Shown: in pieces, positions 1 through 46,172 of the stretch
How positions within the stretch are numbered: the first letter of the stretch is position 1
Layout of the letters: each line of letters begins with the position of its first letter
NCBI GenBank assembly: GCA_900128395.1
Contig: LT649283.1
Span: 1 to 46,172 of the forward strand
DNA: 46,172 nt
Direction: 5' to 3'
Origin: Stramenopiles sp. TOSAG23-2
Taxonomy: Eukaryota
Made by a program: the position numbers and the translations under genes
The notes under the pieces: generated by a model
Told to the model about the DNA's origin: nothing
The model's input: only the letters and a program-made list of their open reading frames with translations
Databases searched by the model: none

Positions 1-273
1 TAGAAAATCTATATTACATATATCCAAATGCCACGACGTAATTTTTGGTTTTTCAGGAGAGAGGAGAAGAGAGTGTGTCTCAGTATCATATTTAAAAAAT
101 ATTGTAATTTTAAATAATCATATATTTTAATTTTGCATTTTATTTGACAAAACACATATTTTTCTTCTGTGTATACTACAAGAACCCAACTATATCAACC
201 TCTTAAATAAATCTATTTTTGTGTGTTGCACCGTTGTGCCACATTTGATTACATATTATATATTAATATAATA

Positions 274-1613
274 TCACAACTTTTCCATATCCGTATTATT
301 ATTCTTATTACTCGTACTATAATCATTTCCCTGTCTAAATTTCAATTCATCGTATGTATAATGTTTTGATACAGCACCATGTTGTGTAACACATATACCA
401 CCACCAATATTACCAATTTGACAACTATTTTGTACAATACCCTTCAATCTATTATTATTATCATCACCATTATTATTTAAATTGCTTTGTACTAAATATT
501 CAAATAAAAAAGATGCAGCAAATGAATCACCAGCACCAGTTGTATCAAGAATGTCTTCTTTTTTTATTTGCTTACCAATTGGTACTTCTAAACGTAAAAC
601 CTCCCCTTTGCCAGCAATTACACCACCTTCACCAATTGTTACAATAAATAAACAATTTGGATATAATCTACATAATATTTCCAATGCTTCGTTTGGATTA
701 TTGGATACGGATACATTATCACCTGATGTTAATTGATTTGCAATACCTTGTGCTTCTAATTCATTTGGAAACAAGATATCAACATATGGTAATACAGTTT
801 TTAAATATCCATTTCCATTCCATGAATCACTTGCATCAAAATTGGTATCTAACGATATGGTTAATTTCGATGGTGGGTATTTTTCTTTTAACATTTTTAA
901 ATATATATCAAAATCTTTCGTCATCATCTGTTTGCAACAAAAGTATCCACCCTGTGGAGCGTAGCATATGAATGAGTGATGCGTTAGAGAGGGTTTCTCT
1001 TTTTACCAGGTTTAGGGAAATAGAATTTACTTACAATATGTAAATGGTAAATTGAATTGAAATAATTCGAATGATCAAATGTTTGACAAGCAGTTTGATA
1101 GATATACTTTGGTGTCAATTGATCATTGGTAGAATTGCAACTAACAAATGCACGATCGGATTCACCTGTCATGACAATACAAGTAGCTTGTGAGCTACTA
1201 TCATCGATTATAACATGATTTGTATTTACATAATTCTCATTTGACAATATGTTACGATGTATCCCACCTAATGTATCATTACCAATAACACATTGTAAAA
1301 CAGGTAGTTGAAATTCAAGAATGTTATTATTAGTATCATGAGTTGAATGATTCTTATTGTTGTTGTTCTTTTTTCGTTCTGAATAGGAATGAACCAATGC
1401 ACCATATCGTCTAGCAGCATTGCATAATGAACCACCAGCTAAAATTTGAACAGAATCAACGGTTGTATCGTATCCCCAACGTGGGAGATTGTTCATTTTC
1501 GATGTTTGTATATCTACAAATGCATCACCGCAAAAACATGTAATCATTTGTAATTTCTTTTTTGTCCCATCATTATTATTATTATTAACATTTGTTGATG
1601 TAATTGATGTCAT
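274..1613 (-). CDS. PfkB/ribokinase-family carbohydrate kinase, 2 exons (1613-1035, 951-274), 418 aa
   Basis: ORFs 984..1613 and 274..927 join through a GTAAGT...CAG phase-0 intron, giving ...YHLHI|GGYFCCKQMMTK... PfkB motifs are present: GGSLCNAA, IGNDTLG, SLDTNFD, LFPNELEA, VTIGEGG and the signature DTTGAGDSF. Confidence 0.9.
952..1034 (-). other. Spliceosomal intron in the PfkB gene (83 nt)
   Basis: Donor GTAAGT at 1034, branch CTCTAAC, acceptor CCACAG ending at 952. Splicing removes a stop codon and restores the frame. Confidence 0.9.
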
Positions 1614-2261
1614 TTTATTAATGAATTTCTTTTATTATATATTTAATTACAGTGATGGTTAACATCTAAGTTATAATAATTTTACTTCCCGTGGTAATTA
1701 ATATGCTAAATACTCCTCAATCTTAGGAATAATATTCAATCCTACTATAATAAAGCTCTAATGCATATATTTAATTACTATTTATATTATTTTTATGAAT
1801 TCTTCCATTTTTGTAATTTCTATATTTGTTATTATTTTATTATATTAAAAGTCATCAAGAAAAAGTTAAAGTGGTTGAAGAAGAAAAGGCTGGAGGGAAT
1901 TCAAATAGATAATATTAATATATATAAATTTTCTCTTTATTACACATCTATATCATACCATGGTCTCATTTTATATATAATGTATACAGAGTTTGTTTTA
2001 AAATCAACTAATTTATATGCATGATATAAGTTTAATTGCGGAACAATGTGCATATTCAATTGCATCTCTCCTTTCTCTCTCTCTCTCTCTCTGCTGGTGT
2101 TTTCCTCAAGATAGAGAGAGTTTCACACCTACCATTCCCACACATATGTCTCCATCGCATCATTGACTTCATCAATATCATTATATTATAATTCACACTG
2201 TGCAAAATATTTTTCGATCATATGTGTTGAAAGTCTATTATAAAATGAAATACCAGTTGTT

Positions 2262-2972
2262 TCATTGATAATTACTAAAATCAACTGGTTTATGTATTGT
2301 TGATTGGAATGTATTTGCCAATGTAGCTATATTTCCAATAGCAGCACGCCATTCATTTGCTTCCCTTGCATTGTTTCTAGATACTTCCATCCCGTTTACA
2401 CCATTCCCATGTCTCCATATTTCATATACTTCGTTTAATTCCCCAATTTCAGTGTAAAATATAGAAATTAATGAAGTGCAGTCATCCAACGTTTTCAATT
2501 TAGACGGTAATCCAGTTTCATAATATTCTAGAAATTTTGGTACTGTATCATATCCTAATTTTAAATTATATTTCCTAAATTCATATATACATTTGTTATT
2601 CATGTGACTTGCATCTGTTACGTTTGTTGTATCATTTGGTATTAAACTATGTAAATTAAAATTTTCAACCAGTGGTGGTTCAACAAAAATATTTGATTGT
2701 TGTGTTAACATCATTGGACGTACTATACTTAAATATTGTTTCCACTCTTCATTATTTGCACTTGATTGCCGTTTATGATCACGTTCTTCCATGCTTTCAT
2801 ATGAATATAAATGTGTTGCAAGATTCAATTGTCCACCTGTCTCTGGAAGTGAAAATAACCGCAATGGAAATAATTCTTTTCTTAAAGATGCATTTTGTCT
2901 TGTTGCATTTATATATTTCAATGCAGATCCAATTTGTAATGCATATTGCCTAAATTCAATGATTCGTCTCAT
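2262..2972 (-). CDS. NIPSNAP: NIPSNAP family protein (two NIPSNAP domains)
   Basis: Two repeats beginning IIEFRQY / IYEFRKY, with GGQLN..HLYSYESMEERD and TEIGELNEVYEIW motifs typical of NIPSNAP. Confidence 0.85.
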   Translation of the reverse strand: MRRIIEFRQYALQIGSALKYINATRQNASLRKELFPLRLFSLPETGGQLNLATHLYSYESMEERDHKRQSSANNEEWKQYLSIVRPMMLTQQSNIFVEPPLVENFNLHSLIPNDTTNVTDASHMNNKCIYEFRKYNLKLGYDTVPKFLEYYETGLPSKLKTLDDCTSLISIFYTEIGELNEVYEIWRHGNGVNGMEVSRNNAREANEWRAAIGNIATLANTFQSTIHKPVDFSNYQ

Positions 2973-3286
2973 AATATATATATATATATATATTAATTAC
3001 ATGTATATTGTTTTCATCTATAATGTGTATATTCTATTTTCAAGTATACATCGTTTTCTTATTATGATGAGATGATACATGTAATAATAAAAATGAATTA
3101 GAACAAAAACAAAAACGAGACGCACGCGTCGTGTTTTAATTTCAAATATACTTGTATATATATATAATTGAAAGGCATCATGTGCAAAATATTATAACAT
3201 ACAAAATATATACAATTCTACATTAATAATATATAGCATAACAACAATAAACAATACACTGTATATATATTTATATATATAGAACA

Positions 3287-6085
3287 ATGGCAACAATCGC
3301 AGAAACAAATACTACTTCATCTGTATTTTTAGATAAAAATGTGTGTCCAACAATATATAATATTACTTGGGATGTTGATTTGGACAGTCAAATTATAACT
3401 GCATTTGGTGATATTGAATTTGATATTAAAGGTTCTGGAGTTGAAATATTAAAATTGCATGCTTTGGATTTAAACATTGACAAATCGTCTGTTACATGGA
3501 CATCTGCATCTTCCCCAAATGGTGCAGCGCAAAAATTAAAAGGTGATATAACATATGATACAAAAGAACAAACCGTATCTTTAGGTCCATTTAATACTAT
3601 ATTAAAAGGTAAAGGTACATTGAATTTAAAATGGAATTTTGTATTAACAGATAATCTATGTGGTTTTTACAGATCAACATATACTGATATGGATGGAACT
3701 GAGAAAATCATGGCAGTTACACAATTTGAAGCAACAGATGCTAGAAGGGCATTTCCATGTGTCGATGAACCAGCAGCAAAAGCAATATTCAAAGTCACTT
3801 TAATCATACCAAGTGATAGAATTGCTGTTTCCAACATGCCGGTTAATAATAAAAATACTATATCAAATGGAAAACGTGTTGTCTATACATTTGATCCAAC
3901 ACCAATCATGTCGACATATTTATTAGCATTAATTGTTGCAGAATTTGATTATATTTCTATTTTAACTGAAAATCAAGTTAGAACATCTGTTTACACGCCA
4001 AAAGGTAAAACACATTTAGGTCAACATGCAATGTACGTAGCAAGTAAAGCATTGCCATTTTTTGAAAATATGTTTAAAATTAAATATCCATTAGCAAAAT
4101 CTGATTTATTAGCTATACCTGATTTTGCAGCGGGTGCGATGGAAAATTGGGGATGTGTTACCTATCGTGAAACGCGTTTATTAATTGATAAGGATAATTC
4201 CCCATTGGCAAATAAAATTGCATGCTCAAGAACAGTTTCACATGAATTAGCTCATATGTGGTTTGGCAATTTAGTAACAATGGAATGGTGGACAGACTTA
4301 TGGCTGAACGAGGGATTTGCACGATTCATGGAATTTTTAGCTGTCGATCATATTTTTCCTGATTGGAAAGTTTGGAATTTATTTGCATATTCCGTACATG
4401 GCTTAGCACTTGATTTAGATGCTATGGAATCATCTCATCCTATTGAAGTTCCTGTATCACATCCAGATGAAATCAATGAAATATTTGATGGTATTAGTTA
4501 TGCAAAAGGAGCTAGTGTTATACGAATGTTGTATGATTTTATTGGCCAAGATAATTTTATGGAAGGTGTCCAAAATTATTTAAATAAATTTTCCTATGCA
4601 AATGCAAAAACGAACGATTTATGGAATGAAATCAATCAAGTGGTTCAAAAAAACAATTTTAGATACAATCATTCTACTGTTGATAGTGAAGATCAAGCTG
4701 TGGATATTAATACAATGATGGCTTCATGGACGAAAATTCAAGGGTATCCAGTTGTATTCATTGAAGAAACGGCTGGTAGTGATATTGGATTGGGTAGACG
4801 TACTTTCAAATTGACTCAAAAGTTATTTGGTGATATTGATTCAAATATGGTAAAAGAAAACAAAACTTTATGGCAGATACCTATTTCAGTTTTAAATGGT
4901 GGATTTGTATCAAATTACGAAACCTCTACACCTCTTAGTGTTTATTATATGAAAGATGAAACAATGGAAATTGAAATCCCTGCTTCAGATCATAAAATGT
5001 TCATTAGGTTTAATGCAGGTCAAATAGGTGTATACAGATGTTGTTATCGTGAAAGATCACCTGCATTTGATCAATTATGTGAAGGTATCCTATCAAACGA
5101 AGGGGGTGATGTAATAATGTTTGGCCCGAACCCATCATTAGACGCAGTTGATCGTATTGGTTTAATATCAGATGCATTTGCATGTTTTAAATTTGGATTA
5201 GTTCAAAATCCAGAGATGTGCTTTCATTTAGCTTCATGTTTTAAAAATGAAAATGCATTAGATGTATTGAAAGAATTAAGTTCAAATTTAAGTGGGATGT
5301 TGTCTGTTTATAGTGATGTCGATGAAATTGCTGCACCAATACGCAAATTAATTATTGATATATTTGCTAGACATGGCAATGAATTAGGATGGAATAAAAA
5401 AGAAAATGAAAATGAAACAGACGCATTGAAGCGTGCAACTGTTATACGTATATTGATTAAAGCTAAATCGCAAGATATTATTAATAAAGCGTGTGAATTA
5501 TTTAAAAATCGTGACAATGAAAATGTGAAGATCGAACCAGATTTACGTGGTTTAGTATACAATACAGCTATGGTGCATAGCAACGGAAATGATGTTGAAA
5601 TTTATGATTCATTGAAGAAGACGTACGAAACAGCAGAATTAGCAGATGAAAAACGAAGAGCTTTCACTGCATTAGCAAGTTCTAGTGTTTCCAGTTTGCA
5701 GCAGAAAACATTAAATTGGGCGTTATTATCTGGAGAAGTGAGAAATCAAGATGTACCGACGATAATTAGTGCAGTTTCAAATAGTAAAAATGGTGGTGAA
5801 GTATGTTGGAACTTTTTCAAAACAAATTTCGAAGCTATTAATGGAAATTTCAGTGAAGGGCAAAGCTTTTTGCTTGGTCGACTTGTATCAAGTTGTATAT
5901 CAAATTTAAAGTCATTAGATGATGTAAATGATGTCGAATCATTCTTTAATACAAATCCAGTACCATCTGCTGCACGATCAATTAAAAAGAGCTTAGAAAA
6001 AATACGTATGATTGCAAGAAGAAGAGAAAGGGAAATGGGACCCTTGAAAGAATATTTTATGAGTGGTGGTGGGAACAAATTGTAG
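3287..6085 (+). CDS. M1-family zinc aminopeptidase (puromycin-sensitive aminopeptidase-like), 932 aa
   Basis: Contains TQFEATDARRAFPC, GAMENWG, the HELAH-x18-E zinc motif (HELAHMWFGNLVTMEWWTDLWLNEGFA), SYAKG and an ERAP1-like C-terminal helical region. Confidence 0.97.
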   Translation: MATIAETNTTSSVFLDKNVCPTIYNITWDVDLDSQIITAFGDIEFDIKGSGVEILKLHALDLNIDKSSVTWTSASSPNGAAQKLKGDITYDTKEQTVSLGPFNTILKGKGTLNLKWNFVLTDNLCGFYRSTYTDMDGTEKIMAVTQFEATDARRAFPCVDEPAAKAIFKVTLIIPSDRIAVSNMPVNNKNTISNGKRVVYTFDPTPIMSTYLLALIVAEFDYISILTENQVRTSVYTPKGKTHLGQHAMYVASKALPFFENMFKIKYPLAKSDLLAIPDFAAGAMENWGCVTYRETRLLIDKDNSPLANKIACSRTVSHELAHMWFGNLVTMEWWTDLWLNEGFARFMEFLAVDHIFPDWKVWNLFAYSVHGLALDLDAMESSHPIEVPVSHPDEINEIFDGISYAKGASVIRMLYDFIGQDNFMEGVQNYLNKFSYANAKTNDLWNEINQVVQKNNFRYNHSTVDSEDQAVDINTMMASWTKIQGYPVVFIEETAGSDIGLGRRTFKLTQKLFGDIDSNMVKENKTLWQIPISVLNGGFVSNYETSTPLSVYYMKDETMEIEIPASDHKMFIRFNAGQIGVYRCCYRERSPAFDQLCEGILSNEGGDVIMFGPNPSLDAVDRIGLISDAFACFKFGLVQNPEMCFHLASCFKNENALDVLKELSSNLSGMLSVYSDVDEIAAPIRKLIIDIFARHGNELGWNKKENENETDALKRATVIRILIKAKSQDIINKACELFKNRDNENVKIEPDLRGLVYNTAMVHSNGNDVEIYDSLKKTYETAELADEKRRAFTALASSSVSSLQQKTLNWALLSGEVRNQDVPTIISAVSNSKNGGEVCWNFFKTNFEAINGNFSEGQSFLLGRLVSSCISNLKSLDDVNDVESFFNTNPVPSAARSIKKSLEKIRMIARRREREMGPLKEYFMSGGGNKL

Positions 6086-6352
6086 AAAACTAACTTTGGT
6101 ACATATACGATCGTATTCGTGTACGTTCGTATTTATATTTTTAACCACAAAAGATATTTTGTAATATTTTAAAATATGTTCTATCACACATACACACACT
6201 CTGTCTTTTTGTCTGTTCCATATATCATTTTTTATTTATATTATTTTTACATTGTCCACAATATATTAAAATTTACGTATGAAGGTAATATTTTAACATC
6301 ATTAATCGTAAAAACAGATTTTAACCATCTATGATAATTATATATCGTATCA

Positions 6353-8338
6353 TCATCGACCATGTAAATCAACATTGCCGCTAAATTCATCATGCCCAAG
6401 TTGAACCTCTGATTCTTTTGTACCGGAGGCTGTAACTGCTCGATCAGGTGTATCATACGCTTCTGGTGTAGTTTCTGAATCAGTGCCAGCAGGAGCAATG
6501 CCCATGTTTGCTGCTTTAGCAGCACCTTGAAATGATGGTGGGTGTTGCAAGTTTTCAATAGACTCCAATGCATCAGTGTAATATTTCTCATAATAAGTAC
6601 TGTAATAATCGGAGTAATATGCACTATAATAATTATTGTAATATTCACTTTGTGGCGAATCATGGCAATAATTGCAATGTTTATGTTTGTAATAACATAA
6701 ATGGCACCATATATCTTGATCTGGAGTACGTGTTAATGCCGTGGTTAACGTCGGTACAAGCGCATGCGTTACTGTTAACGTTAATAACTTATTCAATTTT
6801 ATAGGCAATGCACGTTCCATTAAATACGGTACAACTTTATTGACTTTTTCTGGTATTGCTTGTTGCAACGTTGGGACAATTTGATTAGCCATTTTAGGTA
6901 TAATATTTTGTGTGATAACTTCTGCCATTTTCGGCCCAAGTTGCATACCTAGTTCCGTGGAAATCGATTCTACTACTGTATGATGCAATGCATCTGTTAA
7001 CAGAGACACAACATTGTGCACAAGTGGCTGTGCTAACAATTCAATTTCATCCTCCGGAACATTCGATAAAACATCCCCAGGAACTTGGTCGGATAAAACT
7101 TGTGCTGTTCTCGACGTATCTTGTCGTAAAAAATTATTTATTAATCCTGGTATAAATGCATGTAAAAATTGCAATACTAATTCTGGTAAATCAGGTATTG
7201 GCTGTTCTTTTTTATTGCGTGTTTGTATAAATGCCATTTCATGCTTTGCTCTTAATGCTAATGTTTGGGATTCTAATAATGAACCATTGGCCAATCCGCA
7301 ATAATGTGGCATATGAGGTACTATAGGATGCCATGAATTTTTAATGCGTGGATATTTATTTAATAAATTTTTATTTGATTTTGCAAAATTTTCTGGTATA
7401 ACATGTCGACTTAATATCGAAATTGTTTTCATTGTTTTTCGTTTTCTTCTCCTTTCATTTATTAAATTACCACTTTGACCGTATAATATATCTCCTGTCA
7501 TTGCATCGACGAAATTTTTTGTTGGCCATAATTTTTGTTTAGATGGTGACAAAATATTTAAAAAACATTTATTCAATGCAAATCTGTTTATATCGTTGTA
7601 ATTATTATGATGATTATCAAGAATAATTTTACTAGTCATATCAGTGCCATGATGATCACGGTATCTCAATAACAATGCAAAATATAACGTATCTGTTGTG
7701 TTTGTCTCTCCTAATCCTTTGATTTCTTTCAGTATAGTAGGATTTTGTCTTTCTAATAAATTTATAATGGAACTTGTTAAACCATATACAGCTTTCGTAC
7801 CGTGTGGTAAACTTATTAAGTGCCATGGTGGTGTTGTTTCTTTACCTTTAAAATCATCAAATAAATCAGAATATGTTGGTATAATAAGTTTCGAATCACC
7901 TTTCAATTGGCATTCTAACGACATTGTACCACTGACACCAAGGTTCTTTTCCCTAACTTTTTTATTAGTAGTTATATTTACGATATTTGTTTTGGACAAA
8001 GGTGTTTCAGTTGGTAAATTTTCCTGTTTCCCATAAAAGTCTTCTAAATATACTTGTTGATTTAGCTTTAACTTTATAATTGCTGCCGTGAAATCAACAT
8101 GTCTTATATGTCGTTTAAATGCAATATTTTCCATCAAACCAGTTACACGATGTATTGTATATGTTGTTTTATTAATAAATGATGGTATATGGTTATGTAC
8201 ATGATTGTTGTTTTTTATATTATTATTATTACTAATACTATTTGTTTGAGTTATTATATTGTAATATATTAATATAATGAATATAAGGAAGTTACTATAA
8301 TAACAACGCATATTGTTGTTATGATTATATCTATACAT
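6353..8338 (-). CDS. Secreted protein of unknown function with a C-terminal Cys/His and Tyr-rich motif, 661 aa
   Basis: Long ORF with a hydrophobic N-terminal signal (FLIFIILIYYNIITQTNS), a run of amphipathic helices, then WCHLCYYKHKHCNYCH and YYNNYYSAYYSDYYSTYYEKYY. Confidence 0.8.
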   Translation of the reverse strand: MYRYNHNNNMRCYYSNFLIFIILIYYNIITQTNSISNNNNIKNNNHVHNHIPSFINKTTYTIHRVTGLMENIAFKRHIRHVDFTAAIIKLKLNQQVYLEDFYGKQENLPTETPLSKTNIVNITTNKKVREKNLGVSGTMSLECQLKGDSKLIIPTYSDLFDDFKGKETTPPWHLISLPHGTKAVYGLTSSIINLLERQNPTILKEIKGLGETNTTDTLYFALLLRYRDHHGTDMTSKIILDNHHNNYNDINRFALNKCFLNILSPSKQKLWPTKNFVDAMTGDILYGQSGNLINERRRKRKTMKTISILSRHVIPENFAKSNKNLLNKYPRIKNSWHPIVPHMPHYCGLANGSLLESQTLALRAKHEMAFIQTRNKKEQPIPDLPELVLQFLHAFIPGLINNFLRQDTSRTAQVLSDQVPGDVLSNVPEDEIELLAQPLVHNVVSLLTDALHHTVVESISTELGMQLGPKMAEVITQNIIPKMANQIVPTLQQAIPEKVNKVVPYLMERALPIKLNKLLTLTVTHALVPTLTTALTRTPDQDIWCHLCYYKHKHCNYCHDSPQSEYYNNYYSAYYSDYYSTYYEKYYTDALESIENLQHPPSFQGAAKAANMGIAPAGTDSETTPEAYDTPDRAVTASGTKESEVQLGHDEFSGNVDLHGR

Positions 8339-8767
8339 TGTAACTATTTAGTTGTGTGATAAGTTGCATATATATGTATAAAAAGAGAATAATCATATAC
8401 AATGTATTTAAACTATTGTTACATGCATATATATTTTTCAAAGGAAGAAGTATATATATATATATATTGTATTGTGTATATGACCGTGTGTTATATACTA
8501 TTATACATGATGCATGCCCTTTTTGTATAGTCTATTTATGATTTATTCCTCCTCCTCACCAGCTCACACATCACAACAGCAGCATGCATTATTTTTATAA
8601 AAATAATCATCAGATGATATAGAAACACAGAAGGTAATAATAAGACTATTAAACCCTTTACTATAATTAAATGTTACAGTTGCCTATCTATTTAATAATC
8701 CAATGCTTTTTTAATTTTCTAAAAACACTGTGTGACGAGTGAGAGTCTCGTTTGGTGTATAATATTT

Positions 8768-8786
8768 CCCCCCCCCCCCCCCCCCC
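8768..8786. repeat. Poly-C/G homopolymer (19 nt)
   Basis: Seen directly in the AT-rich divergent intergenic region between genes starting at 8338(-) and 9038(+). Confidence 0.95.
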
Positions 8787-9037
8787 TTCTTTTGTAATTA
8801 TTGATAGGTATATTATATTGAATTAGTATACCATTACACGATTTAAGTACAGTTAAAAATCCCAAAAATCTACTAAATCCCAAAAACTCGATTAAAGACG
8901 AGAGAGAAGAGGGGAATCATTCATTTGTAGATCATTCGTGTAGATAGATGATATGCACACGGAAGATATTGTAGATTATACAGGTAGAAACGAATATTAT
9001 TATATATATTAGCAATAACAGGAGGCATATATACAAC

Positions 9038-9727
9038 ATGAAGTCAAGTTCATATGCAATAATATACATCGTTGCATTTATTTTACTATTGCTACATAGT
9101 CACAATGTCAATGGAAGTAGTGTAAATAATAATGTACGTGGTGGTAATAATAATTTGTTAAAAGCAAGTGCCAAAGCAACCCCGCGTGCGGGTGGTAGTG
9201 ATGCAAAATGTGTGAAAATTTCCGTTGCTGGCCCAGCTGGTATTGGTGGTGATATCGTTGCACAATTAGCACCACATGATGCACCAAATACAGTTGCTAA
9301 TTTTTTATCTTATGTTGATAAAAAATATTATCAAGGTACTATTTTCCATCGTGTTATTAAAGGTTTTATGGTACAAGGTGGTGGTTTTACACAAGCATTT
9401 TATCAAAGCGATGCTACGGAGAAAGCTGGGCAAGCAGGGCCAATTAAAAATGAAGCTGGCCAACCAAATTCACGTGGTACATTGAGTATGGCACGTACAA
9501 ACGACCCAGATAGTGCAACCTCCCAATTTTTTATAAATACGGTTGATAATAAAAGTTTGGATAAAACAGATAGCGGTGCTGGTTATGCCGTCTTTGGTAA
9601 AGTATTAAAAGGTATGGATGTCGTTGATTCCATTGAAAGTACACAAACAACAACAATGGGATCCTTTTCTGATGTACCGCAAGCACCAATTTACATGAAA
9701 GATGTTGTTGTTGTTCCATGTCCATAG
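9038..9727 (+). CDS. Secreted cyclophilin-type peptidyl-prolyl isomerase, bacterial PpiA/PpiB-like
   Basis: Signal peptide followed by APNTVANF, FHRVIKGFMVQGGGF, IKNEA, RGTLSMART, SATSQFFIN and GYAVFGKV...GMDVVD. Confidence 0.95.
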   Translation: MKSSSYAIIYIVAFILLLLHSHNVNGSSVNNNVRGGNNNLLKASAKATPRAGGSDAKCVKISVAGPAGIGGDIVAQLAPHDAPNTVANFLSYVDKKYYQGTIFHRVIKGFMVQGGGFTQAFYQSDATEKAGQAGPIKNEAGQPNSRGTLSMARTNDPDSATSQFFINTVDNKSLDKTDSGAGYAVFGKVLKGMDVVDSIESTQTTTMGSFSDVPQAPIYMKDVVVVPCP

Positions 9728-10200
9728 AAAATATAAGGATAAAATCATATATATATATATATATAATATGATACGGAGGGGATGATGTTTATATATATAT
9801 ACGTATGATAATGGATTTGGATTATATATATATTATATATATATACGAGAGGTATACCATCAAAGATTGCCACCTGTTTGGAGATCTCTAGAACAAAGAT
9901 TTTAAGCATGTGTGTGTAGAGATTATACGAACGAACGTACAAAAAAAGTTAAAAAATATATATATCCAGTATATATATTTATATTTGCTTATAAAATATA
10001 TGTGTGTACAGTGTGTATACATGAAATTTAGATCTCTCTACTCTTCTCGTTCCTCTCAAAATGAAATCATTTTAAAATCTCTTCTAAATATGTCCTGTCT
10101 CCACATCAATTCAATTCATATCAAATCATGTTTTACTCTGTATATGTATATATGTGTTTGATGTTGTTTCATTTGTTTTCTCTGTACTCTACGTAACTCT

Positions 10201-10935
10201 TTAAGAATTATAACGTTGGACAGTTCGGAATGTATTTCCAACAACAACTTGACTATAATACTGACCATTGATTAATATTAATGCTGCAGTTAAAAACGAT
10301 AAGATTGGCATCTTTTTACAACGACTATCATCATCACCATATAATATTCCTAAATAAATAAAACATGATGCAATTGTTAATCCAGGGGAACGTAACCATA
10401 CATTAATACGTGCATTCCAAACTTTTTCATCATATCGTGATAACATTTTCAATTTCACTAATACTAACATGATGTAATCCAATGCACCAGGTAAACCACA
10501 TATGAAAAATGCAACAAAATTTTGCAATGGACCTGTATCAAATGCAATTCCAACTGGCCCAACGATACCAACAAAAACTAAATGGTGAAATACATCCCCA
10601 TCATGCAATTTAAACCTCATAAATGGCAATAAATGATAAATATGTAAACATAATATCATGTATGCTGGTTTCATGGAATAATCAACTCCACGTACACCTT
10701 TTGTAGCGCCAATAGGGTCAACAGCAGTTTTTAACAAATCGTTGATGCAAAAGTAACTGATTAGTAAATTAGCAAATGCATGTATACATTTCCAACGTGC
10801 AATTTTTCCAACTGTAGTTTGATTAATAAACAAATCAAATACAATTAATAATATAAATCCAACAGCAAATTCTTTAATATGTAATTTCATTTCATTTATT
10901 ATTAATATATATATTTCATCAAATGACATCATCAT
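10201..10935 (-). CDS. TLC (TRAM/LAG1/CLN8) domain membrane protein
   Basis: Multiple TM segments with W..IHAFAN, DVFHHLVF, FICGLPGALDY, NVWLRSPG and NGQYY motifs. Confidence 0.75.
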   Translation of the reverse strand: MMMSFDEIYILIINEMKLHIKEFAVGFILLIVFDLFINQTTVGKIARWKCIHAFANLLISYFCINDLLKTAVDPIGATKGVRGVDYSMKPAYMILCLHIYHLLPFMRFKLHDGDVFHHLVFVGIVGPVGIAFDTGPLQNFVAFFICGLPGALDYIMLVLVKLKMLSRYDEKVWNARINVWLRSPGLTIASCFIYLGILYGDDDSRCKKMPILSFLTAALILINGQYYSQVVVGNTFRTVQRYNS

Positions 10936-11276
10936 TGCATTTATTTATGTATTTATTTATATATTATCACCATAAATTATATAATATATTTTTTTGTACA
11001 CTTGTATTGTTGTTGTTGTATATCAAATGATCTTATCTCTCTCTAATAATGATCGTATTCATTTTTCTTCTCTATACATTATTATTATTTATACAATCAT
11101 CGCGTGCTATATATAGTCCCTCTTCATCAATACCTGTAACACACACATATATGGGTGATGAGTGTGATGGGTATATAGAAGAAAAACAAATATATATTTA
11201 ACAGAGAGAAAAAAAAAATAGATCACCAAAGAATATAATAATAATTATAATATCTAATTATAATATAATACAAAAT

Positions 11277-11960
11277 ATGTCACATGGAACATTGATATAT
11301 GCAAACAATTCATCTGCATCTGTACGTACATTATTGGCAAGGAATTTATTATTAATTACGGATGAACAAGTGGAATTACAACATGTTGGACCGAATAATC
11401 TTCAATTAAACCCAGAAGGACGATATCCATTTATGAGTGTCACTGGAAAAGGTTTATTAACACAAAGTGGTGCTATTTGTGATTATTTGGAAGATATATC
11501 ATCATCGAATGTAACATTAATACCAAATTCGACATGGGAACAAATACGTATGAAACAAATAGTAAATATTATTCAATGTGATATACATCCATTACAAAAT
11601 TTACCAATAATTAAATTAGCTATTAATATGGGAATGAAAGAACATTCAGACAAACCAATCTTTCAACATCCTTTTCGTTTAAAAGTATTACGACGTGGCT
11701 TTGCTGGCTTAGAAGCGCATTTAAAAGAATACAATAGTACTGGTAAGTTTTGTGTAGGTAATGAAATTACACAAGCAGAATGTTATTTAGTACCACAAGT
11801 AAGAAATGGGATTGGTGCAGGTATTGATTTTGAATTGGAATTCCCATTGGTAAATCAAATTTGGATCAATTGTTTACAAAATGAAATTATATCAAAGACA
11901 TTAGAATTTGTCGGTGGTGCGGTTAATCGATATAAAAATATTGATTTATCCAAATTGTAA
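11277..11960 (+). CDS. Glutathione S-transferase, zeta class (maleylacetoacetate isomerase-like)
   Basis: SSASVR N-terminal motif, LNPEGRYP, LTQSGAICDYLE, IQCDIHPLQNL and FCVGNEITQAECYLVPQV. Confidence 0.85.
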   Translation: MSHGTLIYANNSSASVRTLLARNLLLITDEQVELQHVGPNNLQLNPEGRYPFMSVTGKGLLTQSGAICDYLEDISSSNVTLIPNSTWEQIRMKQIVNIIQCDIHPLQNLPIIKLAINMGMKEHSDKPIFQHPFRLKVLRRGFAGLEAHLKEYNSTGKFCVGNEITQAECYLVPQVRNGIGAGIDFELEFPLVNQIWINCLQNEIISKTLEFVGGAVNRYKNIDLSKL

Positions 11961-12117
11961 TATTACATGGACATATGTGTGTTGATAGTATTTATATGTG
12001 TCATATTATTTCTGTTTTGTGTAACTGCTTCTCTCATCTCTTTCTCTGTGTACACCATATACTACACTTTTTCATTCTCCCCACCTCGCTTCGCATGTAC
12101 ATTATGTCCGACATATA

Positions 12118-13158
12118 TTAATCATCTTTCTTATTCTTCAAATCCTTTTTCTGTTTATTTACACTTGCATTATAAATATATAAACTAATAAAAACCAATG
12201 GCATTGCTACATATACATCATTTGTAATTGGTTTGTTAAAATAAAAATATTTACTAACAGCTGTCATGATAATACCACAAACAACACAAAATATTTTACG
12301 TACAGAACCAGCATGTTTCGTAACTTGACCAACAAATATACCACCACATGCATTTGTTAACAATGGTATCATTACATATGAAGTCATACCATTTAAATTA
12401 ACAATGGATGAAGTGAATATAAATATAAAAGATGTTGTCGATGTTGTTGTTGTCAATGGCGATGAGGTATTCAACATGATTAAATTAGTAACAAATAATA
12501 TCATTGCACTAATAAAACTCAATTCTGCGGAAAATAAATATGAATTACGTTTTGTTTGACCAGACATAATCATTTGACTATATGCAGATGCAAATCCACT
12601 ACACATACATGCTAATAAACATGGAATAATACCATACAAAAAATCATTCTCCACATTATTAACATTGTTATTATCATTTTTTGGTATACTTAATAAAACA
12701 CCAGTAATCATTAACATAAGCAATGCAATGCATTGACCAAACGTTTGTTTTTTACCTAATAATACATAGACCATGATCGCAGTAAATACAACTTTGGTTT
12801 GATTTAATAAATTAAAAATGATTGGATCCATATTTTGATATGCCATTTGTATACAAACATTTTGAAATGCATAAATAGCTGCTGGTACACCTGCACATTT
12901 CAATGCATCAATATATGACCATTGTTGTATTGCTGCTTTTCCACTTGATCCACCATCTACAAATAGTAAGATGATGGCAAAAATACATTTGATTATTTCG
13001 CATAATAGCACTAACGTTGGCTTGTGTGCATTTTTATCAATACATGTTTGTGTAAATAATGGTTGTAACCCAAATTGTAATGCTAAACATAACATGAAGA
13101 AATAACCACGTAGAATATTTGTTTGTTCATGTTGTTGTAATTTATTTTTCTTATTCAT
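12118..13158 (-). CDS. Nucleotide-sugar transporter, SLC35A (UDP-Gal/CMP-Sia) family
   Basis: About 10 TM segments with CEIIK, VPAAIYAFQN, NLLNQTKVVFTA, CSGFASAY and GGIFVGQVTKHAGSVRK. Confidence 0.9.
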   Translation of the reverse strand: MNKKNKLQQHEQTNILRGYFFMLCLALQFGLQPLFTQTCIDKNAHKPTLVLLCEIIKCIFAIILLFVDGGSSGKAAIQQWSYIDALKCAGVPAAIYAFQNVCIQMAYQNMDPIIFNLLNQTKVVFTAIMVYVLLGKKQTFGQCIALLMLMITGVLLSIPKNDNNNVNNVENDFLYGIIPCLLACMCSGFASAYSQMIMSGQTKRNSYLFSAELSFISAMILFVTNLIMLNTSSPLTTTTSTTSFIFIFTSSIVNLNGMTSYVMIPLLTNACGGIFVGQVTKHAGSVRKIFCVVCGIIMTAVSKYFYFNKPITNDVYVAMPLVFISLYIYNASVNKQKKDLKNKKDD

Positions 13159-13572
13159 CTTTTTTTTTATTTGTATGTGTGTCTGTGTGTATGTATTGAT
13201 ATAGATATATGAATCTTATAATATTACTTTTTTTTAATATTTTGTATTCGTTCCAAGTGTTCCTGTTGTAATAATATATTTACTGTTTTTTATTATCTTT
13301 TCTTTCTATACTCCTCCCTCTTCGTATATATATGTCTTTGATGAATGATTGGCAACAAAATGACATAACAACATCAATTGAATTGAAAATTGAATTGTGA
13401 ATTGAATGATGATACAAGAACAATATATATATATATATATATATATTCAACAAAGTGAAATTGTATAGATATAGATATATTTACAGAAAGTAGTTTATAT
13501 CTACTTTATATACGAACAAAAAAAAGAATATCGTGTTTGAATATATACATATATATATATTACAAAAAGATA

Positions 13573-14703
13573 ATGGCATCCTCATCAACAACAACTAATA
13601 ATAATAATAATGAAGAAGAAGAAGAAGAACATGCATTATATAAATTATTAAATATATTACCAAATGCAACAGAAAAAGAAATTAAAAAAGCATATCATAC
13701 GAAAGCACGGCATGTGCATCCAGATCGATGTGGTGGCACCGTGGAAGCAAAGAAAAACTTTCAAATATTACAAAAAGCATATGAAATATTATCCGATCCA
13801 GAAAAAAGAAAATTATACGATCGTACTGGATGTACGGATACGGATAATAATCAATTTTGGGAAGCATATAAACATTATCGTCAAGCATTTCCTGAAATTA
13901 CAAAGGAGGATATATTCGCATTTGAAAAAGAATATCGACATTCAAATGAAGAAAAACAAGCAATTGTTGACTTTTATGTTAAACATAAAGGTAATGTTTC
14001 AAATATACTGGGTTTTATCTTATGTAGTCGTGATGAAGACATTCCACGTTTTATTCAAATCATTGATGAAGCAATTGAAAAGAAAGAAATTCAATTGAAA
14101 ACTATTTATCAAAAAAGTAAAATGAATATTTTAACAAGTCAGGAATTGGATCAAATGGAAATGGAAAATGGTGAAGATATTGGTAAAGAAGAAGAAGAAG
14201 AAGAGAAGGAAGAAGAAGAAGCTGGAGTCGATGATGATGATGATTGGATTGTATATGGTGAAGAAGATGAAGATACAAACATGTTGTCATCATCATCATC
14301 TTCAACAAAGGATGGTAGTAGTAGTAGTAGTAGTAATACTAGTAGACATAATAATAAAAAAAAAGAAAATTCAAAACAAAAAGGTAATAATAGTAATAAA
14401 AATAAAAATAATACAAAAAAGAAAATAAAAAAGAAAAAGAAAAAACAAGACAATGATGATGATGCATTTGCTGCATTACGTGCACAAATTCATAATAACA
14501 AAAAAAAACGTGAACAACCACCACCTATTGATGATACTGATCCAATGGCAGCATTACGTGCACAAATTTTTAGTCGTGGGCAAGAACGTCATACATCAAT
14601 GATTGATATGTTAAGTGCAAAATATGGTAATGGAAGTGGAAGTAAAAAGAAACGGAAAGGATCATCAAGTAGTAGTAAGAAGAAACAAAAGAAGAGAAAG
14701 TAA
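13573..14703 (+). CDS. DNAJC9: DnaJ subfamily C member 9-like co-chaperone
   Basis: First ATG at 13573. J-domain with HPD and FQILQKAYEILSDPEKRKLYDRTG, followed by the DNAJC9-type IT.EDI..FEKEYR.S.EE region, an acidic/basic tail and a C-terminal L.AKYG motif. Confidence 0.88.
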   Translation: MASSSTTTNNNNNEEEEEEHALYKLLNILPNATEKEIKKAYHTKARHVHPDRCGGTVEAKKNFQILQKAYEILSDPEKRKLYDRTGCTDTDNNQFWEAYKHYRQAFPEITKEDIFAFEKEYRHSNEEKQAIVDFYVKHKGNVSNILGFILCSRDEDIPRFIQIIDEAIEKKEIQLKTIYQKSKMNILTSQELDQMEMENGEDIGKEEEEEEKEEEEAGVDDDDDWIVYGEEDEDTNMLSSSSSSTKDGSSSSSSNTSRHNNKKKENSKQKGNNSNKNKNNTKKKIKKKKKKQDNDDDAFAALRAQIHNNKKKREQPPPIDDTDPMAALRAQIFSRGQERHTSMIDMLSAKYGNGSGSKKKRKGSSSSSKKKQKKRK

Positions 14704-14790
14704 ACAAAATAAAGAAAGGGACAATGAATATTATATATCACCACACACAGTATAGGATCATCATAGTTAATCTCTCTGTATATATTATTT

Positions 14791-15038
14791 CTGTTGACGG
14801 GGGGAGGGGGGCAGGGCAGGGAGAGAGATAGTCTATAGGGCCATTAGTTTGACATCCATCATCCCTCCATCATCATAGTATAATATACAGTATATAAAGC
14901 TGAGTTAACTGTTGACGGTGGGGGGGGGGGCAGGTAGAGAGATAGTCTCTAGAGAGTCATCCATCCATCCACCATCATATTAGTAATATATATATATATA
15001 TATAACCAATATATATATATATATATAAAGCTGAGTTA
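14791..15038. repeat. Degenerate tandem duplication (~118-bp period, 2 copies) containing G-tracts
   Basis: Both copies (14791 and 14909) read CTGTTGACGG-(G run)-CAGG-(AG)n-ATAGTCT...CATCCATC...CCATCAT...TATATAAAGCTGAGTTA. Confidence 0.85.
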
Positions 15039-15512
15039 TTAAAAAGTTGTTTTATTAAACAAAGAACTATGTAAATGCAAATGAATATAGTTCTAATATT
15101 GTATAGAGTATAAAATTATATAAATTATAAGTGTGGATGAATTTAAATTAGCTATAAGAATACCACCAAGGATACGTAGGATATATATAGGTATTATTTC
15201 ATGTATTAGTATATGCCAAAGTATAAATTATTGGCGATGATTTATTTATTTATTTATTTTTCGAGAAGGTTGTTGTTTTGCAGCTGCCGCCGCCAACAGC
15301 ACAACAAGCTGGTATTATTATAAGGTGTAAAGGCAAGATTGAAAAAAATTGAATAAATGATAAATGATATATATATATATTATATTACTAATATTATAAT
15401 ATAGATGGTAGAAGATTGATGATGTAGTAATTAGAAGTGAACAATAATAATAACAATAATAATAATAATATATATATACACACATATATAAACCATTCAA
15501 TTATATTTATTG

Positions 15513-15751
15513 ATGATGGATGATGATCGACGCAATGCATTGGAACAATTAAGTAAAAAACGTAAAGCACAACAAGCTGCATTACAAGATGATGATGAGA
15601 ATAATAACGAGAAGAAAAGAAAAAGTGGTGGAGAGAAAAAGAAGAAAAAGAAGAAAAAGAAAAAACGTATACAAATATTAGATGATTCAGACGATTCAGA
15701 TGATGAAGAAGATTTATTTGGTAATAGCAATCAAAAGAAAAGCTCCACTAA

Positions 15752-15784
<33 letters not shown>

Positions 15785-16082
15785 CAAAATAAAAGTTAAA
15801 CCATCATCTAGTAGTAGCAATTCTTCAAACAATAAAAAGAAAATGAAAAAAGCAAAGAAAGCAAAAAAAGAAAAGAAAGCAAAGAAAACAAAGAAAAAGC
15901 CAAAGAAAAAAAGAAACGACGATGATGATTATAGCGATGAAGAGGATGTTAGCGATTTCTTAGACAAAGAAGAATTGGATGGTATTGATACATCTTTAAT
16001 CATTAGAGGTGGTCGTTCAAGACGAAATCGTACAAAAGTGAATTATGCAGAAATCGATGGTGATGAGGAAGAAGAATATTAA
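15513..16082 (+). CDS. CHZ-motif (Chz1/HIRIP3-like) histone chaperone, highly charged low-complexity protein
   Basis: K/D/E/S-rich protein ending ELDGIDTSLIIRGGRSRRNRTKVNY, which matches the CHZ consensus (D..IDxxNII..RTRG..ID[FY]). First ATG at 15513. Confidence 0.7.
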
Positions 16083-16559
16083 AAAAAATAATAATAATAA
16101 TGATTTACGATTATGATTTGATATCGAAGGAAGGGAAAGAGAATCAGAGAATCAAGGGAAATTTCCAATGTAATAAGGGAATATAAAGGGTGAGAGAGCC
16201 ATAGTCGTTTGTTAGTTATAATATTTGAGAAAGAGTAGTAAAAAAAAAATAAAAAACGTGTCGTCTTTAAAAAACCAACTATCCTCTCCTTATGCACATA
16301 ATATATATCATATATATGGGTATACAACACACTAGTGTGAGATCAGATTATTTCAATTATTGTACACAGATGTATCTTTTTGAAAGAGTACCTAAGTATG
16401 ATGAGTAAATTAAAATAAAATTTAAATTATGCGTTTTTAACTAAATTATACGAGATCTTTCGTACGACACATCAATCTAGAGCTCCCTTCTCATATTATA
16501 TTAAATACACCACACCCCACTACTCTTTTCTCACCACTTCTACCTCGCATCACCTCCCT

Positions 16560-19500
16560 TCAATTCATTACACATTTATTTGGTATCAATGCACCAATTG
16601 GATTCCCATCCCAAAATCCACCATTTTGAAAACAACGATCGTTAATTGGACCATATCCACTTTCTTTTCCAAACCAATTTTTCCATCTAGCATGTGATGT
16701 TCGTGCATCACCACTTGGATCTTTTATGAAATCTTTATACATACCACAACTATTCATATACAAAGTACCATTTAAAATATACCATTGCGTTGTATTTATA
16801 CATGTAAATGCATATCGTCCATCTGCTAAAAATTCAGGTGTCAAATCGTTTCTAGAACTTATTCCATGCGTACAATGGCCACCAAATGCTGGAATATATT
16901 TCCATGGATTTTTTTCAAATAAAATAGCATTTTCATTCGTGGAAAACCAAAATTCATATGGTTCTGGATGATATTGCAATAATGTCGAAGATAAAATTGT
17001 ACTTGAATTGATATAACGACGATATAATGCTGTACCTTTCACATCTTTCTCTTCTCCTTGTTTTAATGAAAAATATGCTACTACATCTACACCATTAATT
17101 GCTATCAATCGTGGACCTAATTTAGATGTACTACCTAATAAAACAGATAAACCTTTTGACGTAGGCAAGCCTGTTTATATATATATATATATATATGCGG
17201 TGTATGTATTTATGGTGAATTAATATTTTTGTATTATTAGTTGTTAGTACATATGTTTTATTATATGGTAATGATGATAGAGGATAATATAATATTGTTT
17301 TTTTTTTTTTTAGTGACAGCAGATGCAAATGTGTATATATATCATATTATGATATATATATATTTACGTACGTGTTAATGATGGTATTGGGGAACCAAAT
17401 TGTTTTGCAAATTGTTGTTGTATTGTAGCACATTCTTTACTACCACTTGGTGTTCCACAAACATTTTGCCATAAATCATATGTATCCCATTCAACAAGTG
17501 TATACATCTCGCATTTACTTGTTGTTGTTGCGGTAATATCATCATCATCTATTTCTTCTTGATGCATTGATAATATTTTACGTTTAAAACCTGGCTTTTT
17601 AGATAAAAATGGTGTCCACGTTGAATTATCAGCAATTATAAATTCATTTACACGCTGACAATCAATTATAAAACGATTAAATTCAATAGCTTCTTTTTTT
17701 ATTGCAACTGGTTTCACACCACCAAATGGTTGCAATGTATCATATAATACTTTTAATCCATTTTTATTATTCATTGGATATGGCATTACCGGTATGGATT
17801 CACCATATAATTTCGTCATCGCATTATCAGTATCAATTAATACTTGACTTGGTACACTTTTCCATAAATCATATGATTCCCATATTACATAATTCCAAAT
17901 GGTACATGTAGTAGTAGTAGTAGTAGTATCATCGTTACTATTCTCGACACTATTTGCTTTTGAAACATTCATAGTGGTTGGGTCAACAGTTACAATTTTT
18001 TCAACAAATCCAGGTTGTTTTTCCAATACTTTTGTCCATGTTTCATTATCTGCCCATAAAAATTTATTCAAATTATTACATGGTATTTGTATATTTAATA
18101 ATTCAATCGTAGTTGTTACTGGTGATGTAAATGGTGGAAGTGGTGGTGGTGGCATTATGGATGTGGATGATAGGATTCTTTTAGTATCAATAGTATTATC
18201 GATGGAAGAACGTTTGTCTTCGTTATTAATACTATCACCACTATCATCTATTACTTTACGGTCATAATTACCGTTCTTGTTCTTCTTCTTCTTATTATTA
18301 TTACTAACACGATCATCATCAACAAGATCAATTAATTGGTTGACTAATTTCAAATTATAATGCATACTATCTTCAACTGTTTCATATGATGCACATCCAC
18401 CAACATATAATGTACAATTACAAATACCATCACCCATTTGCAAATCATCTAAGTCCCATACTTTTCCATCCATAACATCTTGGTTATTATAATGAAAATA
18501 ATATGTATCTACATAAAATTGTCCTAACGTTTTTGTAATTTTTTTATTATGTGCTTTTGCCCATTTTTGTTGTTCCTCCCAATGCACGGAACGATTGCAT
18601 TGTGGATATGGATAATATGAAAATGATTGAATACCACCAACTTTATGTGATTTTCCAGTTTCAGCATATCCAATATCACGTCTTACGATTACACTACCTT
18701 TTTTTTGAAAATTACTTGGCCAAAATTCCAATGCTTGAAATTCATTTGGAATATCTTCAAATTCAACTAATGATACTAAAAATTGCATTGCTTGTTTATT
18801 ATAAAATAATGAATGTTCCCCAACACTTACTTGATCTAATATTGGCTTGATTTTCCTATCATTTGATCCACGTACATAATTTGTAATCGGTCCACTTAAA
18901 ATAATAAAATCACATGTTTCATCTGGATAGGTTGATGGATTTTCAAATTGTAATGTGATTGATGGTTCCATTCCATTGCTACTCCCATCATTGGCGAATA
19001 GTGTCGATGATGAGGAAGAGCTACTAGGTCGTCGTATGATGTTTTTCACCTTATAACCATATTTCACATTTAATTGAACTTCTTCTGCCATATTATTAAT
19101 TATACCACCATATCCATCTTTTAACATTGCTAATGGGTATTCCTTATTTCCAAAACCACCACCTTGCATAGATATTGGATTACACCATTTTAACATATAA
19201 TATGCTGACATTTCTTTTAATAAACCCATTCCTTGTAATACAAAGAATTGATACATTAATGGATATAACAATTCAATATCATTACGTTTTAAAAAATCAA
19301 TTGCTGTACCATTTAACATATTTAATTGCGTTATTGTTTTTGGACGTGGTGGAAATCTACCTTTGTAATTACCAAATATTTTCTTAGAAATTGCATAATA
19401 TTTATTTAATGCATCACTAACTAATTTACCATTTATATTTGGATCGTTTGTACCAGTATATTTTTTTAACCAATTGTTATAATATGTTGCTGGTAATTCT

Positions 19501-20135
19501 GGGATGTCTCGTTGTTGTTGTGTTGGTATTTCTTTTTCTCCTTCTGATGATTTTTTCTGCTTCGTCGTCTGTTTCACATTATTATTATTATTACCTAATA
19601 AAGATGATACTATTTCTTGTGGTATATCTGTTGTATTATGAAAATGCATCATATGTTTTACGGATAATGGTACACCAGATTCATTATAACGTTTTAAAAA
19701 TTCACGTACTTCAATATAATCTGGTGATAAAAATGCCGCACCAAGTTCACGTGTAATGTTCGTCTGTAAATCTTTTGGTCTTGTCCATATAAAACCACCT
19801 AATCTTTTTTTTTGTTCATATAATATTGTATTTTCAAATCCACGTCGTTTTAATAACCAACCCATATGTACACCAGAGGAACCACCACCAATAATACACA
19901 TTTTTTCTGGTCGTATACCACCAGTACATGTCCGTAATGTTGTGTGATTCCACATACCTGGATAGAAATATTTCGATGAATCTAATTGACATTTTAAACT
20001 AGATGGCGGTGGTGATAATTTTTTCGCATGTATTATTATTATTACATGGTTGTTGTTGGTGATGATTGATAATATTAATAATACTAATAATGATATTATT
20101 TTTTGGTGATGTTGGTGGTGGTATGATACCATCAT
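16560..20135 (-). CDS. Secreted multidomain protein: FAD oxidoreductase (PUFA-isomerase/amine-oxidase fold) + 2 ABM-like domains + YHS-type domain; 2 exons (20135-17372, 17170-16560), 1124 aa
   Basis: Signal peptide; IIGGGSSG...YEQKKRLGG dinucleotide-binding motif; ELGAAF; two copies of F..ADN.TWT..L.K.PGF..K...W.[ST]YDLW; AINGVDVVAYF...F..NPWKYIPAFGGHCTHG. A phase-1 intron joins the two ORFs as PSLTR|LPTSKGLSVL. Confidence 0.82.
17171..17371 (-). other. Spliceosomal intron (201 nt)
   Basis: Donor GTACGT, TACTAAC branch point, acceptor AAACAG. There is no other AG inside, and the join is in frame. Confidence 0.85.
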
Positions 20136-20936
20136 GGTTGGAATTATCGGTACTGTTGTTGGTGTATTTTTTTAATGACTTTTTTAATAAGAGTTATAGA
20201 GAAGTTGTTCTTGGATATGATGGTTGTATGTGTATGTATGTATGTATGTATCTCTGTATATATGATGAAGAAGGCTTTTTGTTTATATTTATATTGAGTG
20301 TATTTGTGTGATGTATGTTAAAACATTATGATGACAATATGTTCTTCGAGCAACACATAATACTAAAGTAAAAATTATCATCATATTTTTTCGATATGTA
20401 ATTTTCTTTTTTTCAATTTATATTATTTTACTTCGTTTTATACATATAATATCTTTTTAATAGCTAAATAAAAGTATAAATTAATATTAAATAGCTTTTA
20501 TAATTAATTAAAATAAATCTTTTATTGAATATTTGTATAATATTTGACCCTATTGATAATGTAAATGAGCTTATTAATAATCATAATATATAAAAATGCT
20601 ATTTTAAAATATATATATATTAAAAGCAATTTAATAATAAATAAGCATTATAAAGCTTATAAACATTTAAATTTAGAATAGTTATAAATATAATGAAAAA
20701 GAAAACACAAAATATATTTTTTGGTTTTTTCGTAATAATACGAACGAAAACTTTTTTACACAACATACAAGACCTGTGGCATAATAAATACTGTAATATA
20801 TATATTATATATTCATCTCTACCTCTTTGAATTATTTAAATTCATACTATATAAAACATGATCAGCGTATTCCTACTATCTCAATCTCCATCATCGTTTG
20901 ATTATAAAGAAAACGGTAGTGTAGTATAAAATAATA

Positions 20937-22166
20937 ATGAAACAATCGTCATCATCTACTATTGTTAATGCCACATCCAACACCATCAACAATAATACAA
21001 CAAATCATCATCATAATAATAATAATACAATATTAATTGATTCCATATCAGGATTTATATCAGGTATTGCTGCATTATGTGTCTCCCAACCATTTGATAC
21101 AATACGTGTACGTGCCCAAACAATAGATAATCCAGCAAAACTAATTTCACATCAAATACGTTCCTCCTCCACCAGTAATAATAATAATAATAATAAATCA
21201 ATGACAACAACAAATTTCAATATAAATACAACTCGTCGTAATATAACCACATCAGGTGGACATTTATATAATACCATCAATGGAACATTTCAAGGATATG
21301 GTTTATTAGGTTTTTATCGTGGCATTGTTCCACCCCTAGTAGCAACATCCATTATAAGTACAACCGTTTTTTCATCTTTTGAAATGGTGAAACGTCAAAT
21401 ATATAATAATATTGTAATCAATAAGAATAATCATAATAAGAACAATAAAACATTATCTTCCTCATCATTATTATCATGTTCATTACCATTATCATATATA
21501 TTCATTGCAGGTTCATGTAGTGGATTTTTAACATCATTTTTAACAACACCACTACATCGTGTTAAAGTACAATTACAAACAACAACATCATATCAATATC
21601 AACAACATACATTACGTTCAACTATTACATGTGCAAAAAATATATTACAACAAGAAGGTTTACGTAATGGTATGTATAAAGGTTGGAATGCACAAGTATT
21701 ATCAGAAACAATTGGACGTGGTGTTTATTTTGGTACATATGAAATGATTAAACGTTTTCATATGAATTATTATTATTATTATATAAATGAGGAAGGTAAT
21801 AATAATAATAATAATAATAACAATAGGTCGATGATGAGAGTCGATACGGCTACGACTTATAATAATAATAACAATATACCATTACATGTACGTATGTTAA
21901 GTGGTGCAATTTCTGGTATTGTTGGATGGACAATTGTATATCCAATCGATGTATTGAAAAATAGAATTCAAGCAGAAAAAATTGGGGATGGAAAAAATAC
22001 ACAAAGTTTAAGAAATTTGTATCGTCTTGGTTCTATATTATATCATAATCATGGTATAACTATTTTTTATCGTGGTTTATCAGTCATGTTAGTCCGTGCA
22101 TTTCCTGTATCAGCAATTGCATTACCAACATATGATATAGTCCATGAATATTTAGAAGGGCTGTGA
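20937..22166 (+). CDS. Mitochondrial carrier (SLC25; carnitine/basic amino acid carrier-like) with poly-Asn loop insertions
   Basis: Three Px[DE]xx[KR]xxxQ repeats (PFDTIRVRAQ, PLHRVKVQLQ, PIDVLKNRIQ) plus GFYRG, GMYKG and FYRG motifs. Confidence 0.93.
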   Translation: MKQSSSSTIVNATSNTINNNTTNHHHNNNNTILIDSISGFISGIAALCVSQPFDTIRVRAQTIDNPAKLISHQIRSSSTSNNNNNNKSMTTTNFNINTTRRNITTSGGHLYNTINGTFQGYGLLGFYRGIVPPLVATSIISTTVFSSFEMVKRQIYNNIVINKNNHNKNNKTLSSSSLLSCSLPLSYIFIAGSCSGFLTSFLTTPLHRVKVQLQTTTSYQYQQHTLRSTITCAKNILQQEGLRNGMYKGWNAQVLSETIGRGVYFGTYEMIKRFHMNYYYYYINEEGNNNNNNNNNRSMMRVDTATTYNNNNNIPLHVRMLSGAISGIVGWTIVYPIDVLKNRIQAEKIGDGKNTQSLRNLYRLGSILYHNHGITIFYRGLSVMLVRAFPVSAIALPTYDIVHEYLEGL

Positions 22167-22665
22167 CGATGCGAGTGTGTGGATGTGAGTAAATTTGATG
22201 TGAGATACAGGAGTGTAAAGAAATATTTAATATAAAATTGGAGGACGAGAGAAGAGGCAAAAAAGGACACTCCCCCCAGCAGGGTACGACACTGCATGGT
22301 ACATTTTTTTATTAATTATGCATGTATACATTCAATAAAAGTGCTTAAAAAAATACTAGCCGGACCGCCGGACCAATAATATATACACGTAATAAAAAAA
22401 GGTTTTTACACACAAGGATTATTAATATTTAACACTGATGTTACACACATATGATATCATAACTCTTATCATAATATGATATGATATGCATATGATATGC
22501 ATATCATAAAGATTTTAACCAATCATTTATGTACACATTATGCAAAATGATTACACACACACACACATGAGATGCACACACTTTTTTGCGCTGTGTGTTT
22601 TGAAACGAAACGCCACCTCTCGCGGTCCCACAATATAATCCTATCTCCCCATCTCAATCCCTCCT

Positions 22666-23556
22666 CTAAAATCCAGACAACAAACCAGCAAGACCACCAC
22701 CACTTTTATCACTACCACCACCACCAGTACCACTACTAAACAACTGACTTTGTATATAAAATTGCCACCATATCATTTCTAAATCACCTTTTTTTTCAGC
22801 ATTATTCCATGGTTTTGGCGTGGAACTGAAATGTAATATTTTAATTGGTTTAATGGAATTCCAATAACCGGGTTGTTTCTCATATGTCATCCAATGCAAT
22901 GTTCGTTGTGCATTATATGCAAATGGTAAACGATGTTCTGAATTTAATTGATACCAATTTGGAAAATATGCATTTAAAAATCCTGTATCACCACCATCAT
23001 ATGATTTTAATTCAAATGTTTTACTTTTCATATCTTCGAAAATCTTATCAGATGGTTTAATAATTAATACACCTGCATTAAATTTATCAGGTGGAAATAC
23101 ATCTGGTGCAGCTGATAAATTTGGTTTATTAAATAAATGATCAATATTTTCCAATATACACGTATCTGCATCAATATAAACAATTTTATCATATTCCATT
23201 AAATTCCAAATATGTAATTTTGTATATCCAGCATTTACCCAACCTTTAATATGTACTTTTTGATTTGGATTTGGTATCGCATCGACTTTTAAAACATTTA
23301 CTGGCATGGATGGTGATGATAATTGTTCAATATTTTGAATTGTTTTTATTGATACTTGATTTGTTACTAATATAATAATTGGAAAATTTGTTGATGTTTG
23401 TTTTAATGTAAATATCATGGTTTGTAATCCCATGTAAAAATCATCCGAAGTAATTAATGTTGCATATGAATATTTGTTGTTTGTTGCTGTTGTTGTTGTT
23501 GTTTGATTGTTGTTATCATTGTTGTTGGTCTTTTTATCGATAGTAATGCTTGACAT
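22666..23556 (-). CDS. Glycogenin-like glycosyltransferase family 8
   Basis: YATL, YTKLHIWNL.EYDKIVYIDAD (DxD), FNAGV...PS, SYDGGDTGFLN and HF...KPW. Confidence 0.92.
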   Translation of the reverse strand: MSSITIDKKTNNNDNNNQTTTTTATNNKYSYATLITSDDFYMGLQTMIFTLKQTSTNFPIIILVTNQVSIKTIQNIEQLSSPSMPVNVLKVDAIPNPNQKVHIKGWVNAGYTKLHIWNLMEYDKIVYIDADTCILENIDHLFNKPNLSAAPDVFPPDKFNAGVLIIKPSDKIFEDMKSKTFELKSYDGGDTGFLNAYFPNWYQLNSEHRLPFAYNAQRTLHWMTYEKQPGYWNSIKPIKILHFSSTPKPWNNAEKKGDLEMIWWQFYIQSQLFSSGTGGGGSDKSGGGLAGLLSGF

Positions 23557-23805
23557 GGTTTATTTATATAGATCTTAATTGATATATATATATATATATA
23601 TGTACAACAATTCTTCTATGTCTTTGTACGTATAATATTATTAATAATAATATGTATGTATGTATCGTAGAGAAAACTAATAATTCTTTTTTTTATTACA
23701 GATATTATTATTATGCACTATGCACATCATATCACTACCAGGTATGGCTGCTGAAATAAGCCCTTTTTTAAAACAAAAAAATTATTATTACAAAAATTTA
23801 TCAAA

Positions 23806-23873
23806 TTTTTCATCTTATTTTTCATCTTATTTTTCATCTATTTTTCATCTATTTTTCATCTATTTTTCATCTA
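23806..23873. repeat. Minisatellite TTTTTCATCT(T)A x6
   Basis: Two 12-nt and four 11-nt units overlapping the 3' end of ORF 23860..24291(-). Confidence 0.9.
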
Positions 23874-24553
23874 TTTTTTCAGCCAATGTGCTAGTGCCTC
23901 GATCACCCATCATATTATTAGCCACTTGCTCATCCACATTGATAATCCTCGATTCTACGTCTTGTAAAGCTTCACTAACTTTACCATAAAATACTTTCAT
24001 TTGTTTAATAAAGGAATTAACCTGTTTGCCTTTATTCAGATATAACCAATTCTCATAGCCCTCAATGCTTGCTGTCTCAACACCATTGTCAACTGCAAAT
24101 GATATGGTCTTTTTATTCCTTTGAAGAAACAGCATAAAATGGTATCGTAGCTGTATTCGAGTTAGGGCACGAAACATCCCTTCTAACTCTTTTTTATGCA
24201 ATTCACATTGTTCATTTGTTGCATTAAATAGAACAAAACCTAGCCTTTGTTCCATTTGTGCAATTAATGCTTTTGCTACATGCTGAAACACTGTGATATA
24301 TTATGCATTAAATTTATTAAATTGATGCTATTTCCTAACTCCGTTGTATGTGTTGATGTAGCTGTAATAAACATATTACTATATGGATATACATGATTAT
24401 CAAATGATAATACAGATTGTGATAAAGATAAACAATTTGTGGTTAAATTTTCCGCTTTTTTGGCTATTTGTTTGCCTTTATGAATGCTTGACAAAAGCAT
24501 TGCAGATGGATCATTGTTTTTACTTTGGCTAATGTTTGGCATCTTTTTCAATT
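23860..24553 (-). pseudogene. 3' half of a disrupted WH2-repeat gene (one WH2 repeat plus an unknown helical C-terminal domain, frameshifted near 24295)
   Basis: ORF 24276..24563 begins LKKMPNISQSKNNDPSAMLLSSIHKGKQ (WH2-like) and overlaps out of frame with ORF 23860..24291, which has protein-like composition. Confidence 0.6.
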
Positions 24554-25039
24554 TTTGAAACATGCAAAGAAATTATGGCAACCATATCATGTAATGGATC
24601 AGAATATACAATTGTATTAGGAAAGAAAGTATTACAATTAAAAAAAGAAATAAAAAAAGATAAAACAAACTATAAAATACATGAATTGCAATTAAAGGAA
24701 CAAATAAAACAGTTGGAAATTGACAATGAAATTATGGTCAACATGTTAAAATTGAGATCAACAGAAATGGAAAGGATTTTGTATAACAACGATGTTGGAA
24801 AATACCATTATGCATGTGTTGATGCAATCGTTATGTTGAGCAAGAGCCAAGGTAAAAACAATGATCTGTCTGCAATGCAACGTTATGTTGAGCAAGAGCC
24901 AAGGTAAAAACAATGATCTGTCTGCAATGCTTTTGTCATGCATTCATAAAGGCAAACAATTGAAAAAGATGCCAAACATTAGCCAAAGTAAAACCAATGA
25001 TCTGTCTACAATGCTTTTGTCAAGCATTCATAAAGGCAA
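24472..25039. repeat. ~82-bp inverted repeat pair (24472-24553 vs 24958-25039)
   Basis: The reverse complement of 24472-24553 matches 24958-25039 with only about four substitutions. Confidence 0.92.
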
Positions 25040-25106
25040 GGTATTGAAAGAGATATTACCTTGTTTTGTTGTTAGTGTTTTTTGTAAGGTTCCGACAATA
25101 GCATAA
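24575..25106 (+). pseudogene. 5' half of the WH2-repeat gene (coiled coil plus two tandem WH2 motifs), frameshifted by a 52-bp duplication
   Basis: ATG at 24575, a heptad-rich region, then 84-bp repeats (24897, 24981) encoding SQ.K.NDLS.MLLS.IHKGK.LK. The sequence AGCCAAGGTAAAAACAATGATCTGTCTGCAATGC occurs at 24845 and 24897. Confidence 0.65.
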
Positions 25107-25478
25107 TAATAGCATGATAGAAGATACAGATATATAGCTAGGAATTTAGGAATAATTTTAAGGTTCCGACAATCTGAACAATAGCATAGCTATAGCTAAT
25201 AAGACAGAGAAGACGATACATTTATTATAACATCATATTTTTTCATATTATTTTAGTAGTATAGCTAAGCTATACACAATATATATATATATATAAATGC
25301 ATGCATACTACACATTGCCATTTACAAGTTATCAAGAGATAGAATGAAAGAATTTTATATTTAATTTATATATAATCAAGAAGATCAAATTTATATATAA
25401 TTCAACAACAGAAGATAATTCAATTACACCATAAACGATAATAAATTTAGAACGCACGGAACCTGTTATCACAACATC

Positions 25479-26737
25479 ATGTGGAAAGATACAACAATAT
25501 TATTTATTATTACCATTATATTATTTATATTTATAATTAATATTCAAAATACAGTATCATCATCAGCAATAATAACAAAACAAGATGCTAATAAAATAAA
25601 CAAATCATCACCATTTATCGTTGGTTTGACATATAACATCGATAAATCAACAACAACAACAACAACAAGAACGATGTTACGTCAGAAAAAACATATTTTA
25701 TTGAAACATCCAATTAATAATAATAATAATAATAATAACAACAATAATATTGCAGCACCACCAAGTGGAATATGTAAATTAGATATAAATACTGGGAATA
25801 TAACTTTACTTGAAAAATTTTTAGATGTTGTATATGTTATGGAAACGGCATATTCGCCAGAAGATCAAATATATTATTTATTAGTAAATGGATTTACATT
25901 AAAACGATTTTATTTAACAAATAATACATTTGCTAAAGATGATATTATAGTTGATATCAGTGATTGTGATGGTGGTTCTTCTTGTTTTAATGAAGTTCAT
26001 TTTGATTTGAAAAATAAACGTTTAATTGCTACTGGTGTTGGATATCCAAATGGTTTAGCAAATAGTATTGTTAGTATTGATATTCATACTGGTAAAGTGA
26101 AAAGTTTAGTGGAATTTTCAGTAGAATGTGGTGTATATTTAGAAGTAAGTAATAGTAAAATATTAATTCTTTCTATTTACATATATATATATATATATAC
26201 TAACAATTTAATACACACACACACACATAGTCATCAACGTATGATTCTAATATGAATAAACAATTTAGTTGGTTATCATGTTTAAATAATCCATATGTTG
26301 GTAATACATTATATATGTTTGATGTTATAACTGGTAGTAATGAAACGATTATGCAAACGGATCCACATACATTATTATCACCATTACTTGTTTCCGATAC
26401 ATTAAAAGAAATTATTGCGATTGATAATCGAAATAATTATTTAGTACGTATTGGTCAAAATACAAGTACAAAAATAAGTGACAATGATATTGGTGGTATA
26501 CCAGCAAATGATGGATTAGTTATGTTTGATACTATTAATACTAATAATGATGGAAATAATAATAATGGTCCAATTGTATATACAACAGTTGTTGATGGTA
26601 TGAAATCGAAATTAACAATTATCGATCATTTAACAAGTGACAATGGTAGGACGACGAGGACGACGACGATAGGTACGGTGCATACGATTGATGTAGAATG
26701 GACATTAAATTATATACATTTCGTGGAAGGTGTATAA
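25479..26737 (+). CDS. Secreted protein of unknown function, beta-propeller-like; 2 exons (25479-26144, 26231-26737), 390 aa
   Basis: Signal peptide and repeated [LI]D..TG blade-like motifs (LDINTG, IDIHTG, FDVITG). A phase-0 intron joins GVYLE|SSTYDSNMNK. Confidence 0.8.
26145..26230 (+). other. Spliceosomal intron (86 nt)
   Basis: GTAAGT donor, ACTAAC branch, ACATAG acceptor; in-frame join. Confidence 0.9.
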
Positions 26738-27251
26738 ATTGCTCTCATGCACCACCGCAAGCTAACCAATGAAACCAGCAGCTGCGGCTGCATCTGTGCA
26801 GGGTAGTGATCTTGAATGGTTAGTACGAGAGATACAACAACAAGAGAATTTTAAAATTATTTCATAAGCATAAAAAAAGAAGGGGAGAGAAGGTGCAGAA
26901 CAGAAAAGATTAAAATAAAAAAGTATACGAAGTATATAAAAACAGAGGGTAATATAATCTCCGAGCGTCAGTGTAATTAAATATAAAATATATCATATTA
27001 TTTTTTCATTTTCAACTTGAACTCATCTCTAATAGATTTCATTTCACCAGGTTATCAAAGTTCTATAGGTATTTTTCTGAATTATATAGAGCTCATCAAC
27101 AAATCAAAAATCAAAAAAAAAAATGATCAAAAAATCGGCCTCTATGAAATGAAATAGGATGTAAATAGCACTAGCCGTTGTGTTGCTGCTAATGCTGTGT
27201 TACTGCTATAAGTAAAGAACAAATAGAACCCTATTGACCAACACCTAGACA

Positions 27252-27290
27252 GGACATAGCATGGACATAGCATGGACATAGCATGGACAT
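27252..27290. repeat. 11-bp tandem repeat GGACATAGCAT x3.5
   Basis: Seen directly in intergenic DNA. Confidence 0.95.
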
Positions 27291-27651
27291 CACAATTCAC
27301 TGTCCATCCATCACACCAACACACGCACTGTTCTTTGAAAATTCCTTTTCCTATAGTATTCCCATACTAATAGACTTTCAACCGGTAAAGGAGTACAACC
27401 GCCTGTATTGAGTAGGTTACATAATTAATTGTCAATATATATATATATTTGATATATATATTATAGTATAATATATAATATATTTTTTTATATATATATA
27501 TTGACAATAAATAATGGAGGGGTAAGGGTACGAATAGATTTGTTCGCGCACCACTTCACCAATAAACATATAGACATCATCATCATCGTGTAACTCAGTA
27601 GATCAAATATTATGTACACAATAGTCAAAACAATATATAAATAATACAAAT

Positions 27652-28659
27652 ATGATGTTAACAAAAAATGATAATACAACTAAATCAATGATTACATTGA
27701 AACAATATATGGATGATCAAGAAAAAAAACATAATAATAATGTTGTAGTAAGAAAATCCAAATCATCATCCAATATTAGTATCATATCAAACACAAAAAC
27801 AAATAATATGAACATGATGAAACACAACAACAAAGAAAGAAATGCTGCTGCATCGCCTGATTATGAATATGGTATGCAAAACGATGATGAGGCCGATAGC
27901 AACAATGCTGCACCATTACCATGGTTATTGGAAGTAAATTCAAATTATACATCCTTACCAAAACGTGGACAAAAAAAACGTGGACCGAAAATTAAACGTG
28001 TCTTTCCATGGACTATTGAAACACAACATGATGCAAACGTTTTGAAACAACAACAAAATATATTTGAAGGTATTGATACAGAAAATATATTGAATACATT
28101 GCCACGTTTAAATGGCATTGAAATGTTCCGACCAGATTCACCAAAATTATTAATGAAAAGTACAGTAGAAAAGTACAAACAATTAATGTTACAAGAAGAT
28201 GCAGCAGTAGATGATGATGATGATAAAGAAGTAGCAGTTAGGAACAATTATGGTGATGACGATGATGGTAAATTTGATGAAGAAAACGAGAAGAAGAATG
28301 CATTATTATCACAAGATGTTGTAAATCGTAATACAACAAATATTATCCATGATGATTTAAGTAAAATGAAACATGAATTAAAATCATTAAAACGATCATT
28401 ACGTGTTAAATCATCATTAACATCAACTAATAGTAATAGTAATAATATGACGAATATGAAGAATGTTAATTATAGCATAGTAGGTAAAAGTAAAACACTT
28501 GAACGAATTGGATATCATATGAATAATAATAATAAGAAAAAACAAAAAAAGGAGAATAATAGTAGAAAACGACGACATTTACGTGCAAAATCATTACCAA
28601 AATTAAATAGTAAATTATTACCATCATCATTTAATAAAAAGAAGAAGAATCATGACTGA
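27652..28659 (+). CDS. Hypothetical, largely disordered protein (335 aa)
   Basis: A 1-kb ORF in very AT-rich DNA with codon usage like neighbouring genes; no recognisable domain. Confidence 0.7.
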   Translation: MMLTKNDNTTKSMITLKQYMDDQEKKHNNNVVVRKSKSSSNISIISNTKTNNMNMMKHNNKERNAAASPDYEYGMQNDDEADSNNAAPLPWLLEVNSNYTSLPKRGQKKRGPKIKRVFPWTIETQHDANVLKQQQNIFEGIDTENILNTLPRLNGIEMFRPDSPKLLMKSTVEKYKQLMLQEDAAVDDDDDKEVAVRNNYGDDDDGKFDEENEKKNALLSQDVVNRNTTNIIHDDLSKMKHELKSLKRSLRVKSSLTSTNSNSNNMTNMKNVNYSIVGKSKTLERIGYHMNNNNKKKQKKENNSRKRRHLRAKSLPKLNSKLLPSSFNKKKKNHD

Positions 28660-29594
28660 TGAAAAGTACAAACAAATAAATACGCGAACTCGGCAGAGAT
28701 ATTATGTATTATGTGTGTAAATATTAATCCATTTAATATTTATTTATTCAAATGATATCTCAAATTAAATGGTATATGATATCACATTAAAAGATACCAC
28801 ACCACGCCGCATTTTTTGTACATACTTTTTATTTTTTTTAATGCGTGTGTGTGTGTGTTTGTTTTGGAATAAAGGAGAGACAGAGGTTGTTATTCGAACT
28901 TCACGGGCCGGGAAGCGAGAGCAAAGTTGTTGTTTTTTATTATATCATACGAGTATCATATCATAAAATATAAAAGAAGTAGTTTATTAAATATTATTTA
29001 ATTTTAAATGTACACTTATATAAAATGAATGAGCTACTATATATTGGCTTGACATGCCTATACTCGCTCACCAGTTCACCACTCACTCGCTTTTTCACCT
29101 CAAAACTATTCAACTAAGACAAAAGACAAACGCACACAACCCGCATTTTATATTTACGTACACACTCAAACCATCAAAATATACACTCAATAACAAACAT
29201 TTATAAACAATAATATGCCAATTATTGAACCAAAACCTCTGGCGCCCAAAACCTCTCACTAAATTAAGGTACAATCATGAATGTAATGCCTGCTGTGATC
29301 CTGTGATCTTATGGTACGACTCCTTATATATTTTAGATGAAAGAAAAGGTAGTGCTGAGATGAATTATTATTATTATTACATCATGTATAATTATATATA
29401 CTTTAATATATAACTGTCATTTATAGAGATGTAATGTATATGTGTATATATATATATGACAAGAGAGGAGAGATCGATATACAGACATTTACTACTGTAT
29501 ATATATATATATATTATCAATAGATACAGATTTATTCGTTCATTTAATTACTACGTAAATATATTTTTGATTTGTTTATAATATAAACAATAAT

Positions 29595-31345
29595 ATGAAT
29601 GCAACAACAAATTACAATAGTATACCACCAATAACAGAATCTACACCAATCAAATCAACTATATATGCACAAGGGAAACAACGTGGTTATTCGACAACAA
29701 CGGCAACACCAGAACCATCCCCATTAGGTCTTGGAATTTTGAAAAGAAAATACAATCGAAGATGGTGGATGTTATTTGTTTCATGTTTGTTAAATGTTGC
29801 AAATTCATGTGTATGGATAGCAGTGCCTACGGTACAAAATTTATTAGCACAACAATATAATGTAGAACAGCATGCAATTGTACAATTAACAAATATAGCA
29901 TATTTATTATATTTACCTGGATCTATCATAGGATTTTATATTTTAGAAAAAGGTGGTGTAAGTAATATATATATCTAATATATATATATATATATTGTCA
30001 TTTTAAAAAAACAAATACAAAAACAAAAACAAAACAAATAATATTTATCAATATAATACCTAACATATAAACATCATATAATAATAATAATATAGGTTGC
30101 AATTTCAACTGGTATTGGTGGTGCATTGTTAACACTTTGTTGTTGGCTTCGTGTAACTTCCTCATATATTGGAATTTTTTGGATTGAAATTGTAGCATCA
30201 ATTATTTTTGCCATTGGACAACCTTTAGTTATGAATGGTGTATCGAAATTTAATATGAATTGGATGCAAGAAGATGAACGTTTCTTATCAACTATGATTT
30301 ACAATACAGTACCATCTTCACTTGGTGGTGCATTACTTGGTGCATTTGTTGGTAGTGGGATACAAAGTGTAGATGACATACCAATGTATTTTGTCATCGT
30401 AGCATCATTTGTGACATTTGTTACATTATTATATGCATTGACAATTAAAGAACGAGCACCATTTCCACCGTATGTTATCAAAAGCAATATTTATATATAT
30501 ATATATAATCAACATCTCTAACACACAAACACATACATATACACACAATATTTTTAATCACAACAAACAGAGATCGTAAAAAATCTCGTGCAGCAAGTTT
30601 AATGAAACAACACCATTTGAATCCAAAAGAATTAACTATATGGTGGACATTAACACAACGTTCATTTTTGATTTTAATATATAATGTAAGTGTACAAATT
30701 GGATTAATATGTGCATTATCTGCCATTTTGCCATTATACATGGATGCATTGAATTATACATTTCAAGAGACTGCAGCTATATTAAGTATGTTTTTGTTTT
30801 CTGGCATATCTGGCGTGATAATATTAGCACCTGCTACTGATCATTTACAAAATCATTGGGAAAATTCACCGAAACATTTATTGATTTTACTTGCTGCAAT
30901 TGGTGTTGCTGGTGCATTTAGTTTAATTACAAATAGTATGGAGAATAATTTTTCCGCCATTGCTATTTCTGTTTGCATGATTAGTGTTTCAATAACTAGT
31001 GGAATTCCATTGGCATTGGAGGAAGGTGCTTCAATTAATCCAAGCAAAGCTGGATTTAGTGCATCGATTATGATTAGTGCAGGGAATTTACTAGGTTATG
31101 GAACAGTTTATCTAACTGAATTTTTAAAAGCAAATGAGAATTATAACAAAGCAGGTTATATATTTTTAGCTTTATTAAGTATTCAATTTATTGCAAATTT
31201 ATTTATTGAATCAAAACGTAGTAGTAAATTTGATGATGATGACTCAGATTATGAACAATATAATGATGATGAAGAAACAGAAATTGATTATGTTGATGTT
31301 GATGGAGAGTATGATGTACAAAATTCAACTGTGTACAATGCGTAA
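29595..31345 (+). CDS. MFS transporter, FLVCR/SLC49-like; 3 exons (29595-29957, 30096-30469, 30571-31345), 503 aa
   Basis: Y.RRWWML...N...WI, AIGQP and W...ER..ST motifs with about 12 TM segments. Two GT-AG introns link three ORFs in frame (EKGG|VAISTG and PFPP|DRKK). Confidence 0.88.
29958..30095 (+). other. Spliceosomal intron (138 nt)
   Basis: GTAAGT donor, CCTAAC branch, ATATAG acceptor; phase 0. Confidence 0.88.
30470..30570 (+). other. Spliceosomal intron (101 nt)
   Basis: GTATGT donor, TCTAAC branch, AAACAG acceptor; phase 2, in frame. Confidence 0.88.
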
Positions 31346-31747
31346 AAAAAACAAAATTTGTAAAATGGTAATTATCATATATGCATACGATTTTTACGAT
31401 TCGTAAAAATGATGGGTACATAAAATATGTTGTGAGCATTTTAATATATTTAATTTATTATTCGTAAAAAATATATATCTAGTATTATCATATAAAATAT
31501 ATGTTTTACGTACATTTTAATTTTTGCATATGCATGTATGTTTTCTAATGATGGGTTGAAAAATAAAAAATAATTAAAATTTATACGAATTCGTACCACG
31601 CAATTCATTAACAATTTGTGTAAACACACACACACACACAAAGAATGCTTAAACGTATACAACCGTGTATTACACAACATGTAGAGACACAATGTCTCTC
31701 TACCGCTTTTGCGATTTTTATTTTTTTTATATATAAAAATTATTTTT

Positions 31748-34700
31748 TTATGATAAATTGCTTGAATTATTTGGATTCCATTGCGAAATACTCCATCTAG
31801 TTTCAACAATATTTAGAAATTTAGTCAATTTTTCCGTCATCTTTCTCATATCACCATACATATCTTTGCTTTTATACCATTTTGATGCCCATTTACGATA
31901 AGTACCATTATTATGCATGGCCCGTAAAGCAAGTCCAGCTGATGCAGCGCCTAGATTTTGAATCTCTTCGTTTGTTGGTATAGGTACAATATTTGCAATC
32001 CTTGCACAACCTTCTAAAAAGTCTTCGAAACATAAAACTCTACCCCTTGCTGCATCTTTCCAATCATCTACGACTTTCATTTTACTACGTTCAAACACAA
32101 GTTTTGCTTTTTGCTTATTAAAGGTATCATCGAAAAATGTCAGTGCTGTCCATACATGTAACCAATCTTTTAATGTCATACGACGTACCATGCGATCATC
32201 ATGTCTAGACTTAGTGGAAAAACGCTTCCATACGCCTTGCAAGGTTGCAACATTGCTACGATACACATTGTCCATATCTTCATGGTATAAAAAGTCTTTT
32301 CTAAATTGATTGCTATCCCTGGAATCTGGATCCAATTGTGGAATTAAATCCTTATTGACAAACATTTGCAAAGCAGTTGGTGTATCGCTTGTAAGTTTTT
32401 CACTTTGTGCATATTTGGCATATGCAATACGTGTTATGGCATGGAGCCATTCAAAACGCATTAATGAACGATCATCGTTCGCACGATTTAAATTGCGAGT
32501 CTCTTCGTCCAATGTACCCGTTTCTTCTTTATTTGCAATTATAAAAGTATTTTCATGCGCTTTCATATTTAAAAATGGATTGATTTGACTTATCAATCCA
32601 AATTCTTCTAAAAAAATTTTAAAAGTTTTAAAGGAAATGACACTAACTTTTGTATTTATAATTGCATAGTGTTCAAAACAATCACAAATTGGATCATACA
32701 ATTTGCTTACAATATCCTTAGCATCTTGCATTTCATGTATCAATACTTCATCTCCACCATCTACTAAACGGCCCCATTCTTTATTTGGCAAAAGTCGTCT
32801 CCAATCAATATCCAACATACGTCCTCGTAACCATTCTTCACGATCATAAAAATCTCTAGATTCACTATGCCTTTCTCTACCTCTGAATACAGATTTAAAC
32901 AATGACCAAGCAGCACCTTCTTCCTCATCTTCAGAATCAGATCCTAAATCGCCAAATAGCTCCTCATCCGTAAAATCATCCTCGTCATCAATATCAGCAA
33001 CAGATTTATGTTTGTTTTTAAATACTTTTTTACTGCTATCATCTTTCTTTTTACGAATGGAAGATTTTTTCTTCAATTGAATTTTTAATAATAACGAGCT
33101 ATCGGTATATGGAATATTAGTTTCTTCGCATTTCAATGGTTTTTGCTTCTCAGTTTTAATGCTATGCGCAGTCAAATTGCTTTGTGAAAATGGATCTGGC
33201 GGTTGCAATGTACCACGTAAAATTGGGAAATCTACTTCAGGATGCACACCTGGAAAATGATTTGTAAAAACTAATGGTCCTGGAAATCGATGTGGGTGAC
33301 CTGGGTGCCTCCCAGGTTGAAGATCACTTTTGCAGTAATAATGTGTCAAAGTGCCATCTGGTAATGTAAAGATAGGAATACCAGACTTAGCGTTTGTGCT
33401 TCCAATGCAAGCAGGCCATTTTGCCATGCGAACACGATCATCTTTGCCAGGCACAGCATGATCTTTAAAGACAATTTTACGCCCATTATGCGCATTATCA
33501 GGCTGCAAATGGACAGTAAACGGTTCGCCTTTTTTCATTGTATTATCGTTGGCTCCTGTCTTAGATTTAGAATTATTATTTTGTTTCTCCTTTATTGATG
33601 CCATAGATGCTGATTGCCCCAATGTACTTGTTGGGGAAGTTGGCGAAGCAACTTCGTCTTTGTTTCCTTGATCATCACTTTCTTTCTTTTTCTTCTTCTT
33701 TCTACTATTTCGTTTACCGCCTTTTTTACCATTGGTATCATTTGCGGATGATATACGACTGTTAAATTTTACCAAAGGTGTTGTTGGCCTGCGTGCTTTT
33801 ATCAATTCATCACGTCTAGATGTTGGTACTGGTGATAAACTTTTCTCTAATTTTTTGCCAGTGCGCATATCCATAGCGTCCCCGTTAATAGTTGCTGTTG
33901 AAAGATCCGTAGATGAGACTGACTTATTCAATGGTGTGTCATACGAAGCTATTTTTGGTAACCATACATTACCATAACGAAATTTGGTCGCACGTGGTTT
34001 TTGACTTGCTAATGTTAATGCTAATGGGCGTCTCGTAATTTTTTCCAATGTAATTATTGGTTTTAAACGCACTTTGTCATCTGCCATGACTACATCAGCT
34101 TGTGCAGCTAGTGGGCACATCAACCATGCATCTTTTGCTATGTCCAGCCTCTTTTTATCCCAAATAGTTGTAAATCCATCTTTTTGTATCAATCCACTAC
34201 TATTTAATTCTTCGTCGCAAGCACCTGAATCAATAATTCGCCTTTTCATTTGTTTACTTCGTGCACCTTTCTCATTTAACAATTTCCTTAATTCTTCTTC
34301 CTTATCAATTTTATGCATAGTTGTTGCCATCTTCAATTGTGCTTGGTATAATATATTTAATGTTTTTGGATTTCTACTTATATTGTACACAGCACATTCG
34401 ACATCATCTACCAATTGCGGATGATCTGTTAATACCTTCAATGCACGTAACAAGACATTGATACCAGTTTTTGCAAGCTTTAAATGACTTACAGTCCACA
34501 TAGATAAATTTCGTAATGCATTTATCCCAAATTCTATGATGCCAATATAAGTCTCGTAATTATTTTTATAATCTTCCTCTACAAAATCTAAAGCTTTCCT
34601 AATTGTATTTCGTAAGCATTTTATTGCACCAAAATTTACAAGATCCTCCGCACGATGTTCATATAATGCTAAATCACCAAGGCCCCGGCATGCGATTTCC

Positions 34701-37180
34701 TCTAATTTTGTATCGCTTTCGCTTAATAGAGATATGTACAGTCGTTCCATTAATGTGCTTTGTTTTCGATCTGCCACGTCATTACTGTCTTCTAATGCAT
34801 GTGGGTGAGCATCGGCTATAGCTTCCAAGGCCCCAGCTGCAAATTGACGAGTTAAATTCGATACACCTTGATGTTTACTAGCTATATGTACTAATGTATA
34901 TAATATACCAAATGGTAGCAATTCTTCTGCTAATTTTGGCGATGTATAAAATGCATCCCAAAACATAGCACAGGTCCATGTGACGACGTGGTAATCTGAA
35001 TCTTCCAACCATGTGATAACTTCCAACGCGTATTTTTCTGCCAATACTTCATGCCTTGCTTTCATGTTTGTAACTGTCATTAAAAAGAAAAGGCCAACTA
35101 TCCGTTTCCGTATGTTTTTCTCTTCATCATTCCATTTATCTTTTTTCTCTGTTCCATTTAATTCTATCATAATTTTCATTAATGATGGTGTTACTTTAGT
35201 GTCGGCTAAAATTCTGCAACAAACAGTTGATTTTGCTAGACACCACAAACTTGAAATTACATAATTTAACGCTAACCAATCGCCCTTTTCCGCGAATGAT
35301 GGCAATCGTGCCACTGTTTCTACTAATTTATGTAACAACACATGATTCTCTAATTTTGGTATGGTATTCTTGTCACATAGTGCTAATATTGATGCAGCTA
35401 AATAACGTTGTGTAGCTGGTTCACATCCATATTTCATACGTTTTCCTAAGGCGACGACTACATTGAAAAAAAAATTGGCACCAGCATTATCAACCACACG
35501 ATAGTTTTGTGAAATCAACGCCGTTGACAGCGCCGAAGCAGTTGCTATACATACATCTGTCGCTGCTGGTCTTTCAATCACTTTTAAAAATTCTGTAAAA
35601 CTATCGACAGAAAGTGTGACACCTAATGATACTAAATTTGCAATTGTTGCGCAAGTCGTACTAGATGTTATTACATTTAAGCTACCTGACAATCTAAAAA
35701 GTACGTCACCTAATGGATCTTCTATTGATAGTGTCTCTGGCAAGTGATTCATTAAATTGATTTTCACATTTCTTGTCTTGCTTTTTAATTGCATTTGTAT
35801 GGCGCCACTTGTAAAGCCATTTAGTGCCATGGCTATATAATTATGAAACGTGGCTACACCTAACTTTTTAACAGTCTCAATTCCGTTCTTTTCATTAGCA
35901 ATTATTACTAAACGCATAATATAATCCCATGAACCAGATTCACAAAGAACTCTTCTTCCTTGTGGGAAGCGTAATGTCATTGCGCTAGCATACAGCGCAC
36001 TAAGCCAAACATCGTCATCCGGGTGATGGATTAAAGCAGACGCAAATGTTGCTAGTTCAATGCCGTCTTCAAAATTATTTGAAAAACGATTCAAGAGTAT
36101 ACTTATGGAAGCTAAAATGGTTTTAAATATCGAGCGTTGACTTGTTGTTGGTTTATTGTTTCCCTCCTCTGATGGCTGTTCTGTTTGTGGTAGACTTTCA
36201 ATCGAATTGATTGAATCCCTTAGAGATAATAATAATTTCCCGCACGAAGAACTTTTTGATAAATCACCCCACTGTCCAATATCAGGGTCATGGTAATCTA
36301 ATTCCCTATATAATAATTCATAAATGCAAAGACCATATTTATGCGATGGTAGCTCTTTGCCGAATTTCTTCAATGCAACTCCAATTGCTGCTATAATATC
36401 CATTTTTCTCCACAAATGCTGTATACCAGAATCAATAGTTGATACTAACCAGAAAATTTTTGCAGCAGATGTGCATAAGTCAATATTATCACTTGTCAAA
36501 CATCTCATTAAATTATTAGCTGTTTTCTCATCATATAGCCTTGGACAGAAATCGTCGCTTCGAGTTGAAACCAGTTGCCATATTCTATCACAACTTGTAT
36601 ATAATAAATCTTCTAAAGTTTCATGTTTTTCTATTTTCTGCCCATCCTCATCCAACCCATCCTCATCCTCGACTTCCTCTTTTCCATCATGTTGTTGTCC
36701 TTTTTTATGTTTACGGTGATGTCGATGAGTTTTTCTCTTGTTTATATCTGTGGTTTTCAAATCTTTTAAGCATCTTCGAAATACTTTACTTTCATGCGCT
36801 GCTATACGGTCATTGATTCTAGCATCCCATGCTGCTAATGATTTCGCTAGGTGTTTACCAAATATAATATCTGCCATTTGATGTACGTCCCTAAATACAA
36901 CAACAGAGTCTTCAGGTATATCAGGGAACAACTCCCTTGACTTATTTTTAAAATCCATTATTTTCACATTAATATATTTTCTCATAGATGTCGATCCACT
37001 AGTTACCAAACGGTCGACAATGCTTGTCATTTTTTTAACCCCACTTTCTGGAACTTTTACCATAACTTCTTTAATTTCATCCCCATATTGCAATCTAGCT
37101 TTCGCAGGTATTAATTTGACAGCTTTACGTTTCACACGTTTGGGAGAATTTCCCGTAGCCTTTCCAACGAGAGATTGCAT
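31748..37180 (-). CDS. Large ARM-repeat protein with C-terminal EF-hand-like helical modules (1810 aa)
   Basis: Uninterrupted 5.4-kb ORF with armadillo-like helices (AAGALEAIA, ACRGLGDLA, GINALRNLS), a disordered linker and C-terminal modules (CFEHYA, LMRFEWLHAITRIA, FEDFLEGCARIA). Confidence 0.85.
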   Translation of the reverse strand: MQSLVGKATGNSPKRVKRKAVKLIPAKARLQYGDEIKEVMVKVPESGVKKMTSIVDRLVTSGSTSMRKYINVKIMDFKNKSRELFPDIPEDSVVVFRDVHQMADIIFGKHLAKSLAAWDARINDRIAAHESKVFRRCLKDLKTTDINKRKTHRHHRKHKKGQQHDGKEEVEDEDGLDEDGQKIEKHETLEDLLYTSCDRIWQLVSTRSDDFCPRLYDEKTANNLMRCLTSDNIDLCTSAAKIFWLVSTIDSGIQHLWRKMDIIAAIGVALKKFGKELPSHKYGLCIYELLYRELDYHDPDIGQWGDLSKSSSCGKLLLSLRDSINSIESLPQTEQPSEEGNNKPTTSQRSIFKTILASISILLNRFSNNFEDGIELATFASALIHHPDDDVWLSALYASAMTLRFPQGRRVLCESGSWDYIMRLVIIANEKNGIETVKKLGVATFHNYIAMALNGFTSGAIQMQLKSKTRNVKINLMNHLPETLSIEDPLGDVLFRLSGSLNVITSSTTCATIANLVSLGVTLSVDSFTEFLKVIERPAATDVCIATASALSTALISQNYRVVDNAGANFFFNVVVALGKRMKYGCEPATQRYLAASILALCDKNTIPKLENHVLLHKLVETVARLPSFAEKGDWLALNYVISSLWCLAKSTVCCRILADTKVTPSLMKIMIELNGTEKKDKWNDEEKNIRKRIVGLFFLMTVTNMKARHEVLAEKYALEVITWLEDSDYHVVTWTCAMFWDAFYTSPKLAEELLPFGILYTLVHIASKHQGVSNLTRQFAAGALEAIADAHPHALEDSNDVADRKQSTLMERLYISLLSESDTKLEEIACRGLGDLALYEHRAEDLVNFGAIKCLRNTIRKALDFVEEDYKNNYETYIGIIEFGINALRNLSMWTVSHLKLAKTGINVLLRALKVLTDHPQLVDDVECAVYNISRNPKTLNILYQAQLKMATTMHKIDKEEELRKLLNEKGARSKQMKRRIIDSGACDEELNSSGLIQKDGFTTIWDKKRLDIAKDAWLMCPLAAQADVVMADDKVRLKPIITLEKITRRPLALTLASQKPRATKFRYGNVWLPKIASYDTPLNKSVSSTDLSTATINGDAMDMRTGKKLEKSLSPVPTSRRDELIKARRPTTPLVKFNSRISSANDTNGKKGGKRNSRKKKKKKESDDQGNKDEVASPTSPTSTLGQSASMASIKEKQNNNSKSKTGANDNTMKKGEPFTVHLQPDNAHNGRKIVFKDHAVPGKDDRVRMAKWPACIGSTNAKSGIPIFTLPDGTLTHYYCKSDLQPGRHPGHPHRFPGPLVFTNHFPGVHPEVDFPILRGTLQPPDPFSQSNLTAHSIKTEKQKPLKCEETNIPYTDSSLLLKIQLKKKSSIRKKKDDSSKKVFKNKHKSVADIDDEDDFTDEELFGDLGSDSEDEEEGAAWSLFKSVFRGRERHSESRDFYDREEWLRGRMLDIDWRRLLPNKEWGRLVDGGDEVLIHEMQDAKDIVSKLYDPICDCFEHYAIINTKVSVISFKTFKIFLEEFGLISQINPFLNMKAHENTFIIANKEETGTLDEETRNLNRANDDRSLMRFEWLHAITRIAYAKYAQSEKLTSDTPTALQMFVNKDLIPQLDPDSRDSNQFRKDFLYHEDMDNVYRSNVATLQGVWKRFSTKSRHDDRMVRRMTLKDWLHVWTALTFFDDTFNKQKAKLVFERSKMKVVDDWKDAARGRVLCFEDFLEGCARIANIVPIPTNEEIQNLGAASAGLALRAMHNNGTYRKWASKWYKSKDMYGDMRKMTEKLTKFLNIVETRWSISQWNPNNSSNLS

Positions 37181-37982
37181 ATTCCCGACCTTTTATTACA
37201 AATTGCAACTGTTCAATAATATTAATTAATGTGCGGGAATAAAGTTAATTGTTTTGCAATATAATAAATGTATAATATATATATAGATATAATGTACTGT
37301 GTATTAATATTATTTATAATTTATAATATATATTACCAGGTATTTTTTTATTATTTATTATTATTAGTAGTACTATAGTAGTAGTATAGTAGTAAGTGGT
37401 ATAGCTGTAGCTACATGTGTATAGTAGAGCTGCGCGATTTAGATAACAGACATATGCCCAATGCCACACGAGTATGTTACTTTCATATTTGACAAATTGG
37501 CATCGCCTTATTAGAAGTGGCATCACAAGTGGTGCAAGGTATGTAAATATCAATAGCACTATTTATTACGTGTAAATACTGGAAGTTTCTTTTTTTTTAA
37601 ATAGTTATTTAAGTAGTATGTATATACTACGCGGGGACATAAAATGGATATTTTATATTTTATGTACAATGAATTTTCTCACCACCAAACGACGAGCAAT
37701 GCAATACGGCTATTTTACAATCTAATACTGGAAAAGAAGGGCCTGATGCTGGCTGGCTGGCCCTGACGTGCCTGCTCTTCTAGACTTATATAATATACAG
37801 GTAGTAATAATATCACCAGCAGCAGCCTCCCTCTCTTTTAAATATTATATATAGTAATATATATATTTAATGATAATAACAATTTGATCGAAGAATAGTC
37901 AAATCAATTCTAGGTTATTTTAAACAAAAAAAACTCAATACCCCACGTGTATCAACTTGTCGAGAAAACAATAGACTTCAAG

Positions 37983-39050
37983 ATGATAAGTTTTTTTGGT
38001 GGTATTTATACTACTAAGAAAAACATTTGTAATATAATAAGAAACAATGTACATTTAAATGCAATAGTCATCATGCTGTTTTATTTGTTTTGTTCTGGCC
38101 TTTTTCCTTTTTCTGTAGCAACCGAACCGCAACTGTCGTTTGTTAAGAGACCGATGGATACAGGATATGCCTTAGGATCATCAACCCAAATGGCCAGCAA
38201 AAACACATTCAACAAAAATAACCCAATTGTAATAGAAGCAAATAAAGCAGTTGCAGAAGCTTTAGCATATCAAACTATTAATGATAAAGGTAATAATAAC
38301 AATCATCAAGGCAATAAGAAGCCTTTGGACAAGTCTAAATATTGTCATAGTCCCACTAAAGAATGTTTTGTAAAAAATTTAGCCACTTTACCATATGGAA
38401 AGTTGAAATATTTAACATCTATGCTTGATCAAAAATTTAGCAACGCAATTAATAAACATGTTAATGATATGCGATTTAAAGCTTCCAGTAAAATAAACCA
38501 GAAACAAACAATAAGTAACAAACAAAGTTTATCATCATTGCAACAGGAAAAGTCGTCAACTTCATCTCGGGCTAAATTTAATATTATGAAAATGATTACG
38601 GCGGCACCTTTTGAAATGTTGCAAGGGTTGCTAGGAAAGTTTGGGTTGACAGATTTTAATTCTAAAGCAGAGTCGTTAAAACATTCGGATTTAGCATCTC
38701 ATGGAAATGCCTATGAACCTAATACGGCAGGAGGTGATCAATCTACATTTACTGATCGGTTAGCGCAACCTGCATTGGAAGGATTCCATCCGCCTAATGG
38801 ATATGAAACCGAGACGCCAGGATGTGCCAAGTCAATGAGTGAATATTTTCACTGCAGTGCGTTAAAAAATCTTCCATTACACCGAGGATTGGCAACGGAT
38901 CCACGACAAATGGCATTTCGATCAAAGAAGGAACAAATTGTCCATGTTAACCCGACAAATGAGAAAGATGAAAGTGGAGAGAGTAATGAGAACCATGGAT
39001 TATCTCAAAGTTTAAACTTTGCAAGTCGTCTTCTCCATAATAATAATTAA
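37983..39050 (+). CDS. Hypothetical secreted protein
   Basis: A 1.07-kb ORF with a hydrophobic signal-like segment (AIVIMLFYLFCSGLFPFSVA) and two Cys pairs. The start could be 37983 or 38073. Confidence 0.72.
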   Translation: MISFFGGIYTTKKNICNIIRNNVHLNAIVIMLFYLFCSGLFPFSVATEPQLSFVKRPMDTGYALGSSTQMASKNTFNKNNPIVIEANKAVAEALAYQTINDKGNNNNHQGNKKPLDKSKYCHSPTKECFVKNLATLPYGKLKYLTSMLDQKFSNAINKHVNDMRFKASSKINQKQTISNKQSLSSLQQEKSSTSSRAKFNIMKMITAAPFEMLQGLLGKFGLTDFNSKAESLKHSDLASHGNAYEPNTAGGDQSTFTDRLAQPALEGFHPPNGYETETPGCAKSMSEYFHCSALKNLPLHRGLATDPRQMAFRSKKEQIVHVNPTNEKDESGESNENHGLSQSLNFASRLLHNNN

Positions 39051-39462
39051 AAATGGTGTCATAATCATGTGTTACATATGAAATATGATATGAAGCGTAT
39101 GATACGAAGAAGTTCTCGTATTTTAATATTTTATACGTATTCGTAACATCACATGTTACACAAAAATTATGTGGTACGAGTAATAAAATAATCTTTTAAT
39201 ATGTGTATAGGATATTTTAAATATTGATAAATATGATACGATTTATTCCCCACCCTCTTCATATTTTTCATCAATGATATGATAGGTTGATAACATCTAT
39301 TTATGGTTTACCTCATCTCGGTAATATGACACATCTTGTGAGATAGATATTAATATTGGCTCAGTCACTGTATTCTTTTGAAAGTAGGAATTGTCATGAG
39401 TAGGAATAAAAAATTAAAATACGCGCGTACATTTACTAAATATGATACGAAGTGTATATTTT

Positions 39463-42400
39463 TTAAAATTGAAAACGTCTTACAGTACCAGGTGATTTTG
39501 GTTTTGGAGTTTTCTTCTTCTTTTTGTTTGCCGATGATGTAGTCGTAGCACGTGCAACATTAACACGATTACCATTACTGACTTGTTTAGTATCATTGCT
39601 GTGGCTATTTGTACTACTACCACCCTTAATTGTTTTAACAACTTTTCCACCATTAGCAATATCACTGCTGTTACTAGTAGAACCCTTCACTTTTCCTTTA
39701 TACATACCAAAAAATGAACCCCGTTTTTCAATATTTCTCCAAATTTTACTGGTTTTCGGTTTTTGTTTTCTTTCCTTTACAGGGCTAGAGTTTCTCATTG
39801 ATGTTAACTTAGATACACGCTGGCGCTCCTTAGCCGCGTCCCGCATTCGTTTTAAGTATTTAGCTTCACCCGGACTACGAACAAATAATTTCGGAGCAGC
39901 AACTTTTGTTTGGCGTTCGATAATACTAGCAGCACTTGCTGAGTGATTATCTGATGAATAAGGTGAAAATGGCGATGACTTATTTTTACTTGTTTTTCGA
40001 ACCCATTGGTTTGATGGAGTGCCATTTCCTTTTGTACTAGAATTTTGTTTTTTGGTTACTGCCTTGCCATTCGACAGTGGTCGACGACTATTATGGATTG
40101 GACTTTTACGTTTATCTTCATCCGTTAAAACACCTAGAATTTCTTCCATAGTTGGAGGCTCTGCTATTCTATCATTGTCAAAAGCGACTCGTTTTACTGG
40201 AATGATATCGTTTCTACGTGGATGGCGCTGGTGCTTACTAGCAACGGTTGGCTTGGTGGTATTCTTGCGAAAAGGTTTTACTTCTATCTCCCCTTTTCCA
40301 TTGCCTTTTTTAGAGCTTTTTTCAACACCAAAACGCATCAAGTCAGTTGCTTCAAGAAAATCAATTACATTTGTAATGGAGAGATCTACGGTTTTATCAC
40401 GTGTTAGCAAATGATAAATAGCTAAAACATCCTCATTGGTAAGACGCCCATTGAAATCGGTGCCTTGAGATATTTTATCAATACCAATTTGAAACTCCTC
40501 CAACGTTATGGCTGTACTATTTTTTGCCATCATTAAACTTGGAAAGTCAGCGAATGTGTCACCAATCCACGATTTGCACGCAATTTTTAACCTGTTTTTA
40601 ATGTCAAACAATTCTTCATATGTATATTTCACCGGGCGGAACGGCTGAATAACCGAATTCAAGCGTGCAGTACCAGTCTTTGGGGAAGATGCACGTCGAT
40701 TGGTCTCATCCTCATCATTTGTTCCCTTTTGATTTTTTGATTTGGTCTCTTTCTCTTCTGCTATAAATTTTTGATTCAAATTGGTCGGGCTTAAACTGCT
40801 TGAGGATATGATGCTATCACTACGAAGTTTTTTCACAGTCGATCGGCGATTGTAGAATTGGTATGTAAATTCACCATATGTAATAAAGCCATTATCGTCT
40901 GGGTCTAAAATGCGGAATAAACTCGCAATTTCGTCATCTGTAATTGGTGAACCAGAACCACCTTCTTCTCTGCACAATTTATGGACGAAATTTACAAATT
41001 CATCAATCAAGATAGTACCACTACCATCCGTATCGATTTCTTGAAATTCTTTCTTTAAATTTAATTTGCCAAGGGAATTCCTTGTTTTATCAGCATGTTC
41101 CCGAATTTTTGACATTGTCATGTTAAAGTGACTGATTAAATCATGAGCTTCAGCAATATCTTTCACATTGGTTGTTACTTTAGATTTTCGACAAACTTCT
41201 TCACCATCCAGAAATGCTTTTGTCATTTTAAGACCAGTGTAACCATGGCCCCTTGACCATTCTAAATTTTCAATCTCATTCATACCTTCGCTTGCTTTTA
41301 ACCATCCAAAAAAGCCATGCACACGATGTTCTGGTAATGGATGTGTTTTTTTTAAATATGGCTTTGAAAATGCTAATAAACCCATTCGGGCAAAGCATTC
41401 AACCCATTCACTATAGGTCAAAAGATCTGGTGCTTCAATTGGATTTCTACGCGATGCACGGAAACACATAAAAATTTCCGAACGTGTTAATATAGAAGGT
41501 GTCAAATTGAAATTATGTGTTATTTCTTCTAATTCTACATATGAAATTGCTTTGGTTCTATCTTCACCAGGTGTCCAAAATGGTTTCTTTTCATGGCGTC
41601 GTGTGGAAAAGTATGTAAAAATCCGCTGCAAAGTCATTTCTTGCTCTTTCAACACCGCAACAACTTGCTCCTCGTTCAATTGCTCCATTGCAGCGTCAGC
41701 TTCGTCATGGCCATAACCAAAGCACGAAACACGGCTAGCATATTTTAAAACATGTTGCTCTACCATGATTAATAACGAATCTGCCAAATCTAAAATTTGT
41801 TCTCGATAATTCTGATTCATATGAATGTAACTCATAGAATCTTCTTCATCTTCAATTAAATCTAATAACCGTTCTGCGCGATCAGCTTCGCTTTCAGTTG
41901 TTACTTTCTTTAATATATGTTTTTTTTTCAAGTCTTCTTTCCTCGGGCTCGTTGGTTGCCACGTTAAGTGCACGGACGCTCGTCTAGGTTGTATTGGGCT
42001 TGCAAACTGTTTCTTTATCGGTGATTTAATTTGTGGATAATCATGAAGTCGCTTTTCTTTTTTATTTAGGATATTAAATCTATCCTCATTAATTTTATGA
42101 TGGCGCAATCCACCTGGTCCAACTCTATGTTCAAGTATATGTGCTACGCGTGCCAATCCTAGTTTGCAACGATCAAAGTTAATCCACCCATGTGGTTTTT
42201 CCATTGTTGATAAATCTACATAAATAACATCTGCTTCTGCACGAGATATCCATAAATCATGCATTTCCTCTTCCATTTCATCCCCGTTATACGAATCATT
42301 GCCCTCCCTCATCAATTTGCTATCACGCAATAGTTTCATCCAATTAAATGAATCCAAACGATTAAAATTAAGTTTATGGCGATTATTTAAAAAACAATAA

Positions 42401-44205
42401 TATTCAAACACTTCTAATAATTGACTTTCGTATGGCTCCAACGTCCTTACAGCACGTTCTAATGGCTTATCCGGTTTCCACAATGGACTAAATACTGAGC
42501 TGGCGACTGCTGAGCTCATTAAATGGGAAGAGTTTTTATCCCATTCAGCAGCAAATCGTTTTTCAGCATCTGTTAATTTACCAGCTTGTTTCACGCGTTG
42601 CTCTTCTTCTTCTTCCTCATTGTCATCATCAACGAGTTTTAAATCCTTTATCTCATGTACCTTTTCACGTTGCTCTTGATTACGTTGGTATTTTGGTGGA
42701 GAATGTTTAATAAGTTCAGATAATCTTGGCGGCTGTATGATTTCCATCTCATCATCGCTGCTACCATTTCCATCTTCGCTTACTGATCTCATGATTCTAC
42801 CTTTCATTTTCGTATTTTGATTCTTATTTTTGCTATGATTTAAAACTAGAAAATTCTTGCTATTGGTCCTTTTGTTGTTGTTGTTATTGTTATTGTTGCT
42901 AGTAGTACTTGCACCAAATTTATGATACAAACGATGCAATGATGTCGGACTGCGTTTAAAACGCCTTTTTTTGCTCTTCCCCATGATTTGATGTGTTGAC
43001 ATTTTATGCCTATATACTTGTTTCCCCAATTGCCTATTTTCTTCAATAATTAATCTCAATTTTTCATTATATCTAAATAACTCTAAAAAACCACTTAATT
43101 TACTTTCAGCTGTTTTATGTCTTTCATTTAAAAATGGTTTTGAGTACCCTAACATTGCAGCACGCCCCATTACTTCTAGGAATTCAGGAAATTCCATCAA
43201 ATCATGCTCATGCGCCACATGGGTCCAGATACGAAATAATTCCAATTTGGATACAATTGTTTGTGGAATTTTAAAATCATTGAAAACATTTCGTAAACCA
43301 GTTTGTTGTAAAAATAAACGATCATCTATTGTTCTAGATGGTGTAGCATAATAATTATAAATTTTCATCATTGTTGGTGTATTATTGCGTAATATTGTAA
43401 CCAATTTATCATCTAATAAAAATTCAGCACTTGGAAGTGGTTCTAAATGTTCTGAATTTATAATGATATATTTGCTTATTACGTTTTCGACGATACCTGG
43501 CAATGCGTTTGCTTCTTTTTCTTTCGTTACAATATTATTATTTTTTGCATTTTTTGCTTTTACAGTTAAACATATACAACGTAACCAACCTTTAAATGAT
43601 AATTGTGTTGAACGTTGTCGTTTAGATAAAAACTGATTATTATTATTATCATCGATTTCGCCCATATTATTGGTATTACTATTAGTTGGTGATCGAATAC
43701 TATTGCGTGGACTTTTATTGTTATTACTGCTAGTTCCTCTATTACTATATTTGTTTTCCTGTTGTACATCTTTTTTCAATGCTTCTTTAAATAATACTTG
43801 TATTTGTGCCAATGGATATTTTGTCGGCAAATATTGCGACTCTCGTATGAATTTAGCGTAATTGGACAGTTTCATCGATGTCAAATTGTACGAATCGCCA
43901 TAGCTTGAGTAATATTGAAATATTTGTGTTAACTGTTCCAAATAATCACTATTGCATAACGCTTCAACTATATCATCCACTGGATCGTTTTCTACTTCTT
44001 TTTCTAAATGTACATCTGTTATAAAATTTTGCTTCTTGATTTCATCTTCGCCAACAGGGTGATCTGTTGGCGATCGTCTACCTTTATTGAGTACTGCCAT
44101 AGATAAACGGCGCGCAACGTGTTTTGCGGATAATACTTGTGACATCCGTCTAGCTGATTTTTGAAATTTTCTTAAAGGCGAGTTTGCTTTTGGTGAGGAC
44201 GACAT
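39463..44205 (-). CDS. Large EF-hand protein with repeated p25alpha/EF-like helical modules (1580 aa)
   Basis: Canonical EF-hand pair DTDGSGTILIDEF / DPDDNGFITYGEF; four L..[IV]F.Y[YF] modules, two ending E...R..[ML]L.[YF]SKP[FY]L; basic Ser-rich tail. Confidence 0.88.
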   Translation of the reverse strand: MSSSPKANSPLRKFQKSARRMSQVLSAKHVARRLSMAVLNKGRRSPTDHPVGEDEIKKQNFITDVHLEKEVENDPVDDIVEALCNSDYLEQLTQIFQYYSSYGDSYNLTSMKLSNYAKFIRESQYLPTKYPLAQIQVLFKEALKKDVQQENKYSNRGTSSNNNKSPRNSIRSPTNSNTNNMGEIDDNNNNQFLSKRQRSTQLSFKGWLRCICLTVKAKNAKNNNIVTKEKEANALPGIVENVISKYIIINSEHLEPLPSAEFLLDDKLVTILRNNTPTMMKIYNYYATPSRTIDDRLFLQQTGLRNVFNDFKIPQTIVSKLELFRIWTHVAHEHDLMEFPEFLEVMGRAAMLGYSKPFLNERHKTAESKLSGFLELFRYNEKLRLIIEENRQLGKQVYRHKMSTHQIMGKSKKRRFKRSPTSLHRLYHKFGASTTSNNNNNNNNKRTNSKNFLVLNHSKNKNQNTKMKGRIMRSVSEDGNGSSDDEMEIIQPPRLSELIKHSPPKYQRNQEQREKVHEIKDLKLVDDDNEEEEEEQRVKQAGKLTDAEKRFAAEWDKNSSHLMSSAVASSVFSPLWKPDKPLERAVRTLEPYESQLLEVFEYYCFLNNRHKLNFNRLDSFNWMKLLRDSKLMREGNDSYNGDEMEEEMHDLWISRAEADVIYVDLSTMEKPHGWINFDRCKLGLARVAHILEHRVGPGGLRHHKINEDRFNILNKKEKRLHDYPQIKSPIKKQFASPIQPRRASVHLTWQPTSPRKEDLKKKHILKKVTTESEADRAERLLDLIEDEEDSMSYIHMNQNYREQILDLADSLLIMVEQHVLKYASRVSCFGYGHDEADAAMEQLNEEQVVAVLKEQEMTLQRIFTYFSTRRHEKKPFWTPGEDRTKAISYVELEEITHNFNLTPSILTRSEIFMCFRASRRNPIEAPDLLTYSEWVECFARMGLLAFSKPYLKKTHPLPEHRVHGFFGWLKASEGMNEIENLEWSRGHGYTGLKMTKAFLDGEEVCRKSKVTTNVKDIAEAHDLISHFNMTMSKIREHADKTRNSLGKLNLKKEFQEIDTDGSGTILIDEFVNFVHKLCREEGGSGSPITDDEIASLFRILDPDDNGFITYGEFTYQFYNRRSTVKKLRSDSIISSSSLSPTNLNQKFIAEEKETKSKNQKGTNDEDETNRRASSPKTGTARLNSVIQPFRPVKYTYEELFDIKNRLKIACKSWIGDTFADFPSLMMAKNSTAITLEEFQIGIDKISQGTDFNGRLTNEDVLAIYHLLTRDKTVDLSITNVIDFLEATDLMRFGVEKSSKKGNGKGEIEVKPFRKNTTKPTVASKHQRHPRRNDIIPVKRVAFDNDRIAEPPTMEEILGVLTDEDKRKSPIHNSRRPLSNGKAVTKKQNSSTKGNGTPSNQWVRKTSKNKSSPFSPYSSDNHSASAASIIERQTKVAAPKLFVRSPGEAKYLKRMRDAAKERQRVSKLTSMRNSSPVKERKQKPKTSKIWRNIEKRGSFFGMYKGKVKGSTSNSSDIANGGKVVKTIKGGSSTNSHSNDTKQVSNGNRVNVARATTTSSANKKKKKTPKPKSPGTVRRFQF

Positions 44206-44822
44206 GGTGATTCTATTGTTAATAAATACAAGTTATATATAAAACTCTATAATACTCTAATAGATATGTGGTGTACGAAAGAGAGAAAAAAATTAGAAAA
44301 CGATATATGTATACACTATACAATATAGAATGTCAATATGTTGTATTAAATGGTTTTAATGTTTATGTTTGTGTGTATATATAGTATTTAACATATAGTA
44401 TTTAAAAATATAAAAGAAAAGATGTAATTATTTATTATTGCATATATTACATATATTAATAATAATATATCTATCTAAATAATATATATTATTTATTAGT
44501 AGCATTATAATACCTACTACTATTATTAATATGTTTATTATGTTGATGTAGTAGCCGTATATGTTGTTATTATATTTTTAAACTTATTTTTATTTAAACT
44601 TAATCATCTTAGTTGCATTAACCTACATTACTATATAAATAGCACTATTAAAATATAATAATTACAACAACATTGTGGTGAAGTGGTGAAGAAGTGTGAA
44701 GCTAAAGTCTGAAAGGAATTGCCTTCTGGCCTTCCAGCCTTGATAGAGCAGAGAGAAGCTCGATAGAGATTTGCACATCATTTGCACATTTTAATTTGCA
44801 CGTCTAAATGCACGATACGTTT

Positions 44823-45018
44823 ACACCGCTATCCTATGCTAATAAAATTAAGTACGGTTCGTGCCATTATTCCCCCTATCATTTTTTGATCAAAATCAAT
44901 AGTGAGTAGTTATAAAAATTAACATTGACACAGCATATGTATAGTACTAGGGGGAATAATGGTACGAACCGTACTTGACTATACCAATTAATTTTATTAG
45001 CATAGGGATAGCAGGTGT
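44823..45018. mobile_element. MITE-like / foldback non-autonomous element (~196 bp)
   Basis: Left arm 44823-44878 and right arm 44948-45018 are near-perfect reverse complements (about 55 bp; the right arm has an ~11-nt insertion). No coding capacity. Confidence 0.65.
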
Positions 45019-45338
45019 GCAATCAAGGATTTTCCCGTCAGTCTGTCTTTCTTGTTTTTGGAGGGATAAGAACCGACGTGATAGGTGATGCATAGTAGGT
45101 CTATTATATACTAATTATAATAATTTTTTTTATTTTTTCTGAAAAATTATTAAATACGAAAAATATATTTTTAAATCATATCTCTCTCTTTACAAAACAA
45201 AGATTATTTCTCTGTATATCGCATTTTATATACCATAACTTCCTATTTCCTTTGTATAACATTATATGAGTATTTATCATATACATACCCATTAATTAAT
45301 ATTTATATATATATATTATATATATATATATATACAAA

Positions 45339-45887
45339 TTATTTTTTTGATTGTTTAGTAAAAAAACGTTTTGATGTGATACCTTTGAAAAATGTTTCCG
45401 TAATCATAACTCCATCATCATCAAAATACATTTTAATTACTATACCTGGAAATTTACCTTCAACTATTTCACGTCTCATTGTTTTCCCATCATCAATCCA
45501 TGTAAATTTCATTTTACTTTCATCGCCTTGCCCACTCACGACAGTTTGTTCCGTACCATCAATAGTAACATTATTTGTAAATGTTTTCATGCCAATAGTT
45601 TCCCATTCAAATTCTGGATCAGTATGTGTAATATTTAATTTTGCTTTATTGACACCATAACCAAATGCCCAAGCTGCATTTCGCATAACCATTCCAACAC
45701 CAACTGATTTTAAAAATTCACCCGTATTCTCTTCACCAGTGCACTGTGTGTTTGATGTATACATGTTAGTTCGAGATGTTTTTATATATTATTTTAATTT
45801 CCTTTTATTTTTATTTTTAGTGTCGGGAAGAATGATGTGAGAAATGATACTTACTAAATATTGTCCTGTAAAATCAACTGCAGCCAT
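45339..45887 (-). CDS. Fatty-acid-binding protein (FABP/calycin family); 2 exons (45887-45855, 45743-45339), 145 aa
   Basis: The spliced N-terminus MAAVDFTGQYL|CTGEENTGEFLKSVGVGMVMR matches the FABP pattern F.G.[WY]....EN..E[FY]L...GV....R. Beta-strand body ends in SKRFF. Confidence 0.85.
45744..45854 (-). other. Spliceosomal intron (111 nt)
   Basis: GTAAGT donor at 45854, ACTAAC branch, CACACAG acceptor ending at 45744; phase 0. Confidence 0.88.
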
Positions 45888-46172
45888 CGTATAGTTACTA
45901 TGTCGAATAGTATTTTTTTTTTCAATAATGTATCACAATATAATTTGTCAATGATCTATCTATCTATCAATACATCTATCTATATATATATATATATATA
46001 TGTATTGTCTACACGTATAGCTTCTCTGACATGATTGTACATTGAACATATAATAATAATCTTGGATAGGACGTAGATTTTATACATATTTAAGGTTGTT
46101 TGCATCGATGAAAAAAGCAAAAAGAAAAGAGGTGACTCTTAGTGGTAAGCCCATGTAATTTCCATACGATAC

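Follow-up and report, generated by a model that had tools for sequence, protein, structure and literature searches.

The locus described here lies in a window of 46,172 nt, by which we mean the whole stretch of DNA that was analysed, with a base composition of 30.9% G+C and an N count of 0. The proteins encoded in the window are of ordinary eukaryotic types: an M1 peptidase, a cyclophilin, a nucleotide-sugar transporter, a DnaJ protein, a mitochondrial carrier, a GT8 glycosyltransferase, an EF-hand protein, PfkB and NIPSNAP. Two uninterrupted minus strand ORFs, 31748-37180 (1810 aa) and 6353-8338 (661 aa), match no Pfam family at E ≤ 1e-5, and in the ORF 39463-44205 (1580 aa) an EF-hand pair is the only Pfam match. 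The locus is located between the GT8 gene on the minus strand (start 23556) and an unannotated plus strand gene (start 25479), and normal genes extend for more than 20 kb to either side. The two genes to the left of the locus belong to 90%-identity clusters with 35 and 24 members, which come mainly from metagenome assemblies and include two members with marine-survey names. The host of the window is an AT-rich, intron-poor marine microbial eukaryote, and the locus is nuclear.

Introns in the window are few and short. Four were verified by an open spliced frame, at 952-1034 and 45744-45854 on the minus strand and at 26145-26230 and 30470-30570 on the plus strand, and all four (83-111 nt) combine a GTAAGT or GTATGT donor with a CTAAC box. 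These signals are strict and yeast-like, as is typical for intron-poor genomes.

Several simple repeats occur around the locus. An 11-nt tandem repeat, ATTTTTCATCT (6.5 copies, 98% matches), occupies 23805-23878 and overlaps the stop codon of the ORF for the C-domain described below; contigs of the sequencing runs X1 and X2 break there with loose ends that enter other sequence, so the repeat is probably also present elsewhere in the genome. (AT)n microsatellites are found at 23590-23602 and 25279-25295, one on each side of the locus, and run contigs break near both. In the AT-rich spacer between the stop of the plus strand ORF and the gene at 25479, short direct repeats of 18 nt (94%) and 19 nt (84%) recur 74-83 nt apart (25082-25113 and 25156-25196).

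The reading frames of the locus diverge from two start codons only 11 nt apart, at 24563 on the minus and at 24575 on the plus strand. The plus strand start opens a 110-codon ORF (24575-24907) encoding an N-domain that is helical in the predicted model, followed by the first half of a repeat unit (unit B), after which translation runs out of frame to a stop. This frameshift is due to an exact 52-bp tandem duplication (24829-24930, repeat family D1), in which the 50-nt copies 24829-24878 and 24881-24930 are identical at 50/50 positions with a start-to-start spacing of 52. The minus strand start opens a 95-codon ORF (24276-24563) consisting of four codons (MFQK), a further repeat unit (unit A) and a linker segment (24384-24470). 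It is followed by a 143-codon ORF on the same strand (23860-24291), encoding an orphan C-terminal domain (from here: C-domain), for which a public 131-aa protein model (P0001) starts at the ATG at 24255. The initial annotation let the minus strand repeat run on into about 200 further codons; open sequence is indeed present there, although it is split into these two ORFs of 95 and 143 aa, which lie in different frames and overlap by 16 nt.

The repeat units themselves can be read directly from the sequence. Two 28-aa repeats with an 84-bp period were expected on the plus strand, and they are present as unit B (24876-24959) and unit C (24960-25043); the repeat search reports them as a tandem repeat at 24897-25054 with period 84, 1.9 copies and 89% matches. 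Together with the predicted third copy on the minus strand, unit A (24468-24551, 28 codons), unit C forms an inverted repeat that is slightly longer than the 82 bp claimed: its arms, 24472-24556 and 24955-25039, measure 85 nt each, are 94% complementary (80/85 identical, the longest uninterrupted match being 36 nt) and enclose 398 nt. Over 84 nt, unit A differs from unit C at 7 positions and from unit B at 16, and there are 19 differences between B and C; in the comparison of A with C, most of the codon changes are non-synonymous (4, against 1 synonymous). Within the 46-kb window, the repeat is confined to this locus. The 29-nt unit core has three occurrences, always here, with 0 expected from 100 shuffles, and the peptide core pattern likewise has three matches in the six-frame translation, none of them outside the locus, with no match in any of 200 shuffles. 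Unit C is followed by the start motif of a further unit, which extends to 25054 (repeat family D3), and by a 20-codon tail to the stop at 25106 (together 25044-25106). An inverted 11/12 match between 24541-24552 and 25043-25054, previously read as microhomology at the breakpoints, exists as such; it is not independent of the repeat, because the unit start motif recurs one period further on and family D3 runs to 25054. We also considered a MITE or foldback element and rejected it: no target-site duplication was seen at the arm ends, and the arms are in-frame coding units of a tandem array.

The units probably represent a WH2-like motif, as judged from sequence comparison. In the WH2 consensus, an LKK[TV]-type motif comes after a hydrophobic helix (LL..I), and this core pattern was found at three sites, all within the locus, with IAKK in unit A at the position of LKK or LKE in units B and C. 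Like the WH2 motifs of Spire and N-WASP, the units contain a short helix-forming LL..I..G stretch followed by LKK or LKE, once every 28 residues. In a search of 177,635 distinct PDB sequences, all three matches at E ≤ 10 were tandem-WH2 constructs (Spire 3mn7 and 3ue5, N-WASP 3m3n; E 0.13-0.86), aligned motif to motif at similar spacing. The Pfam family WH2 (PF02205) was the top match of the plus strand 81-aa ORF 24861-25106, which carries units B and C, with two matched stretches and a whole-protein E-value of 0.0026; the score of 17.8 bits stays below the gathering threshold of 23.1 bits, and the ORF containing unit A had no Pfam match even at E ≤ 10. The suggestion that these are WH2 repeats therefore holds at the level of the motif, while the family assignment remains sub-threshold and does not extend to unit A. 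The same low scores, the PDB E-values, the flanking domains without homologues and the mostly non-synonymous differences between units would also suit a locus that is not an actin-binding gene, in which the WH2 likeness had arisen by chance in a young, fast-evolving or non-functional repeat. The exclusive recovery of tandem-WH2 constructs with corresponding spacing and the two stretches matched by Pfam speak against such a coincidence, and we consider it unlikely, though with a chance that should be kept in mind; it is independent of the question of how the locus was rearranged. Actin binding by the units is what we infer from this motif likeness.

A chain of consecutive WH2 units characterizes several actin assembly factors, among them Spire and Cobl. 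The protein reconstructed below would resemble them in having three consecutive WH2-like units with short linkers. Consecutive WH2 units in an actin assembly factor are likewise described for VopL/VopF (PMC5412564, PMC5412575). The locus differs from VopL in the lack of a demonstrated dimerisation domain comparable to that of VopL, and from Spire, Cobl, VopL and VopF in the lack of sequence homology outside the motif. Pfam and HMMER searches found no KIND, FYVE, proline-rich or Arp2/3-binding region at the locus. Moreover, no present ORF from the N-domain ATG at 24575 holds a single complete motif, since that ORF stops inside unit B; units B and C lie in an ORF with an internal ATG only, and unit A is encoded on the opposite strand. 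The proposed role as a nucleator is an extrapolation. Nor could the coiled coil assigned earlier to the N-domain be established, as 283 of 2000 shuffles did equally well in the heptad a/d test over residues 14-62. Single-sequence AlphaFold2 models of the plus strand ORF (helical, mean pLDDT 44.6) and of the C-domain (mean pLDDT 53.9) are too poor to base a fold comparison on.

Relatives of the flanking domains are scarce. An exhaustive HMMER search with the C-domain against 1.84 billion representatives returned three proteins, namely P0001, which is the C-domain model itself (131 aa, source 'eukprot', a one-member cluster), and P0002 and P0003, both long and built of many tandem repeats, which we judged spurious. 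A word-indexed search with the C-domain found the query alone, and the corresponding search with the plus strand ORF among proteins of near lengths yielded no relatives. In the libraries searched, neither the N-domain nor the C-domain had an intact homologue, and no intact protein with this architecture and C-domain was found. Searches of genome contigs with the GT8 neighbour and P0034 (see below) returned no related loci, JGI metagenome contigs contained nothing similar to the C-domain or P0034, and viral contigs nothing similar to the C-domain, P0034 or the 95-aa ORF; a viral or mobile-element origin, which we had considered, is without support in these empty scans.

The one informative relative was obtained with the 95-aa ORF, which matched a single protein in a search against longer proteins, P0034 (205 aa, encoded on a 2351-bp metagenome contig). 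The last 29 residues of P0034 correspond to window positions 24470-24384 at 26/29 identical residues (90%), and this linker match ends at most 2 bases from the outer edge of the left repeat arm. Residues 29-122 of P0034 show weak similarity to residues 17-91 of the plus strand ORF (E 0.003 in a BLASTP of this one pair, shuffle z 4.3, with 2 of 2000 shuffles scoring as well); among 65 stop-free stretches of the window one scored as high against P0034, and that one is probably the plus strand ORF itself. In P0034, the N-domain-like region is situated directly upstream of the linker and on the same strand, in agreement with the idea that the N-domain and the linker of our locus were formerly on one strand. 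P0034 has no recognisable repeat unit ahead of the linker, and its ORF ends shortly past it. Because a weak N-domain similarity stands beside a linker of 90% identity, its relation to the locus is, on sequence grounds, that of a mosaic and not simple orthology.

The break between the linker and the C-domain could in principle be bridged by splicing. GT...AG intervals that join the two minus strand ORFs in frame exist, with GTATAT or GTAATA donors: one of about 110 nt (roughly 24283-24392) connects the linker (...SFDNH) to the C-domain, and a second option is likewise in frame. These intervals would allow the locus to be read as a pair of small live genes arranged head to head, products of an inverted duplication of a unit, with a functional minus strand gene composed of unit A, linker, intron and C-domain, and a plus strand gene composed of N-domain and units. 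The stop of P0034 just past the linker would fit an intron start at this place, and the C-domain ORF is represented by a public eukaryote protein model (P0001). However, none of three candidate donors has a G at position +5 and the CTAAC box is absent, in contrast to the four of four verified introns of the window. An intron is poorly supported for lack of the GTAAGT or GTATGT donor and the CTAAC box, and it probably does not account for the minus strand frame break. Among the contigs of X19, an oligo-dT RNA library made from a metagenome sample, one of 151 nt, about 99% identical to 24250-24404, is unspliced; it aligns over 24250-24390, its 10 loose letters equal window positions 24395-24404, and the intervening 4-nt deletion (24391-24394) would change the frame and so alters the phase of any such junction. 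The depth of this contig is 2-3 and it may derive from DNA. Further X19 matches at 23764-23796 and 24639-24669 were set aside as low-complexity. Against two live genes also count the 11 nt between the start codons, which leave no room for promoters, and the frameshift in the plus strand ORF. We also rejected the reading of the duplication as a 52-nt intron; the stretch is GT...AG by construction, but neither the donor nor the branch signal typical of introns in this organism is present. We regard two live genes as unlikely. Between the alternatives of the initial annotation, a gene killed by inversion and a shufflon-like switch, the dead copy is the better supported in view of the exact 52-bp duplication and the minus strand break without intron signals.

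Whether the assembled arrangement exists in the source DNA was addressed with read-derived contigs. Runs X1 and X2, from two samples of one organism, contained 95% of the sampled words, and among the contigs listed are 23849-24501, 24524-24858, 24901-24987, 24958-25039 and 25010-25639, with 0 differences from the window; X1 and X2 are possibly the data behind the window assembly, in which case these matches are not independent support. The left junction is contained in the contig 24524-24858 and the right junction in 25010-25639, at a depth of 51-73 in X1 and 114-126 in X2, which resembles that of the flanks. Both assembled junctions are thus covered by contigs of X1 and X2 at single-copy depth, which is evidence against a chimera. 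Run X21 (organism B) had no contigs on the locus; the runs compared in this way were X1, X2, X19 and X21. Amplification chimeras typically have inverted junctions at short homologies, and run contigs break within the repeats, so that an assembly or amplification artefact, with the units in direct order in the true genome, deserves consideration. Nevertheless, the junctions are found without a single difference in two runs of two samples, an internal inversion would need two independent chimeric junctions, the long stretches of normal genes on either side (more than 20 kb) are unremarkable, and the arms differ at 5/85 positions, hence are no copy artefact. An artefact of this kind appears highly improbable to us.

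A further X2 contig matches 24420-24572 at 90% or more but has different flanks on both sides, and its frame stays open on read-through; no such contig is among the loose ends listed for X1. Judged by its sequence, it is likely a paralogue with a single WH2-like unit.

Flipping the segment in silico joins the frames directly. When 24552-25043 is inverted and one 52-bp copy is removed, a continuous 230-codon ORF with three motifs results, comprising in frame the N-domain, units B, C and A and the linker, with its stop at 24276-24278. Inverting the interior alone (24557-24954) yields a 202-codon ORF, likewise in frame, with two motifs. Neither ORF reaches the C-domain without a further frame change. 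The proposal that a flip rebuilds one minus strand gene consequently stands as far as the joined frames and the three motifs are concerned; it needs one 52-bp copy to be dropped, and the C-domain that was part of the proposal is left out. Three WH2-like units on one polypeptide do not occur in the present sequence and appear only in the flip without one 52-bp copy.

Inversion between inverted repeats is known from bacterial shufflons, Hin-type invertases and the yeast 2-micron FLP/FRT system. As in these systems, an inverted repeat (85-nt arms, 80/85 identical) flanks the segment with the start codon, and a flip would change the C-terminus of the protein. Homologous recombination of the arms could toggle the 398-nt interior between a full-length state, running from the N-domain through two units to the linker and onward, and the present split state. 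The arm identity with its 36-nt identical core and the in-frame 202-codon product would permit such a reversible flip. The k=31 contigs are compatible with a mixed population as well: X1 and X2 contigs look the same in either orientation because 31-letter words fall short of the 36-nt core plus a distinguishing base on each side, and there were no strand-changing joints among the contigs listed, where none could have been seen across the identical core. On the other hand, none of 30 window ORFs scanned against Pfam (outside the locus, ORFs of at least 120 aa) belongs to a recombinase, integrase or transposase family, so that, in contrast to the known systems, no recombinase was found near the locus. 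The arms are short and diverged and represent coding units instead of dedicated sites, the locus is in a eukaryotic nuclear genome, and the gene is broken in either orientation, as the flipped state retains the 52-bp duplication and the second frame break. We therefore hold a reversible switch to be very improbable. Lower still we rate a variant resembling phase variation, in which occasional homologous recombination in the nuclear genome of a marine protist would flip the 398-nt interior and so alternate the gene between a split form and one that joins N-domain, repeats, linker and C-domain, with the 52-bp duplication as a recent strain-specific lesion.

The best reading of the locus is a fixed inversion in a decaying, lineage-specific WH2-like repeat gene, to which we assign about an even chance. 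It is favoured because the flip joins the frames and because the N-domain of P0034 is on the strand of the linker. The geometry of the repeats, the mostly non-synonymous changes between units A and C and the unspliced X19 contig with its 4-nt deletion also count in its favour. The ancestral gene would have been encoded on the minus strand and would have consisted of a helical N-domain, a short tandem array of WH2-like units, the linker and the orphan C-domain. An inversion of about 0.5 kb (roughly 24552-25043) would then have moved the start codon, the N-domain and two units to the plus strand, with one breakpoint coinciding with the boundary of a unit and the other falling just ahead of the start codon, and with the 11/12-nt unit start motif at both junctions. 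The 85-nt inverted repeat would be an automatic product of this event, since neighbouring units formerly in direct order now point toward each other, and the 20-codon tail before the stop at 25106 would be former upstream DNA. As later lesions, the exact 52-bp tandem duplication would have broken the plus strand ORF, and a frame break would have parted the linker from the C-domain. The two lesions together mark the locus as decaying, that is, as a pseudogene or at best a set of short remnant ORFs; this loss of function and the order of events we infer from the present arrangement. Pseudogenes can originate from small rearrangements such as microhomology-associated inversion and tandem duplication, and the locus resembles these in the 11/12-nt motif common to its junctions, the exact short tandem duplication and the further frame break.

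Several points run counter to the inversion model. The ancestral architecture is deduced from one mosaic relative, P0034, in which the N-domain is weakly similar and no repeat unit is recognisable ahead of the linker. Since the P0034 ORF, too, ends soon past the linker, linker and C-domain may never have formed one exon, or the break may hold an unusual intron. Finally, the X2 contig with other flanks suggests a family of paralogues or mosaics, which complicates a history with one event.

As a decaying orphan gene, the locus would be of modest interest, chiefly as a caveat for annotation, and the public 131-aa model P0001 is probably a remnant. It would be remarkable only with a demonstrated population of two orientations. 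If the units bind actin, however, the locus would represent a WH2-repeat protein specific to this lineage, in a marine microbial eukaryote that has received little study, and it would show how such an array may grow by duplication of an 84-bp unit and be lost by inversion, short duplication and frame break.
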